DNA of 64,000 nucleotides from Rhodothermaceae bacterium (GCA_009838195.1 VXSC01000036.1:157300-221299), one strand, 5' to 3'; shown: positions 1 through 64,000, counted from the stretch's first letter. The notes: a model not told the origin generated them from the letters alone. A program made the numbers and translations.

Positions 1-2138
1 AAGATGTGCAGGAATGGTTTAAAGCATACTACGGCCCAAATAATGCCGTCATCTCAATTGCAGGTGATATTACGGTGGATGAAGCTCGTACACTGACTGA
101 AAAGTATTTTGGCGATATCCCTCCTGGACCACCAGTATCCCACTTTGATACGTGGATCGCCAAGCGTACAGGTGAACAGCGTGAGGCCATGCAGGATCGC
201 GTACCACAGGCACGAATCTACAAGGTTTGGAATGTGCCTGAACGCTATGCCAAAGATTTTCATCTTCTAGATCTTGCCTCAAGCGTCTTGTCCAGCGGCA
301 AGAACTCAAGATTCTACAAACGCTTGGTTTATACGGATCAGATTGCAACGGATGCCAATGCCTACCTGTATTCGGGCAGCATAGGTAGTCAGTTTATCAT
401 TCAGGCAACCGCCCGTCCAGGCTTATCGCTTGCGGATGTTGAAGCAGCCTTGGATGAAGAATTAGCTGCCTTTATTGCCGATGGACCCACGCCGGAAGAA
501 CTCCGCCGGATCATCACACAGGAGAAAGCAAGTTTCATTTATGGCATGGAACGTATTGGGGGCTTTGGTGGAAAATCTGATATCCTAGCATCTTCTGAAA
601 TTTACGGAGGTAACCCTGATGCATACCTTCAATCTTTCAACGACAAAGATGCTGCCGCTCCCGAGGATGTTCGTCGGGTAGCTGAAAAATGGCTCTCGGA
701 TGGTGTCTATGTGATGGAAGTCCATCCTTTCCCTGAACTTGCGGCAACAGCAGAAGGACAGGACCGGTCAACGTTACCCGAAACTGGCCCGGAACCCGAG
801 GTAAAATTCCCTCAATTACACCGGGCTACTCTCAGCAATGGGCTGGAAATTATTTTAGCAGAACGCAATACAATCCCCTCCGTTAACCTCACCCTGATCC
901 TTGACGCAGGCTATGCCTCGGACCAAGGAATCGCCCCGGGGACAGCTAGTATGGTCATGTCCATGCTAGACGAAGGCACCACTAGCCTTACTGCCCTGGA
1001 AATCAACGACCGGATTGCAAACCTTGGTGCGAATCTGAGTACTGGTACCGGTCTGGACGGCTCGTTCGTAAGTCTGGTATCTCTGACAGCCAACCTAGAG
1101 CCGAGCTTAGATCTCTTTGCTGATGTTATTCTCAATCCATCTTTCGCAGATTCAGAGTTTGACCGACTGAAATCAGAGCGACTGGCAGGAATTCAGAGAG
1201 AAAAAGTGAATCCCGTTCAGATGGCGCTGCGGGTCATGCCAGCTCTCTACTTCGGAACAGATCATGCATATAGCAACCCACTGACTGGCAGTGGCACAGA
1301 AGAGTCCGTTACGAACATGACACGTGAGGACCTCCAGACGTATCACAACACCTGGTTCAAACCGAATAATGCAACAATAATTGTTGTGGGAGACATTGAT
1401 TTAGACACCATCGTAGCACTTCTAGAAGCCCGTTTGAGTGAGTGGGAGCCCGCGGAAGTCCCGTCAAAAAATATTGCTTCCGTCTCGCACGAAGGTGGCT
1501 CACGCGTCTACCTGATGGATCGCCCTGAGGCCCAACAATCTATCATTCTGGCTGGCCACCTTGCACCTCCGCGGAATACACCAAATAATATTGGAATTGA
1601 GACAATGAATACAGTTCTTGGTGGTGCTTTTGTTTCACGCATCAATATGAATCTCCGCGAAGATAAGGGCTGGTCGTACGGAGCAAGTTCATTATTGCTT
1701 GCTGCCCGTGGGCAGCGCCCTTTCCTCGTGTATGCACCCGTACAGACGGACAAGACCAAGGAGTCAATGATGGAGATCAAAGCAGAATTGGAGGGCATCC
1801 TTGGGGACAACCCGGCAACCGAAGATGAAGTCCTTAAAGCACAGGAGAGTCAGACTCTGGCACTCCCAGGACTGTGGGAGACGAACGGATCGGTAGCCGG
1901 GAGTATACAGAACCTTGTCCAGTATGATTTGCCGGAGGATTACTATGAAACGTATCCTGGTAAGGTGCGTGCCCTGAATGTAGACACGATCGCGTCAGCC
2001 GCTGAGGAAGTCCTCAGGCCAAACAACATGATCTGGCTGATTGTGGGAGATTTGGATGTGATTGAGTCTGGCATTCAAGAACTGGGCTACGGACCGGTCA
2101 TAAAGCTTGATACAGAAGGAAACGTAATTGAAAACTGA
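1..2138 (+). CDS. M16 (insulinase/pitrilysin) family zinc peptidase, C-terminal ~710 aa; 5' end outside the window
   Basis: The reading frame is open to the left edge (in-frame GAT at 3-5 precedes the GTG at 6). YYGPNNAVISIAGDI is a typical M16 lobe motif. A second M16 lobe pair begins around LSNGLEIILAERNTIPSVNLTL, as in two-unit PqqL-like peptidases. Confidence 0.8.
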   Translation, partial: DVQEWFKAYYGPNNAVISIAGDITVDEARTLTEKYFGDIPPGPPVSHFDTWIAKRTGEQREAMQDRVPQARIYKVWNVPERYAKDFHLLDLASSVLSSGKNSRFYKRLVYTDQIATDANAYLYSGSIGSQFIIQATARPGLSLADVEAALDEELAAFIADGPTPEELRRIITQEKASFIYGMERIGGFGGKSDILASSEIYGGNPDAYLQSFNDKDAAAPEDVRRVAEKWLSDGVYVMEVHPFPELAATAEGQDRSTLPETGPEPEVKFPQLHRATLSNGLEIILAERNTIPSVNLTLILDAGYASDQGIAPGTASMVMSMLDEGTTSLTALEINDRIANLGANLSTGTGLDGSFVSLVSLTANLEPSLDLFADVILNPSFADSEFDRLKSERLAGIQREKVNPVQMALRVMPALYFGTDHAYSNPLTGSGTEESVTNMTREDLQTYHNTWFKPNNATIIVVGDIDLDTIVALLEARLSEWEPAEVPSKNIASVSHEGGSRVYLMDRPEAQQSIILAGHLAPPRNTPNNIGIETMNTVLGGAFVSRINMNLREDKGWSYGASSLLLAARGQRPFLVYAPVQTDKTKESMMEIKAELEGILGDNPATEDEVLKAQESQTLALPGLWETNGSVAGSIQNLVQYDLPEDYYETYPGKVRALNVDTIASAAEEVLRPNNMIWLIVGDLDVIESGIQELGYGPVIKLDTEGNVIEN

Positions 2139-2146
2139 CTCTCAAA

Positions 2147-2182
2147 CATCGGGTCGGGGGCATCCAAGCCCTCGACCCGATG
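2147..2182. terminator. 15-bp GC-rich hairpin between convergent genes (candidate bidirectional terminator)
   Basis: CATCGGGTCGGGGGC / GCCCTCGACCCGATG pair over 15 bp (one G-U) with a 6-nt loop. It lies 9 nt after the peptidase stop and 89 nt after the flotillin stop. On the minus strand it is followed by TTTGAGAG; there is no clean U-tract. Confidence 0.5.
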
Positions 2183-2270
2183 TACTTCGAGGCTAATTCA
2201 GGACAACGGGAGAACTACAGAGGCACCTTTCACAGATCCTCCCCACCTCCCGATCATCCAATCGGCCTAT

Positions 2271-3506
2271 CTACTCATCCTTTTCGGGGGCTCCCGATGC
2301 CCCGCTCAGCATTGTAGCAATATCAATTCCAGTTGATGCTTTGAGGCTCTCCAATAAAGCCGGGGTAGATCCGGCAATCTGGTTAAACACGGAAGGAACC
2401 CCTGTTCCATTGCCACTGTCAACGACTGTAAGTTTATCAATCGAAAGATTGTCAACAGTCTGAACTACCTGTTTCAATATATCCGGCAACATTTGGATCA
2501 GAAATAGTCGCTCGGCATTTGGGCCAGCCTCTTGCCAGAGTGCGAGTTTTTGGCGTAGAACTTCAACTTCCGCCTGCCCATCTTCGAAGATTCGAGCGGC
2601 GTTCCCTTTCGCAATTTCCTCCTTTGCCTGACGCTCTGCCTCGGCAGCCACAACCACATCTGCACGCTGCCTCTTCTCTGCCAATTCTATCTCTTCTATT
2701 GCAAGCTGCTGCCGGGCCTGCGCGGCCGAAACTTCGGCAGCAACATCAATACGGGCCTCCTCCGCAGCACTTTTGGCCGATAACTGCGCCTTCAGAATGC
2801 GCAGATCATTCTCTGCCTGCTCAATGCTCTTGTCCGCATTCGTTTCAGCGAGTCTTGCCTGTTCACGTTTTTCTGCCTCAGCAACCCGTGCTGCAGCAAT
2901 AATATGTGCAGACTGTTGACGCCCGATTGCATCTAGATATCCTGCATCATCTTCGACACTCTGGATTTTCATGGTATCCAGTTGTAATCCTAGGTTACTT
3001 AAGTCAATGTCGGCCTCGGCTAAGAGCTCTTTGGCAAATTTCAGTCGATCTTCATTCACTTCTTCCGGTGTGAGCGTTGCCAATACTCCCCGTAAATTAC
3101 CTTCCAGGGTTTCTTTCGCAATCATCTGGATTTCATGCGGGTCTTTACCCAGAAGCCGCTCAACGGCGTTCGCAAGCTCCGATTCGTTGGAGGCGACCTT
3201 CACGTTGGCAATCGCCCGCACAGTGAGCGGAATGCCTCCTTTGGAATACGCATTCTGAACCGTCAAGTCCAAAGGAATGGTGTTCAGGCGAATCCTATCA
3301 ACCTGCTCCAAAAGAGGAATTCTGAACCCACGCCCTCCCTTGATGAATCGGTAGCCTACCTTCGTTCCATCTGAAGTACTACGCCTGCGTCCACTGAAAA
3401 TGAGAACCTCGTTAGGTTGGCAGATTTTCAGGTTTGCCCGCACGATACCAAACACTGCAAGGATTGCCGTAACGAGAACTCCACTAATAACAACGATTGT
3501 TTCCAT
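2271..3506 (-). CDS. SPFH/band-7 flotillin-family protein (YqiK-like)
   Basis: N-terminal TM helix, SPFH core (IPLDLTVQNAYSKGGIPLTVRAIANVKV), then a long Ala/Glu/Gln-rich coiled coil typical of flotillins. It lies downstream of an NfeD/YqiJ-like gene. Confidence 0.85.
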   Translation of the reverse strand: METIVVISGVLVTAILAVFGIVRANLKICQPNEVLIFSGRRRSTSDGTKVGYRFIKGGRGFRIPLLEQVDRIRLNTIPLDLTVQNAYSKGGIPLTVRAIANVKVASNESELANAVERLLGKDPHEIQMIAKETLEGNLRGVLATLTPEEVNEDRLKFAKELLAEADIDLSNLGLQLDTMKIQSVEDDAGYLDAIGRQQSAHIIAAARVAEAEKREQARLAETNADKSIEQAENDLRILKAQLSAKSAAEEARIDVAAEVSAAQARQQLAIEEIELAEKRQRADVVVAAEAERQAKEEIAKGNAARIFEDGQAEVEVLRQKLALWQEAGPNAERLFLIQMLPDILKQVVQTVDNLSIDKLTVVDSGNGTGVPSVFNQIAGSTPALLESLKASTGIDIATMLSGASGAPEKDE

Positions 3507-3821
3507 TTTGAGAAATTGTATGATAACAGAGGCGGCTCAACTGGAATGAAGCACCTTCCAAGCCTTGAGTACGAAAACTACACTTCAATTCTGGTTGAGT
3601 TCGAGAATCACACTCTTAATTATGCTAAGAGCTTTTAGTTCGTTTAAACATGGCTCTTCAACGTCTACGGCCTAATACCACGGAGGAAAGTATATGAGAC
3701 CCGCAAGTATTTTCTAGCTGAACCGGAGCGAGACAAGTGCAGATGCAAACTGAAGCAACCCGTAGGCATGTCCGCTCGGAGTGCTCGACCCGCCTATCTA
3801 AGGACACAGCTTTAGGAAAAC

Positions 3822-4394
3822 TTATGTCTTCAATACCTCCGCTACGGCTCCCTCCATACGAACAACTACAACCTCCTCTCCTTGAACAAAGGCCTCTTCC
3901 GCTTCTTCAAATCCACGCGCCTTGAATTGCATACGCTGCCCTTTTGTTACCAAAACGATTTTTCCTACATCTGAACGCCCAAATGGAATGATCACTTTGG
4001 CGGTCCGGCCAGTGAGATCCGAAGATGTAACCTCACTGGAAATGTGTGCATAGCCAACACGCTTGATCACATAATTTCCGCCGATCCCAACCGTTAGGCC
4101 GACGGCCAGCGAAGCGAACAGTCGTACAATTTCATTCACGTTTGCAAAAGGCAATAACACGCCACACATACCAAAGAACGCTGCAAACAGAAAGATCGTA
4201 CGTACTGAGAATAGGTCAACCCAACCTGCTCCTACATCCGAATCCAATTCCATATCGGCGTCGAGGTCTGCGTCCAGATCCACATCTAGGTCCGCATCCA
4301 AGTCAGCATCAAGATCTGAGTCACCTCCACCGATCAAGGAAAGTAAAACAAAAACTCCACCAACAATGAGACTGATCCAATACAATGCGTCCAT
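3822..4394 (-). CDS. NfeD/YqiJ-like membrane protein (flotillin partner)
   Basis: TM helix, acidic (D-L/V-D-A)n run, two more TM helices and a C-terminal OB-fold-like segment (GRTAKVIIPFGRSDVGKIVLVTKGQRMQFKA). Its position upstream of flotillin matches nfeD-SPFH / yqiJ-yqiK pairs. Confidence 0.7.
   Translation of the reverse strand: MDALYWISLIVGGVFVLLSLIGGGDSDLDADLDADLDVDLDADLDADMELDSDVGAGWVDLFSVRTIFLFAAFFGMCGVLLPFANVNEIVRLFASLAVGLTVGIGGNYVIKRVGYAHISSEVTSSDLTGRTAKVIIPFGRSDVGKIVLVTKGQRMQFKARGFEEAEEAFVQGEEVVVVRMEGAVAEVLKT
4236..4322 (-). repeat. Coding low-complexity acidic repeat DSDLDADLDADLDVDLDADLDADMELDSD
   Basis: Directly visible 12-nt periodicity (gtc/atc-nnn) encoding alternating Asp-X residues in aa 25-53 of the NfeD-like protein. 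Confidence 0.9.
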
Positions 4395-4565
4395 TCCAAA
4401 TCGGGTACAAAACTACACCTGCAACCGAGTAGCACGCCAAGGGGTCCCAATTATTACCATCTCTTTCATGCCTTGCTCTGCAAAGAATACGCCCACTATT
4501 CACGATTCCAAAACACCCTCTGTTTGCGCCGCTGTTGGATTCATCGTGGGTCCCGAAACCTCGCG

Positions 4566-4611
4566 AACGAAAAAGCCGAGGCCCCTAGAGAAAAACCTCT
4601 GGGACCTCGGC
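4566..4611 (-). terminator. Rho-independent terminator downstream of amtB-glnK
   Basis: Minus strand reads GCCGAGGTCCCAGAGG-TTTTT-CTCTAGGGGCCTCGGC followed by TTTTTC. The stem is about 14 bp with one mismatch and one bulge. It lies about 230 nt after the glnK stop. Confidence 0.7.
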
Positions 4612-4844
4612 CGGTACTCTGACTCGCTCGAATGCGAAACTAAAATAGGAAATCGTGTCTCACTCTGTGACACAAAATGAGCTCATGGGGGATTCGTTAC
4701 TCATTGCCTGCCTTGGCAACTCCAGACATGGCTCCACACCCTTAGTCGGTGATTGGTTTATTCGCAGGTTGGTCATCCCAAATTCAACCAGTTTAACAAA
4801 CCTGTGCAGACAAGCCCCATAAGTTTCCGATACCATTCCCCTGA

Positions 4845-5195
4845 TCAACGTACAGGAGTCACCGCTGCCACATCCTCCTCTCTGGTTCGAACGCGAATTA
4901 CGCGTTCAGCCGGGAACACGAAAATCTTACCGTCACCGACATTACCTGTGGCTGCAGCACTGCAAATTGCGTCCACAGCAACATCAACAAAATCATCAGA
5001 GACACCGATGTCAATCATGAATTTATCTTTTAATTCCATTTTCGCGGTCGTGCCGCGATACGTTCCTACCACTTCTACTTCACCGCCATGCCCACGCACT
5101 TTCGAAACCGTCAGTCCGGTAATATCTGCTGCATAGAGGGCACGAAGTACGTCCGACAGCTTTGATGGCCGGATGATTGCTTTTACGAGTTTCAT
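4845..5195 (-). CDS. glnK: Nitrogen regulatory protein P-II (GlnK type)
   Basis: MKLVKAIIRPSKL...GDGKIFVFP is the classic P-II fold signature. I place the start at the internal ATG at 5195, 13 nt after the amtB stop; the ORF-track N-terminal extension overlaps amtB. Confidence 0.9.
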   Translation of the reverse strand: MKLVKAIIRPSKLSDVLRALYAADITGLTVSKVRGHGGEVEVVGTYRGTTAKMELKDKFMIDIGVSDDFVDVAVDAICSAAATGNVGDGKIFVFPAERVIRVRTREEDVAAVTPVR

Positions 5196-5208
5196 TTTAT
5201 TTGATGTT

Positions 5209-6573
5209 TTATTTGTTGCCGTTTTTGATACCATTGACGCGTGCAGGTGCCTCTGTCTCATGAAGCAGGACGGCCCCTTCTCCCGTTGCATATGCTTCTT
5301 CTCCATGCGCCACAAGATCCATCCCTAAGCCTTCATCAAAGGATTCAGCCCGCAAACCAACCACTAATCCAATCACCTTCAGAATGACATATGTCAAGCC
5401 GCCGCTATATACTGCAACGGCAGCAACGGACAAAGCCTGGATCCCAAGTTGTCCAAAATCCCCGCTGAAAAATAGCCCCTGAACATCTCCTCCAAATGCT
5501 GTTGTTGCCAACATTCCTGTCAATAATGCTCCCATAATTCCTCCCATACCATGGGCAGCAAACACATCCAACGAATCATCCAGGCTTGTTCTAGTGCGCC
5601 ATTTGATGATAAAATAGCTCGGGATTACCGCAATTGCTCCCAGGATGATCGCTCCTCCGGGGCTCACGAATCCTGCAGCCGGTGTGATGGCCACCAAGCC
5701 AACAACAATGCCTGTGGCAATGCCAACGGCCGTAACTTTTCCCGTGGTAAACTGATCCAACAGAGTCCAGACAAAAACACCGGCTGCCGGTGCAAGCAAT
5801 GTATTGACAAGCGCCAGAGCAGCAATCCCATCTGCTGCAAGCGCACTCCCACCATTAAATCCAAACCATCCAAACCAGAGAACACCAGCCCCCAGAAGTA
5901 CGAAGGGGACATTATGAGGCAGAAGTGCTTCCCGCCCATAATCCTTGCGCGGGCCCAGCACCCGTGCGGCCACTATCGCTGCAATTCCTGCATTTACATG
6001 GACAACTGCACCCCCGGCAAAGTCCAAGGCACCGAGTTCACCGAGCCATCCACCTCCCCACACCCAATGGCACACTGGTGCATAGACGATCAACCCCCAG
6101 AGACCAATGAATATGACATAAGGGATAAATTTCATTCGCTCAACAACTGCACCAGATATGAGCGCGGCAGTAATGATGGCAAACGTTCCCTGAAATCCCA
6201 TGAAAAGCATGTCCGGGATTGTACCATTGGGATCCAACCCAACACCGCTTAGAAAAGCCATTGAGAGATCGCCAAACCAGGCATTCCCTGAGCCAAATGC
6301 AAGCGAATATCCAGCAATTGCCCACAGTGTGCCGGAAACCCCCAGAGCCACAAAGCTCATCATCATTGTATTGAGTGCATTCTTCGAACGGACAAGCCCG
6401 CCGTAAAAGAACGCCAGCGCGGGGGTCATCAGCAAAACAAGAGCCGTGGAAATCAGCAACCACGCCGTATCTGCACCGCTGATAGAAGCTACTGCATCTG
6501 CTTCTTGGGCAAAAGCTGAGAAAGGCATCAGCAGACCCAATCCTGCCAATGCATAAAGTTTTTTATAAGGCAT
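5209..6573 (-). CDS. amtB: Ammonium transporter AmtB
   Basis: Signal peptide followed by 11 TM helices. Amt family motifs are present: FFYGGLVR, DFAGGAVVHVNAG, VFAAHGMGGIMGALLTG. Confidence 0.95.
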   Translation of the reverse strand: MPYKKLYALAGLGLLMPFSAFAQEADAVASISGADTAWLLISTALVLLMTPALAFFYGGLVRSKNALNTMMMSFVALGVSGTLWAIAGYSLAFGSGNAWFGDLSMAFLSGVGLDPNGTIPDMLFMGFQGTFAIITAALISGAVVERMKFIPYVIFIGLWGLIVYAPVCHWVWGGGWLGELGALDFAGGAVVHVNAGIAAIVAARVLGPRKDYGREALLPHNVPFVLLGAGVLWFGWFGFNGGSALAADGIAALALVNTLLAPAAGVFVWTLLDQFTTGKVTAVGIATGIVVGLVAITPAAGFVSPGGAIILGAIAVIPSYFIIKWRTRTSLDDSLDVFAAHGMGGIMGALLTGMLATTAFGGDVQGLFFSGDFGQLGIQALSVAAVAVYSGGLTYVILKVIGLVVGLRAESFDEGLGMDLVAHGEEAYATGEGAVLLHETEAPARVNGIKNGNK

Positions 6574-6796
6574 TGTTTTCCAGATTTATTAAGGACGAAG
6601 CAAGTAAAGACCGCAATAATTTAGGAAAAATAATTACAATAGCCAAACAATTCAGGAAATTTTTGTGTTTTTCCGACTGTTTTTAAGAAAAATTGTTTAC
6701 TTTCGGGGGGACAGACAACCCCGCAAGTCTTGACATGCACCCAGTGAAACCGTCTGCCGCTTTGGTCTACTCCGTAAAGGGGTGGGCTGTGAGTCC

Positions 6797-7990
6797 TTAA
6801 TCGGAGTTCATGATGAACAGAGGGGCATCCTGGAGATCCTTGAAATTGGGACGAAGCCGCTCAACATTATAGAATTTTTCAATATCCACCACTTTGTGTG
6901 GTCCGTTAATGACTTCCATCGAGATATTTCCATACACCCCATTACGAATATTCACCAAACGCCCCGATGTGCCTTCCAGAATTAAATCCAGAGCTAAATT
7001 ACCATACGCCATCGGTACGACAGAATCCAAGGCATCCGGCACTCCACAACGCACCAAATATCCCAGTCGCTGATTCACAACATTGATCCGTTTACCCTGA
7101 TTATAAGTTGGTGATCGCTCCTTCAATTCTTTGCCAACCCGATCTCCAATTCCTCCTAGCTTCGCGTGCCCGTACTGGTCCTTCTCAGATCCCAGAAAGG
7201 ACATCTCATCATCCCCTCTGATTTTTGCCCCCTCAGAAACCAATACGACAGAGTAGCGGCTGGGATGTCGATTCCGATCGTAGACCATCAGGTCCGTTAA
7301 TTTATCCATATTAAAATCGATTTCGGGTATCACACAGCGATCCGCTGCACCAGCCATTGCTGGCAAAAGTGCCGAATAACCCGCATAACGACCAAAAACT
7401 TCAATGACCAGAAAGCGCTCATGTGACCCTGCGGAGGTCCGCAGCGTATTGGCCAATTCAATCGTCCTGGTCACGCATGTACCGAACCCGATACAATAAT
7501 CCGTACCGGGCACATCATTGTCCATGGTTTTAGGGATTGCCACGACCTTCACACCTTCTTTGTGTAAGCGGTAACCATAGCTAAGCGTGTCATCTCCCCC
7601 AATTGGGATGAGATAATCAATGCCAAGGTATTCAATGTTCGAGAGTACTGCGGCGGTGACATCATTAATCTCATCCTTGAACTGATCCCGCAAGTGTGCC
7701 GGCAGCGTACTCTTCGGCAGGTGGCTTGGCCGCGTGCGTGAGCTATGTAAGAATGTCCCCCCTGTGCGTGCAGCTGCATTCACTATGGACTCCTTAAGTT
7801 CTTGCACACTTCCTGAGTTGTCCACCTCGGGATCCTGAACAAGATCGACCAGTCCTGCCCATCCTCGCTTGATTCCGAGTACCCTGTATCCTTCACGTAG
7901 TGCACGAACGGTGACAGCACGAATTGCCGGGTTCAATCCCGGCACATCGCCACCACCGGTAAGGATTCCGATTGTACCTTTGTAGGCCAT
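6797..7990 (-). CDS. pfp: 6-phosphofructokinase, probably pyrophosphate-dependent
   Basis: GILTGGGDVPGLNPAIRAV, IGGDDTLSY and IPKTMDNDV are PFK motifs. The start is set at ATG 7990 (MAYKGTIGILTGGGD); the ORF-track 56-aa extension has no PFK similarity. Confidence 0.85.
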   Translation of the reverse strand: MAYKGTIGILTGGGDVPGLNPAIRAVTVRALREGYRVLGIKRGWAGLVDLVQDPEVDNSGSVQELKESIVNAAARTGGTFLHSSRTRPSHLPKSTLPAHLRDQFKDEINDVTAAVLSNIEYLGIDYLIPIGGDDTLSYGYRLHKEGVKVVAIPKTMDNDVPGTDYCIGFGTCVTRTIELANTLRTSAGSHERFLVIEVFGRYAGYSALLPAMAGAADRCVIPEIDFNMDKLTDLMVYDRNRHPSRYSVVLVSEGAKIRGDDEMSFLGSEKDQYGHAKLGGIGDRVGKELKERSPTYNQGKRINVVNQRLGYLVRCGVPDALDSVVPMAYGNLALDLILEGTSGRLVNIRNGVYGNISMEVINGPHKVVDIEKFYNVERLRPNFKDLQDAPLFIMNSD

Positions 7991-8161
7991 GATGAATTGT
8001 ATTTCAGTAGGTTGATTTCTTCGAAAATTACGACACGACAGGCAATCGGTTACACCGCTTACAAAATGATAATCTTGGCAAATCCGTTTTTCGCGCAAAT
8101 TCGGGAAGATTTTTTCTGATGAATCGTCTAAGCAGCTAAAGAATTTGATATTTTTCAACTC

Positions 8162-8584
8162 ATGCGTCGTACATCCTACTTCCCGTGCTTTATTCTGCTC
8201 TTGAGTGGACTACTTTTTGTCCAGAGTGGTTTCGCCCAGCGAGGACCACGGGGGCCACGCATTAACTCACCAGAAATGCAGGAGACCCTCGTTGACACAC
8301 TGATCTCCACGCTTGAGGTTGCGGATGAACTGGTCCCAGCGGTTCGTGCAATCTTGGAAGCTCGGACAAATTCTTTGATGGCACTTCGCCCTGAGCCCGG
8401 CGGAGGTCGCGGCCAGTTTCAAGCTATGCGTGCCAAACGTCAGGCAATCAACCAGGAAACCGAAACCGCACTTGCAGCGCTTTTGACGCCTGAGCAAATG
8501 ACCTCGTACCGAAAATTTATGGACGATCAGTCCCGAGAACGAAGACAACAAATGCGTCGCAGAAATCAAGAGGATCGCCCATAA
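8162..8584 (+). CDS. Secreted LTXXQ-motif (Spy/CpxP-like) periplasmic protein
   Basis: Signal peptide (FILLLSGLLFVQSGFAQ), helical and basic composition, one LTPEQM motif. The family call is tentative. Confidence 0.5.
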   Translation: MRRTSYFPCFILLLSGLLFVQSGFAQRGPRGPRINSPEMQETLVDTLISTLEVADELVPAVRAILEARTNSLMALRPEPGGGRGQFQAMRAKRQAINQETETALAALLTPEQMTSYRKFMDDQSRERRQQMRRRNQEDRP

Positions 8585-8675
8585 CCTCTACTTTTGATTA
8601 TGGATAGATCCGCTTGCCGTTGGGAAAAGGACACCGAAGAAATGGTCTCGTGTCAAGGAAAAATGAACTGTAACG

Positions 8676-9257
8676 TTGAGTCGTGAAAAAGTGGGAACCA
8701 TTTCTTCAGATGAAATCTTGCTTGACCGCGCACGAAAAGGAGATCAGAATGCATTTCGTGAGATACTTGAACAACATCAACATACCGTGGCTCGTACCGT
8801 CGCGGGTATGCTTGGCAACACCTCTGAAGTGGATGATGTGGTTCAAGTCGTCTTCATTCGATTTTATAAAACACTTCACCGGTTTCGCGGAGAGGCAGCC
8901 TGTCGTACTTACCTCACACGGATTGCGATTAATGCATCCCTTGATGTTCTTCGACGACGAAAAAACCTGCGTTCACGATTCATCAGCCGGGATGATGAAA
9001 AAATGATGCTTCCTGAACCTGGAGCCTATGATTCTGAATCAGAACGCTTTGATCGGATACAACTCATTAATTCAGCGATGAATCAACTTAAACCCCACCA
9101 CCGTGCAGTCGTTGTGCTTCGGTTGATTGACGGATACTCCGTTATCGAGACTGCCGAACTACTTGGAATCGCCCAAGGTACGGTAATGTCCAGACTGAGC
9201 CGTGCGACCGCTCATCTGCGCACGATCTTAGGCCCCATCCTTGAAGAAGAGAATTAG
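8676..9257 (+). CDS. ECF-type RNA polymerase sigma-70 factor
   Basis: Region 2 (AFREILEQHQHTVARTVAGMLGN...DDVVQVVFIRFYK) and region 4 HTH (SVIETAELLGIAQGTVMSRLSRA). TTG start at 8676; GTG at 8691 is an alternative. Confidence 0.85.
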   Translation: MSREKVGTISSDEILLDRARKGDQNAFREILEQHQHTVARTVAGMLGNTSEVDDVVQVVFIRFYKTLHRFRGEAACRTYLTRIAINASLDVLRRRKNLRSRFISRDDEKMMLPEPGAYDSESERFDRIQLINSAMNQLKPHHRAVVVLRLIDGYSVIETAELLGIAQGTVMSRLSRATAHLRTILGPILEEEN

Positions 9258-9273
9258 ACATGTCACTCGTCCC

Positions 9274-9609
9274 ATGAAAGATCCTCGCTTACATACCTTA
9301 CTCCAGGAGGCGGCGGAAATCAATGCTGAATTCAATACTCAGCCGTTCCTTCCTGATCGAATCATGCGAAAGGTCCGAACAATCAACCCGTCGGAAGAGC
9401 AGTTTTTTCAAATGATCTGGTTTGCTTTCAAGCCCGTCATCCTCGCGAGTGCACTTTTTGTCTTGGGGTTTCTCTCCTACAACACATTTATCAGCCGTAG
9501 CTATGAGGTCCCCCCGACAACGACAGAAATTGTCTTCGGCCTGCAGCCTCTGACACTTACGACCGCCTATTCCACAGATTTGGACGAATCCCCGTCAACA
9601 ATCCCATGA
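9274..9609 (+). CDS. Single-pass membrane protein, putative anti-sigma factor
   Basis: It sits immediately after the ECF sigma gene, has one TM helix (FKPVILASALFVLGFLSY) and no zinc-binding anti-sigma motif. The function is positional inference only. Start set at ATG 9274. Confidence 0.4.
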   Translation: MKDPRLHTLLQEAAEINAEFNTQPFLPDRIMRKVRTINPSEEQFFQMIWFAFKPVILASALFVLGFLSYNTFISRSYEVPPTTTEIVFGLQPLTLTTAYSTDLDESPSTIP

Positions 9610-10046
9610 GTACTCGTGTTAAATCGTTGGTCGTCCTTGGATGTACCTTAATTATTGGAATTGCCATTGGTATCCTAGGAACCAGTACGTGGCAACATCG
9701 TCGGAACGTCGCTCTGTCTGAAACTCGAATTCAAGGTGGACTGACGCGTCACATTGAACGAGTCATTGATTTTCAAGATAAAGAACAGCTCGCTGAAGTC
9801 AGAACCATTGTGCGCCGTGCTGAACGATCATTGATGCAACAACGCCGACGTGCAATCGATAGTCTGGCCGTTCACCGCCAGATCTTAATTGCAGACCTGC
9901 AACAAGTTCTCACCCCAGAGCAATGGCAGCGCCTTGAAGCTTGGCTGGATCGAGAGCAAAAGCACCGAAGAGACCGACGAGATCGATCATCCAGTCAGCG
10001 CCGCTCGTCGCGAAAGAATTCTTCAGACCAAAAACCCCAATATTAA
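9606..10046 (+). CDS. Membrane-anchored LTXXQ-motif periplasmic protein
   Basis: ATGA overlap with the preceding gene, an N-terminal TM anchor, an LTPEQWQRLEAWL motif and a highly basic Arg/Ser tail. Confidence 0.5.
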   Translation: MSTRVKSLVVLGCTLIIGIAIGILGTSTWQHRRNVALSETRIQGGLTRHIERVIDFQDKEQLAEVRTIVRRAERSLMQQRRRAIDSLAVHRQILIADLQQVLTPEQWQRLEAWLDREQKHRRDRRDRSSSQRRSSRKNSSDQKPQY

Positions 10047-10056
10047 TCTAACTCCG

Positions 10057-11322
10057 ATGCGATTCTCTATCATCGTAACCGCTATTGTGATTACCGGTGC
10101 CTCACTCTGGTATTTCAACCGGGGCTCCGCTGAGCCTGTCAGCCCTTACCGGTTCGTGACACTTGAAGAAGGCGATCTTGAATCTGTTGTTGCAAGTACC
10201 GGGGCACTGGATGCTGTGACAACGGTCCAGGTTGGCACCCAAGTTTCTGGCATTATTGCCAGCATTTATGTCGACTTCAATGACCGCGTGTATGAGGGGC
10301 AAGTGATCGCCCGGATTGATACTACACTCCTGTGGAGTGCCGTGCGTGATGCGGAATCCAATTTGGAACGAAATCAAGCGCAGCTCCGACAGGCCCAGCG
10401 GGAGCTGGAACGGTTACAACCCTTGTACGAGCAACAATTCGTGACCGAGGTAGACTATTACCGGGCACAGTACGACCTAGACATTGCTAATGCAGCGACC
10501 AATAGTGCAGAAATCAGCTTGGATCGTGCTCGGCAAAATCTGAGTTATGCTACGATCATAGCTCCGATCTCTGGGACGGTCATCGAGCGCAATGTAGATG
10601 TTGGCCAGACGGTGGCAGCTAGCTTTTCAGCACCTCAGCTTTTTCTGATTGCTGACGACCTCTCTCGTATGGAAATCCTTGCGTCCGTTGATGAGAGCGA
10701 CATCGGGCAGATCCAAGAAGGACAATTCGCGCGATTCACCGTACAGGCATATCCTGATGAAATGTTCACCGGAATAGTCCGGCAGGTACGTCTACAATCA
10801 ACGGTAGAAGAAAACGTGGTGAATTACACTGTCGTCGTTGACGTTGAAAATCCAGACGGACGGCTTTTGCCCGGCATGACAGCCACCGTCGATTTCTTGA
10901 TCGAATCTGCTAACAACGTTCTCAAACTTCCCAATGCTGCACTGCGTTTTCGGGGTACTCCACAAATGTTTGAAACCCTCCGTGCACGCAGAGAGGCAGC
11001 GGGGGGAGATAGATCTGAAGGCAATCCGAGTCCGGGAAATGGCAACCGCCCTAACAATGGCAGCACATGGAGCGGTGCTGGAGCAGGTAGCTTCGGAGGA
11101 GGTGCGAATAATTTTACTATGATCTGGTATCTGGATGAAAATAACGAACTGATGGCCGTTCCCGCACAAACTGGAATCACGGACGGCCAGATGACCGAGG
11201 TGTCCAGCGCACGCCTTCAGCCCGGCCTGCAAGTCATCGCGGGAGTCACACAACAGGAAGGCGAAGACTCAAACAACCCATTCCAACGCGCCCAGCAACG
11301 TTTTCGTCCAGGAGGATTTTAG
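10057..11322 (+). CDS. Efflux pump periplasmic adaptor (MacA/HlyD family)
   Basis: VQVGTQVSGIIASIYVDFNDRV lipoyl-like motif, a coiled-coil hairpin, and YATIIAPISGTVIERNVDVGQTV. Start at ATG 10057 (MRFSIIVTAIVITG); the ORF-track extension overlaps the previous gene. Confidence 0.85.
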   Translation: MRFSIIVTAIVITGASLWYFNRGSAEPVSPYRFVTLEEGDLESVVASTGALDAVTTVQVGTQVSGIIASIYVDFNDRVYEGQVIARIDTTLLWSAVRDAESNLERNQAQLRQAQRELERLQPLYEQQFVTEVDYYRAQYDLDIANAATNSAEISLDRARQNLSYATIIAPISGTVIERNVDVGQTVAASFSAPQLFLIADDLSRMEILASVDESDIGQIQEGQFARFTVQAYPDEMFTGIVRQVRLQSTVEENVVNYTVVVDVENPDGRLLPGMTATVDFLIESANNVLKLPNAALRFRGTPQMFETLRARREAAGGDRSEGNPSPGNGNRPNNGSTWSGAGAGSFGGGANNFTMIWYLDENNELMAVPAQTGITDGQMTEVSSARLQPGLQVIAGVTQQEGEDSNNPFQRAQQRFRPGGF

Positions 11323-11327
11323 TCCAC

Positions 11328-12050
11328 ATGGAAAGTGAACTGGTGATGCGAACGCAGGGATTGACCAAGGTTTATACCATGGGGAAGACCGAGGTCCACG
11401 CCCTGCAAGGGGTTGACCTGACAGTCGAACGGGGCGAAATGATTGCAATCGTGGGGGCTTCCGGCTCGGGAAAATCTACTCTGATGAATATCATCGGTTG
11501 CCTGGATTACCCTACATCAGGGACCTACTTTCTGGATGATGTACATGTAGAGAATTTGTCTCGCAACCAATTGGCCGATATTCGAAACAGCAAGATTGGC
11601 TTTGTCTTTCAGGGTTTTAACCTGCTTGCCCGAACGACTGCTCTTGAAAATGTTGAGTTACCTCTTCTCTACGACCGATCCCGGCGCAAAATTCGAATTC
11701 GGAAAATGGCTGAAGAAGCTCTCGAGCGCGTTGGACTTGGGGATCGCATGGACCATGAACCTAACGAACTCTCGGGTGGTCAGCAACAACGCGTCGCTAT
11801 TGCGCGTGCACTGGTAACCAATCCATCCATCCTCTTGGCCGATGAGCCAACCGGCAACCTCGATAGCCATACTTCCATTGAAGTGCTAACCCTCTTTCAG
11901 GAACTTCATAACCAGGGAATGACGGTGCTGCTCATCACCCACGAATCTGACGTGGCGAATTGTACGCAACGTATCATTGAGTTGCGTGATGGCAAGATCA
12001 TTCAGGACAAACGTATTCAGTCCGTCAAAGCACATGAAATTGCCCTATAG
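11328..12050 (+). CDS. ABC transporter ATP-binding protein (MacB/LolD-type)
   Basis: Walker A GASGSGKST, signature LSGGQQQRVAIARAL, Walker B ILLADEPTGNLD. Confidence 0.9.
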   Translation: MESELVMRTQGLTKVYTMGKTEVHALQGVDLTVERGEMIAIVGASGSGKSTLMNIIGCLDYPTSGTYFLDDVHVENLSRNQLADIRNSKIGFVFQGFNLLARTTALENVELPLLYDRSRRKIRIRKMAEEALERVGLGDRMDHEPNELSGGQQQRVAIARALVTNPSILLADEPTGNLDSHTSIEVLTLFQELHNQGMTVLLITHESDVANCTQRIIELRDGKIIQDKRIQSVKAHEIAL

Positions 12051-12087
12051 AAACTGAGCGAAGTATCCGACCCTATCTTATCTATCC

Positions 12088-13305
12088 ATGAAAGCTTCAA
12101 CACTCGTCAAGGTTGCCTCCCAGAGCATTTTGAAAAACAAAATGCGCACACTCCTGACCATGCTAGGAATCGTCATTGGTGTTGGCGCCGTCATTGTTAT
12201 GGTCGCTATTGGACAGGGTGCACAATCCCAGATCCAAGAGCAAATCAATACTCTGGGGACCAACATGATCGTTGTTACTCCGGGAGCCAGCAACCAGGGT
12301 GGTGTGAGTCGGGGTGCACAAAGTTACAACCGTCTCACTGTCAAGGATTTCGAAAAAATTAAACGAGAGAGTCTGATCGTTTCTGCGGTTTCGCCGGTTG
12401 TGTTTAGCCGAACACAGGTTATCGGAGGTCAAGGAAACTGGCGTACAACCATCAATGGAGTCTCAACGGATTATCAGATTATCCGGAATTGGGATCTTAA
12501 GTATGGCAGTTTCTTTGACCAAAGTGAGCAGCGTCAGATGCGACGTGTCATCGTATTAGGGCATACCGTAGCAGAAAACCTCTTCCCTGGTGAGGACCCA
12601 GTCGGACTGACCGTGCAGGTACGTAACGTTCCCGTACAGGTCATTGGCGTCCTCGAACCCAAGGGGCAAACTGCCAGCGGCACGGACCAGGATGATGTGA
12701 TTTTTGCTCCCTACACGACGGTTCAGACCCGACTTAGCGGATGGAGTCGCATATTTCAGATTCTAGCTAGCACACCTTCCTCGCGTGATATTCCCGCGGC
12801 ACAAGAAGAAATCCGGGCTATTATGCGGGAATCTCATGGTCTAGCGGAATTTGCTGAAGATGACTTCACGGTACGCAATCAGAACGATCTCGCTGCAGCC
12901 GAACAGGGAACCACGGAAGTTATGACTATGCTGTTGGCCGCGATTGCCTCCATCTCACTCCTCGTCGGAGGAATTGGAATCATGAACATAATGCTCGTTT
13001 CCGTAACCGAGCGTACCCGTGAAATCGGGATTCGCATGGCCATAGGTGCCCGCGGACGGGATGTGCTGACCCAATTTCTGGTTGAGAGCATTGTCATGAG
13101 TGTGTTGGGCGGCGCAATTGGGGTTGGGATTGGCTTTGCTGGCTCAAGCATATTGAGCCAGTTGACGGGATGGAATACCGTCACCTCACCTACCACCATC
13201 ATGATTGCTCTGGCGTTTTCGGCAGGTGTCGGCATCTTCTTTGGCTTCTATCCTGCGCGCAAAGCTTCCGCGCTGAACCCGATTGAAGCACTCCGTCACG
13301 AATAA
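12088..13305 (+). CDS. ABC transporter permease (MacB periplasmic core + FtsX domain)
   Basis: N-terminal TM, a large periplasmic domain, and a C-terminal FtsX-like 3-TM bundle (GGIGIMNIMLVSVTERTREIGIRMAIGA). Confidence 0.9.
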   Translation: MKASTLVKVASQSILKNKMRTLLTMLGIVIGVGAVIVMVAIGQGAQSQIQEQINTLGTNMIVVTPGASNQGGVSRGAQSYNRLTVKDFEKIKRESLIVSAVSPVVFSRTQVIGGQGNWRTTINGVSTDYQIIRNWDLKYGSFFDQSEQRQMRRVIVLGHTVAENLFPGEDPVGLTVQVRNVPVQVIGVLEPKGQTASGTDQDDVIFAPYTTVQTRLSGWSRIFQILASTPSSRDIPAAQEEIRAIMRESHGLAEFAEDDFTVRNQNDLAAAEQGTTEVMTMLLAAIASISLLVGGIGIMNIMLVSVTERTREIGIRMAIGARGRDVLTQFLVESIVMSVLGGAIGVGIGFAGSSILSQLTGWNTVTSPTTIMIALAFSAGVGIFFGFYPARKASALNPIEALRHE

Positions 13306-13539
13306 TCGTACTACCCCCTCTGCTCTCCTCTCCGAGAGGGTACAACCCAACTTCCCCACCAGTCTCCCGCGGAGCTGCCTGATGGAACCCGTGCACACAG
13401 GGGGCAGCCCCAGCGGAAAAAGCGGAACGGACACCGCGGAGGTAGCGCACGTCGCACCTCCAAATCAAACGCTTTCGACCAACCAAGCAATCAGTCCTTT
13501 GAACCGAGGAAGATACCTGCGAGGAGGCCAAGTGCTTTC

Positions 13540-13725
13540 TTAACCCGCCTTCCTGCTGTTTCTTTCCTCCTGCACTTCCTTACGGATCGTGTTGGCAAGA
13601 TTTCTCAAGTCCAACATGGCTCTACGAACGCGAGCACCCGCTGCATCTACCTCTTTGTCATGAAACTTGGTGAAATCGGATTCAATGCCATCAACGATGG
13701 TCTTAAGCTCACTATATCTGTTCAT
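13540..13725 (-). CDS. Small histone H1-like basic protein (61 aa)
   Basis: MNRYSELKTIVDGIESDFTKFHDKEVDAAGARVRRAMLDLRNLANTIRKEVQEE resembles the small histone H1-like proteins common in Bacteroidota. Start at internal ATG 13725. Confidence 0.5.
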   Translation of the reverse strand: MNRYSELKTIVDGIESDFTKFHDKEVDAAGARVRRAMLDLRNLANTIRKEVQEERNSRKAG

Positions 13726-13870
13726 CGTGGTTTGATTGGTAAAACGTTTGGTTATGAAAACTGTGTGATTTAGAGTTTCTTCCCAGAATAAAACCCACCA
13801 ATTGGGGTTAATCCTCTGAGCATCTGCTCTCAAAGGTGGAATATACGCAATCTGTTCAATATGTAACCAA

Positions 13871-13896
13871 ATTCCAGCTCTTTACGGAGCTGGAAT
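13871..13896 (-). terminator. 10-bp perfect hairpin downstream of the decarboxylase gene (weak terminator candidate)
   Basis: ATTCCAGCTC-tttacg-GAGCTGGAAT. On the minus strand only TTGG follows, and the run of six T lies on the wrong side, so terminator function is uncertain. Confidence 0.3.
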
Positions 13897-14100
13897 AAAA
13901 AATGATCTTATGTCGGAAGATACCAGCACGGTCCTCCAACATATGGATTGCCGAATTCATGGAAGCTGCTTCCGTGGCGAGCCGCTGCAGCGGCAATGGA
14001 ATTTTCCGGTACATGAAGTTCTCACTCCCATCACGCGGTAGATAGACACGCTTAACTCTCCTATCCACCCATCACAACATCTGGACTGGAAAATACTCGG

Positions 14101-15567
14101 TCAGTCTGAAGATTCGTCTTGAATCAAACTCTCCATGCCGAATTTCGAGATGTTCTCCAATGTCTCGCGTACCTCGTTCCAAGTCGTCGAGTAGTTGATG
14201 ACGCACATCCTGAGCGCTAGCATTCCGTCGAGGCGCGTTGATGATATGAACGCATGGTCTTCCCAGAATACTCGGGCGAGTACGGTCTTGTTGATTGTTT
14301 CCAACTGATACTTGTCAAGATCGGCGTTCTCGGGATTGACGCGGAAGCACGCAATTCCCAGTGCTACAGGTGCCAACATCTCTAAGACAGTACTCTCCTC
14401 AACATATCCCCCAATTCGATGCGCAAGATCCATCCCATGCAATTGGGCATTCCGGAATGCAGTCATACCGAAGGTCTGAACGGACATCCAGATCTTTAAT
14501 GCCCTAACGGAGCGACTAAGTTGCAACCCTCTATCCGAAAAATTTGGATGACCAGCACCCCAGATCGTGTCCTGAAGAATATCACACTTGCCGACAAACA
14601 CCCGCTCAAGAGTACTTAAATCCTTCACCATTAGGCCCCCTACTTCATAGGGTTGGAAAAACCACTTATGTGCGTCCAGTACAATTGAATCTGCACGCTC
14701 AATTCCACGCATGATATTCCTACCTTCCTCGGTCACGATGGCAAAGCCTCCATGAGCGGCATCAACGTGAAGCCATATTTCCTGGGCCTCGCAGTAGTCC
14801 GCCATCGCTTCCAGAGGGTCGACAGCCCCACAGCTGGATGTACCGGCGTTCGCACACACCGCAATGGGGCTGAATCCAGCAGCCCTGTCCTCGGCCACCT
14901 TCTCAGCAAGCGCATCCATGTCCATGCGGAAACGCCCGTCGGTCGGAATCATACGAATACATTCTGGACGAAGACCTATAATCCTAGCTGCTTTGATGAG
15001 CGCACTGTGGCCCTGGTCACTCATATATAGAGTGCCCCGTTCCGGATTGCCCGCCGCCTCCCGGGCCGCAACTAGACCATCCAGGTTTGCCGCCGACCCC
15101 CCGCTCGTCAACACACCTCCCGCATTTTCCGGATAGCCAATCCAGCACCGAAACCAATCAACTACGACAAGTTCTAACTGGCTCGGACCACTCGAAATCA
15201 ACCAGGAGCTCTGGTTGATATTAAATCCGGCAACCATGAAGTCAGCCAAGACTCCAGGCCAAGTGGGCTGGGAAGGAATAAATCCAAAACAACGCGGATG
15301 GTCTAAACTCAGTGCCGCCGGAAGGATCTCTTGTGCGGCCTCGTCTATCACTTGCGAGGCCGAACGGCTCTCCTCGGGTGGAGGCTTCATCAATTGATCC
15401 TCAAGGTCTCGCCGGAATTCTCCTGCCCAAGCACCTTGTCCAGGCAAATTCTCGATGCGCTGCACTACCAGCTCTGCCGTTTGGCGTGCAAGTGATAGCA
15501 TCTGTTCCGGCGACATCCGGAGATCACTTCCGATTCCATCATTACCATCTGTTACTTTGTCCATCAA
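14101..15567 (-). CDS. Group II pyridoxal-phosphate-dependent amino-acid decarboxylase
   Basis: The DAHKWFFQPYEVG motif contains the PLP lysine. SGGSAANLDGL and HVDAAHGG are typical of aromatic-amino-acid / glutamate decarboxylase-like enzymes. Confidence 0.85.
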   Translation of the reverse strand: MMDKVTDGNDGIGSDLRMSPEQMLSLARQTAELVVQRIENLPGQGAWAGEFRRDLEDQLMKPPPEESRSASQVIDEAAQEILPAALSLDHPRCFGFIPSQPTWPGVLADFMVAGFNINQSSWLISSGPSQLELVVVDWFRCWIGYPENAGGVLTSGGSAANLDGLVAAREAAGNPERGTLYMSDQGHSALIKAARIIGLRPECIRMIPTDGRFRMDMDALAEKVAEDRAAGFSPIAVCANAGTSSCGAVDPLEAMADYCEAQEIWLHVDAAHGGFAIVTEEGRNIMRGIERADSIVLDAHKWFFQPYEVGGLMVKDLSTLERVFVGKCDILQDTIWGAGHPNFSDRGLQLSRSVRALKIWMSVQTFGMTAFRNAQLHGMDLAHRIGGYVEESTVLEMLAPVALGIACFRVNPENADLDKYQLETINKTVLARVFWEDHAFISSTRLDGMLALRMCVINYSTTWNEVRETLENISKFGMESLIQDESSD

Positions 15568-15695
15568 ATGCCCTCGTAGGCTAAATAGGCTGGATTAAGA
15601 AAACGGTGTGGATACAAACACAAAAATACAATAAACAACTGACCCAGCACTATATTTATAGCTTCGGCACGAAACACTAATATAGGAAACCCTGA

Positions 15696-17129
15696 ATGAG
15701 CTCAACGATGAAACCATTCCACCTCGTCATCAACGGCAAGAAGGTCCCTACCGGGCGATGCTTTGAAGTATTGAATCCCGCCACCGAACAAGTAGCCGGA
15801 CTTGCATCACTGGCAAGAAAAAAGGATCTGGATGATGCCGTGCGATCTGCTCAGATGGCGTTCGAAAAATGGCGTGAAGTGCCCGAACCCGAGAGACAGG
15901 CGGCATGCTTGGAAATTGCATCAAAAATTGAGGCAAATGCCGAGGAACTTGCTCATATCTTGACCGCTGAACAGGGCAAGCCTCTAAACGGACTTGGCTC
16001 ACGATGGGAAGTCGGCGGCGCCATAGCTTGGACCCGCTATACAGCCAGCCTTTCCCTTCCGGTGAAGGTTCTCCAAGACAACGACCAGGGCAGGGTCGTG
16101 CTTCACCGCAAGCCAATCGGTGTTGTGGGCTCCATTACTCCCTGGAACTTTCCACTCATGATCGCGATCTGGCATATCGTTCCTGCTGTTCTCTCAGGCA
16201 ACACGGTAGTGAGCAAACCCTCTCCTTTTACGCCTCTGTCAACGCTGCGCCTGGTTGAACTCATGAACGAAGTGTTGCCGGAAGGCGTTGTCAACTGCAT
16301 CTCAGGAAAAGACAGCTTAGGTGCCGCAATGACAACGCATGAGGGGATCGGCAAAATTGTTTTCACCGGTTCCTGCGCAACTGGCCGGAAAATCATGGCG
16401 AACTCGGCGGAAACCATGAAGCGACTGACTCTCGAACTCGGTGGGAACGACGCTGGAATCGTTCTTCCAGATGTTGACCCAAAGCAGATTGCCGAAGGGC
16501 TTTTCTGGGGTGCATTCATTAACAGCGGCCAAACCTGTGCCGCGTTGAAACGTCTTTACGTACATAATGACGTGTACGACGGGGTCTGTGGGGAATTAGT
16601 TAATCTCGCCCGAAAGATGAAGGTCGGCGAGGGTACAAACGAGGATGTTGTTTTGGGACCGATTCAAAACCGCAAGCAGTACGACATTGTGTCCGACCTA
16701 GTGCAAGACGCGAAGTCCAAGGGACGTGTACTCTTGGGCGGAGATCCCGGAGAAATACAGATGGAAATGGGTGGAAAGGGATATTTTTTTCCGCTCACGA
16801 TCATAGCCGATTTGGAAAACGGAGACCCTCTAGTTGACGAGGAGCAGTTCGGACCCGTCCTGCCGATTATCCGCTATCATCGGACCGAAGAGGCAATTGA
16901 GAAGGCAAACGACAATCCAAATGGCCTCGGAGGTTCGGTCTGGAGCCAGAACATAGAAAAGGCGAGAGAAATTGCGAACCAAATGGAGTGCGGATCGGTC
17001 TGGATAAACAAGCATGGAATGATCCAGCCCAACGCTCCCTTCGGCGGAGTAAAACGCTCTGGCTTCGGGGTCGAGTTCGCAGAGGAAGGTCTGAAGGAGT
17101 ACACGGATATTCAGGTTGTCTTCTCCTGA
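15696..17129 (+). CDS. NAD(P)-dependent aldehyde dehydrogenase
   Basis: ITPWNFPL, LELGGND (catalytic Glu) and FINSGQTCAA (catalytic Cys) motifs. Confidence 0.9.
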   Translation: MSSTMKPFHLVINGKKVPTGRCFEVLNPATEQVAGLASLARKKDLDDAVRSAQMAFEKWREVPEPERQAACLEIASKIEANAEELAHILTAEQGKPLNGLGSRWEVGGAIAWTRYTASLSLPVKVLQDNDQGRVVLHRKPIGVVGSITPWNFPLMIAIWHIVPAVLSGNTVVSKPSPFTPLSTLRLVELMNEVLPEGVVNCISGKDSLGAAMTTHEGIGKIVFTGSCATGRKIMANSAETMKRLTLELGGNDAGIVLPDVDPKQIAEGLFWGAFINSGQTCAALKRLYVHNDVYDGVCGELVNLARKMKVGEGTNEDVVLGPIQNRKQYDIVSDLVQDAKSKGRVLLGGDPGEIQMEMGGKGYFFPLTIIADLENGDPLVDEEQFGPVLPIIRYHRTEEAIEKANDNPNGLGGSVWSQNIEKAREIANQMECGSVWINKHGMIQPNAPFGGVKRSGFGVEFAEEGLKEYTDIQVVFS

Positions 17130-17381
17130 AGTGTCCCGACACCACAATCCCTGCCCTGCATGGTAACTGGCGATTTCCCATACCATTTTTCGAGACCCTG
17201 ATTTTTTAAATACAATTCGCTTTAGGAATTCGCCTCACTGTAATCGGGGGAGTATCTCCACGTTTCCAATCTATTTGCTATATTAGTCCCAATCGGTAGT
17301 AGCGATCTGCCAAATGTTTGGCTCAAAACCGTATATTCGTGACTACTGGCACATAAAAACATTCCAACAACTTTGGTTACA

Positions 17382-17636
17382 ATGAAATTTACCTACGTTC
17401 TTTTTCTCACACTCGCTCTGCTGATCACCGCTTGTGGTGGTTCTGATACTTCCACGGATATGGACAGTGACGCAGAAATGCACGAAGATGGTGCTATGAT
17501 GGATGACGGCGATGCCATGGAAATGGAGGCTGACTCTGCTGATGCCATGGAAATGGAGGCTGATACGACCGATATGATGGAGGAGGCAGCAGAAGAGGAA
17601 GCAATGGAAGAGGAGAGTGAAGAAGCTGAAGAGTAG
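17382..17636 (+). CDS. Small Met/Asp/Glu-rich lipoprotein (84 aa)
   Basis: Lipobox LLITAC after MKFTYVLFLTLA. The mature part is about 20% Met and strongly acidic, with a duplicated DAMEMEAD unit. ATG at 17382 is preferred over TTG at 17373. Confidence 0.55.
   Translation: MKFTYVLFLTLALLITACGGSDTSTDMDSDAEMHEDGAMMDDGDAMEMEADSADAMEMEADTTDMMEEAAEEEAMEEESEEAEE
17511..17563 (+). repeat. Tandem 30-nt duplication inside the Met-rich lipoprotein gene
   Basis: gatgccatggaaatggaggctga occurs identically at 17511-17533 and 17541-17563. Confidence 0.9.
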
Positions 17637-17841
17637 TTGTCCGTATCGTTTCAGATATGGATTGTTGCTCCGGCCCCACACAGTGGGCGCACTGAACTGA
17701 CGTTTGAAAGTGTGCAAGGTGTATCGCTTGACCCGTTCTGGGTCCAAGTCGGTGTGCTGTGATTGATCTGAGGATGTGATCGTGTGGGTGACCGGCTGAC
17801 GTCGCAAATGCTCCGCGTTATAGCGCCTTGAGCATGCATCT

Positions 17842-18303
17842 ATGAAGGCTCAAAACCCGTCGCTTGTGCCCTTTCGGCAATGGGCAACCAGCGATTCTCC
17901 ATGGGAATCAAAGTACGGATACGCGCGGGCGGTAAGAAATTTTCAACATATTTTTGTTTCGGGTACGACAGCAGTTACCCCCGAGGGTAGTGTAGTCGGC
18001 GAGGGTGATGCCTACGCACAAACCCAGTATATCTTTTCCGTCATTGCGGAAGCCCTTCACGAGCTAGGGACATCCCTGACAGATGTGGTTCGTACACGGA
18101 TCTATGTTGTGGATATTGATTCCCACGCGGAGGCAGTCGGCAAAGCGCACGGTGAGATCTTTGAATCCATCCGCCCTGCCGCTACCATGGTGGGCGTTGC
18201 TGGGTTGATCGCACCTGAATTACTGGTTGAAATTGAGGTAGATGCCGTCTTGCCTACTCTCCCAGAGCCACAGCTTCCTCAAAACGTACACTCACTAGAC
18301 TAG
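17842..18303 (+). CDS. RidA/YjgF/L-PSP family (Rid) protein
   Basis: YARAVRNFQHIFVSGTTAV...DVVRTRIYV...PELLVEIEVDAV matches the Rid fold signature. Confidence 0.8.
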   Translation: MKAQNPSLVPFRQWATSDSPWESKYGYARAVRNFQHIFVSGTTAVTPEGSVVGEGDAYAQTQYIFSVIAEALHELGTSLTDVVRTRIYVVDIDSHAEAVGKAHGEIFESIRPAATMVGVAGLIAPELLVEIEVDAVLPTLPEPQLPQNVHSLD

Positions 18304-21300
18304 AAACCCCCTCCTCCTGCATTGTGACCCCATATAGACGATTCGCCATCTCCATGGTTCGCTTGTTGTGAGTGACAAGAATAAACTGCGTCTCCGAAGA
18401 GAAACGGTGGATCATCCGCATAAAATGATCTACATTGGCATCGTCCAGGGGAGCGTCCACTTCGTCCAGGAAACAGAACGGACTCGGTTTAATCAAATAA
18501 ATTGCAAACAAGAGAGCAATCGCGGTGAGTGTTTTTTCTCCGCTGGATAGCTGTGCAATACTGACGGGACGCTTTCCACTTGGCCTTGCTATGACTGCAA
18601 TGGGGGATTCCAGAACATCATCCGGCTCCGTCAGGTCAAGTTCGCATTTCGCCTTCTCTCCAAAAAGCTCACAGAAGAGTTTCTGGAAATTTTCCCGAAT
18701 TAAAACATAGGTATCAAGAAACTGCTTTGATGCCGTGCGATTGATTTCTTTGATGGTCTGTACGAGTATCTTTTCTGCCTCCTCCAGGTCTGAACGCTGC
18801 TCCATCATGAATTCCAGTCGCTCATTCTGTTTGTTGTATTCTTCAAGCGCTAATGCGTTAACATTGCCCATCGACTGCAGCTTACGCTCGGTCTCCTGGA
18901 TCTCCTCTCTGAGAACCACATCGTCGACCTCCTCAAACTCTGGAATTCCAGAAAGCTCAATCTGATATTCCTCCCCCGCACGAACCTGCAGATCTTCCCT
19001 TCGTGCTTTAACTGCACTGTATTTTATCTGTACATTCGTCTCTTCTTCTTTTGCTTCCTGAAACGATCTTTGTGCTTTGCGTACGTGTTCATTAATCCGC
19101 TCCAGTTCAATTCGCAATTCGCGCTCCCGAGAGCTATCCTGAGTGTTAATCTCGTCCAAATCTTTGCGACAGGTACGTTCTATTTTGAGCTGCTCCGTCA
19201 ACTCACTGACTTGAACAGACGCATCCTGCTGCATCTGCACTAATGCAGCATGGTCTTCGTCATGCACCTCTGCCTGATTATCCAGACGTAACTGCTCCTG
19301 TTCTATACGCTGTAAATCCCCTTCAAGGCTCTCACGTTTGGCCACGGCTTGCACTGCAGCCGTGTGGGCATTCAGGCATGCATTCTGCATTTCTTCCAGC
19401 TGCCTCCTCCACGATTGAATTTTTTTATCCATAGACTTGACGCTCGCTTCCGCCTCGGAGAGTTTTTCATCGATATGGATGAGTTGACCGCCGCCCGGCT
19501 GCGCCTCCTCTTCCAGGTTTGCGATCTCCCTTGCAATCTGGTCCTGCCTGCGTTCAAGCACCGCAAGTTGACCTGATCCCAGTTCTCGAATCTGAGCATT
19601 TCTCTGAGCGGCATGATCGGCTTCCGAATACAGCCGCTCCACCTCACGAGTCTGAGCAATCACTTTAGATAAGCCGATTTGACTCTGTTCTTCACGCAGT
19701 CCCGCAAGGGTAGATTTTGCATGATCAACCTGTATCTGAAGCTCCGAATAGGCATCTTTTGCTGCCCGCAGACTATCACGCCGGGATAGATGTGAATAGG
19801 TTCCTCCCTCCTCGCTTCCACCTGCGTAAAGAACACCGCGTCCATCAATCCATTCCCCCTGTGGAGTGATATATCGATATGCTTTCCCCCCTTTTTCATC
19901 GAGCAAATACCGCGCCCTGTCAAGAGATTCAACAAGTACCACATCCTGAAGCAGAAGCTCAGCAACCGGTCTGTAGACCTCGTCACGGGGTGTAACATAG
20001 TTTAGTAAGGCACCCGGCGGGTGTTCAGGGGAGTCTGGTAGAAGCGGAATATTCTCCAAGACAATGAAATAGGCACGCCCCATATCTTCTGAACGTAGTT
20101 GCTCAGCAGCCATCTTGGCGACACATTCCGTGTCTACGACAATACAGCCCCCATACGGCTCGAGGGCAGCTGCCAGAGCTGCCGTGTATTCAGAGGTACA
20201 AGTAATCAGATCACTCAGCGTGGTAACCTGGATATCCTTTACTTCTGTGAGTAGATGTCGAACGGCATCGGGAAAAAAATCATAGGTGTTTACCAGGTCC
20301 TCCAAGATCTTAACCTCTGCACGCTTGGCAGCAAGTTGCCTCTCCACCCGTCCCGCTTCTTCTTCTGCGCGGGAAATTTCTCTCTCCAGCGCTGCATGTG
20401 CAACTTCAGCTTTCTGGCGTGCAACCCGCGCATGATCAAGTTTTTCTCGTGCTTCTTCGAATGCATTTTTAGCATCTTCAGCCGCCCTAGAAGCATTTCT
20501 GTTTGCTATCTCTTCGGACTTCCACGCGTCTTCAAGCCTATTCTGCTCTTCTTGCAAATGGGTAATCCGCCCCTGTAGACGGTCAGAATGACGCTGATGG
20601 TTGAGCTTTTGCTGATCAAGGTTCTTTACCGTTTCCTCAAGAGCTTTACTCTGGAGTTCAAACGCCTTCAGTTGTTCTCGCACGATATCTCTGTCGGTAG
20701 AAGCTTGATTCAGAAGCTGAGCCGTTTTGTCCGCTTCCGAGAGTGCATCCGAGAGTTCTCTTTCTGTCGATTCCCGCTGCTTTGCCAACACCTCTCGTTC
20801 GACGACTGCTGCTTCGCGCTCCAGCCCTAATCTGTCAAGGTTCTGTGCAATCGTTTGCTGATTTGCCTCCTCCAATCGCAGATCTCCCTCGAGTTTAATG
20901 ATCCGTTGTTCATGCTCAACAAATGCCTGTCGATTTCTTTGCGCCCTCTTTTCCTCCGCAACAAACCTTGTGCGCAGCGCTTCGAGCTGCGCCTCACTGG
21001 CCCGTACTTGAGCAGTTAGACCGGCACAGGTATCTGAAATCTTGATGATCTCGTCTTCAAAATTTTTCTCTTCCGTCAGTAAACGGGAGTACTCAAGCTT
21101 GAACAGGTTGATCTGAGCGGTGCGCAATTCCGCTTTGTAACGCAAGTAGCGTTCTGCAATTTTTGCTTGCCGTTTCAGGCTCCGAACCCGCTTGGAAATT
21201 TCATCCGTCAGATCCCGGACCCGTGCAAGGTCCGACTGCATCTGATCAAGTTTACGAAGTGCGTCCCCTCTTCGCTTCTTGTATCGCGTGATACCCGAAG

Positions 21301-21790
21301 CTTCCTCAAACAGCCGACGGCGATCCTGAGTGTTTTCAGATAAGATTTCATCAATCATCTTCAACTCAATGACCGAGTAAGCTCCCGCCCCCATTCCGGT
21401 ATCGGTAAAGAGATCCGTAATGTCTCGGAGCCGGCACTCCACACCATTGAGCAAATACTCCGCCTCTCCAGAACGGTACAGACGTCGTCCCAGGATCACT
21501 TCCGAGTACTCGAGGGGCAGTACTCCGCGATTATTTGCAATGGTCAACTGTACTTCCGCAAGCCCGACCGCACGTCGGCTGGTCGTGCCGTTGAAAATAA
21601 CGCTGTCCATTTTACCCGACCGTAGTACACGGGCACGCTGCTCTCCGATCACCCAACGTAGAGCATCTACAATGTTTGATTTTCCACAACCATTCGGACC
21701 GACAATCGCGGTGATTCCAGGATCAAAATGTAAATCCGTTACGGAGACAAAGCTCTTGAAACCCTGAATGGAAAGCTTCTTCAGATACAT
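18254..21790 (-). CDS. smc: Chromosome segregation protein SMC
   Basis: N-terminal Walker A GPNGCGKSNIVDALRWV, long coiled coils with a central hinge, C-terminal LSGGEKTLTAIALLFA and FCFLDEVDAPLD. At 1178 aa it is full length. Confidence 0.95.
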   Translation of the reverse strand: MYLKKLSIQGFKSFVSVTDLHFDPGITAIVGPNGCGKSNIVDALRWVIGEQRARVLRSGKMDSVIFNGTTSRRAVGLAEVQLTIANNRGVLPLEYSEVILGRRLYRSGEAEYLLNGVECRLRDITDLFTDTGMGAGAYSVIELKMIDEILSENTQDRRRLFEEASGITRYKKRRGDALRKLDQMQSDLARVRDLTDEISKRVRSLKRQAKIAERYLRYKAELRTAQINLFKLEYSRLLTEEKNFEDEIIKISDTCAGLTAQVRASEAQLEALRTRFVAEEKRAQRNRQAFVEHEQRIIKLEGDLRLEEANQQTIAQNLDRLGLEREAAVVEREVLAKQRESTERELSDALSEADKTAQLLNQASTDRDIVREQLKAFELQSKALEETVKNLDQQKLNHQRHSDRLQGRITHLQEEQNRLEDAWKSEEIANRNASRAAEDAKNAFEEAREKLDHARVARQKAEVAHAALEREISRAEEEAGRVERQLAAKRAEVKILEDLVNTYDFFPDAVRHLLTEVKDIQVTTLSDLITCTSEYTAALAAALEPYGGCIVVDTECVAKMAAEQLRSEDMGRAYFIVLENIPLLPDSPEHPPGALLNYVTPRDEVYRPVAELLLQDVVLVESLDRARYLLDEKGGKAYRYITPQGEWIDGRGVLYAGGSEEGGTYSHLSRRDSLRAAKDAYSELQIQVDHAKSTLAGLREEQSQIGLSKVIAQTREVERLYSEADHAAQRNAQIRELGSGQLAVLERRQDQIAREIANLEEEAQPGGGQLIHIDEKLSEAEASVKSMDKKIQSWRRQLEEMQNACLNAHTAAVQAVAKRESLEGDLQRIEQEQLRLDNQAEVHDEDHAALVQMQQDASVQVSELTEQLKIERTCRKDLDEINTQDSSRERELRIELERINEHVRKAQRSFQEAKEEETNVQIKYSAVKARREDLQVRAGEEYQIELSGIPEFEEVDDVVLREEIQETERKLQSMGNVNALALEEYNKQNERLEFMMEQRSDLEEAEKILVQTIKEINRTASKQFLDTYVLIRENFQKLFCELFGEKAKCELDLTEPDDVLESPIAVIARPSGKRPVSIAQLSSGEKTLTAIALLFAIYLIKPSPFCFLDEVDAPLDDANVDHFMRMIHRFSSETQFILVTHNKRTMEMANRLYGVTMQEEGVSSLVSVRFEEAVALGE

Positions 21791-21808
21791 GCTTTTTGTT
21801 CAATGAGA

Positions 21809-21834
21809 ATGGCCGGTATTTCGATACCGGCCAT
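21809..21834 (-). terminator. 11-bp perfect hairpin downstream of clpB
   Basis: ATGGCCGGTAT-ttcg-ATACCGGCCAT lies 63 nt after the clpB stop. There is no U-tract, so it may be a terminator or an RNA-stability element. Confidence 0.5.
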
Positions 21835-21896
21835 CCCACGGGCTTCAAATATAGGACAAGATCTCCAATGATCCCGCGATTAGTGAAAAAATCTTA

Positions 21897-24524
21897 TCAT
21901 GCACCCACTCCTTCTTCCGCAGCTAAGGGCTCTGTTTCCATCACGAGCCCGCTGGCATCCGGTGCTATATCTAATGTCACGATCTGACCTGCCGAGATCC
22001 AGCCGGACAGAATCTCTTCTGCCAGTTTATTTACGACCTCGCGCTGGAGCAGGCGCTTGACCGGGCGAGCTCCAAATGCCGAGTCGAACCCTGCCTCTGC
22101 CAAATAATCTCTGGCACCGTCTGTCAGCCGAAGCGATATACCATGACTCTCCAATGCCAGTTGCTGAATCCGGGCAAACTGAATCATTACAATCTGGCGG
22201 ATAGCCTCTTTGTCAAGTGGATTGAACAGCACAATTTCGTCAATGCGATTCAGAAATTCTGGACGCACACTCGCTTTCAACAGATCCATAATCTCACGCC
22301 TGACTTCCTGAGCATTAAACGAGGTCCCCGCCTCAATTCGCTGACGAATCAAGTCACTGCCTAGGTTACTAGTCATGATGACAATTGTATTCTTGAAATC
22401 TGTCGTACGCCCCTTGTTATCAGTCAGACAGCCTTCATCCAGGACCTGCAACAGGATATTAAATACCTCAGGGTGTGCCTTTTCGATCTCATCCAATAGC
22501 ACCACGGCGTAAGGGCGCCGCCGAACCCTCTCGGTCAACTGGCCTCCCTCTTCGTAGCCGACATAACCTGGCGGTGCACCGATCAATCTACTTACGGTAT
22601 GGCGTTCCTGATACTCACTCATGTCAATTCGTATCAGTGCTTGCTCATTATCAAAGAGGAATTCAGCCAATGCTTTGGCCAGTTCGGTCTTGCCAATCCC
22701 AGTGGAGCCAAGGAAGATGAAGGATCCTATGGGCCGTCCCTGCTCCTGGAGCCCTGCTCGCCCTCTTCGTACCGCGTGGGCAATGGACTGAATTGCTTCA
22801 TCCTGACCCACCACGCGACACTTCAACTCATCCTCGGCCCGAAGCAACTTGGTACGTTCGCTTTCCATCATCCGAGAAACCGGGATACCTGTCCACTTGG
22901 AAACAATCTCGGCAATATCTTCCGCATCCACCTCTTCCTTCAGGAGTGCCCCATTTCCCTGCACCTCCTGGAGTCGGGACTGGGTCTCGTGGATCCGATT
23001 CTCTAGCTCTGGGATCGTTCCGTGGCGAATTTTTGCTACTTCCTCATACTTTCCCGCACGAACGAGCGCCTCATCTTTAATGCGCAACTCTTCAATCTTT
23101 TCTTTTGCTTCCCGGATCTCCGAGATGAGCTTCTTCTCTTCATCCCACCGAGCACGCAGACTCCCCCTTTCTTCCGTCAGATTCGCAAGTTGCTCCTCAA
23201 GTGCGGCGAGTTTTTCCTTGTCCTTCTCGCGCTTGAGTGCCTCACGTTCAATTTCCAATTGCCTGATCTGACGCTCCAATGTATCCAGCTCTTCGGGAAG
23301 GGAGTCAATCTCCGTTCGGAGACGCGCCATCGCTTCGTCAACCAAATCAATCGCTTTGTCCGGCAGATGGCGATCTCCGATATACCGGTTACTTAATTGA
23401 ACGGCAGAAATAATTGCCGCATCGTTGATCCGTACCCCATGGTGCACTTCGTAGCGCTCACGGATACCGCGCAGAATTGAAATGGCATCATCCAGTTGAG
23501 GCTCACTCACCATCACCGTCTGAAATCTTCGCTCCAGTGCTTTGTCTTTCTCGAAATACTTTCGATACTCATCCAATGTCGTTGCGCCGATAGCACGCAA
23601 ATCGCCCCGTGCCAAAGCTGGCTTCAGGATATTTGCTGCATCCATCGCGCCTTCCGCCGCACCGGCCCCTACTAGCGTATGGATTTCATCAATGAAGAGC
23701 AGGATCTCTCCGCTCGCATCCGTGACCTCCTTGACCACGGCTTTCAGCCGATCTTCGAACTCCCCACGATACTTGGCACCTGCAATCAGCGCACCCATGT
23801 CTAGTGCATGTAACCGTCTGGATTTTAATCCTTCGGGAACGTCTCCCTGTACAATTCGGATCGCAATCCCCTCTGCAATTGCCGTCTTCCCTACCCCTGC
23901 TTCTCCAATCAGGATGGGATTATTTTTTGTCCGCCGTGACAAGATCTGCAGTACACGTCGGATCTCTTCATCACGCCCAATCACGGGGTCAATTTTACCA
24001 ATCTCTGCTAATTCGTTGAGATTCCTTGTGAAGCGTTCGAGAGCCCGGTAGCTATCTTCAGCATGCTGATCTGTCACGCGCCGGTTCCCGCGAACGCTCT
24101 TGAGTACTCCTAGGATTGACTTTTTTGTAATCGCCCGACGGGCCATCGCCTGACTTACGGAGCCATCGGTTGCGGCCAAGGCAATCAGTAGATGTTCACT
24201 GCTTACAAAATCATCTTTTAACGATTTGGATTCTTTGAGGGCCTGATCAAACATCTGCTTCGTCCCACTGGTCAAGTAACCTCCTTCAACCGATGATCCT
24301 GTGACCACCGGCAGGTTTGCAAGCAGCTGATCCACCTCACCTTCCAGCCCTTGAAGATCTGCCCCTAGTCGCTGCATGATGGTGAATCCAATGCTGTTGG
24401 GATCTGTCAAAAATGCTTTCAACAGATGGGCTGAATCCAGCCCCTGATGGTTATTGCCTGCGGCAATTTCCAGCGCCTTCTGAACGGTTTCACGCGCTTT
24501 GACTGTATAGTTATTTAGATTCAT
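21897..24524 (-). CDS. clpB: ATP-dependent chaperone/disaggregase ClpB
   Basis: Clp N domain, two AAA+ modules ([13 protein letters not shown]; [14 protein letters not shown]) and the middle coiled coil. Start at ATG 24524 ([12 protein letters not shown]); the ORF-track 27-aa extension is rejected. Confidence 0.95.
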
Positions 24525-24939
24525 TGTGTTGTATGTCGTTTTGTCAGTATGTTTTCTTACGTACACAAGAATCCAAAAGTATTCCACAGCCCAGAATAGT
24601 GACAACTTGTCCTATCTGACCTTCAGATCCGCACAGAAGACGGACAATTACAGGGGGATTCGGCATGAATACCGCGTCCCACTGCCAATTTCTGGAAGAA
24701 TCTAGCCGGTATACATCTCCAACCATACATGATTTAATCTCCCCGATCTCAGGAGCAATCAATACGTCACCTGAAATGAAAAACATGCACTTCAATTCGA
24801 CCTACCAAAATCTGTCGGGATACAGCGTGGCACAAAACAGAGACTTACACAAAGTTCATCTTGTTCGCACGCTCGGAACTTATTAAGTTATATTGATGTC
24901 TCAGCCTCTCAACCATGGTGAGTGCCCTCGTTTTGGGTA

Positions 24940-25407
24940 ATGATTGCTGCGATGCGAACCCAACGCCTAATGCCCGTAGTATTTAGCCTGAGTCTGCTAC
25001 TCAGTGCTGTAGGACCTTTGTTACAGACAAACTGCTCCCGAGGTGACCACAACTCGCACGCACCTGTGGACCATCATTCCGCAGAAAAGCATTCCCATAC
25101 TTCCACGCACGGACAGGACCTCCCCTGCGTACCCGACAGCGATTCGATACCCACGAAACCTGTACCGTGTCCACAGCACGCTGCACCTTGTTGTGTATTT
25201 CAAGCAGTGCCTACCACTAAGTTGGCAACCGTACTGTTTGAATCTTCTCGGATTTTATCGGGTGAACTGATGCTGTCTCGCCTCCCCAATACCTTATCTG
25301 ACGTGGATTCCAGGGCAAATTTATTTAGGCCCATCTTTGCACCACAATGTTCTGCCTGTCCCCTTCCCTCTGATAGGCAAGCTGTTCTCAGCACCTTTCT
25401 GATCTGA
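24940..25407 (+). CDS. His/Cys-rich secreted protein of unknown function upstream of cusCBA
   Basis: Signal-like N-terminus (MRTQRLMPVVFSLSLLLSAV), then HNSHAPVDHHSAEKHSHTSTH, CPQHAAPCC and CSAC clusters. Alternative starts are GTG 24922 and ATG 24952. Coding status is not proven. Confidence 0.45.
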   Translation: MIAAMRTQRLMPVVFSLSLLLSAVGPLLQTNCSRGDHNSHAPVDHHSAEKHSHTSTHGQDLPCVPDSDSIPTKPVPCPQHAAPCCVFQAVPTTKLATVLFESSRILSGELMLSRLPNTLSDVDSRANLFRPIFAPQCSACPLPSDRQAVLSTFLI

Positions 25408-25493
25408 TAGGCTTCTGGTTGCGCCTGTTTCATGGGGGTACGTTTGCTACACCTCCGTGTTGATGCACAATTAGATCTATTGCTCAGGAAGTC

Positions 25494-26804
25494 ATGAAAT
25501 TAATCCAACTCGCTGGCGTAACCTGCGTCAGCCTACTTTTACTCTTATTGCCAATCCAAGTCCGTGGCCAGGATCCACCTGATGCACCGGCTGATACATT
25601 GCTACACCTTGGCGATCTCTTGGCAGAAGTACGAACACATAATCCGTCGCTGCAGGCGTCACACCTGGAGGCACAGGCACTCGCTTTACGAAGCGGGCAG
25701 GTGTCCGAACTTCCGGACCCATCCGTGACAATCGCCTACCGGCCTGTGCCCATCCTTACCGCGCGCGGTACCATACGCAGCCAGTGGAGTATAGAGCAAG
25801 AAATCCCCTATCCCGGCAAATTGGGACTTCAGGGATCCATCGCAGATCTAACTGCGGAAATCAAAAGCTTTGCAACCGCGAACCTTGAAGAAGACCTTCT
25901 ACTCCAGGTCAAGCATTCCTACTTTGAACTCTACCGCATCCAACAGCAGGAATTACGTATTCTTGCCTTCAAGGACAGACTCCAAAACTTTGAAGAAGCC
26001 GCTGCAACGCGGTATGAAGTGGGTGCCGGTGTTCAACAAGCGATTCTGAAAACGCAGCTAGAGAAGAATTCTCTGTCCCGCTTGCAACTCGAGCTATCCA
26101 TAGAACGACGTACGGCGACTGAGACTTTGGCCCGTTTGTTGAATCGTCCCATATCCACCGAATCCAAAGTCACCGTAACTGCCGAGGCTCCGTCCTATGT
26201 CGAGTTTGATGCAATTTCACTACTTGAGGTAAGCCTCAATCACCGGCCCGAAGTTAACGCTCTGGGCACGGCCGCAAAACGTGCCGACGAAGAAATTGCA
26301 CTGGCACGCAAACAGTTCAAACCTGACTTCCGGTTTGGTATCACTTATTTCGATGTAGGCCGTGCTGATGTACCATCCACGGCGACAGGCCGTGATGCCA
26401 TCGGAATCAACGCAACAATAAACATACCACTACGACGCAACGGACTGCGAGCTCGGCTAGAAGAAGCCCGTGTGCGTCGCAGCCACGTCCATGCCCGGCA
26501 AGAAGCTCTAAATACCTCCCTTGCGACTCAGGTTGCAGACCTGATACATCAATTACGCGAGGAAGCACGGCAACTGGAGCTCTTTGAGGATGCTCTGATC
26601 CCTCTGGCTGAAACTGCGCTCCAAGCCACCCTCAATTCTTACACGACGGGACGCACCGATTTCCTGGACCTGCTTGATTCGGAGCGCACACTGTTTTCAC
26701 TCGGCATGAGCTACGACAATACACTTGCCCGCTATCTCCAGACAACCGCCACACTTGAACGGACACTCGGCGTGGACTCACTTGCTGATCTGATCACTCA
26801 CTAG
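25494..26804 (+). CDS. cusC: TolC-family outer-membrane efflux protein (CusC-like)
   Basis: Signal peptide and a two-fold repeated TolC/OEP helical-barrel pattern. It is the first gene of the RND operon. Confidence 0.8.
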   Translation: MKLIQLAGVTCVSLLLLLLPIQVRGQDPPDAPADTLLHLGDLLAEVRTHNPSLQASHLEAQALALRSGQVSELPDPSVTIAYRPVPILTARGTIRSQWSIEQEIPYPGKLGLQGSIADLTAEIKSFATANLEEDLLLQVKHSYFELYRIQQQELRILAFKDRLQNFEEAAATRYEVGAGVQQAILKTQLEKNSLSRLQLELSIERRTATETLARLLNRPISTESKVTVTAEAPSYVEFDAISLLEVSLNHRPEVNALGTAAKRADEEIALARKQFKPDFRFGITYFDVGRADVPSTATGRDAIGINATINIPLRRNGLRARLEEARVRRSHVHARQEALNTSLATQVADLIHQLREEARQLELFEDALIPLAETALQATLNSYTTGRTDFLDLLDSERTLFSLGMSYDNTLARYLQTTATLERTLGVDSLADLITH

Positions 26805-26824
26805 ATGCCTATACCAGCATCCGT

Positions 26825-28204
26825 ATGACCCCAATTGCCATGAATTTGCAACAACATTTCAAACCGGTATGGATTCTTTTGCTTCTCGTACTGATTCTCG
26901 TCTGTGGCTTTTTCCTCGGGCGTATTTCAATTGACGAGGCAGTAATGGAATCTCAAGAATTACCTCCACCCGACCAAAGACAGGTTCTTTATTGGCAGGC
27001 TCCCATGGATCCAACGGAGATCTACGACCGCCCTGGCAAGTCGAAGATGGGAATGGACCTAGTTCCCGTCTACGAAGACGAGGATCGAATAGAATCTGAC
27101 AGTACCATATCCATTGACCCTGCTATGGTGCAGAATATGGGGGTCCGAACCGGGTATGTCCAGCGATTGGATTTTACGCGCACTATCCGTACGGTGGGGG
27201 AGGTTCAATACGACGAAGAACGACTCTATTTGGTCAATACCAAGATTTCCGGGTGGATCGAAAACCTTTACGTCCATTTTGTGGGAGACCAAGTCCAAGC
27301 GGGAGATCCGATCCTTGAGATCTATTCACCGGAATTGGTCGCGACACAGCAAGAATATGTGCTGGCATTGAAAAACTTTCAATTGGTCTCCCAGAGCACC
27401 GTGCCCTCTGTTAGAGAAGATGCTGAGAAACTGCTGGCTTCCGCCCGTACGCGTCTTGAGTATTGGGACATTCCTGCGTCGGAAATCGAGCACTTGGCAC
27501 AAACCGGTGAGGTCAGGAAAACAATTCTTCTCACAGCTCCGGCAACAGGAATCGTTGTAGCAAGAAATGCAATTGAAGGTGCACACGTTGAGGTTGGGGA
27601 AGATTTGTTTCGGATCGCCGATTTACGGACTGTTTGGGTGCATGCCAGCTTCTATGACAATGAAGTGCCGTGGATCAGCAATGGGCAGAGTGTCGAAATG
27701 GAATTGTCCTATTTGCCAGGTAAGACCTATGCTGGCAGGGTATCCTACGTGTACCCCTACCTGAGAGAGAGAGCCCGTGATGTCCATGTTCGTCTGATCT
27801 TCTCCAATCCCGACCTGGATCTAAAACCAGGCATGTATGCCAATGTGCAACTCCAGGGCAAGGTCATTCCTGATGCGGTCGTGGTGCCATCCGAGGCAGT
27901 CATTCGATCCGGAGCACGTGCTATTGTATTTATTGTCCATGGTGAGGGACGATTCGAACCCCGTGAAGTCCTGCTTGGCGAAGAAGGCGGGCCTGGCAAC
28001 AACTATATCCGAATCCTACGAGGGCTGCAGGGAAGTGAGGAGATTGTGACTTCAGCCCAGTTCATGTTAGACAGTGAAAGCCGCTTGCAGGAAGCAATTC
28101 GCAAGATGCTTCAAGGAGAGACATCTATGGAATCAACGCCGGAGAACGCGGAAGCAAGCATGCCTTCGGAGATGGCCGACCCAGGAGAACATCTGCATCA
28201 TTGA
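26825..28204 (+). CDS. cusB: RND efflux periplasmic adaptor (CusB-like)
   Basis: YWQAPMDPTEIYDRPGKSKMGMDLVPVYEDE matches the CusB N-terminal segment (E. coli YWYDPMYP...PGKSPFMDMDLVP). It also has an HlyD-like barrel-sandwich and a Met/His-rich C-terminal tail. Confidence 0.85.
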   Translation: MTPIAMNLQQHFKPVWILLLLVLILVCGFFLGRISIDEAVMESQELPPPDQRQVLYWQAPMDPTEIYDRPGKSKMGMDLVPVYEDEDRIESDSTISIDPAMVQNMGVRTGYVQRLDFTRTIRTVGEVQYDEERLYLVNTKISGWIENLYVHFVGDQVQAGDPILEIYSPELVATQQEYVLALKNFQLVSQSTVPSVREDAEKLLASARTRLEYWDIPASEIEHLAQTGEVRKTILLTAPATGIVVARNAIEGAHVEVGEDLFRIADLRTVWVHASFYDNEVPWISNGQSVEMELSYLPGKTYAGRVSYVYPYLRERARDVHVRLIFSNPDLDLKPGMYANVQLQGKVIPDAVVVPSEAVIRSGARAIVFIVHGEGRFEPREVLLGEEGGPGNNYIRILRGLQGSEEIVTSAQFMLDSESRLQEAIRKMLQGETSMESTPENAEASMPSEMADPGEHLHH

Positions 28205-28270
28205 GATCGATCATGATGAATATTTCGCAAAATTTTAACACGCAACCCCGCACGCTCAACTAAGATCATC

Positions 28271-31200
28271 ATGTTAGAAAGAATCATTGAGGGGTCGGTT
28301 AAAAACCGCTTCCTGGTCGTCCTCTTAACCCTTTTGATTGGAGCCGCCGGTGTGTACGCATTGGTTCAGACACCAGTGGACGCTATCCCTGATCTGAGCG
28401 ACATTCAGGTCATTGTTCACACTGAGTATCCCGGGCAAGCTCCACAGGTCGTTGAAGATCAGGTTACCTATCCCCTGACAACCGCTATGCTTGCCGTCCC
28501 ATTTGCAAAGGTCGTACGAGGCTATTCATTTTTTGGCTCGTCGTTCGTCTACATAATTTTTGAAGACGGCACCGACCCGTACTGGGCACGAAGCCGCGTA
28601 TTGGAATATCTGAACTATGTAGGTGACCGACTTCCTAGCGGCGTAACCCCTGCATTGGGGCCGGACGCTACTGGTGTGGGGTGGGTGTTTGAATACGTAC
28701 TTAGCAGCGATAACCGTCACGATCTCCAGCAGCTACGCGCCATCCAGGACTGGTTTCTTCGCTACGAGCTGATGAGTGTGCCGGGGGTGGCTGAGGTGGC
28801 CTCCATTGGAGGCTATGTGAAGCAATACCAGGTCGAGGTTGATCCCAACAAGCTCTTGGCTTACAATGTGCCGTTGTCCAAAGTTCGCACGGCCCTGCAG
28901 CGAAGTAACAGCGATGTGGGCGGTCGCCTGATTGAGATGGGCGAAACCGAATTTATGGTACGCGGCCTAGGTTACATCCAATCCATTGACGATGTGGAGA
29001 ATACACCTGTCGGGGTGGATGAGAATGGCACTCCGATACTCATCCGTAACATCGCTCATGTACATCTGGGGCCCGAGTTGCGGCGCGGACTCATTGACTG
29101 GAACGGTGAGGGGGAAACCGTAGGCGGCATTGTCGTAATGCGCTATGGGGAAAACGCGCTCAAGACAATTGATGCTGTGAAGGAAAAATTGGAAGAATTA
29201 AAAAGAGGATTACCGGAAGGGATCACGATCCAGACTGCCTACGACCGCAGTGGCCTGATCAAACGAGCCATTACCAACCTCAAAGAAAAGCTGTTGGAAG
29301 AAAGCATCATCGTCGCACTCGTAATCATGCTATTCCTGCTGCACGTCCGAAGTGCCTTTGTAGTTATCATCACCCTGCCCCTGGGCATACTCATTGCATT
29401 CTTCGTCATGCACATCCAGGGCCTGAATGCCAATATTATGTCACTCAGTGGAATTGCCATCGCCATCGGGGCCATGGTAGACGCTGCGATCGTGATGGTA
29501 GAAAATGCCCATAAGCATCTTGAGCGCCATGCGGGAAAAAAGGATCGTTGGCGCATTGTTGTGGATGCGACCAAGGAAGTTGGCCCGGCACTTTTCTATT
29601 CGCTGCTGATCATCACACTTTCTTTCCTTCCGGTTTTCACTCTGCAGGCGCAAGAGGGGCGACTCTTCAAGCCCCTGGCTTTTACGAAGACATATGTGAT
29701 GGCTGCCTCTGCCCTTTTGTCCATCACGATCGTCCCTGTCCTGATGGGATATTTTGTTCGTGGTAGAATCCTGCCCGAAAAGAAGAATCCACTTAGCCGC
29801 CTATTGATTGGGGCTTACCGTCCCGTGATTCAAGGCGTCCTTCGCTTCAGATGGTTGACGATTGTAGCCGCACTAATGATCCTCGGAGCCACGGCTTACC
29901 CGCTTGGAAAACTTGGCAGCGAATTCATGCCGCCTCTGAATGAAGGGGACCTTCTCTACATGCCTACAACAGATCCCGGTATCAGCATCACCAAGGCCAA
30001 GGAAATTCTGCAACAGACCGACAAGATTATCAAAAGTTTTCCCGAGGTTGAACACGTCATGGGCAAGGCTGGGCGGGCCGAAACGGCGACCGATCCGGCC
30101 CCGCTATCCATGTTAGAGACAACCATTACACTAAAACCGGAGCATGAATGGCGCGAAGGCATGACGATGGATCAACTCATCCGTGAACTTGATGACGCAA
30201 TCAACTTTCCCGGTTTGACAAACGCATGGACAATGCCCATCAAGACTCGCATTGACATGCTCTCAACGGGAATCAAAACCCCCGTGGGCATCAAGCTCAT
30301 GGGGCCGGACTTGACGGTACTTTCGAACCTCAGTCAACAGGTCGCTGCCGTGGTACAGACGATTCCTGGTACGCTGAGTGCGTTCCCGGATAAAGCCGTT
30401 GGAGGCAACTTTCTTGACTATAAGATCAACCGCGGAGAAGCTGCCCGATACGGGCTCACCGTAGGTGACGTACAGGACGTAATCATGTCGGCCATCGGGG
30501 GGATGAATATAACGCAGACCGTTGAGGGTCTAGAACGGTATCCGGTCAACGTTCGCTATAGCCGAGAACTGCGCGACAATTTACCGGCACTGAATCGGGT
30601 CTTGATTCCAACGCCCACAGGAGCCCAGATTCCGCTTAGTTATGTGGCTGATTTCAGTATTGTCAAGGGACCACCGGTGATCAAGAGTGAAAACGCGCGC
30701 AAGACATCCTGGGTTTACGTTGATATTCGTGATACTGATGTGGGTTCGTATGTGAGCCATGCCCGTACGGCCATCAACGAGCAGGTGATCTTCCCCGAGG
30801 GATACAGCATTGTCTGGAGTGGTCAATATGAGTATATCGAACGTGCCCGACAGCGCCTACAATTAGTCGTGCCCATCACCCTGCTTGTCATCTTTGTACT
30901 GCTTTATTTGAATTTTAAAAGTGTCACCGAAAGTTTGATCGTGATGCTGTCCTTACCGTTTTCGGTCGTTGGCGGAATCTGGCTACTTTATGTATTGGGT
31001 TATCATCTCAGTGTCGCGGTTGGTGTAGGCTTTATTGCGCTTGCGGGTGTCGCCGCTGAAACGGGAGTGATTATGCTGATCTACCTGAACCAGGCCTACA
31101 GGGAAAAGCTGTCGCAGGGACAGATGAATTCGCTGAAGGACCTTTATGATGCTATCATTGCAGGTGCTGTTGATCGTGTGCGACCTAAGATGATGACTGT

Positions 31201-31405
31201 CATTACCATCATGGCCGGGTTGTTACCCATCCTATGGGGCACCGGCACAGGTTCAGAAGTGATGAAGCGTATTGTCGCCCCAATGGTGGGCGGAATGATA
31301 TCTTCGACAATTTTGACTCTTATCGTGATCCCGGTAATCTACTACCTGTGGAAAAGTCACGCGTTACGGCGACAGACAAAGGCGGACTCACTGATGAGAG
31401 CCTGA
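28271..31405 (+). CDS. cusA: Heavy-metal efflux RND transporter (CusA-like, Cu(I)/Ag(I))
   Basis: 12-TM RND architecture with AIGAMVDAAIVMVEN. Met residues in LLYMPTT, APLSMLETT and RIDMLSTG (M564/M614/M663) have the same 50/49 spacing as the E. coli CusA M573/M623/M672 triad. Confidence 0.9.
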   Translation: MLERIIEGSVKNRFLVVLLTLLIGAAGVYALVQTPVDAIPDLSDIQVIVHTEYPGQAPQVVEDQVTYPLTTAMLAVPFAKVVRGYSFFGSSFVYIIFEDGTDPYWARSRVLEYLNYVGDRLPSGVTPALGPDATGVGWVFEYVLSSDNRHDLQQLRAIQDWFLRYELMSVPGVAEVASIGGYVKQYQVEVDPNKLLAYNVPLSKVRTALQRSNSDVGGRLIEMGETEFMVRGLGYIQSIDDVENTPVGVDENGTPILIRNIAHVHLGPELRRGLIDWNGEGETVGGIVVMRYGENALKTIDAVKEKLEELKRGLPEGITIQTAYDRSGLIKRAITNLKEKLLEESIIVALVIMLFLLHVRSAFVVIITLPLGILIAFFVMHIQGLNANIMSLSGIAIAIGAMVDAAIVMVENAHKHLERHAGKKDRWRIVVDATKEVGPALFYSLLIITLSFLPVFTLQAQEGRLFKPLAFTKTYVMAASALLSITIVPVLMGYFVRGRILPEKKNPLSRLLIGAYRPVIQGVLRFRWLTIVAALMILGATAYPLGKLGSEFMPPLNEGDLLYMPTTDPGISITKAKEILQQTDKIIKSFPEVEHVMGKAGRAETATDPAPLSMLETTITLKPEHEWREGMTMDQLIRELDDAINFPGLTNAWTMPIKTRIDMLSTGIKTPVGIKLMGPDLTVLSNLSQQVAAVVQTIPGTLSAFPDKAVGGNFLDYKINRGEAARYGLTVGDVQDVIMSAIGGMNITQTVEGLERYPVNVRYSRELRDNLPALNRVLIPTPTGAQIPLSYVADFSIVKGPPVIKSENARKTSWVYVDIRDTDVGSYVSHARTAINEQVIFPEGYSIVWSGQYEYIERARQRLQLVVPITLLVIFVLLYLNFKSVTESLIVMLSLPFSVVGGIWLLYVLGYHLSVAVGVGFIALAGVAAETGVIMLIYLNQAYREKLSQGQMNSLKDLYDAIIAGAVDRVRPKMMTVITIMAGLLPILWGTGTGSEVMKRIVAPMVGGMISSTILTLIVIPVIYYLWKSHALRRQTKADSLMRA

Positions 31406-31478
31406 GGGGCTGATTGCCCTCTTGAAAACGTCGAATCCAAGGATAATTCAGTCGTTAGCCTGAGTAGCTGGGCCCTTC

Positions 31479-32981
31479 CTATACCGCCCACCCCTCGCGA
31501 TACTCACGGGTCATGAACTCATGCGGAACGTTTTCGCTGAGTACCTTCATGTTCTCGGCATCCCAGGTAATCTGTTCCCCGGTACGCAACGCAATGGTAC
31601 CCAAACAGGTCGCTTCGGCGAGATCTGCGATATTTATAAAGCTCCCCCGGCTTTGCTTGCCCTCCCGGATTGCTTCCATGTACTCGTCCACAGAATCTTT
31701 CACCTCTTCTGCAGGCCTACTTGCTGGCAAGGATCCCTGAAGAGCAGTCATTCTACTTTCGGGTAGAAGCCGAAAATTAGACCCAAGGAAATTCCCGAGA
31801 ATCGTTCCATATTCACCCACGTATAGTACTCCCTGATTGGGAAGTTGCTCACCCGGTGCCAATAAACCCTTCGCTACGCGTGGTTTCATGCCACCGTCAT
31901 ACCAGAAAATATCCAAATCCCGATGCTCAAAATGCACTGTACTTGCCGTTGGGAACGCGACTTCCGAACGGCGCCACTGACTTTGATTCCCCACAATGGT
32001 TGCACCTGTGGCAGCGTTGGATTCCACGCGAATCACCGGACCAGGGTTCAGCATCCGGTAGGTCCTCCATAAGCTGTATTGTCCCATATCCCCCAGACAA
32101 CCGCTGCCAAACTCAAACCATCCCCGGAAAAGTGCATGGGTGTAATCAATGTGGTAGGGACGATCCGGCACACATCCCAACCACAGATCCCAGTTCATCC
32201 CATCGGGGACTGCCATCTCCTCTTTGGGATTCTCGATCCATCCTTGGGGCCATATAGGGCGATTGGACCAATTATGAACCTCTTTCACCTTCCCGATCAC
32301 CCCTTGGTCCAGCCATTCCCATAGCTGATAAAGTGCCGGATCATTGTTCCACGCCATAAGATGAGTGGTTACATCTGTTTCTTTGGCAATTCGAACGCTA
32401 TGATGCACTTCATGCAGCGTGTTGGCAAGTACCTTGTGGGAAACCACCGCCTTGCCTGCCTTCATCCCCGCAATATTCACCGCCCCGTGAAGATGTTCAG
32501 GTGTCATGTCAATGATGGCATCAATGCCCTCAGATTCGGCCAGCATCTCTCTGTAATCCGCATAAAGCTTTAGACCTTCCCAATCACCCTGCCCACGCTC
32601 GTTCGCATAATACCCCTCAACCACCTCCTTCACGGCCATTAGCCCAGCCCGAATGCCTGTTTCGGATCCCCAGTTGGGATTACCAAGAAATTCACGTATT
32701 GAATTGCGGAGGCCATGGGGGCTCCAGTCGCGATAATCCTCCGAGTCTGTATTGGGATCACAGATTGCAACCAGATTGAGATCCTCCCTTGGCAGCCAAT
32801 CGCTCATCAACTGACGTAAGGCCTGCGTTCCGCAGCCGATCAGTGCGACGTTGACCCGGTCACTGGGAGCAATACGACCCGGCCCGCCAAAAACTTGCCG
32901 GGGGAGCACCGCGGCAACAGATGCAGCCCCGGTAGTGGTCGCAATAAATTCGCGTCGATTGAAATTTTTTATTCGTGACAT
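31479..32981 (-). CDS. TAT-exported Gfo/Idh/MocA family oxidoreductase
   Basis: Twin-arginine signal NRREFIATTTGAASVAAV, a Rossmann segment VNVALIGCGTQA, and a glycoside-hydrolase-like C-terminal domain typical of this family. Confidence 0.8.
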   Translation of the reverse strand: MSRIKNFNRREFIATTTGAASVAAVLPRQVFGGPGRIAPSDRVNVALIGCGTQALRQLMSDWLPREDLNLVAICDPNTDSEDYRDWSPHGLRNSIREFLGNPNWGSETGIRAGLMAVKEVVEGYYANERGQGDWEGLKLYADYREMLAESEGIDAIIDMTPEHLHGAVNIAGMKAGKAVVSHKVLANTLHEVHHSVRIAKETDVTTHLMAWNNDPALYQLWEWLDQGVIGKVKEVHNWSNRPIWPQGWIENPKEEMAVPDGMNWDLWLGCVPDRPYHIDYTHALFRGWFEFGSGCLGDMGQYSLWRTYRMLNPGPVIRVESNAATGATIVGNQSQWRRSEVAFPTASTVHFEHRDLDIFWYDGGMKPRVAKGLLAPGEQLPNQGVLYVGEYGTILGNFLGSNFRLLPESRMTALQGSLPASRPAEEVKDSVDEYMEAIREGKQSRGSFINIADLAEATCLGTIALRTGEQITWDAENMKVLSENVPHEFMTREYREGWAV

Positions 32982-33211
32982 GACTCTCTGGAGTTGTTGA
33001 ATACCTAAGCCTATAAGTTAGCACAATTGTTCGGCTTTTGCACGATCAATTATCTATCACCGTGCCTGGAACTCAAATCAGGGACAGGGCAGGCTGCTGC
33101 AATCAGTCATTCACATAAATCCTGGTGATTTCTGTCGGGCAAGATGCCGGTCTGATGCAACGAATGCCCTATATTTCAAGTTCTCATGAATCACGACTAG
33201 AGACCTGTAGC

Positions 33212-34744
33212 ATGGCACTTCGATTTCGCAATTTCCTGACCCTGTCAGTCATCCTCGTCTGCTTTGGTCATTACCAAAGCACGGCCCAAGAAGTGACGTA
33301 TCAGGAGCTATTTCGACCGCAATTCCATTTCTCACCCGCCATCAACTGGATGAATGACCCAAACGGGATGGTGTATTATGATGGAGAGTACCACCTTTTT
33401 TACCAGCACAACCCCGAAGGTATTCGATGGGGACACATGAGCTGGGGCCACGCAATCAGCACAGATTTGGTCCACTGGACGCACATGCCACTTGCACTCC
33501 CAGAGACGGATAGCACGATGGCATTTTCTGGAAGTGCCGTGGTAGACTGGCAGAATACATCCGGCTTCTCTACTTCCGAAGAACCTCCCCTAGTTGCCAT
33601 CTATACCGCACATTACCCCGACCAGAGAAAACAAGCGCAATATCTTGCTTATAGTAATGACCGCGGAAGAACATGGATACCCTATGAAAATAACCCCGTA
33701 CTTGATATTGGGATGGCGGACTTCAGGGATCCAAAGGTGTTCTGGTATGCCCCCGAGGAAAAATGGGTCATGGTTATCGCGTTATCCCTTGAGCGAAAAC
33801 TCCACTTCTATGAATCCAGGGACCTAAAGGAATGGAATTTTTTAAGCTCCTTCGGACCTGCTGGCAATGCAGACGGGATTTGGGAATGTCCCGATCTATT
33901 TGAGCTGGATATAGAGAATGAGCCGGGCGTGTCGCGCTGGGTACTTGAGGTGGATCAGGGAAGCGAGGCGATCGCGGGAGGATCCGGTGGCCAATACTTC
34001 GTGGGAGACTTTGATGGGACGACCTTCACGCCAGGGCATTCGGATACACGTTGGGTGGACTACGGAAAAGATTTCTATGCTGCTGTGTCCTGGTCAGATG
34101 TACCGGCAGACGACGGACGTAGGATTTGGTTGGGATGGATGAACAACTGGTTGTACGCAAACGATATTCCGACCTACCCATGGCGAAGTGCGCAAAGCAT
34201 TCCACGTACATTAACCCTGCGGCGCATCGACGATGAACTGCACCTAGTCCAGCGCCCTGTGGAAGAATTACAGACCTTGCGCCGAGATCAATTGCGGATC
34301 GAAGATCAGATTCTCACTGGTGTCATGGATCTTGGAGAAGCGTTTGCTAGGAAGTCGATGGAGCTTCTGGTTGAATTCGAGATCGGAGATAGCGACGAGG
34401 TTGGCCTTCGTGTTCACACTTCAGATGACGAGGCGACCGAGGTCAGCTTTAACTTCCTGCGCGGAACGATTTCTGTTAATCGCCGCGAGTCAGGGAAGAT
34501 AGATTTTCACCCGACCTTTTCGGGACACTATCATGGCCCGGTACATGGATTTAAAACCCGGGTCCAACTGCATATTTTTGTGGACTGGTCTTCCATTGAA
34601 GTATTTGCCGAGGATGGGGCCGTTGTTTTTACGAACCAGATCTTCCCCGCAATGGAGAGTAACCGTCTGGAGCTCTACGCAAAAGGAGGTCCGGCACGTT
34701 TGGTATCACTGGATGTCTGGACACTGGACTCAATCTGGAAATAG
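33212..34744 (+). CDS. Glycoside hydrolase family 32 (beta-fructofuranosidase / levanase / inulinase)
   Basis: WMNDPNGMVYYDGEYHLFYQHNP (nucleophile Asp), FRDPKVFW (RDP) and WECPDLF (acid/base Glu) motifs. Signal peptide from ATG 33212. Confidence 0.9.
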   Translation: MALRFRNFLTLSVILVCFGHYQSTAQEVTYQELFRPQFHFSPAINWMNDPNGMVYYDGEYHLFYQHNPEGIRWGHMSWGHAISTDLVHWTHMPLALPETDSTMAFSGSAVVDWQNTSGFSTSEEPPLVAIYTAHYPDQRKQAQYLAYSNDRGRTWIPYENNPVLDIGMADFRDPKVFWYAPEEKWVMVIALSLERKLHFYESRDLKEWNFLSSFGPAGNADGIWECPDLFELDIENEPGVSRWVLEVDQGSEAIAGGSGGQYFVGDFDGTTFTPGHSDTRWVDYGKDFYAAVSWSDVPADDGRRIWLGWMNNWLYANDIPTYPWRSAQSIPRTLTLRRIDDELHLVQRPVEELQTLRRDQLRIEDQILTGVMDLGEAFARKSMELLVEFEIGDSDEVGLRVHTSDDEATEVSFNFLRGTISVNRRESGKIDFHPTFSGHYHGPVHGFKTRVQLHIFVDWSSIEVFAEDGAVVFTNQIFPAMESNRLELYAKGGPARLVSLDVWTLDSIWK

Positions 34745-35103
34745 CCTTGATGCCTCTGAGAGCGGTTGACTATTCGATACCCCCCGAGTAATTAGAGAAA
34801 ATCGTATCTCGCAATAAAGCACAATGGGAGGAAGGTCCGGTATGCCATCGCTGCAAGTTGACCACACACTGAATCTGCAGACTCGGTTGGCTTTAAAACA
34901 GTGAAGTGAGAAACCTGGAAACACTAAGGGATGCACTTGGACAAAATCCGTTTTACCTATCAGATTTGACCAACCAAAACATGCAGATACGGAAGCGAAA
35001 TCGACGGGTGGATGCTCATTGTTGGGTCTGTTTTGCCGGTATAGGGTAGAAATACCCGATTGCTAGGCTAGGAACAATGCCCAGGATCATCTGAGCTCAA
35101 GTC

Positions 35104-38100
35104 TCACCATATTCTTCTTAATTGCAGGCGTATTTGATGCTGGAATTGGGTTTTTTCCGTCATCGAGTCTCGTCCGGTTGCTCCAACAAAGAGTCGAAGG
35201 TGAGTTGGATTCGTGTGTGCGAATGCGAATTCCCAGCCCATTTGATACCTTCGTCGCGATTCCCGCCATTCAAGGCCAACTTCTGGTTGGGTAACGAGCC
35301 TTCCCCTCAGGACTTTGAAGCCATAGCCTGCTTCCAGCCTGAAGTCCCCGGGTCCAAACTTGCCGGAATCCGATGCATCCATGAAATGCGTTTCCAGGGT
35401 TTCTGCCCGCAGGAGGCGGTCCGTCCCACCGAACACCTCGGTGCCCATGGTTTGCTCTAGGCGGACATGGATGCCAGATTCAGAGTAAGGGGTCGGATCC
35501 CAGATGACTGCCGCCACCATTCCCTGCTCGTGCAGGCCTGGTGCTTGATGGGTCAATACGCCGCGTGCCTGTACTTCCATGCTCAGCCCCCGAGTCGACG
35601 TAGACACGACCAGTCCCGCGCTCATATCTATCCCGAAGCCCGTGTCTGCATCTCCTCCGTCATGCCGAACGGCTATCTCCAGGGCGGGCTCAATCCGTAC
35701 ATCACGCCCTAGTTGCATGCCACGCACGGTTCCTTTGAGCCCCAGACGCAGGCGTGTCATCTGGGCAACATCCCGTGAGAGTGCCTCGGTCTGACTCGCG
35801 GTGGTTCGTACCACCAAGGCGTCCGAGCGTAGCCCCAGTTCCAGTCGGCTGGCAATCGTCCGAACACGCCCATAGACACCCCCGCCGCCCATCATCAGAT
35901 GCAGGGGGCTCTGAAAACGCCGCGCACCTCCTCCGTCCAGCGTCAGGTCTCCGCGTCCATACCCTGTCACTGCCCAGACTCGTACACGGGAACTGATCAC
36001 ATAACAGACATTCGGATAGACTCCGGTCAGTCGTCCTGAAACCTGTCCGCTGTCCGATCCAAAATCATAGCCTCCGTCTGCATTCGTATAGTTTGCCAGA
36101 ACACCCAGTGAGATACCGTGCCGCCGCCAATTTGCCCCCACCATGCCGCTAGTTATTACCCCGTCTATCTTTGAAGCATTTTCTGAACCTTGGAACCGCG
36201 AGCGGGCTCCCTGTCCCCAGAAGGTAACCCCCTGGTCTGCTTCCGGATTCCCAACATGCCGGAAAGATGTTCCCCTCACCAGATTAGGCTGAATCAGCGT
36301 GTGAGTCATCACCGGCCCTGATTCGCCACTACTGGGGACGATCGAATCCAGATCCTTCCGCTTTAGACGCACGTAGTGGGGCAGAGATGACAGCGCGACG
36401 GGGTGTCCTGCCAGATAGACTCCATTGGGGCCAGGGCGTGACTGCCGCCCGTCGCACGCGGTTGCCTCCAGAATCTGATCCGCAACCACGCGCCCAAACC
36501 GAGCCATCCACGCCTGACGGATTCGTCCAGTTTGCAATACTTCACGCGGGGAACTGCTCAGATCTTCTGAAAATCCCGCGTCATCCAGAAACCGGACCCG
36601 AACCACTAGACGTGCACCTACATCCGCCGCCACCGGAACATACGTGTCTGCATCTGCACCTGAAATCGGAAGCGGCTGCCTCGCCTTCATCCGAAACCAT
36701 TGATAGCGGTAGTTATAAGGCGGACTGCCTCGCTCTGCGTTACTGGTTCCATCCACATCCGTGATCTCTTGCGTGGACACCCGAAGCGGCTCGCCCACCT
36801 GCATGTACCCGAGGATTTCGGGCTGTCCCGTAGCGGCGTCATTGACCGATTCCACAACAACCGTCAACGTAGCCGACGAATGGCTCTCCAATGTCCCATC
36901 GCTCACCTGAAAGGTGAAACTCGTGTACGGCAGCCCATACCCATCTACCACCGGCACAAACACCAACGCTCCCACACCAATCTGCTCAACCGCCACCAGC
37001 GTATTGGCGACCACCTCGGTTCCCTCCAATGTGAGCGTGCCGACCTGTGGGCGCGCCGTTATTCGGACCCCTCTCAATGGATCTCCATCCGGGTCACTAT
37101 ACCCGAAGTCTGAGACCTGAAACCGGTACGGAGTATCCTCTATTGCCGTCACCGTGACATCTCTGGCAACGGGCGCCGTCTCGGTCTGATTGGTGATCGT
37201 GAGTACAATCTCCGCTGGAGGCGTTATACCTTGGGCATTGGTCGCGGCTCCCTGTACCGTGACCATTTTGTCCGCAGTATGCACATCATTATCCACCGCG
37301 GTGATCGTCACCTCTCCCGTACTGGTCGTTGCTCCGGCCGCAATCGTGAGCGTCCGGTTGGAGCTCAGCGAATAGTCAGATGTGGTGGCCGGTTCCTGAG
37401 GCTGTACGGTGATCGTCACCGCAGTCTCTTCACTGGATGGCCGGTCCAGACGTGCCGTGACGGTCGAAACGCCCCCGGCTTCGCTGATGGATGCAGGAGA
37501 CACGGTCAGCGTTGCCACGGGGGCCGGATCCTCATCGGTGAGCATGAGCACGGTTCCGGTCACATTCATCCCCTCCACGGGCGTCGTCCCCGTAACCAAG
37601 ACCGTCTCATCAGGCTCGTCAATGTTATCTGGAGTTGGAGTAATGGTAAACCTCCCAGCCCCGGAAATCTGATCCGCCGAAATTGTGATATCAAAGGACG
37701 ACACTGCGCTGTAGTCGGTTCCTGCCGCAGCGATGCCATCCCCCACCGATACCGTTACCTCAGTGTCGGCCCCGCGCGCGACATCCAGCGTCGCAGTCAC
37801 GGTCACAGCCGTGCTTCCCGCATCTTCATTCACCTCAGATGGAGCGACCGCAAGCGCGACCCCCGTGGCCTCGTCATCATCAATTATCGTCAGCACGACC
37901 TCTGTGGAAGGGGGAATTCCCTGGGCGTTGACCGCGGTCCCCTGTACCATTACCTTCCTGTCCGCAGTATCAACCTGATTATCTATCGCGGTGATGGTCA
38001 CCTCCCCGATACTTATCGTACTTCCTGCAGCAATCGTTAGCATCGGGTTTGCGCTCAGCCTATAGTCGAACAAGGTGCGCAAATCCTGGGGCTCTGCAAA

Positions 38101-40872
38101 AATCGTCACCGTGGTCTCTTCACTGGATGGTCGGTCCAAACTTGCCGTTACGGTTGAAACGCCCCCGGCTTCGCTGATGGTTGCGGGAGACAAGGTCAGC
38201 GTCATGGTTGGAGATGGATCTTCGTCGGTGATCGTGAGCGTGGTTCCCGTCACGGCCAGAACACCCACCGAAGTCATCCCCGTAATCAGGACCGTCTCAT
38301 CGGGCTCGTCGATGTCATCCGCAGTCGGGACAAAGGCAAACGTCCCTGCCCCAGAGAACTGATTCGCCAAAATTGTAATTTCAATGGACGACACTGCGCT
38401 GTAGTCGGTTCCTGCCACAGCGGTGCCATCCCCCACCATCACCGTTACATCGGTGTCGGTGCTCCGCACAGCATCTAGCTTCGCCGTCACCACTACATCC
38501 ATGCTTCCCGCGTCTTCGTTCACCTCAGAAGGAGCAACCGTGAGCGTGATCTCGGAGGCCTCGTCATCATCGGCAATCGTCAACGTCACATTCGAAGGAC
38601 CGATAACTCCTTGCACATTCTGTGCTGAACCACCAACCTGAAACATCTTGTCCGGTAAATCAATCGTATTGTCTACCGCCGTAATTGTGACCTCCCCTGT
38701 ACTGGTTGTTGTATTCGCTGCGATCGTGAGCGTCGTGTTTTGACTCACAGCGTAGTCACTGGTCGTAGCAGGGGAATCCGGGACCACCGAAACCGCGACC
38801 GTCGTCTCCGCGCTGGACACTGCGCTCAGCGTCGCCGTGACCACCGTACGCCCACCCGCTTCCACAATGGTTGCCGGTGTTAATACCAAGGTCACCTCTG
38901 GAGACGGATTTTCGTCGAGTATCGTGAGAGTAGTTCCGGTCACGGCAAACCCCTCCACCGGCGTTGCCCCTGTGATCAGGACCCTCTCATTGGGCTCGTC
39001 AATGTCATCTGGAATTGGGGTGAAGGCAAAACTTCCTGCCCCGGATAACTGATTCGCCGAAATTGTAATATCAAAAGAAGACACTGCGCTGTAGTCGGTA
39101 CCAGCCACAGCGGTATTATCCCCCACCGTCACCTCGGTATCGGTGATCACGACGAGGCTGCCTGTTCGCCCGGATGCGGTTACATCTCCCACCGCGACCG
39201 TTACCTCAGTATCTGTGCCCCGCGCGGCATCGAGCGTCGCCGTCACCATCACATCCGTGCGTCCCGCGTCTTCATTCACTTTAGAGGGGACAACCATGAG
39301 CGTAATCCCGGAGGCCTCGTCATCATCGGTAATGGTCAACGTCACGCCCGAAGGACCCGTAACTCCTATTGCATTCTGCGCAGTGCCTCCAACCTGATAC
39401 GTCTTGTCCGGCGCATCAATCGAATTGTCTACTGCCGTGATCGTGACCACCCCCGTACTCAGCAGTTCCCCTGCCGCAATCGTGAGCGTTGTGTTTGAAC
39501 TCAAGGTATAATCACTGGTCGAGGCAGGAGAATCCGGGACCACTGACACCTCGACCGTCGTTACCGCGCCAGACTTTGCGTCCAGCTTAGCTGTGACCGC
39601 CGTACTCCCGCCTGCCTCAGGGATGACTGTTGACGTTAACATCAGGACCACCTCTTGGGTTGTACAGACCACGATAGGCGAATAACCAGTAATCGTGATC
39701 TTCCCTTCATTTACCAGATCAACGATCGTTTGAGGCAGGCAGATAATGGGATTACGGCCAAGCTCTACTGATAGCCCTTCAATTCCCTCAAAGATGTTCG
39801 CAGGCAGGCTGCTGAGAGAATTAGTTCTTAAGTTCAGCGTAGTTAAGCTGGAGAGTCCGTTAAGGAGATCCTCGTCTAGACTGGTGAGAGAATTAGAGCT
39901 TAAGTTCAACGTTACTATGCTCGAGAGTCCGTCGAAGAGATCCCCAGGCAGGCTGCTGAGAGAATTATTGTTCAAGTTCAGCGTTACCAAGCTGGAGAGC
40001 CCGTCAAAAAGATCCCCAGGCAGGCTGCTGAGAGAATTAAAGTGTAAGCTCAGCGTTACTAAGCTGGCGAGCCCGTCAAAAAGATCCTCGTCCAGACTGG
40101 TGAGACTATTAAAGTATAAGTACAGCGTTGTTAAGCTGGAGAGTCCGTCAAAGAGATCCTTATCCAGGCTGGTGAGACCACTGAAGCTTAAGTCCAGCGT
40201 TGTTAGGCTGGAGAGTCCGTCAAAGAGATCTGCAGGCGGGCTGCCGAGGGAATTGCTGCTCAAGTCCATTGTTACTAAGCTGGAGAGTCCGTCGAAGATA
40301 TCCACGTGAAGACTGGTCAGGGAATTCCCGTCCAAGGTTAGCGTTACTAAGCTGGAGAGTCCGTCAAAGATATCCTCATGCAAGCTGCTGAGAGAGTTGG
40401 ACCTTAAGTTCAGTGTTTCCAAGCTGGAGAGCCCGTCAAAGAGATCCTCCTCCAGACTGCTGAGAGAATTATTGTTCAAGTTCAGTGTTACCAAGCTGGA
40501 GAGTCCGTCAAAGAGTTCCTCGTCCAAGCTACTGAGAGAACTATTTCGTTGTAAGCTTAGCGTTGTTAAGCTGGAGAGTCCGTCAAAGAGTTCCTCATGC
40601 AAGCTGCTGAGAGAATTATTGTTTAAGTACAACGTGGCTAAGCCGGAGAGCCCGTCAAAATCATCTTCATCCAACGATGTGATACTCTTGTTGCTTAAAT
40701 CCAAGGTACTGACGCTTGATAACTGAGCTGAAGTAACTGCGTCGCATGTCAAACCACTTACATCTATTTCATCTAGTATTTCTGCTTCCACTTCAGCCGT
40801 CCGGTCACAAATATCTACTGTCTGGGCACGAGTATCAGGCACAAAGAAAAACAAGAAAAGGCTGAACACCAC
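35104..40872 (-). CDS. Giant surface protein: LRR array + 7 Calx-beta domains + cadherin/Ig-like modules + C-terminal autotransporter-like beta-barrel (1,922 aa)
   Basis: Uninterrupted 5.8-kb ORF. aa 55-375 carry 24-residue LRRs. aa 405-1227 are seven ~112-aa units with Calx-beta-like signatures (TSDY...LTIAAG...GEVTITAVDN..D..DK; AGTDYSAVSS...DDIDEPDETVLITG). aa 1450-1922 form an amphipathic beta-rich region (FWGQGARSRFQGS...GVYPNVCYV...VWAVTGYGRGDLTL...) ending RLQLRRIW. The start is GTG with no in-frame ATG upstream. Confidence 0.8.
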   Translation of the reverse strand: MVFSLFLFFFVPDTRAQTVDICDRTAEVEAEILDEIDVSGLTCDAVTSAQLSSVSTLDLSNKSITSLDEDDFDGLSGLATLYLNNNSLSSLHEELFDGLSSLTTLSLQRNSSLSSLDEELFDGLSSLVTLNLNNNSLSSLEEDLFDGLSSLETLNLRSNSLSSLHEDIFDGLSSLVTLTLDGNSLTSLHVDIFDGLSSLVTMDLSSNSLGSPPADLFDGLSSLTTLDLSFSGLTSLDKDLFDGLSSLTTLYLYFNSLTSLDEDLFDGLASLVTLSLHFNSLSSLPGDLFDGLSSLVTLNLNNNSLSSLPGDLFDGLSSIVTLNLSSNSLTSLDEDLLNGLSSLTTLNLRTNSLSSLPANIFEGIEGLSVELGRNPIICLPQTIVDLVNEGKITITGYSPIVVCTTQEVVLMLTSTVIPEAGGSTAVTAKLDAKSGAVTTVEVSVVPDSPASTSDYTLSSNTTLTIAAGELLSTGVVTITAVDNSIDAPDKTYQVGGTAQNAIGVTGPSGVTLTITDDDEASGITLMVVPSKVNEDAGRTDVMVTATLDAARGTDTEVTVAVGDVTASGRTGSLVVITDTEVTVGDNTAVAGTDYSAVSSFDITISANQLSGAGSFAFTPIPDDIDEPNERVLITGATPVEGFAVTGTTLTILDENPSPEVTLVLTPATIVEAGGRTVVTATLSAVSSAETTVAVSVVPDSPATTSDYAVSQNTTLTIAANTTTSTGEVTITAVDNTIDLPDKMFQVGGSAQNVQGVIGPSNVTLTIADDDEASEITLTVAPSEVNEDAGSMDVVVTAKLDAVRSTDTDVTVMVGDGTAVAGTDYSAVSSIEITILANQFSGAGTFAFVPTADDIDEPDETVLITGMTSVGVLAVTGTTLTITDEDPSPTMTLTLSPATISEAGGVSTVTASLDRPSSEETTVTIFAEPQDLRTLFDYRLSANPMLTIAAGSTISIGEVTITAIDNQVDTADRKVMVQGTAVNAQGIPPSTEVVLTIIDDDEATGVALAVAPSEVNEDAGSTAVTVTATLDVARGADTEVTVSVGDGIAAAGTDYSAVSSFDITISADQISGAGRFTITPTPDNIDEPDETVLVTGTTPVEGMNVTGTVLMLTDEDPAPVATLTVSPASISEAGGVSTVTARLDRPSSEETAVTITVQPQEPATTSDYSLSSNRTLTIAAGATTSTGEVTITAVDNDVHTADKMVTVQGAATNAQGITPPAEIVLTITNQTETAPVARDVTVTAIEDTPYRFQVSDFGYSDPDGDPLRGVRITARPQVGTLTLEGTEVVANTLVAVEQIGVGALVFVPVVDGYGLPYTSFTFQVSDGTLESHSSATLTVVVESVNDAATGQPEILGYMQVGEPLRVSTQEITDVDGTSNAERGSPPYNYRYQWFRMKARQPLPISGADADTYVPVAADVGARLVVRVRFLDDAGFSEDLSSSPREVLQTGRIRQAWMARFGRVVADQILEATACDGRQSRPGPNGVYLAGHPVALSSLPHYVRLKRKDLDSIVPSSGESGPVMTHTLIQPNLVRGTSFRHVGNPEADQGVTFWGQGARSRFQGSENASKIDGVITSGMVGANWRRHGISLGVLANYTNADGGYDFGSDSGQVSGRLTGVYPNVCYVISSRVRVWAVTGYGRGDLTLDGGGARRFQSPLHLMMGGGGVYGRVRTIASRLELGLRSDALVVRTTASQTEALSRDVAQMTRLRLGLKGTVRGMQLGRDVRIEPALEIAVRHDGGDADTGFGIDMSAGLVVSTSTRGLSMEVQARGVLTHQAPGLHEQGMVAAVIWDPTPYSESGIHVRLEQTMGTEVFGGTDRLLRAETLETHFMDASDSGKFGPGDFRLEAGYGFKVLRGRLVTQPEVGLEWRESRRRYQMGWEFAFAHTNPTHLRLFVGATGRDSMTEKTQFQHQIRLQLRRIW
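37192..39660 (-). repeat. Coding super-repeat: alternating A/B Calx-beta units, ~690-nt period, (A-B)x3 + A
   Basis: Recurring DNA blocks, e.g. gctgtagtcggttcctgcc[a/g]cagcg[g/a]tgccatcccccacc near 37711, 38398 and 39088. The protein units align along their full length. Confidence 0.85.
39748..40710 (-). repeat. Coding tandem repeat, 72-nt period, ~13 copies (LRR array)
   Basis: The core aagctggagagtccgtcaaagagatcc recurs about every 72 nt from ~39840 to ~40650 with few substitutions. It encodes LxxLxLxxNSLSSLxxDLFDGLSS. Confidence 0.9.
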
Positions 40873-41664
40873 GCCTAAGAAGCCGTGGAGAGATGAAATC
40901 TTCCCACAATTGAGGTATGTTACCCCGTTGTCATCTGACCTGAAAAATCACTGATTTTGAAAAAAATGTGCACCTTTTTCTTTCCTAAATAATACAGATG
41001 CCCCAAATAATGTGCAATAAATACTTCCAAACAGGTTTGATTTCAAATCTACTCGCCCTAGATTTCTGCGCCCAGCAATGTCCGCGCCTCCCATGTTGAT
41101 ATCCCCGCTACCCCTAATTCCAAACCATCAATCGTTGCCGGCTGGCCTGAGGTGAACGATACGCATTCCGTCACATCATATGATTCACCGTCGAAGCAGC
41201 CACATCGCTTCTCCATAGGTCAAACTACATGAAATGACGTAGCTTTACGAAATACATAGAGCCCTGTAGCCTTATCTGACGGTCGTCCTGCGATACCAGG
41301 GATGCAAACTAAGTACGCTTTGGAGTGATTAAGGAAGCTGACGACTAGAAATACAGCTGAGGATCTCCGGTAAAGACCAGTTCATTTTCCCAAGATCACA
41401 GGCGTTTTGAGCTTGTGTTTCGTATCAGTTAACGCGGGTAGCCCTTTGGGAGCAACCAATTGCCCCTACGTCTTGAACAGCTAGGAGGATCTGTTCCCAA
41501 GGGAATGCCGTGATTCCATCTCGGGAAATTTGTGCCATAGAGTACTGATAAAGGGACAGTCAAAACGTCACAGGGACCGATCGGATTTCGCTTTCGATTG
41601 CATGCAATGAGCCTCCTTTCTCTGGCCTGAGTCTATGATCTTTACCTCATCAGGTATAAAATCA

Positions 41665-42537
41665 TCACTGCTCAGGGTTCGGCATCGAGGCGATCCGTGC
41701 GCCACTACTGGGCATGACGAGTCGGCTTTCGTCAAACGGCTGGGTATATGAATGTTCACTGGAGGCTGCTTCATAGTATTTATCCCCCTTCGCTCCCCCT
41801 GAAAACCCATATCCTTCAAACTGGGATGGAACCGTCAATCCGTCAACGGTCACGTAGCCCTTATAATACAAGAGGGTTTCCGACATATTCTCATCAATTG
41901 CCGGCCGACCCCGTCCAAACGTGGATCGATACCGAAGAGCATTGACCATATAGGTCTCGGGATGAATGTAGAGCGTGTAATGATCTCCTGGAGCATCCCC
42001 TACTCCATCATCGAATGTTGCACGCACGAGATAATGCTCTACACTGTCCAAGAGTGCCGGAGCCAGTACTTCATATTGAATCCCCGGGTCGGCAAGGATA
42101 AAGGGAATGGACTGAAAATAATAGCCGGTGGTGGCCATGAATCGGGGATTCGTCTCCAGTGAATCTGGGTAAACCCATGCATCGGTGCCATCCCACACCA
42201 TTTGGGCTCCATCTGGTGCTGGCTCGCCTCCCATAGACAGGACATCGTGATACACTTGGCGGGTCCGGTTGTGAGCAACCATTTTCGATTCAAGTCCACC
42301 TCCAAATCCCCAGACATAGCTGCTTGTCTCGGCGTTGTGCCAGGCATCTAGTCCCCCATGTGCCTCTATCGCACGCAGCACCATCTGTCCCCCTTCCGTC
42401 GCCATAAGACGCGCCTCTGTTTCTTCCGTCAATGGATTGTCTTCCAGTTCATCCGTCATAGCCGAATCCGTTTCTGGATTGCTACAGCCAAGGATGAGCG
42501 TCAAGGCGAAGAGAACCGTACTGAATATCCGCATCAA
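41665..42537 (-). CDS. Lipoprotein of unknown function
   Basis: Lipobox LTLILGCS; beta-rich mature region with no motif I can name confidently. Confidence 0.6.
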   Translation of the reverse strand: MMRIFSTVLFALTLILGCSNPETDSAMTDELEDNPLTEETEARLMATEGGQMVLRAIEAHGGLDAWHNAETSSYVWGFGGGLESKMVAHNRTRQVYHDVLSMGGEPAPDGAQMVWDGTDAWVYPDSLETNPRFMATTGYYFQSIPFILADPGIQYEVLAPALLDSVEHYLVRATFDDGVGDAPGDHYTLYIHPETYMVNALRYRSTFGRGRPAIDENMSETLLYYKGYVTVDGLTVPSQFEGYGFSGGAKGDKYYEAASSEHSYTQPFDESRLVMPSSGARIASMPNPEQ

Positions 42538-42604
42538 TTTGGGGGGTTATATGGTTGGAGCTAAAAATATAGGAAATTCCATCGATCATCCACTATTTCT
42601 CGTA

Positions 42605-43414
42605 ATGTCAGATTCATTCCTACGTGTTGCCTCGATTCAGATGTGTTCCGGTCAAGATATTCATGCCAATCTGAAACAGGCAAAATATCTCATTGAAGAC
42701 GCCGCCGAACAGAATGCACAACTTGTGGCCCTTCCCGAAAATTTTTCGTACCTGGACCGGGAGGGCAAAAAGATTGATGCGGTTGAGAATCTTGAAAACG
42801 GACCTGCCGTGCAATTACTACGGGAATTGGCTGACTCAAACTCCATCTATATCGTGGGGGGTACAGTACCGCTCTTGGCAAATGAGCGTGTCACGAATAC
42901 CTGCCTAGTCTTTGGGCCGGATGGTCAGATTATCGCACGTTACGATAAGATTCATCTCTTTGACATCCAGTTGGATGAAGCGCACACATTCATAGAATCT
43001 CGTTATATCGAAGCAGGAAAAACTCCCGTTACGTTTGAAGCGCTGGGAGCGACCATGGGGCTCAGTATCTGCTATGACCTGCGCTTCCCTGAACTTTATC
43101 GGATCCTGACAGACCGTGGTGCACGGGTTCTCTTCGTACCCTCCGCATTCACGTGGCGCACCGGTTCCTATCACTGGCTGGCCCTGTTGCGGGCCCGTGC
43201 AATTGAAAATCTCGCCTATGTCGTTGCACCCGCCCAATTCGGTCGCCATAATGCAGAGCGTGAAAGCTTTGGACACTCCGTGATCATTGACCCATGGGGA
43301 CAGATTCTTGCACAGGCACCAGACCGGGCGTGTACAATTATCAGCGAACTCAACTTCGCCTACCAAGACCAAATTCGTGACCGCCTTCCCTGCTTAAATC
43401 ACAGACGCATTTGA
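42605..43414 (+). CDS. Carbon-nitrogen hydrolase (nitrilase superfamily, Nit/omega-amidase-like)
   Basis: Catalytic E-K-C triad contexts ALPENF, RYDKIHLF and LSICYDLRFPE. Start at ATG 42605 (MSDSFLRVASIQ); the ORF-track 90-aa extension is antisense to the neighbouring lipoprotein gene. Confidence 0.85.
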   Translation: MSDSFLRVASIQMCSGQDIHANLKQAKYLIEDAAEQNAQLVALPENFSYLDREGKKIDAVENLENGPAVQLLRELADSNSIYIVGGTVPLLANERVTNTCLVFGPDGQIIARYDKIHLFDIQLDEAHTFIESRYIEAGKTPVTFEALGATMGLSICYDLRFPELYRILTDRGARVLFVPSAFTWRTGSYHWLALLRARAIENLAYVVAPAQFGRHNAERESFGHSVIIDPWGQILAQAPDRACTIISELNFAYQDQIRDRLPCLNHRRI

Positions 43415-43463
43415 TTGTGACCCAGTTCTGCCAAGATGGCTTCAAACCAAATCACGAGGCGTG

Positions 43464-44342
43464 TCAATGAAGCTGGATCAAAGCTATCCGGATTGCTCCC
43501 ATTCTGGGATCATCTCTCATTTCGTTCCTGCCAGTACGGCTGAACTCCAATTGGTGCTGCGTTAGAATATCCACAACCTCTCCATTCATGCCCGCTGCAA
43601 GATCCCTCACCTCTGGATCATCATAGCGCTGCATCTGAATTGGCATATTCAAAAGAGCGGTAAAACGCTCGAAGAAATCAAAGACGATTTCCGCCTTTGG
43701 GACACCGACCAAAATGTGGTCCGGTACCGAATACTCGAATACGAGGCAGCCACCGGAGGTCTGAAGTGAGGTCAACGTGTGTCGGTAAACTTCCTTAGGA
43801 ATGTAATACGAAATTCCTTCCGATACGAGTAACGTAGGTGCATCCGAATCCCAGCCCGCATTGCTCAATATCTCGGTTAGAGATGGAATATCCGCCAAAT
43901 TAGCCGTCAAAAACGACACGTCAGGGCCGCCGATTTTTTGGTTGATCTCTTCCTTGAGTGACATATTTGCCATATCCACATCGAAAAAATGCGCCTTTGG
44001 ATAACTTTCTGCAAGATCGATGGGCAATGGATCCAATCCACCCCCTAAGTGGATGACCTGCGCGGTAGGGTTCTCATCCAGATACTTGCGGCAGCACTGT
44101 GCTACACCGTACTTTCTGTTGAGAATTTCCATAGTGATCTCATCATGAATATCCTCAAACTGCGCCCTAATCGGATCAGCAGCCGATAAATCAACGCTAC
44201 TCAATAGAGTACGTGCTGCCGCACCGCGATAAATTTCCTGATTCGCGAATGACAACACAAATGCAGAGGTGGCAGGAACTTCAAACATGTATCTACTCAA
44301 TTTGTCTGGTGGAGTGTAAAATGGTCGGGCCCTCAAACGCAT
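43464..44342 (-). CDS. Class I SAM-dependent methyltransferase (leucine carboxyl / O-methyltransferase-like)
   Basis: VIHLGGGLDPLP glycine-rich SAM motif followed by FFDVD and LLVSEGISYY, as in the LCM/TIGR00027-type family. Confidence 0.7.
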   Translation of the reverse strand: MRLRARPFYTPPDKLSRYMFEVPATSAFVLSFANQEIYRGAAARTLLSSVDLSAADPIRAQFEDIHDEITMEILNRKYGVAQCCRKYLDENPTAQVIHLGGGLDPLPIDLAESYPKAHFFDVDMANMSLKEEINQKIGGPDVSFLTANLADIPSLTEILSNAGWDSDAPTLLVSEGISYYIPKEVYRHTLTSLQTSGGCLVFEYSVPDHILVGVPKAEIVFDFFERFTALLNMPIQMQRYDDPEVRDLAAGMNGEVVDILTQHQLEFSRTGRNEMRDDPRMGAIRIALIQLH

Positions 44343-44488
44343 CCATTCCTAAAAGGCTTCTATTCTACGCCAGCGTGAGCCTTGGTAGTCTTGATTATAG
44401 CATCTCGCTCAAAGGCCTGATGGCATTGGCCAACCGAATTTTCGTCGAAAAATACTATATTCAACTTCGTTAAAAAAACAATTGAACC

Positions 44489-47400
44489 ATGCCTTACATC
44501 CTCCGCGCATTTTTTGCGCTTGCACTTCTGATTACATTCCCCGTTTCAGCGCAAGACAACTTGGTCAGCGAGACCGATTTCTCCGCTCTGAAACTTCGTA
44601 ATGTTGGCCCTGCATTTACTTCTGGCCGCATTGCTGACATTGCGATGCATCCTGAAGATGATAACGTGTGGTACGTTGCCGTAGGCAGTGGAGGAGTATG
44701 GAAAACGATCAATGCCGGAACCACTTGGGAGTCGCTCTTTGACGGTCAGGGGTCCTATTCAATTGGGGCGATAACCCTTGATTCGAGAAACCCACATACT
44801 GTTTGGGTGGGAACTGGTGAAAATGTCGGCGGACGGCATGTGGGCTACGGCGATGGCATCTACCGTAGCGATGACGGAGGCAATACCTGGAATAATATGG
44901 GCCTGAAGGAATCGAGGCATATCTCCCGGATCATTGTGCATCCCGATAATAGCGATGTGATCTGGGTGGCTGCACAGGGTCCACTATGGAACAGTGGTGG
45001 TGAGCGTGGACTCTATATGAGTACTGATGGTGGTGAGTCATGGGAACGCACACTCGGGGACGATGAATGGGTTGGGGTTACGGATTTAGTCATTGATCCG
45101 CGGGATCCCGCAGTTCTTTATGCCGCTACCTGGCAAAGACACAGGAATGTAGCCGCCTATATGGGAGGGGGGCCCGGCAGCGGACTCCACAGAAGCACGG
45201 ATGGTGGGCAAACCTGGACCCCGCTGACCAATGGTATCCCAAAGTCGAACCTAGGTAAGATCGGACTCGCGATTTCGCCGCAGAATCCCGACATCGTCTA
45301 TGCAGCCATCGAACTCGACTTGACGACGGGTGGCATTTTCATGTCTGCCGACCGGGGGGCATCCTGGGAGAAGATGTCTGATGCAGTGGCTGGCGCAACC
45401 GGTCCACACTATTACCAGGAGCTCTATGCCTCTCCGCACAAAGAGGGAACGATATACCTCATGGATGTGCGTGTTCAGGTCTCCCACGATCATGGTCGTA
45501 CCATTTCGCTCCTGGAGAACACGACAGATAAACATGTGGATAACCATGCAATGGGATTCCGGATGGATGACCCTGACTACATTCTCATGGGAACAGATGG
45601 AGGGCTTTTTGAAACGTTCGATGGCACGGAGACCTGGCATTTTATCGCGAATCTGCCGGTTACTCAATACTACAAGGTGGCGGTTGATGATCAGGAACCC
45701 TTTTATCGCATCTTTGGCGGGACACAGGACAATGGCTCTCACGGTGGCCCTTCCCAAACCGATAACCAGCACGGCATCCGCAATGCTGACTGGTTCAAAA
45801 CCCTTGGAGGAGACGGACATCAATCTGCGACTGAGCCCGGGAATCCCGACATTATGTACGCGCAATCGCAGCAAGGACGATTGCACCGTGTAGATCTCCT
45901 CACCGGAGAACAGACCTTAATTCAGCCGCAGGCTGGTCTCGGTGAAAAACACGAAAGATATAACTGGGATGCCCCTATTCTAGTAAGCCCACACGAACCC
46001 ACCACCATCTATTTTGGATCCTATCGTGTCTGGAAATCAACGGACCGAGGAGACAGCTGGGTGGCAATCTCTGGAGATTTAACTCGCGATCAGGAGCGGC
46101 TTGCCCTTCCGATTATGGGGCATGTCCAGAGCTATAATAATCCCTGGGATTTAAATGCCATGTCGGTCTACAACACGATCACATCGCTGGCCGAGTCCCC
46201 CGTTGAAGCAGGTCTCCTGTATGTAGGTACCGACGACGGTCTGATTCAGATTTCCGAGGATGACGGCCAGAATTGGCGAAGCGTAGAGGTTGGCAGCATT
46301 GATGGAATTCCATCCACCGCATTTGTCAATCACGTGTATGCCGACCTGCACGATGCCGATGTTGTCTATGCAGCTCTTGACGACCACAAGTTTGGGGATC
46401 TCTCTCCCTATCTGATCAAGAGCAGTGATCGTGGCCGCTCCTGGACATCCATTGCAGAGAACTTGCCGGACCGAACCCTGATTTGGCGGATCGTACAGGA
46501 TCACGTAAACCCGAACCTGCTCTTTACTGCAACGGAATTTGGAATTTACTTTACCATTGACGGGGGAGACCAATGGATTAAGCTTGCTTCCGACGCGAAT
46601 ATTTCATTCCGCGACCTCGTGATCCAGCAGCGGGAAAATGATCTTGTTGGTGCATCCTTTGGACGCGGATTCTTTGTACTTGACGACTACACTCCGCTTC
46701 GCGAAATCAGCACAGAGCTTCTTTCTCAGGATGCTCATCTATTCTCACCGCGTACAACTAGACTGTATGTTGAGCGTGACGTCGCGGGAGGATCGCAGGG
46801 AACCAACTACTACGCCGCTCCCAATCCGCCCTACGGTGCAACGTTCACGTATTACCTCCGTGAAGGATCAAAGACGCTTCGGCAGATTCGTCGGGAAAGA
46901 GAAAAGAAGATTGGTGCTGGCGAAGATGTTCCGTTTCCTGGATGGGATGCACTTGAAGCGGAGGAAAATGAGGTTCCCGACAAGGTTTATGTAGTAATCA
47001 GAGATGCAGCGAACCAAGTGGCTGGTCGTGTCTCGGGTAGTACCTCCAAAGGGATGCACCGTGTAACCTGGAACCTGAGATATCCTTCTTCTGCTGTTGT
47101 TACCCCAGGGAATACAGGGAATAATTCAAGCCAGTACCTTGCTTCCCCCGGTACCTATTCTGCGACGCTGGTACGAGTCAGTGATGGCGTGGAATCCGTA
47201 CTGTCCGGCCCAGTTACTCTTGAGATCGTTCCGCTTCGTGAACCTGCCCTTGCGGGAAAAACCCCCGATGAAATCAACACATATCGAGCAAGAGCCGCCT
47301 CACTCATGCAGCGCGCCAGTCTGCTCTCAGGATCTGTCTCAGAGAACCTCGAATTACTTGAAGCAATGGAAGCAGCACATCTGCGCGCCCCGAATCCCTC

Positions 47401-47710
47401 GTCTGATTTAACCGCAGAGTTGCATTCTGCCCGATCCGCACTCCTTGAAATCAATCTCATCCTGAGTGGCTACGAGTCGAAAGAGGGGCCAGGTGAGCGG
47501 GATGCTCCGACGGTCATGTCAAGATTGTTTGTCGGACAAAGTGGGCTCCGAACTACCTACGGACCCACGGCACTCCACGAGCAATCACTGGACGCAGGAG
47601 AGGCGCAACTAGGGGATCTGGAATCCGCACTGACCTCCTTTGTGGAAACCGTACTGCCCGCTGTGACCAGTGCTTTGGAAGCGACCGGTGCACCTCCCAT
47701 CAGAGAGTAG
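44489..47710 (+). CDS. Secreted BNR/Asp-box repeat protein (sortilin/VPS10- or GH74-like double propeller)
   Basis: Signal peptide plus at least 8 Asp-box motifs SxDxGxxW: SDDGGNTW, STDGGESW, STDGGQTW, SADRGASW, STDRGDSW, SEDDGQNW, SSDRGRSW, TIDGGDQW. Confidence 0.8.
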   Translation: MPYILRAFFALALLITFPVSAQDNLVSETDFSALKLRNVGPAFTSGRIADIAMHPEDDNVWYVAVGSGGVWKTINAGTTWESLFDGQGSYSIGAITLDSRNPHTVWVGTGENVGGRHVGYGDGIYRSDDGGNTWNNMGLKESRHISRIIVHPDNSDVIWVAAQGPLWNSGGERGLYMSTDGGESWERTLGDDEWVGVTDLVIDPRDPAVLYAATWQRHRNVAAYMGGGPGSGLHRSTDGGQTWTPLTNGIPKSNLGKIGLAISPQNPDIVYAAIELDLTTGGIFMSADRGASWEKMSDAVAGATGPHYYQELYASPHKEGTIYLMDVRVQVSHDHGRTISLLENTTDKHVDNHAMGFRMDDPDYILMGTDGGLFETFDGTETWHFIANLPVTQYYKVAVDDQEPFYRIFGGTQDNGSHGGPSQTDNQHGIRNADWFKTLGGDGHQSATEPGNPDIMYAQSQQGRLHRVDLLTGEQTLIQPQAGLGEKHERYNWDAPILVSPHEPTTIYFGSYRVWKSTDRGDSWVAISGDLTRDQERLALPIMGHVQSYNNPWDLNAMSVYNTITSLAESPVEAGLLYVGTDDGLIQISEDDGQNWRSVEVGSIDGIPSTAFVNHVYADLHDADVVYAALDDHKFGDLSPYLIKSSDRGRSWTSIAENLPDRTLIWRIVQDHVNPNLLFTATEFGIYFTIDGGDQWIKLASDANISFRDLVIQQRENDLVGASFGRGFFVLDDYTPLREISTELLSQDAHLFSPRTTRLYVERDVAGGSQGTNYYAAPNPPYGATFTYYLREGSKTLRQIRREREKKIGAGEDVPFPGWDALEAEENEVPDKVYVVIRDAANQVAGRVSGSTSKGMHRVTWNLRYPSSAVVTPGNTGNNSSQYLASPGTYSATLVRVSDGVESVLSGPVTLEIVPLREPALAGKTPDEINTYRARAASLMQRASLLSGSVSENLELLEAMEAAHLRAPNPSSDLTAELHSARSALLEINLILSGYESKEGPGERDAPTVMSRLFVGQSGLRTTYGPTALHEQSLDAGEAQLGDLESALTSFVETVLPAVTSALEATGAPPIRE

Positions 47711-47714
47711 GAGG

Positions 47715-48308
47715 CTATTCTCCAGGAACGGCGATGAGTTCAAAGGTGATCACGAGCTCATCGCCGGTCCTGAACTGGCCAAACATCATAGACGGTGGCT
47801 TGAGACCGTAATCGGTCATCAGCATCGTGTGCGTTCCCGTGAAATGAACGCTCCCGTCTTCCTGACTGACTCCTTCCACGGGAATCAGGATCTCTTGGGT
47901 TGTTGCCGCAATGGTCAGATTTCCTGTCGCGTTGAGCGTGAATGTACCGTCATCTGACGCAGCAAAATCTGACACGGATGCAAGCTCATATACAATCTCT
48001 GGATGCTCGTTAGCTTTGAGCGCCCCATACATACCCCGATCCATAATCGGGCTTTTTCTGCTTTTCATCATCTTTGACGGCACAACCAGCTGCACGGACA
48101 CCACACTGCCCTCTTCATCCATACTTAAGGTACCATCAATCTGCGTTGCATAAACACGCCATTCTGGTGTCGAATTTGACGTTCCGTCCACGTATAAATT
48201 GCTCTCGGAAGCTATCGTGTATTCCGTTGTCTGTGCATATACCGGTGCAACCAGTACTAGAGCAAGCACAAGTACATAGGCTAAAAGTCTCAAATTCAAA
48301 GAAGGCAT
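47715..48308 (-). CDS. YceI-like periplasmic protein
   Basis: Signal peptide and an 8-strand beta-barrel-like pattern with NATGNLTIAATTQEILIPVEG and MTDYGLKPP, resembling YceI family motifs. Confidence 0.6.
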   Translation of the reverse strand: MPSLNLRLLAYVLVLALVLVAPVYAQTTEYTIASESNLYVDGTSNSTPEWRVYATQIDGTLSMDEEGSVVSVQLVVPSKMMKSRKSPIMDRGMYGALKANEHPEIVYELASVSDFAASDDGTFTLNATGNLTIAATTQEILIPVEGVSQEDGSVHFTGTHTMLMTDYGLKPPSMMFGQFRTGDELVITFELIAVPGE

Positions 48309-48706
48309 GATCTGTCAACGATTTGGTGATATCAATTTTAGGCTAATGAGGGCAGAATTGTTTCAAATTATATGTTGACGCTTACCTGATTTATCTATTT
48401 CGGGAGGTTCCATGTCCATGAATTGGCCCCGCAATGCTCGCTTGATGGTAGCTAATCAAGCACGATAGAGCATAACGAATATATGAATGGCCCATCCCAT
48501 CTCAGATACATCCTAGAATACATCTGATCTCTTATGGGAACGCTATCTTATATTTTGTATCCTGTTTTCGGGAATTTCTCGGAAAATCTAGCTGATGGGG
48601 ATCGGACGAACCGCAGATGATTCTCCTATATGCCCTCTCATAAATCAATATTGCCCCCGATGATGGAAGGCAACGTGAAATTCAGTATCAGATTCCCCGA
48701 CTGATC

Positions 48707-49813
48707 ATGCTCAACCAAGCCGAGCATCTACGATATTCACGGCAAATCTCTCTAAATGAGCTAGGAGTTTCTGGGCAACAAAAACTCAAAGAATCTTCCG
48801 TGGCCATTGTCGGAGCAGGTGGGCTTGGATCCCCCCTTGCCTTCTACCTCACCGCTGCAGGCGTAGGGCACCTCGGGATTATTGACTTTGATATCGTAGA
48901 TGCGAGCAATCTCCATCGACAAATACTACATACCGATGAATTTATTGGAGTAGCAAAACTTGAGTCGGCTCTTGTCGCCCTAGAAGCCCGGAATCCTTAT
49001 GTCAAAATCACCCGGCATGATGTGCGCTTGCAACGAGATAATGCCATGGAAATTCTTGGCAACTATGATGTCGTTGCCGACTGTTCAGATAACTTTGCAA
49101 CACGCTACCTTGTCAATGACGCTTCTGTGCTTCTTGGCATTCCTAATGTTTATGGAAGTGTGTATCGGTTTGAAGGACAGATCACCGTTTTCGGGGATAC
49201 AGATGGCCCATGTTACCGCTGTCTACACCCCGCTGCACCCCCTGCGGGCCTGATCCCGAGTTGCGCCGAAAGTGGTGTCCTGGGAGTCTTACCCGGTATC
49301 ATCGGCACTCTGCAAGCCAGTGAGGTGTTGAAATTGCTGCTTGGCTTGGGTCAATCACTGATCGGCCGAATGATCCTGATCAATACATTAGCTGCAGACT
49401 GGCAAACTCTTGCAGTCCCAAAGAAATCTGACTGCCCCCTCTGCGGCGAATCTCCTACGATCGATGCGCTTATGGATTATGAGGAGTTATGCCCCTCAAT
49501 ACCAAGTATTCAAGCAAGAGAATTGAAACTGCTCAAGCAACACGACCTCCCCTTCTTCCTCCTTGACGTTCGGGAAATACACGAAGCGTCCGCCATGACT
49601 ATGGATGCAAACCTGCAAATTCCGCTGGGTGAATTATCTGGTCGATTATCAGAAATTACTGCAGATTTCAATGACCGTGTGATCGTGCACTGTCAAGCAG
49701 GTGTTCGCTCCAAGCACGCAGTACAATTGCTGCAGAGTGCAGGATATACCCGAGCAGCGAGCCTGGATGGTGGCATCCTAGCCTGGCTGGAGCAAAAAGA
49801 TGAGGATCCGTAA
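48707..49813 (+). CDS. moeB: ThiF/MoeB-type adenylyltransferase with C-terminal rhodanese domain (MoeZ-like)
   Basis: RYSRQISL, IVGAGGLGSPLAFYLTAAGVG, two CxxC pairs (CYRC, CPLC), and a rhodanese active-site loop HCQAGVRS. Confidence 0.85.
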   Translation: MLNQAEHLRYSRQISLNELGVSGQQKLKESSVAIVGAGGLGSPLAFYLTAAGVGHLGIIDFDIVDASNLHRQILHTDEFIGVAKLESALVALEARNPYVKITRHDVRLQRDNAMEILGNYDVVADCSDNFATRYLVNDASVLLGIPNVYGSVYRFEGQITVFGDTDGPCYRCLHPAAPPAGLIPSCAESGVLGVLPGIIGTLQASEVLKLLLGLGQSLIGRMILINTLAADWQTLAVPKKSDCPLCGESPTIDALMDYEELCPSIPSIQARELKLLKQHDLPFFLLDVREIHEASAMTMDANLQIPLGELSGRLSEITADFNDRVIVHCQAGVRSKHAVQLLQSAGYTRAASLDGGILAWLEQKDEDP

Positions 49814-49874
49814 TCGCTATGCCGCTATGAGCATGATCGAATGAGTCTGCAAGAGATTGACGGATCCTTGATGC

Positions 49875-51647
49875 CTAAGCCGTATCGCACTCTCTGTAAC
49901 CTCGCTGACGATCCTTTTGCACCAAAAAAGAGCCAATCGCCAAAATATCCATACGGGTATTATTGAAACAGTTCACTGCATCCTGAGGAGTGCATACGAT
50001 GGGCTCTCCTCGAACATTAAAGCTGGTATTGATGAGGACAGGGCATCCCGTCTTGACTTCAAATTCCTGCAGTAACCGGTAGAATAGGGGGTGATCCTGA
50101 CTGCACACTGTTTGAACACGGGCAGAACCATCTACATGGGTCACCGCTGCAATGGGCGACTCTATATTCTGCTGCCTCTCCAGACCATCTCCCTCTATGT
50201 GGGCCCCCTTGACCTGTGCGGTCAAAAGCATATACGGGCTTTCATTTTCGAGATCGAACCATTCACTGCATTTTTCCGCCAGCACTGCCGGTGCAAATGG
50301 TCGAAAACTCTCCCTGAACTTAATGGATCGATTCACATGTTGCTGCATCGCCAGGTTCCGGGGATCTGCCAAAATACTGCGGCTTCCCAATGCACGCGGA
50401 CCATATTCCATTCGTCCTTGAAACCAGCCGATCACTTTCTGACCTACCAATAATTCAGCGACCCGCCGACATAAAGCATCGTCATCCAGCTCCTCATATA
50501 GGAGTGAAGCGCAATCCAGTACCGTACGGATCTCGTCCGTTGTGTGTGAGGACCCCAATGTGGCACCCTTCATTGTATCGCGCCTGCCCACCTCGCGGGG
50601 AGATCGCATATATTGATGCCATGCCATCAACGCTGCACCGAGTGCGCCGCCCGCATCCCCGGAAGCAGGCTGGATCCATATTTTTTCAAAGAGACCTGAT
50701 TCCAAAATTTTCCCGTTCGCCACACAATTCAACGCAACTCCACCTGCCATACAGAGCTTCCGGTCACCTGAAACCTTGCCTGCCTGCCGAGCCATTTGCA
50801 GAACCGCGCGCTCGGTCACAACCTGGATAGAACGGGCAAGATCAATTTCTTTGCGAGTAATTGAAGATTCAGGAGTTCGGGCAGGACCATCAAAGAGGCG
50901 CTCAAATTCGCGAGAGTACATCCGCAGTCCCCATGGAAAAGCAAAATACCGAAGATTCAGTCGGTAGGAGCCATCTTCTTTCAGGTCAATTAACTCGTCC
51001 AGAATCGTTTGTACATACTTTGGCTCTCCATACGGTGCCAACCCCATCAGTTTATATTCCCCGGAATTCACCCGAAAACCGCAATACCCCGTGAACGTGC
51101 TGTAGAGAAGCCCCAGCGAATGGGGGAAATGAATTTCTTTTTCAAGTACGAGGCGAGACTGATGACCAACTCCGATTGAGGTCGTTGCCCATTCCCCTAC
51201 TCCATCCGTTGTCAGGATTGCTGCCTGATCAAATGGGGACGGAAAAAAGGCACTCGCGGCATGGCTTTCATGGTGCTCACAGAATAGCAGCTTCCCACGA
51301 AAGCCGATCTCTTTACGAAGAATTTCCGGGATCCAAAGACTTCGCTTCAGCCACACTGGCATGGCCTTCAGAAAGGACGGAATTCCCCGGGGAACACTCG
51401 CCAGGTATGTCTCCAGGATCCTTTCGAATTTCTGAAACGGCTTATCGTAGTATGCAACTGCACTAAGTTCTTCCGCTTTGATTCCCGCATGACCAAGACA
51501 CCAGTTAATCGCATTCACGGGCAGTGACGCATCATGCTTGATCCGTGTAAAGCGTTCTTCCTGAGCAGCCGCAAGGATTTCCCCGTCCCTCAGTAAACAG
51601 GCAGCTGCATCATGATACCAACAGCTGATGCCGAGAATATAGGTCAT
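49875..51647 (-). CDS. Carbamoyltransferase (NodU/CmcH family)
   Basis: ILGISCWYHDAAACLLRDGEILAAAQEERFTRIKHD and the C-terminal YLINTSFN-like motif (VLINTSFNVRGEPIV). ATG 51647 overlaps the valS stop (ATGA). Confidence 0.85.
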   Translation of the reverse strand: MTYILGISCWYHDAAACLLRDGEILAAAQEERFTRIKHDASLPVNAINWCLGHAGIKAEELSAVAYYDKPFQKFERILETYLASVPRGIPSFLKAMPVWLKRSLWIPEILRKEIGFRGKLLFCEHHESHAASAFFPSPFDQAAILTTDGVGEWATTSIGVGHQSRLVLEKEIHFPHSLGLLYSTFTGYCGFRVNSGEYKLMGLAPYGEPKYVQTILDELIDLKEDGSYRLNLRYFAFPWGLRMYSREFERLFDGPARTPESSITRKEIDLARSIQVVTERAVLQMARQAGKVSGDRKLCMAGGVALNCVANGKILESGLFEKIWIQPASGDAGGALGAALMAWHQYMRSPREVGRRDTMKGATLGSSHTTDEIRTVLDCASLLYEELDDDALCRRVAELLVGQKVIGWFQGRMEYGPRALGSRSILADPRNLAMQQHVNRSIKFRESFRPFAPAVLAEKCSEWFDLENESPYMLLTAQVKGAHIEGDGLERQQNIESPIAAVTHVDGSARVQTVCSQDHPLFYRLLQEFEVKTGCPVLINTSFNVRGEPIVCTPQDAVNCFNNTRMDILAIGSFLVQKDRQRGYRECDTA

Positions 51648-54307
51648 GTTTCCGACCAAGCCGCCAGACTGTCACGTAATTTTTTAATTTCTGCCTTGGC
51701 ATCTGCCTCTTTTTGGCGCTCAAGCTCAACTACTTTGGCAGGTGCACGGCTGATAAATTTTTCGTTCTGCAGTTTTTTCTGGACTCGAAACAGGAAGCCT
51801 TCTTTCTGAGATAAGTCTTTGGTCAGACGCTCACGCTCCTCTGCCGGATCGACCATACCCTGGACGTAAACCACCGCAGAACCCACCACCGTAGAGGTGC
51901 TCTGAGGTGGTTTGGGAAGATCTACTCCCACATGCAAACGCTCTACGCGGGCAAGCTTGGCGAAATACTCTGTATGGGCAATCATCACTTCAGTCAATCC
52001 CGACTGCTCTTCTGATACACTCAGGGTCACTTCTATCTTTTTCCCGGGAGCAACCCCATAGCGGCTGCGAAGATGCCGGATTGATGTGACTGCCTCTTGC
52101 AGAAATGTAAACTGCTCCGCTCCAACGGTATCACGTTCATCATTGGCAACTGGCCATCTGGAAACCATACACGCCTCGCCCTCAGCACGAGGACGAAGAC
52201 GATGCCAGAGCTCTTCCGTGATAAATGGCATAAATGGATGCAGGAGTTGAATCAATTGCTCATAGATCTCTATGGCAAGTGCAATACTCTCCTCGGACAA
52301 GGTTGAACCAGATTGGGGTTTGACCAATTCCAGATACCAGTCACAATAATCACTCCGAAACGTCGTGTACAGGAGGTTCGCCGCTTCATTCAACCGGTAA
52401 CGGACCAGAGCTCCTTCTACAGATTCGATGCACTCGGCAAGCCGCGTAAGCATCCAACGCTCGACTAATTCAAGCTCTTCGATGGATCTGGTGCGCCGAT
52501 ATTCTTTCTTGGGTTCAATAAACCGCCCGAATACATTAAATGCATTCCAGATCTTGTTAGAAAAATTCCGCCCCATCTGAAAGCCCGCGGGATCCAGTCG
52601 GATATCCTGGCCCTGTGCACACAAGATCGTGAGATAAAACCGAACGGCATCCGCACCATACTCTTCAATCAATTCCAACGGATCAATCCCGTTCCCTAGA
52701 CTCTTGGACATCCAGCGACCAAGTTTGTCCTTGATCATACCGGTGATAAATATATCCCGATAAGGCACTTGCCCGGTGAAATAGAGTGAGGCCATAATCA
52801 TGCGGGCAATCCAGAAAAACAGGATATCGTACCCCGATACCAGTACATCTGTCGGGTGAAAGTACTCCAGATCCGCCTGGGTTTCCGGGTCTTCCTCCGG
52901 CCAGCCAAGCGTGGCAAACGGAAAGAGCCAAGATGAAAACCAAGTGTCCAGCACATCTTCCTCCTGGACCATGCCTGGCTCTGGTTGCTCGATCGAAACC
53001 ACGAACCCTTGAGCTTCATCAACCTCGCCTCTGGAATCCGTATAGTACCAAACTGGAATTCGGTGCCCCCACCATAATTGGCGGCTGATACACCAATCCC
53101 GAATCCCTTCCAGCCAGCGGAAATACTCGTTCTCCCATCGCCGTGGATAGAACTTGATCGTCCCATCCCTCACCGCAGTGATCGCAGGTTCCGCCAATGG
53201 CTTCATTTTCACAAACCATTGACGAGACAAAAGCGGTTCCACGACTGCCTTGGAGCGTTGTGAGATGGGAACGGTACTTTTATAAGGCTCGATTTTTCCA
53301 AGCAGTCCCCCTGCTTCCAGGTCTTTTACGATGCGCTCACGCGCCTCGAAGCGATCAATACCGGCATACGGGCCACACTCTTCAGTAAGCGTTCCATCCT
53401 CGGCAATCACACTGAAGATCTCCAATTCATGTCGCTTCCCCACCTCAAAATCATTCTTGTCATGACCTGGAGTAATTTTCAGTACCCCCGTTCCAAACTC
53501 CTGTTGGACATAATGATCGGCAATCACAGGGATGTTCCGTCCGGTCAGGGGCAGTTCTACTTGCTTATTGACCAGATCTGTATAACGTTCATCCTTGGGA
53601 TTCACGGCAACCGCTACATCACCCAACATCGTTTCCGGGCGGGTGGTCGCAACAGTAATATGCCCGGATCCATCTGCCAATGGATAACGGATATGCCAGA
53701 GAAACCCATCGCGCTCAACGTTGTCCACCTCTTCGTCAGAAAGTGCAGTCCGGTCTTTTGGACACCAGTTTACAAGGTAATGTCCCCGATAAATGAGCCC
53801 CGCTTCGTACAATTTCACAAAGACAGTCTGCACTGCCTTCACGTATCCAGGATCCATTGTGAACCGTTCGCGCTCCCAGTCGCATGAGTCTCCTAAACGG
53901 CGTTTTTGCTGAAGAATCCGGTCTCCATATTCATCCACCCACTCCCAGACCTTTTCGATAAAGGCCTCCCGCCCCAGATCAAAACGACTTTTCTTTTCCT
54001 CTTCCTTCAGGGCACGCTCTACAACATTTTGCGTGGCAATCCCGGCGTGATCCTTGCCTGGCATCCACAATGCCTCTCTGCCCTGCATACGACGCATCCG
54101 AGTCAATGCGTCCTGGACCGTATCCTGAAGCGCATGTCCCATGTGCAGGGCTCCCGTCACATTGGGAGGCGGCATCATAATCGTGTGGGGTGGGTGCCCA
54201 CTCAAACGATCAGCCCGAAAAAATCCTTTGGACTCCCAGTACTCATACCAGCGAGCTTCTGTTGTTTTGGGATCATAAGGCGATGTACGCCCCCTCTTGT
54301 CTTTCAT
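51644..54307 (-). CDS. valS: Valine--tRNA ligase
   Basis: HIGH motif PPPNVTGALHMGHA, KMSKS motif WMSKSLGN, and a C-terminal coiled coil. Confidence 0.97.
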   Translation of the reverse strand: MKDKRGRTSPYDPKTTEARWYEYWESKGFFRADRLSGHPPHTIMMPPPNVTGALHMGHALQDTVQDALTRMRRMQGREALWMPGKDHAGIATQNVVERALKEEEKKSRFDLGREAFIEKVWEWVDEYGDRILQQKRRLGDSCDWERERFTMDPGYVKAVQTVFVKLYEAGLIYRGHYLVNWCPKDRTALSDEEVDNVERDGFLWHIRYPLADGSGHITVATTRPETMLGDVAVAVNPKDERYTDLVNKQVELPLTGRNIPVIADHYVQQEFGTGVLKITPGHDKNDFEVGKRHELEIFSVIAEDGTLTEECGPYAGIDRFEARERIVKDLEAGGLLGKIEPYKSTVPISQRSKAVVEPLLSRQWFVKMKPLAEPAITAVRDGTIKFYPRRWENEYFRWLEGIRDWCISRQLWWGHRIPVWYYTDSRGEVDEAQGFVVSIEQPEPGMVQEEDVLDTWFSSWLFPFATLGWPEEDPETQADLEYFHPTDVLVSGYDILFFWIARMIMASLYFTGQVPYRDIFITGMIKDKLGRWMSKSLGNGIDPLELIEEYGADAVRFYLTILCAQGQDIRLDPAGFQMGRNFSNKIWNAFNVFGRFIEPKKEYRRTRSIEELELVERWMLTRLAECIESVEGALVRYRLNEAANLLYTTFRSDYCDWYLELVKPQSGSTLSEESIALAIEIYEQLIQLLHPFMPFITEELWHRLRPRAEGEACMVSRWPVANDERDTVGAEQFTFLQEAVTSIRHLRSRYGVAPGKKIEVTLSVSEEQSGLTEVMIAHTEYFAKLARVERLHVGVDLPKPPQSTSTVVGSAVVYVQGMVDPAEERERLTKDLSQKEGFLFRVQKKLQNEKFISRAPAKVVELERQKEADAKAEIKKLRDSLAAWSET

Positions 54308-54335
54308 TCCACCGATATCGTGTTAAAAGATGCTC

Positions 54336-55520
54336 TTAGGTGGTATCCGCAAAACGTTTCCGCATCTCATCCAGAGAATCTGCGCCGAATTTTTCCAAGA
54401 ATGCATTGGCGATTACCCAAGCTACGGTCGCCTCCGCTACGGTAGAGGCCGCAGGGACGCTAGTCACGTCACTTCGTTCATAGCGCGTAGGCTGGGGCTC
54501 ACCGCTCGCCATATCCACCGTACCCAACGGTTTGATCAATGTGGGAATCGGCTTCATGTATCCCCGCACAATAATGGGCATCCCGTTCGTCATTCCACCT
54601 TCTAGTCCACCTGCACGATTAGATCCACGCTGATAATCTCGTGCATCATTCAGATAAATTTCATCGTGTACTTCTGAGCCCAGGCGTGACGTGTTCGCAA
54701 TTCCGTCACCAATCTCCACTGCTTTCTGAGCCTGGATTGAAAGGATTGCTTGGGCGAGTTGCCCAGTTAATCGCCGGTCCCAATGGACGTAGGACCCCAG
54801 CCCTGGCGGCACTCCCGTCACAATCACTTCGTAAACCCCTCCGAGTGAATCACCGGCGCTTTTTGCCTCCTTGATATGATCTACGCACGCGTTACTGAGT
54901 TCTTCATCAAGTATACGCACCTGGCTCTGGTCTGCCTGATCATTGACTGCCTCGGCGCCATTGCTTAGAAGTTCATTCCTTTGTTCGTACCAGCTCTCCT
55001 CATTTTGCCAACCAACCTTCCCGATCCGAAGTACGTGACTCCCCACCTGTATCCCAAATTCTTTGAGCAATTGACGAGCAACTGTACAGCATGCCACGCG
55101 CATGGCTGTTTCGCGTGCACTTGCGCGATCAATTACGGGTCGAATATCATCAAACCCATACTTGCGCACCCCTTCCAGATCTGCATGGCCAGGACGTGGC
55201 AAGGTGACCGGATCAATCCCCTCCCCATCCCCATCAAGGGCCATCACCTGTGGCCATCCACTCTTATCCCGAGTGTATGCTGCATTATCCAATCTCAGTG
55301 CAATAGGACTGGCAATTGTTTTGGAAAAACGCACGCCTGAGTAAATATGCACCTGATCCTGTTCGAACTTCGCTCGCCCTCCACGACCAAATCCCAGCCA
55401 GCGTCGAGCCAGATGGTGATTAATCATATCCGCCGTGAGTGGCACTCCTGACGGCATCCCCTCAACAATTCCAACCAGCGCCTCACCATGCGATTCGCCG
55501 GCGGTTAAGTATCGCAGCAT
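54336..55520 (-). CDS. aroC: Chorismate synthase
   Basis: MLRYLTAGESHGEALVGIVEGMPSG and GRSSARETAMRV-like motifs (ASARETAMRVA). Confidence 0.95.
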   Translation of the reverse strand: MLRYLTAGESHGEALVGIVEGMPSGVPLTADMINHHLARRWLGFGRGGRAKFEQDQVHIYSGVRFSKTIASPIALRLDNAAYTRDKSGWPQVMALDGDGEGIDPVTLPRPGHADLEGVRKYGFDDIRPVIDRASARETAMRVACCTVARQLLKEFGIQVGSHVLRIGKVGWQNEESWYEQRNELLSNGAEAVNDQADQSQVRILDEELSNACVDHIKEAKSAGDSLGGVYEVIVTGVPPGLGSYVHWDRRLTGQLAQAILSIQAQKAVEIGDGIANTSRLGSEVHDEIYLNDARDYQRGSNRAGGLEGGMTNGMPIIVRGYMKPIPTLIKPLGTVDMASGEPQPTRYERSDVTSVPAASTVAEATVAWVIANAFLEKFGADSLDEMRKRFADTT

Positions 55521-55530
55521 CAGAAGTGCA

Positions 55531-57054
55531 TCAGTGGTTTATTACACTGAGGGATACCATCCGTGGAATATTCCACCGGTCTCGAATGGATAGTCGCGTC
55601 GTTTCACCAGCATCACGCAACTGTTTGATTGCCTCCTCGACCGAACTGACCATCCGCCCGTCGATACGCTCAACTAGTACACCTACTTTCAGATACTCCA
55701 TTTCTTCCTGACGCGTCACACGCTGTATGATTATACCTTCAAGATCCCCATACTGTGCCTCATCCTCCTCCGATTTATCCCGTACCACCAGCCCCCACTT
55801 GTCCAGATACCGTGCAGTACGTGCCTTGCGGTCTGGACGATAACCCATTTCGAGCAACCAGGAAGAAACTCCTGGATGGTCTTGTCCAAGGAGCCGAAGT
55901 TGCAAGCTATCCACCTGCCCATCCCGCCAGTATGCGACTCCCACTGTGGAATAGGGATACTTCAAAAGGATCGCACTTTGTAGCTGATTGGGCCTGTTCA
56001 CCGGCCTCCCGTCCACCTCAAGAATCACATCTCCTGGGCGTAATCCAGCAATTTCTGCTGCACTTCCAGCATAAACCTGATCCAAAAACACGCCCCGGAC
56101 CGCCACCATCCCCAATGCCTGGGCTAATTTTGCATCAACATCTGCAGGGACGACCCCCATGTAACCACGTCGAAATTCACCGAATTCAATTAGGTCACTG
56201 GCAACACGGACGACGAGATTGACCGGAATGGCGAAGCCATAACCTTCATAAAACCCACTGTTCGTTGCGATCGCTGTATTAATCCCGATGAGTTCTCCGC
56301 TTAGATTGACTAGTGCACCACCCGAATTCCCGGGATTTATCGCCGCGTCCGTCTGAATAAAATCCTCCACGCCAAAGTCCGCATCAATAATATTCATGGA
56401 CCGCCCTACCGCACTGACAATCCCTGCCGTGACGGTTGAATTAAGTTCCATAGGATTCCCGATTGCCAGAACCCAGTCTCCCAATTGCAGTGTTTCTGAA
56501 TCTCCAATGGTCATGGCCTGCACACTCTTTCCCGGGCTCAGAACAATCTGAATGACTGCAAGATCTGTCGAGCGATCAACCCCAACCGTATACGCCTCAT
56601 ATTCCCGCTTATCGGCAAATAGAACATGCAACTTCCCTGCGTTCTCAATGAGGTGGTGGTTGGTCACAATATGCCCCTGTGGGGTAATGACAACGCCACT
56701 CCCCTCGCTGTCTCGAATCATATCTGAATCAGACGAAGACCACAAATAGGAATGCCAGCCCGATTCGGTGCTCACCGAAACCACTGACTCAACTGCGCCA
56801 CGGGCAACGCTGCGAAATGCACTGCCGAGAGTCATGGCCGGTAATAATTCCGATTCTGATGACCCCTTTTCTGTCTCAGTCCGCTCCACGAGGCGGATTT
56901 CCGCCAGTTGAGATTCTCGTGGAGGACGATCAATAATGAGCATGACCAAGATTCCCGCCAATAATCCCACACCGACCAAGCTGATCCCTGTAAAAAATGA
57001 AAAAGGCGGGCGGCCTATACTGAATCGATATGCTGTTGTTTTCGGCTCATCCAT
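55531..57054 (-). CDS. htrA: HtrA/DegQ-family periplasmic serine protease with two PDZ domains
   Basis: Catalytic contexts VTNHHLI, STDLAVIQI and GNSGGALVNL, followed by two PDZ-like segments. N-terminal TM anchor. Confidence 0.9.
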   Translation of the reverse strand: MDEPKTTAYRFSIGRPPFSFFTGISLVGVGLLAGILVMLIIDRPPRESQLAEIRLVERTETEKGSSESELLPAMTLGSAFRSVARGAVESVVSVSTESGWHSYLWSSSDSDMIRDSEGSGVVITPQGHIVTNHHLIENAGKLHVLFADKREYEAYTVGVDRSTDLAVIQIVLSPGKSVQAMTIGDSETLQLGDWVLAIGNPMELNSTVTAGIVSAVGRSMNIIDADFGVEDFIQTDAAINPGNSGGALVNLSGELIGINTAIATNSGFYEGYGFAIPVNLVVRVASDLIEFGEFRRGYMGVVPADVDAKLAQALGMVAVRGVFLDQVYAGSAAEIAGLRPGDVILEVDGRPVNRPNQLQSAILLKYPYSTVGVAYWRDGQVDSLQLRLLGQDHPGVSSWLLEMGYRPDRKARTARYLDKWGLVVRDKSEEDEAQYGDLEGIIIQRVTRQEEMEYLKVGVLVERIDGRMVSSVEEAIKQLRDAGETTRLSIRDRWNIPRMVSLSVINH

Positions 57055-57062
57055 CGAGAACG

Positions 57063-57848
57063 CTACTCTGTGCCGTGTGGATTGTTTCTGTCGAGTGCCA
57101 GAATTGCATCACGGGCCACCTGCGAAAGCGCTCTACGATCCATGCCGGATGTAGTAAGCAATGGCCCGATCCGCAGCTCTATATCCAGCCGACGAAAACC
57201 TGCTAGATGGCGAATACGTCCAATAAAGTTATCTGGATATCTGGGGGAAACCTTGGTGAGTGCCGTACGACCTTCCGCACCCTGAACCGCAGCCCCATTC
57301 ACAGCAGTCACATCCATAAATATCGGTTGCAACCGCCCTTGACCCCAGTCTCTGACACTTTCAAAAGCTCCTGTTTTGAATGGTAGAAGTGTAACTCCAT
57401 CCCCGGTTGTGCCCTCCGGGAATACTAGGACGGAGCCCCGTTGACGGAGCCTGTCTCTAATCTGGGAAGCAAAGGATTTTGCCTTACCTCTTCGACGGCG
57501 GTCAACCAGGAGCATAGCATAGCATTTGCAGATCCATCCGATGATTGGCCAACGCGCAATTTCTGCTTTTCCTGCAAAACAAACATCGAGCTGTGACGCA
57601 AGAATGATCGGATCAATCACAGTCAGGTGATTGGATACTCTCAAGGTGCCCGGAGACAATTTTGCGTCATTGGACGCTTTCACATGTATATTGTGAATAC
57701 GGCAGAATAGACGCGCGGCTACGCCCTGACGCATCATTCTGTACGCCAGGCGCTTCACATCTGGGCGTAGGCGTACCCCAATACTTGTATGAATACTAGC
57801 AATAATCGTCGCGATCAACGCACATGCCATACGTAACCAAACGCGCAT
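57063..57848 (-). CDS. Lysophospholipid acyltransferase (PlsC family)
   Basis: HX4D motif NHLTVID and a VFPEGTT motif. Confidence 0.75.
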   Translation of the reverse strand: MRVWLRMACALIATIIASIHTSIGVRLRPDVKRLAYRMMRQGVAARLFCRIHNIHVKASNDAKLSPGTLRVSNHLTVIDPIILASQLDVCFAGKAEIARWPIIGWICKCYAMLLVDRRRRGKAKSFASQIRDRLRQRGSVLVFPEGTTGDGVTLLPFKTGAFESVRDWGQGRLQPIFMDVTAVNGAAVQGAEGRTALTKVSPRYPDNFIGRIRHLAGFRRLDIELRIGPLLTTSGMDRRALSQVARDAILALDRNNPHGTE

Positions 57849-57907
57849 TCTTCTTACTACTTCTCACCAATAAATCTTGATTTCGATACGACCTTCCCCG
57901 AAATCCA

Positions 57908-59077
57908 ATGCATACGCATAATAATAATGGTCAAGACACAGCCCCCAATTCCGTGGATGTGGTCTTTACCCTGACGGGAGACCCTAAAACGAATTCTCGT
58001 GCACTGCGTCAATTACATTTACTCTCTAAGCTGAATCTCAGTATTCTTGTACTTGGACTTGGGAATTCGTCACGAAAAGGGGATCTCAACATTCAAAACG
58101 CATCACTTCGGTACCTCCCAAAACCGGCTGGAAAGGGGCCTCGATTTTTCTGGCGTGTCCATCGACTATTTGAGTCAGTTTTGCGCAATGTAAGATCAAC
58201 CGTCTACCATGCAAGTGATCTGTACACATTGCCCGCGATGCATCGTGCTGCCAGCCGTCACCAAGCTCATCTGGTCTTTGATTCGCGTGAATTATATACT
58301 CACCTTCCCGCGTCGATTCGGCGGCCCTGGGTGGGAGCAACCTGGAAGGCCATCCAGCACCTATACATTCGGCGGGCAGATTGCGTGTACACCGTAAGCG
58401 AAAGTATCGCCCAGCATCTCCAGAAGCATTTTCGACTCAATACTGTCCATCTAATGCGCAACGTTCCGAGGCCGCAATCCTTGGTCCCCAAAAACTCTCT
58501 GAGAGAGCACTTGGATCTACCCTCAGATGCCAAAATTGTTCTTCATCAGGGAAGCCTGCAACAGCACCGAGGGGGAGCTGCGATGGTCGAAGCAATGCAG
58601 TATACAGATAATGCCGTTCTCGTATTTATGGGTGGTGGCCCGCTAAAACCAGAGATCCAGCGACGGGTGAACGATTCGAAGCTTGGTTCGAAGATTCGGT
58701 TTATGGATGCAGTTCCACCCGATCAATTACTTTCTTTTACTGCCTCAGCAGACATTGGCCTGACATTTCTTGAGGACTGCTGTCTTAATCACCGATATGC
58801 TCTCCCCAATAAACTTTTCGAATATCTGGCAGCTGGTATCCCTGTTATCGCCAGCAGTCTTCCCGAAATTGCGCAGATCATAGAAAGATTCGATGTGGGC
58901 TGTGTCGTCCCGTCTGGAGACGCAAAAGCCTTGGGAAACGCGTTAAATCACGCAATCAAAAATCCCGGACTGCGCCAAAAATGGTCTCGAAATACACCTC
59001 GTGTTCAGGAATTTTTTAACTTTGCTACCGAATCGGAACACTTTCTTGCGCCTTACCGACAACTCGTGAACAAATGA
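57908..59077 (+). CDS. Glycosyltransferase family 4 (GT-B fold)
   Basis: C-terminal EX7E-type region LPNKLFEYLAAGIPVIAS and GT-B two-domain length. Confidence 0.8.
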   Translation: MHTHNNNGQDTAPNSVDVVFTLTGDPKTNSRALRQLHLLSKLNLSILVLGLGNSSRKGDLNIQNASLRYLPKPAGKGPRFFWRVHRLFESVLRNVRSTVYHASDLYTLPAMHRAASRHQAHLVFDSRELYTHLPASIRRPWVGATWKAIQHLYIRRADCVYTVSESIAQHLQKHFRLNTVHLMRNVPRPQSLVPKNSLREHLDLPSDAKIVLHQGSLQQHRGGAAMVEAMQYTDNAVLVFMGGGPLKPEIQRRVNDSKLGSKIRFMDAVPPDQLLSFTASADIGLTFLEDCCLNHRYALPNKLFEYLAAGIPVIASSLPEIAQIIERFDVGCVVPSGDAKALGNALNHAIKNPGLRQKWSRNTPRVQEFFNFATESEHFLAPYRQLVNK

Positions 59078-59592
59078 GCCTATACCGAATCCTCCTTGCG
59101 GTAATACTGATCGCAGGATGCACATCAAATGATGCAACAGAGCCCATTGTAAGCCAGACAGAGCAAGTGCTATCTGCTCCGATGAGTTGGCCTACATTTG
59201 ATGAAGCGGTCGCAACGGCCTCCAATACAGGCAAACTCATGCTCATCGATATCTATGCTCCCTGGTGTGGTTGGTGTCGAAAAATGCAGGAGGAAGTCTA
59301 TACGGATGCCGCATTGGTTGCGTATGTTCAGGATAATTTTGCCTATGGTCGGCTGAATATCGACGATCCCGAAACGCTTCACAGCTTCCAGGGCTACACC
59401 CTTTCATCTCAGGAATTGGGTTACAGCTTGGGTGCGGAGGGAACCCCAACGACGGTATTCCTGCAGAGCGATGGCACTTACATTGCAAAGTGCGTAGGCT
59501 ATTGGGCAAAGGACGATTTTCGCAAGGCCCTGCACTACGTGGGAACTGGAGCTTGGGAGAATCTGTCCTTCCAAGAGTTCTCCCAGCTTTAA
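59074..59592 (+). CDS. Thioredoxin-fold lipoprotein
   Basis: Lipobox LIAGCTS, active site WCGWC. ATGA overlap with the glycosyltransferase gene. Confidence 0.7.
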   Translation: MSLYRILLAVILIAGCTSNDATEPIVSQTEQVLSAPMSWPTFDEAVATASNTGKLMLIDIYAPWCGWCRKMQEEVYTDAALVAYVQDNFAYGRLNIDDPETLHSFQGYTLSSQELGYSLGAEGTPTTVFLQSDGTYIAKCVGYWAKDDFRKALHYVGTGAWENLSFQEFSQL

Positions 59593-60440
59593 ATGCGAAC
59601 CGCGCCGCCCGAATAGACTTCCGGGCGTCGGTCTCTCAGGAATAGCTTACGTGCATGGGATTCTGTGCAGCGTTGCAGATCCAGGTCGGCATACAGAATG
59701 AAGGGCTCACTTTCTGGCGCTCGGGCAACAACTGTACCCTCTGGATCCACAATAAATGAGCCCCCGCCGAAGGTCAGCACATCTTCGTCTCCCGTTCGAT
59801 TTGCCAGTGCCATATAGTATCCATTCTGGAACGCTCCGACTCTCAATTCGGCCTCAAACAGTCCTTCGGGCCACTCATTGAGCGCCCCGGCCTGAGGCAC
59901 AACCACTAGATCTGCCTTCTGCAGAGCTAATGCCCTCAGGTATTCACTGTAATGCCGATCATAGCAAATGGCTGCACCGATACGACCCGCAGCCGTATCG
60001 TAGACCGGGGCCTGTGTGCCGGCAGCGGTATAGTAATCCTGCTCATAGAATCCCTCGTACTGGGTGATATGCATCATTTTTGTGACCCCCAAAAGTGTGC
60101 CGTCTGCATCAATCACTGGCGATGCATCAAATGCGGCATCGCCTTTACGTGCATATAGATTCAGGACGACCACGACCCCCAACCTTTTAGCCGCTTCACA
60201 AAACAGCTCTGTTGTGGGGCCTGGGATCTCTTCAGCCAGTGAGAGTGGAGGCAGATCATTTCCTTCACATTCCGCATAGCACTGCTTCCGATGTTGGGGA
60301 TAAAACGGTGTAAATGCAAGCTCTGGATAGACAACCAAATCCGCCCCTGCCTTCGCAGCTTCTTCTAATGACTCCAACCCTTGGGTCACATTAGCGCTTT
60401 GATCATCGGTAGCAGAGCATTGAATGAGAGCGAGTTTCAT
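59589..60440 (-). CDS. Carbon-nitrogen hydrolase (nitrilase superfamily), second paralog
   Basis: E-K-C contexts VYPELAF, GVTKMMHI and AAICYDRHYSE. Confidence 0.8.
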   Translation of the reverse strand: MKLALIQCSATDDQSANVTQGLESLEEAAKAGADLVVYPELAFTPFYPQHRKQCYAECEGNDLPPLSLAEEIPGPTTELFCEAAKRLGVVVVLNLYARKGDAAFDASPVIDADGTLLGVTKMMHITQYEGFYEQDYYTAAGTQAPVYDTAAGRIGAAICYDRHYSEYLRALALQKADLVVVPQAGALNEWPEGLFEAELRVGAFQNGYYMALANRTGDEDVLTFGGGSFIVDPEGTVVARAPESEPFILYADLDLQRCTESHARKLFLRDRRPEVYSGGAVRI

Positions 60441-60463
60441 GACTGATTTGATTTTGATTCCTT

Positions 60464-61345
60464 CTACTCTTGAGCAGATGAGAGTTTTCGTGGAAATTTT
60501 GCAAGCACAAATCGAGGCAGCCCCGCGAAATCCTGCTTCACTTGAACCCGTAAGCCTCTGTGCTGCTCAAGTAGAGTACCTATGGACTCCGCATAATCAG
60601 CATGGGTTTCCAATGCAAGGATACCTCTGCGACCCAATAAACCATCCGCAATGTGTCTGCTGATTGCCCGATAGAATTTGAGCGGATCCTCTCCACAAAA
60701 TAATGCCGCCTCCGGCTCATAATCTCGAACCATCCGAGGAAGTCCTGAACGCTCATGATCTGGAATATACGGAGGGTTCGCAATGACCAAATCATATCCG
60801 CTACCCACTGAACGTACAAAGTCTGCTGTCAACAGATCTGCAGCGGTGCACTGAATCTCGAGTCCATTCTGAGTCGCATTCGCCCTGGCAATGTGCAGCG
60901 CAGATCTACTGATGTCACATGCAGCCACACTCGCATTTGGGATCGCCTGCTTCATTGCCAATGCAATACACCCACTGCCCGTGCCAATGTCCAGAACCCG
61001 AGAGGGCAACTTTCTACCGACAGCTTCAAGAGCAACTTCAACCAGTTGCTCTGTTTCGGGTCTCGGGATCAGAACCTCGGATGAAACCTGAAGATGGAGT
61101 CCTCTGAATTCAGTATATCCAGTGACATACTGCACCGGCTCATGCGCAGCACAGCGCGCTGCCATTGCTGAAATTTCAGCCACCTGATCCCGTTTCAATC
61201 GGTCGTCTTCGTGAGAAATTAAATAGGCCGGTTTGCACTGCAATATATCACAAAAAATCCATACTCCTGTGCGGCGTGGATCGGACAGGCCAGCCTGCTC
61301 AAATAACACTTCCACTTCCCGAAATAATTCTTTGATTATCATCAA
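60464..61345 (-). CDS. prmC: Release factor glutamine N5-methyltransferase PrmC/HemK
   Basis: VLDIGTGSGCIAL SAM motif and the NPPY motif (VIANPPYIP). Confidence 0.9.
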   Translation of the reverse strand: MMIIKELFREVEVLFEQAGLSDPRRTGVWIFCDILQCKPAYLISHEDDRLKRDQVAEISAMAARCAAHEPVQYVTGYTEFRGLHLQVSSEVLIPRPETEQLVEVALEAVGRKLPSRVLDIGTGSGCIALAMKQAIPNASVAACDISRSALHIARANATQNGLEIQCTAADLLTADFVRSVGSGYDLVIANPPYIPDHERSGLPRMVRDYEPEAALFCGEDPLKFYRAISRHIADGLLGRRGILALETHADYAESIGTLLEQHRGLRVQVKQDFAGLPRFVLAKFPRKLSSAQE

Positions 61346-61474
61346 GTGATGCTCGCACAGCCTACTGGAATATGAATGTCAATACCCGGCCGTACATCAA
61401 AACAGTAGACGCTATCAGGAGATGCTCGTCCGCCCAAACACCAGATCGGGGCGGCCTGGATCCCCCGAAAGACC

Positions 61475-62680
61475 CTACTTCTGAATCCGTGATCTCACAA
61501 CTATTTCTCCTCCCTCCTCATCTTCAGCGACCCCAAACAGTAAGCTATCTTTGACAATGACCCCGGAATGGATCTCCAAATGGAAGGAGAGGCTAATCTC
61601 TCCCAAAAATTGTCCTTCCGCGTTGAAGACATCAAATCGTGAACCTGAATCCCCCGGCTCGCTGTGCATCACCCACAGATTTCCTTCATCGTCACTGAAA
61701 AAATTTTCAACCACTGGCTTATTCCTTGGAATTCTCGTTTCGTCAATCGTCCCTCCCTGCTGCCGAAACCAATCAAACCGACGTTGGACCGCCTCCCGGT
61801 CTGCATGGGTCACCAGGAGCGGTTCAAATTCTTTGGTAACCCGTCTCAAAGGCATCCCCTCGGCTGTGAGTTCAACTAATTCGTAGGTGCCCGTATAGAG
61901 TGTCCATAAGTTGCCATTCACAGAAAACACCCACTCGAAGGCCCCTTGAAACGGTATGGGCATGCTATACCTGCCACCTTCCGAGTCACTATGCTCAAAG
62001 CGATCAATCTCCATGGGACTTTCTGGAATTGCAATCGTATCTATGGGAGTGAAGGATTGATCGAACCGGGCCAACATGGTCTTGGTATCCTCTTCTTCGT
62101 CGTCAAAGTGTAAGGACATGGCGTTATACCGTCCTATCGGGTCAAACCCACCTGGATAAGGTATATGCTCCCATCCCGTGGTGTTGACCCGCTCTGTACG
62201 CAAGTAATTTCCATCTGCGTCCAGGATAGTAAGTTGGCCCTTGCTCATTTCCATCACCCAGATCTCACCTGTCTCGCTGATATCAACTGCGGTAGCACTT
62301 TCAAACTCTCCTGGTCCAGATCCCTTAGATCCAACTGTACGCACAAAGGCCCCACTCGGGTCGAAAATGTGGATTTGCTGCGCGTATGAGTCAAGGACAT
62401 ACAAGCGTCCCCGTCCATCAATATCCAAGGATAGAATCTGACCGAATAATATGGTGTCTTCGCCGATACCACTTCCATACCTCATTTCTTCCACAACCTC
62501 CCATCCCTCGTCCGGCCCCCAAAGTGGAACGCCAGTGTTTTGAACTACGATTTCTCCCGAGGCAAGTGTGTCTACTTTGAAAGATGCTTTGTCTGTCATG
62601 CCCGGCTCTGAGGAGATACACCCGAAAGTGAATAACAAGCTAGCTAGGACGGCCACTGCAGTAATCTTTGAGTTAAGCAT
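61475..62680 (-). CDS. Six-bladed beta-propeller (NHL/BF3164-like) lipoprotein
   Basis: Lipobox LLFTFGC. The blade motif GSKGSGPGEFESATAVDISETGEIWVME recurs in degenerate form. Confidence 0.55.
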   Translation of the reverse strand: MLNSKITAVAVLASLLFTFGCISSEPGMTDKASFKVDTLASGEIVVQNTGVPLWGPDEGWEVVEEMRYGSGIGEDTILFGQILSLDIDGRGRLYVLDSYAQQIHIFDPSGAFVRTVGSKGSGPGEFESATAVDISETGEIWVMEMSKGQLTILDADGNYLRTERVNTTGWEHIPYPGGFDPIGRYNAMSLHFDDEEEDTKTMLARFDQSFTPIDTIAIPESPMEIDRFEHSDSEGGRYSMPIPFQGAFEWVFSVNGNLWTLYTGTYELVELTAEGMPLRRVTKEFEPLLVTHADREAVQRRFDWFRQQGGTIDETRIPRNKPVVENFFSDDEGNLWVMHSEPGDSGSRFDVFNAEGQFLGEISLSFHLEIHSGVIVKDSLLFGVAEDEEGGEIVVRSRIQK

Positions 62681-63164
62681 TCGGCAGAATTGGTCTGGTG
62701 GTGAGATGAGATCTGAAATTCTTAGATGGCCAGTTGCTGGAGGATAAACTGATTCCTCCGTAAGCTGCGATTCTATCGATCAGTGCTTCGCTAAAACGAA
62801 CCTGAGATAGGTGTTGTTGCGGGGGATCATTCTCGGAATGTAATAATGATTTACGAATCTTCTCCACTTTCCGCACGACCAATTTCCCTTTTGGACGAAA
62901 ACTCCCTGCCTCCCCCAATTCATCAATTGATACAAACTAAAGTGACATTTGTAGGGACACCCTCAAGAATGACGAAGGTGATCCACGGTGTTCAAATTGG
63001 CATCCTATCCTGGTGAGTGAAATAGATCGTAGCAAGTTCAGCTTCAAGAGACACTCCACTGGGTAGCCAAAACGGAGTAACTGCATAAATACTTGACTCA
63101 AAACCGCTCCCAATAATTTTTGTCTTTGCCTACCAATATTGGAAACTGATTTGTTCCATGCTTG

Positions 63165-63197
63165 TATAATGTCAGAACTTCAATTGTATTTCTGACA
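63165..63197 (+). promoter_or_regulatory. Candidate -10 box plus inverted-repeat operator upstream of abiEi
   Basis: TATAAT at 63165-63170 is directly followed by the perfect inverted repeat TGTCAGAA-N12-TTCTGACA (63170-63197), 16 nt before the ATG at 63213. Confidence 0.4.
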
Positions 63198-63212
63198 TAA
63201 ACAAACAGAATC

Positions 63213-63809
63213 ATGCGTGGCCTTCCTAGTCGAATAATGGAGCACGCCTCCTCTCTTCAAGAGGGTACTCCTCTGTGTCCGAGAGCTCTGTTGCACTTGG
63301 GCAATCGTGCAGCGGTCGATCAGGCTTTGTCACGCCTCGCCCGCTCAGGTGAACTTATGCGTATTTTTCAAGGCATCTATCTACGCCCAATTAAGACCCG
63401 ATTCGGTATAAGGGCTCCTCGCTTAGAGACGGTCCTCACTGCACTGTCGGATTTATGGGGTGAAATAATTGTCCCCTCTGGCGGTGCCATGGCGAATTTT
63501 CTTGGCTTAACACCTCAGAATCCAATTCGACCGGTGTATCTTACGTCCGGTCCCAATCGAGAACTGCACTTTGGGAAACTCATCATAGAGTTGCGTCACG
63601 CTTCTCGTAGCCAATTAACAGCACCGCATACCAAGGCTGGCGATATCATCCGAGCTTTGCTGTGGCTTGGTCCAGAAAAAGTTGAAGATCATCTTGAAAC
63701 ACTCTGGTTGACACTTTCCAGGAAGGATCTGGACGAGCTTGCAACTGCCCGATCAACGATGCCTAACTGGATGGCGGAATCAGTGAGCATACGTCTAACA
63801 AATGCTTGA
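63213..63809 (+). CDS. Type IV toxin-antitoxin system antitoxin, AbiEi/DUF6088-like
   Basis: N-terminal wHTH-like segment (AVDQALSRLARSGELMRIFQGIYLRP) and the central PSGGAMANFLGLTPQNP...YLTSGPNR motif typical of short AbiEi-family proteins. It is followed by an AbiEii-like ORF. Confidence 0.8.
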   Translation: MRGLPSRIMEHASSLQEGTPLCPRALLHLGNRAAVDQALSRLARSGELMRIFQGIYLRPIKTRFGIRAPRLETVLTALSDLWGEIIVPSGGAMANFLGLTPQNPIRPVYLTSGPNRELHFGKLIIELRHASRSQLTAPHTKAGDIIRALLWLGPEKVEDHLETLWLTLSRKDLDELATARSTMPNWMAESVSIRLTNA

Positions 63810-64000
63810 AGCGAAATACCAGACTTTATCCATTGACGATCAGCGCGATGCATTATCAGTGGCGGAATTTAGCAGTGATCAAAGGGCACATCTTCTGGAG
63901 AAGGACGTGTGGGTTGTCGCGACACTATCCGCGCTGTTTAACTCCCCGTTTAGCCCGCAGTTAACCTTTAAGGGTGGGACTTCGCTGTCAAAAGTGTGGG
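63802..64000 (+). CDS. AbiEii/DUF1814-family nucleotidyltransferase toxin, N-terminal 66 aa (3' end outside the window)
   Basis: Not in the ORF track. My translation from ATG 63802 is MLEAKYQTLSIDDQRDALSVAEFSSDQRAHLLEKDVWVVATLSALFNSPFSPQLTFKGGTSLSKVW. EKDxW...FKGGTSLSK is the hallmark N-terminus of this family. It overlaps abiEi by 8 nt. Confidence 0.8.
   Translation, partial: MLEAKYQTLSIDDQRDALSVAEFSSDQRAHLLEKDVWVVATLSALFNSPFSPQLTFKGGTSLSKVW

Follow-up and report, generated by a model that had tools for sequence, protein, structure and literature searches.

The locus described here raises the question of why a bacterium carries a long array of leucine-rich repeats (LRRs) that look like those of animal receptors, and of how such an array would be displayed and used. 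The window, meaning the whole 64,000-nt stretch of DNA that was analyzed, matches exactly an ENA scaffold that bears the label ENGE20-1, and a further source label is ROBB21-1. NCBI gives the source of the protein as an uncultured Rhodothermaceae MAG, and from the sample and MAG labels we infer that the bacterium came from a sponge. Translation of the window showed the gene to be a single open reading frame on the minus strand, with a signal-like peptide, an N-terminal cap, 13 LRRs, a C-terminal cap, seven Calx-beta-like domains, a cadherin/Ig-like region and a helix plus beta-barrel, in that order:

35104-40872, minus strand: entire gene (1,922 aa), read from the GTG that first follows the in-frame stop TGA at 40948-40950
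40825-40872, minus strand: short, hydrophobic peptide resembling a signal sequence, MVFSLFLFFFVPDTRA, predicted to be cut before QTVDICDRT
40723-40824, minus strand: N-terminal cap QTVDICDRTAEVEAEILDEIDVSGLTCDAVTSAQ, aa 17-50, with cysteines C22 and C43, predicted helical
39787-40722, minus strand: 13 typical-class LRR units, aa 51-362, with a period of 72 nt (unit 3 is 75 nt)
39664-39786, minus strand: degenerate 14th unit and C-terminal cap GIEGLSVELGRNPIICLPQ...SPIVVC, aa 363-403, with cysteines C378 and C403
37174-39663, minus strand: seven Calx-beta-like domains of ~115 aa each, alternating A/B, aa 404-1233 (Pfam Calx-beta, unit boundaries)
36673-37173, minus strand: bacterial cadherin-like domain and then an Ig-like one, aa 1234-1400 (Pfam Cadherin_4, 8.9e-12; Big_9)
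36460-36528, minus strand: predicted pre-barrel alpha-helix, aa 1449-1471 (AF2 pLDDT 85-89)
35107-36234, minus strand: C-terminal beta-barrel, aa 1547-1922, ending ...LQLRRIW (TIGR01414, AF2, Foldseek)

The start codon has been annotated in three ways: gene callers place it at the next GTG (1,921 aa, a form of the protein that is already on record), at the GTG of codon 11 (1,912 aa) or at an upstream ATT. Because of the next-GTG start, a look-up of the exact 1,922-aa form gave no match. The leader is hydrophobic, 16 residues long and has no basic n-region. In the relatives P0002 and P0012 a canonical signal peptide stops directly before the same QTVDICDRT, and we infer that the leader is a putative signal peptide of atypical form. 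An Rfam scan around the gene found nothing, and a promoter and terminator scan gave no more sites than shuffled controls.

The preliminary description had reported about 13 consecutive 24-residue repeats with a core recurring every 72 nt, and both observations were borne out. Twelve of the 13 tandem units are 24 residues long and one has 25. Tandem Repeats Finder returned a 72-nt period with 11.8 copies and 77% matches at 39805-40659. A 27-mer core occurred 11 times at up to three mismatches with a spacing of 72 nt, once 75 nt, and had no matches in 100 shuffles of the sequence. The span 39748-40710 given in that description corresponds to the array and part of the C-terminal cap. The repeats were classified following Kobe and Kajava. 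Their consensus is LSSLvTLxLxxNSLsSLxeDLFDG, and 10 of the 13 units fit the strict typical consensus LxxLxLxxNxLxxLxxxxFxxLxx. No unit matched the bacterial 20/21, SDS22-like, plant-specific or TpLRR patterns, and the one match to the IRREKO pattern was put down to chance. Placement in the typical 24-residue class, rather than in a bacterial or TpLRR class, therefore stands, and knowledge of the LRR classes is unaffected by this locus. Pfam LRR_8 matched the array at 8.3e-75, and the AF2 model reached a pLDDT of about 98 over the 13 units (91.7 for the LRR model overall).

The units had also been called near-identical, which overstates their similarity. Whole units share a mean of 72% DNA identity, or 74% across the 11 most regular ones, with a range of 43-89%, and amino-acid identity between units is 66%. 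Near-invariance is limited to the 27-nt core, the part that encodes (D)LFDGLSSL. Units differ from one another mostly at the exposed positions x2, x5, x7 and x8 of LxxLxLxxN, and the remainder is almost constant: entropy per unit column is 1.9-2.6 bits on the concave face and about 0-0.4 in the scaffold.

Cysteine-bearing segments flank the array, as had been noted, but their likeness to LRRNT and LRRCT caps does not extend to membership of those families. Neither LRRNT (PF01462) on the N-cap segment nor LRRCT (PF01463) gave a Pfam match at E values up to 10. The N-cap has two cysteines 21 residues apart, compared with the four-cysteine CxnCxCxnC beta-hairpin of LRRNT, and the C-cap has NPIIC with one more cysteine 25 residues on, compared with the four-cysteine NPxxCxC...C...C of LRRCT. 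In the AF2 model the N-cap forms a helix at aa 26-36 and has a pLDDT above 90, and the C-cap segment has a pLDDT of 76-83. The cap cysteines make up four of the six in all 1,922 residues and four of the five upstream of the barrel; each pair probably forms a short-range disulfide, closing loops of 21 and 25 residues. The N-cap motif ICDRTxxVxxAIL...C..VT is carried by 71 of the 120 top homologues, and its second cysteine is kept in 90 of 91 and 63 of 63 occurrences. The C-cap pattern N.(L/I).CLP...C is also present in P0025, P0028, P0083 and P0084.

The C-terminus was assigned to a barrel fold through alignment, AF2 and Foldseek. The NCBIfam autotransporter barrel TIGR01414 scored 22.4 bits against a curated cutoff of 16. 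A Pfam scan of the C-terminal 523 aa gave no Autotransporter (PF03797) match, and a PDB sequence search with the C-terminus gave none either. In the AF2 model of aa 1400-1922, the long antiparallel strands of a beta-barrel come after a helix, with a moderate mean pLDDT of 63, 12-16 strands and a low-confidence stretch at model residues 379-441. The best Foldseek matches of the model in the PDB are the barrels of EstA, EspP, Hbp, BrkA, NalP and AIDA-I (E 3e-6 to 1e-3; TM up to 0.64, normalized to target length). The pre-barrel helix sequence AWMARFGRvVAdQvLEA is conserved across 16 aligned homologues, and homologues keep a terminal W/F. The same barrel ends giant Calx-beta proteins, two of which also bear the N-cap and LRR modules, and tandem paralogues are present in a complete Rhodothermales genome. 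A representative search with alignment A1 returned 111,419 matches; the Calx-beta columns dominated it, so this count is no gauge of how large the barrel family is. This autotransporter-like C-terminus favors the surface display that had been suggested for the array. Two other secretion routes were rejected: the protein has no Por_Secre_tail domain that would mark a T9SS substrate, though several LRR relatives have one, and matches to the T3SS effectors SlrP and Xop were far below cutoffs and restricted to the LRRs.

Comparison with related strains revealed three differences within the gene:

40002-40073, minus strand: 72-nt unit missing from assembly L004/P0129, an in-frame deletion fusing units 10 and 11
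39897-39918, minus strand: gene-conversion tract of 22 nt in repeat 12, seen in strain L068
39127-39192, minus strand: 66-nt (22-aa) insertion in the second Calx-like domain, missing from strain L068/P0130

Codon choice in the array is conserved by position. The L1 codon is CTC in 12 of the 13 units, and of two neighboring serines, almost all units encode the first from one codon family (TCC) and the second from the other (AGC). In the sister strain L068, repeat 12 has seven clustered differences, each of which matches the corresponding base of repeat 13. The codon pattern and this tract together support concerted evolution of the array, one of the modes originally proposed.

Copy-number variation giving a length-variable display had been proposed as well. 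On that reading, the array would be a contingency-type surface display in which frequent recombination between units alters copy number and hence reach or antigenicity. Assembly L004/P0129 lacks exactly one unit, in frame, and 19 identical nucleotides at the junction leave the exact placement of the deletion ambiguous by 19 nt. This 12-unit allele is probably supported by reads because a de Bruijn graph at k of 21 or more would not join units through a 19-nt identity. Scaffold gaps fall inside the array in two NCBI MAG versions, and there is a precedent in the Liberibacter protein LasAI, an LRR autotransporter with variable repeat number (PMC3708911). However, among the available assemblies the array has 13 units in about 14 contigs, including a strain 1.8% divergent with a contig name that suggests long-read assembly, and 12 units in one, so the variation seen is minimal. 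The two flank SNPs of L004 recur in an NCBI assembly whose array has 13 units, so the 12-unit form could also reflect an assembly error or a minority allele. The repeats of LasAI are 93-100% identical, whereas units here are 72-74% identical, and the longest exact in-register run common to two of them is 30 nt. Near-identical units and frequent copy-number polymorphism in close strains, the marks of a contingency locus, were not found. The locus is not hypervariable, and a contingency role is quite improbable.

The origin of the module has to be weighed against its resemblance to animal proteins. That resemblance was confirmed: the best solved-structure relatives by sequence are the metazoan ectodomains LRRC15 (3.9e-69) and IGFALS, with LGR4 and TLR3 also found. 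A recent horizontal acquisition from an animal host or another eukaryote would explain why the module is of the metazoan typical class, and the eukaryotic proteins P0061, P0066 and P0113 are among the matches (E about 1e-45 to 1e-54). Against this, the PDB is heavily biased to animal proteins, and bacterial proteins ranked above eukaryotic ones in the protein search, whose scores are already dominated by the LRRs. The 60 best matches all lie on prokaryote-sized contigs or have bacterial partner domains (T9SS tail, PEP-CTERM, Calx-beta, He_PIG), and the closest relatives are prokaryotic metagenome proteins of this kind with up to 57% identity. The two-cysteine CxRT N-cap so common among the homologues was not found in the eukaryotic matches inspected, and the animal cap families LRRNT and LRRCT were undetected. 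Scanning 185,579 species genomes with a back-translated DNA pattern located the N-cap in no genomes other than uncultured MAGs, which fall into roughly ten major bacterial lineages and several of which have sponge names (Poriferihabitaceae, Spongiihabitans, irciniicola). Because the module spans so many lineages, any transfer from eukaryotes would be ancient, and a recent one is highly unlikely. The term metazoan-type is thus misleading as a statement of origin; the repeats are animal-like in look, yet by homology the module belongs to a large bacterial family.

As to function, we favor, with moderate confidence, a reading in which the LRR protein is one of the known 'eukaryote-like' proteins, unusual in its architecture, and serves on the cell surface as an adhesin or in host recognition. 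It could instead be an adhesin between bacteria or to matrix, acting in aggregation or biofilm, or a released passenger with no part in host recognition. Stalks of Calx-beta and cadherin-like domains are a typical feature of the adhesins that bacteria use in biofilms and aggregation, and many autotransporter passengers are cleaved following export. Adhesion domains of sponge symbionts could also mediate attachment of one bacterium to another (Robbins et al., PMC8163846). On the other hand, the N-cap family is confined to MAGs of host-associated lineages, which favors a host role, though one within the symbiont community is compatible with it. We consider this alternative rather unlikely.

If the protein is a host-directed surface protein, the repeats would be the ligand-binding tip of a large molecule anchored in the outer membrane. 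The N-terminal hydrophobic peptide would take it across the inner membrane, and the C-terminal helix and barrel, a modelled fold, may insert into the outer membrane and export the passenger as in type V secretion. The stalk of seven Calx-beta-like domains and the cadherin/Ig-like domains would hold the 13-unit LRR solenoid at a distance from the cell, with a two-cysteine cap presumably closing each end. Binding specificity would probably lie on the concave face, where variation between units concentrates. The array probably arose by unit duplication, with gene conversion between neighboring units keeping it partially homogeneous; in-frame loss of a unit appears possible but rare. The protein would likely serve to attach the bacterium to host cells or matrix, or to be recognized by them, which parallels the proposal for 'eukaryote-like' LRR proteins of sponge symbionts.

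Several known systems share parts of this design. Metazoan LRR ectodomains (LRRC15, IGFALS, LRRTM2, LGR4/5, TLR3, Nogo receptor) have the same 24-residue unit, and LRRTM2 can be superposed on the predicted solenoid across 272 columns, at 1.5 A and 43% identity. By sequence, these ectodomains are the best matches in the PDB. They differ in having the four-cysteine LRRNT and LRRCT in place of two-cysteine caps with a helical N-cap, and the module described here sits on a bacterial Calx-beta stalk and outer-membrane barrel and has bacterial proteins as its closest homologues. The type Va autotransporters (EspP, Hbp, BrkA, NalP, AIDA-I, EstA) have the same C-terminal barrel with a preceding helix and terminal aromatic residue. 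Here, however, the barrel region is longer (about 375 aa), gives no PF03797 match and has 12-16 strands in the model compared with 12. Classical autotransporter passengers are beta-helices and not LRR/Calx arrays, whereas this passenger is an LRR solenoid with Ig-like domains. Leptospira LIC10831, LIC11098 and LIC12759 and the Listeria internalins are also surface or secreted bacterial LRR solenoids, and in structure they agree well with the model (LIC10831 with TM 0.87, normalized to target length). They have other repeat classes, lengths, caps and anchoring, and sequence similarity is weaker, the Leptospira proteins matching the array at only about 1e-29 in the PDB sequence search.

LasAI/HyvI of Ca. 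Liberibacter asiaticus is likewise of autotransporter type with a tandem LRR passenger, and its repeats undergo insertions and deletions between isolates (PMC3708911). Its unit is longer and different and it is prophage-encoded, whereas the array studied here is chromosomal, of the typical class and almost fixed in copy number, with units 72-74% identical. Robbins et al. (2021, PMC8163846) reported that LRR proteins are enriched in sponge symbionts and have moved laterally between them. Like those proteins, this one is an LRR protein of an apparently sponge-associated MAG, and its many-phyla family fits the reported enrichment and transfer. The published work gives Pfam domain counts per genome and describes the secretion routes of eukaryote-like symbiont proteins as unclear (PMC8163846). 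In the literature searched, we found no description of the CxRT...C cap, of the LRR/Calx-beta/barrel architecture or of its type V-like export.

A broader reading, which we offer as speculative and doubtful, is that the CxRT...C-capped typical-LRR cassette is a mobile recognition module specific to sponge and marine-invertebrate holobionts and spread over roughly ten lineages. Its concave face would be diversified and its scaffold homogenized by gene conversion, and it would be displayed by a previously unannotated type V-like barrel subfamily that otherwise carries giant Calx-beta arrays. If true, bacteria would have in the capped cassette their own equivalent of animal LRR receptors, used to engage the sponge host.

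Sponge symbionts are rich in 'eukaryote-like' LRR proteins. This locus provides a concrete example, in which a candidate export barrel is combined with a stalk, with a capped LRR tip whose variable face can be identified, and with a short sequence signature, ICDRTxxVRDAI...C, that among the 185,579 species genomes occurs only in uncultured MAGs, several with sponge names. The LRR domain is a candidate for binding work, and if the signature and the barrel family hold, they may serve as markers for mining host-interaction genes.

The array is encoded on the minus strand within a single open reading frame (window 35104-40872; 1,922 aa). Tandem Repeats Finder detected 11.8 copies of a 72-nt period (77% matches) over window 39805-40659. 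The 27-mer core named in the preliminary description was found in 11 copies at three or fewer mismatches, spaced by 72 nt and once by 75 nt, and the same criterion gave 0 matches over 100 shuffles of the sequence. In translation, residues 51-362 form 13 LRR units in an unbroken series, 12 of 24 residues and one of 25. The repeats had been called near-identical, which does not hold for whole units: these average 72% identity in DNA (range 43-89%) and 66% in protein, and near-invariance is confined to the core that encodes (D)LFDGLSSL. Antisense ORFs of 63-187 aa on the plus strand (window 39746-40726; translation ...LESPSKRS...) are by-products of the repeat, not genes.

The strict typical-class pattern, LxxLxLxxNxLxxLxxxxFxxLxx, was matched by 10 of the 13 units, and none of the 13 matched the bacterial 20/21-residue, SDS22-like, plant-specific or TpLRR patterns. 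Pfam LRR_8 scored 8.3e-75 on the array. When solved structures were searched by sequence, the nearest were human LRRC15 (3.9e-69), IGFALS, SHOC2, LGR4, LRRTM and TLR3; Leptospira LRR proteins appeared at ~1e-29. The repeats are real, and their class was correctly assigned, given the pattern fit, the LRR_8 score and the nearest solved structures. An AF2 model of residues 17-425 (pLDDT 91.7, pTM 0.88) superposes on animal and bacterial LRR solenoids alike and, therefore, the fold alone is uninformative on origin.

The array had also been termed metazoan-type, a label that suits the repeat class but not the origin. The best homologues of residues 1-420 (at most 57% identity) lie mostly on prokaryote-sized metagenome contigs, with T9SS tails, PEP-CTERM, Calx-beta or He_PIG as partner domains. 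Eukaryotic proteins rank lower, and the two-cysteine segment preceding the array (N-cap) was absent from the eukaryotic matches examined. The metazoan flavour of the array, then, reflects its repeat class rather than its origin.

The whole protein contains six cysteines (22, 43, 378, 403, 1473 and 1623), the first four of which bracket the array. The resemblance of these caps to LRRNT and LRRCT was not borne out: Pfam LRRNT, LRRNT_2 and LRRCT gave no match to either cap even at E=10, each cap has two cysteines instead of four, and AF2 predicts a helical N-cap (alpha-helix at residues 26-36, then a short helix). The caps are of a bacterial two-cysteine type. Of the 120 best homologues, 71 carry the N-cap motif, which reads ICDRTxxV(R)xAIL, a second cysteine, two more residues and VT. 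The second cysteine, mostly 19-20 residues past the first, accompanies the motif in 90 of 91 homologue occurrences and 63 of 63 genome loci; because both cysteines are so strongly co-conserved, they likely form a disulfide or some structurally equivalent pairing. Fewer proteins carry the C-cap pattern, N.(I/L).CLP...C (7 of 120 matches), which lies at the LRR-to-Calx-beta-like transition in four of the seven (P0025, P0028, P0083 and P0084). Autotransporter passengers tolerate closely spaced cysteine pairs only. As two short loops, the four cap cysteines would agree with this limit.

A back-translated ICDRTxxVRDAI pattern was scanned over one genome per species (185,579 species). The scan gave 66 matches at 63 loci, against ~0.3 expected by chance as estimated from pattern degeneracy and collection size. 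All 66 were in uncultured MAGs and translate as the N-cap, and the second cysteine was found in all 63 that could be read at least 42 residues downstream. The lineages were Dehalococcoidia and other Chloroflexota, Nitrospirales, several Gamma- and Alphaproteobacteria, Latescibacterota, Acidobacteria, Longimicrobiales, Ca. Palauibacter irciniicola, Rhodothermales, Binatia and Spirochaetia, and the MAG names included the sponge-derived Poriferihabitaceae, Spongiihabitans and irciniicola. One Ca. Poriferihabitaceae MAG carries at least nine separate genes starting with an identical ICDRTxxVRDAI cap (including loci L006, L008, L012, L029, L032, L035, L064 and L067), which points to extensive expansion of the capped module within this lineage. 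Published work describes sponge symbionts as enriched in LRR proteins that are transferred laterally among them (PMC8163846), and the spread of the N-cap fits that finding.

Concerted evolution of the array, proposed in the preliminary description, was supported by two observations. Codon choice is kept at each position, with CTC at the first leucine in 12 of 13 units and the adjacent serine pair coded TCC then AGC in nearly every unit. This position-by-position conservation shows that the units descend by duplication, not convergence. The other observation came from L068, a sister strain with 13 units and 1.8% divergence across the gene, whose contig name (ctg830849_12x_l) suggests assembly from long reads. 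It differs from the window at 24 sites in the LRR region, 7 of them inside 22 nt of repeat 12. Since these clustered differences all equal the repeat 13 base, they mark a gene-conversion tract between repeats 12 and 13, where exact identity rises from 12 nt to 37 nt in L068. Scaffold positions of the units are nearly invariant, and variation between units is focused on x2, x5, x7 and x8 of the conserved LxxLxLxxNxL segment (HCS) and on two loop positions (1.8-2.6 bits). In homogeneity the array ranks within the family's top 11-15% but is no extreme case: a 21-unit array reaches the maximum, 84% in DNA identity.

The predicted copy-number variation fared less well, and length variability is marginal. 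One related assembly (L004/P0129) is short by exactly 72 nt, with units 10 and 11 fused at a 19-nt identity. However, ~14 contigs of the 90% cluster hold 13 units, although these are not all independent since several come from assembling the same samples again. An NCBI assembly that shares the two flank SNPs of L004 also has 13 units and, thus, the 12-unit form represents a minority allele if it is not an error. In L004, gene nt 472 (window ~40398) also turns the conserved Asn of LRR 5 into Tyr (N159Y in 1,922-aa numbering), which is unusual for a residue with a structural role; this may signal mis-assembly or read error in that contig.

The remainder of the protein and the neighbouring genes are as follows.

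Residues 404-1233, minus strand: seven Calx-beta-like domains of ~115 aa each, alternating A/B, directly after the C-cap
C-terminal of the Calx-beta-like stalk, minus strand: a bacterial cadherin-like domain, then an Ig-like domain
Window 33125-34744, convergent with the LRR gene: GH32 fructan hydrolase
Window 41665-42537: 290-aa ORF without a Pfam match, bearing a lipobox-like LILGC
Window 44489-47710: 1,073-aa Sortilin/BNR-repeat protein

The last ~520 residues had no Pfam match, and the NCBIfam autotransporter barrel TIGR01414 scored 22.4 bits (cutoff 16). This C-terminus was aligned with the 16 homologues found and then modelled with AF2. In the model a helix leads into long antiparallel strands, 12-16 in the barrel; mean pLDDT is 63, and within the strand region most of model residues 170-310 exceed 80. 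Its top PDB matches were the barrels of EstA, EspP, Hbp, BrkA, NalP and AIDA-I. Conserved among the homologues are AWMARFGR (helix), VRHDGGDAETGFG (barrel) and a W or F as the last residue. We read the C-terminus as a putative type V-like translocator whose family lacks Pfam annotation. A profile search placed the same barrel at the end of many giant Calx-beta proteins (up to ~7,000 aa), two of which also have N-cap and LRR modules.

Three tandem genes lie at L071:8001-17908, in a complete 3.7-Mb Rhodothermales genome from the same sample as L068. They encode a 635-aa LRR and Calx protein (P0083) ending in apparently out-of-frame sequence, a 1,451-aa Calx protein ending in the same barrel (29% identity), and a 3,019-aa LRR and Calx protein. 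The first two may be a single gene split by a frameshift.

A second indel polymorphism of the LRR gene is a 66-nt in-frame insertion (window 39127-39192, minus strand; residues 561-582) within the second Calx-beta-like domain. It is bordered by the repeated motif TEVTV.VGD and missing from L068/P0130; the paralogous domains B2 and B3 contain nothing equivalent. Within window 36001-42000, G+C is 55-58% in the Calx-beta and barrel part and 47.5% in the LRR part and upstream spacer (window ~50-51%), which fits a mosaic origin of the modules. The 790-nt upstream spacer had no Rfam match.

Annotated starts differ among records: GTG at 40872, GTG at 40869, a GTG ten codons inward (a choice that would drop the hydrophobic leader), and an upstream ATT. 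No in-frame ATG past the TGA at 40948-40950 was found in window 40870-40950. The window has an identical counterpart in ENA scaffold ENGE20-1_SAMN12347679_METAG-scaffold_50, and a ROBB21-1 sample and ERZ25069412 supplied further gene copies. By the labels, this material presumably comes from the sponge metagenomes published by Engelberts et al. 2020 and Robbins et al. 2021. The NCBI source name for the protein is 'Rhodothermaceae bacterium'. NCBI MAG GCA_009837125.1 (L001) matches the window except for a 100-N gap within the array. Such 100-N scaffold gaps also occur at the P0126/P0127 break, again in the array, and in the Calx-beta region of L003 (GCA_009843425.1). Because of these gaps, the gene is split or unannotated in those MAGs and public annotation understates the protein.

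No description of the LRR/Calx-beta/barrel architecture, the cap signature or the barrel family was found in the literature searched. The array is best described as the tip of what is probably a surface LRR/Calx-beta protein, anchored much like an autotransporter, and this protein presumably belongs to the known group of eukaryote-like sponge-symbiont proteins.
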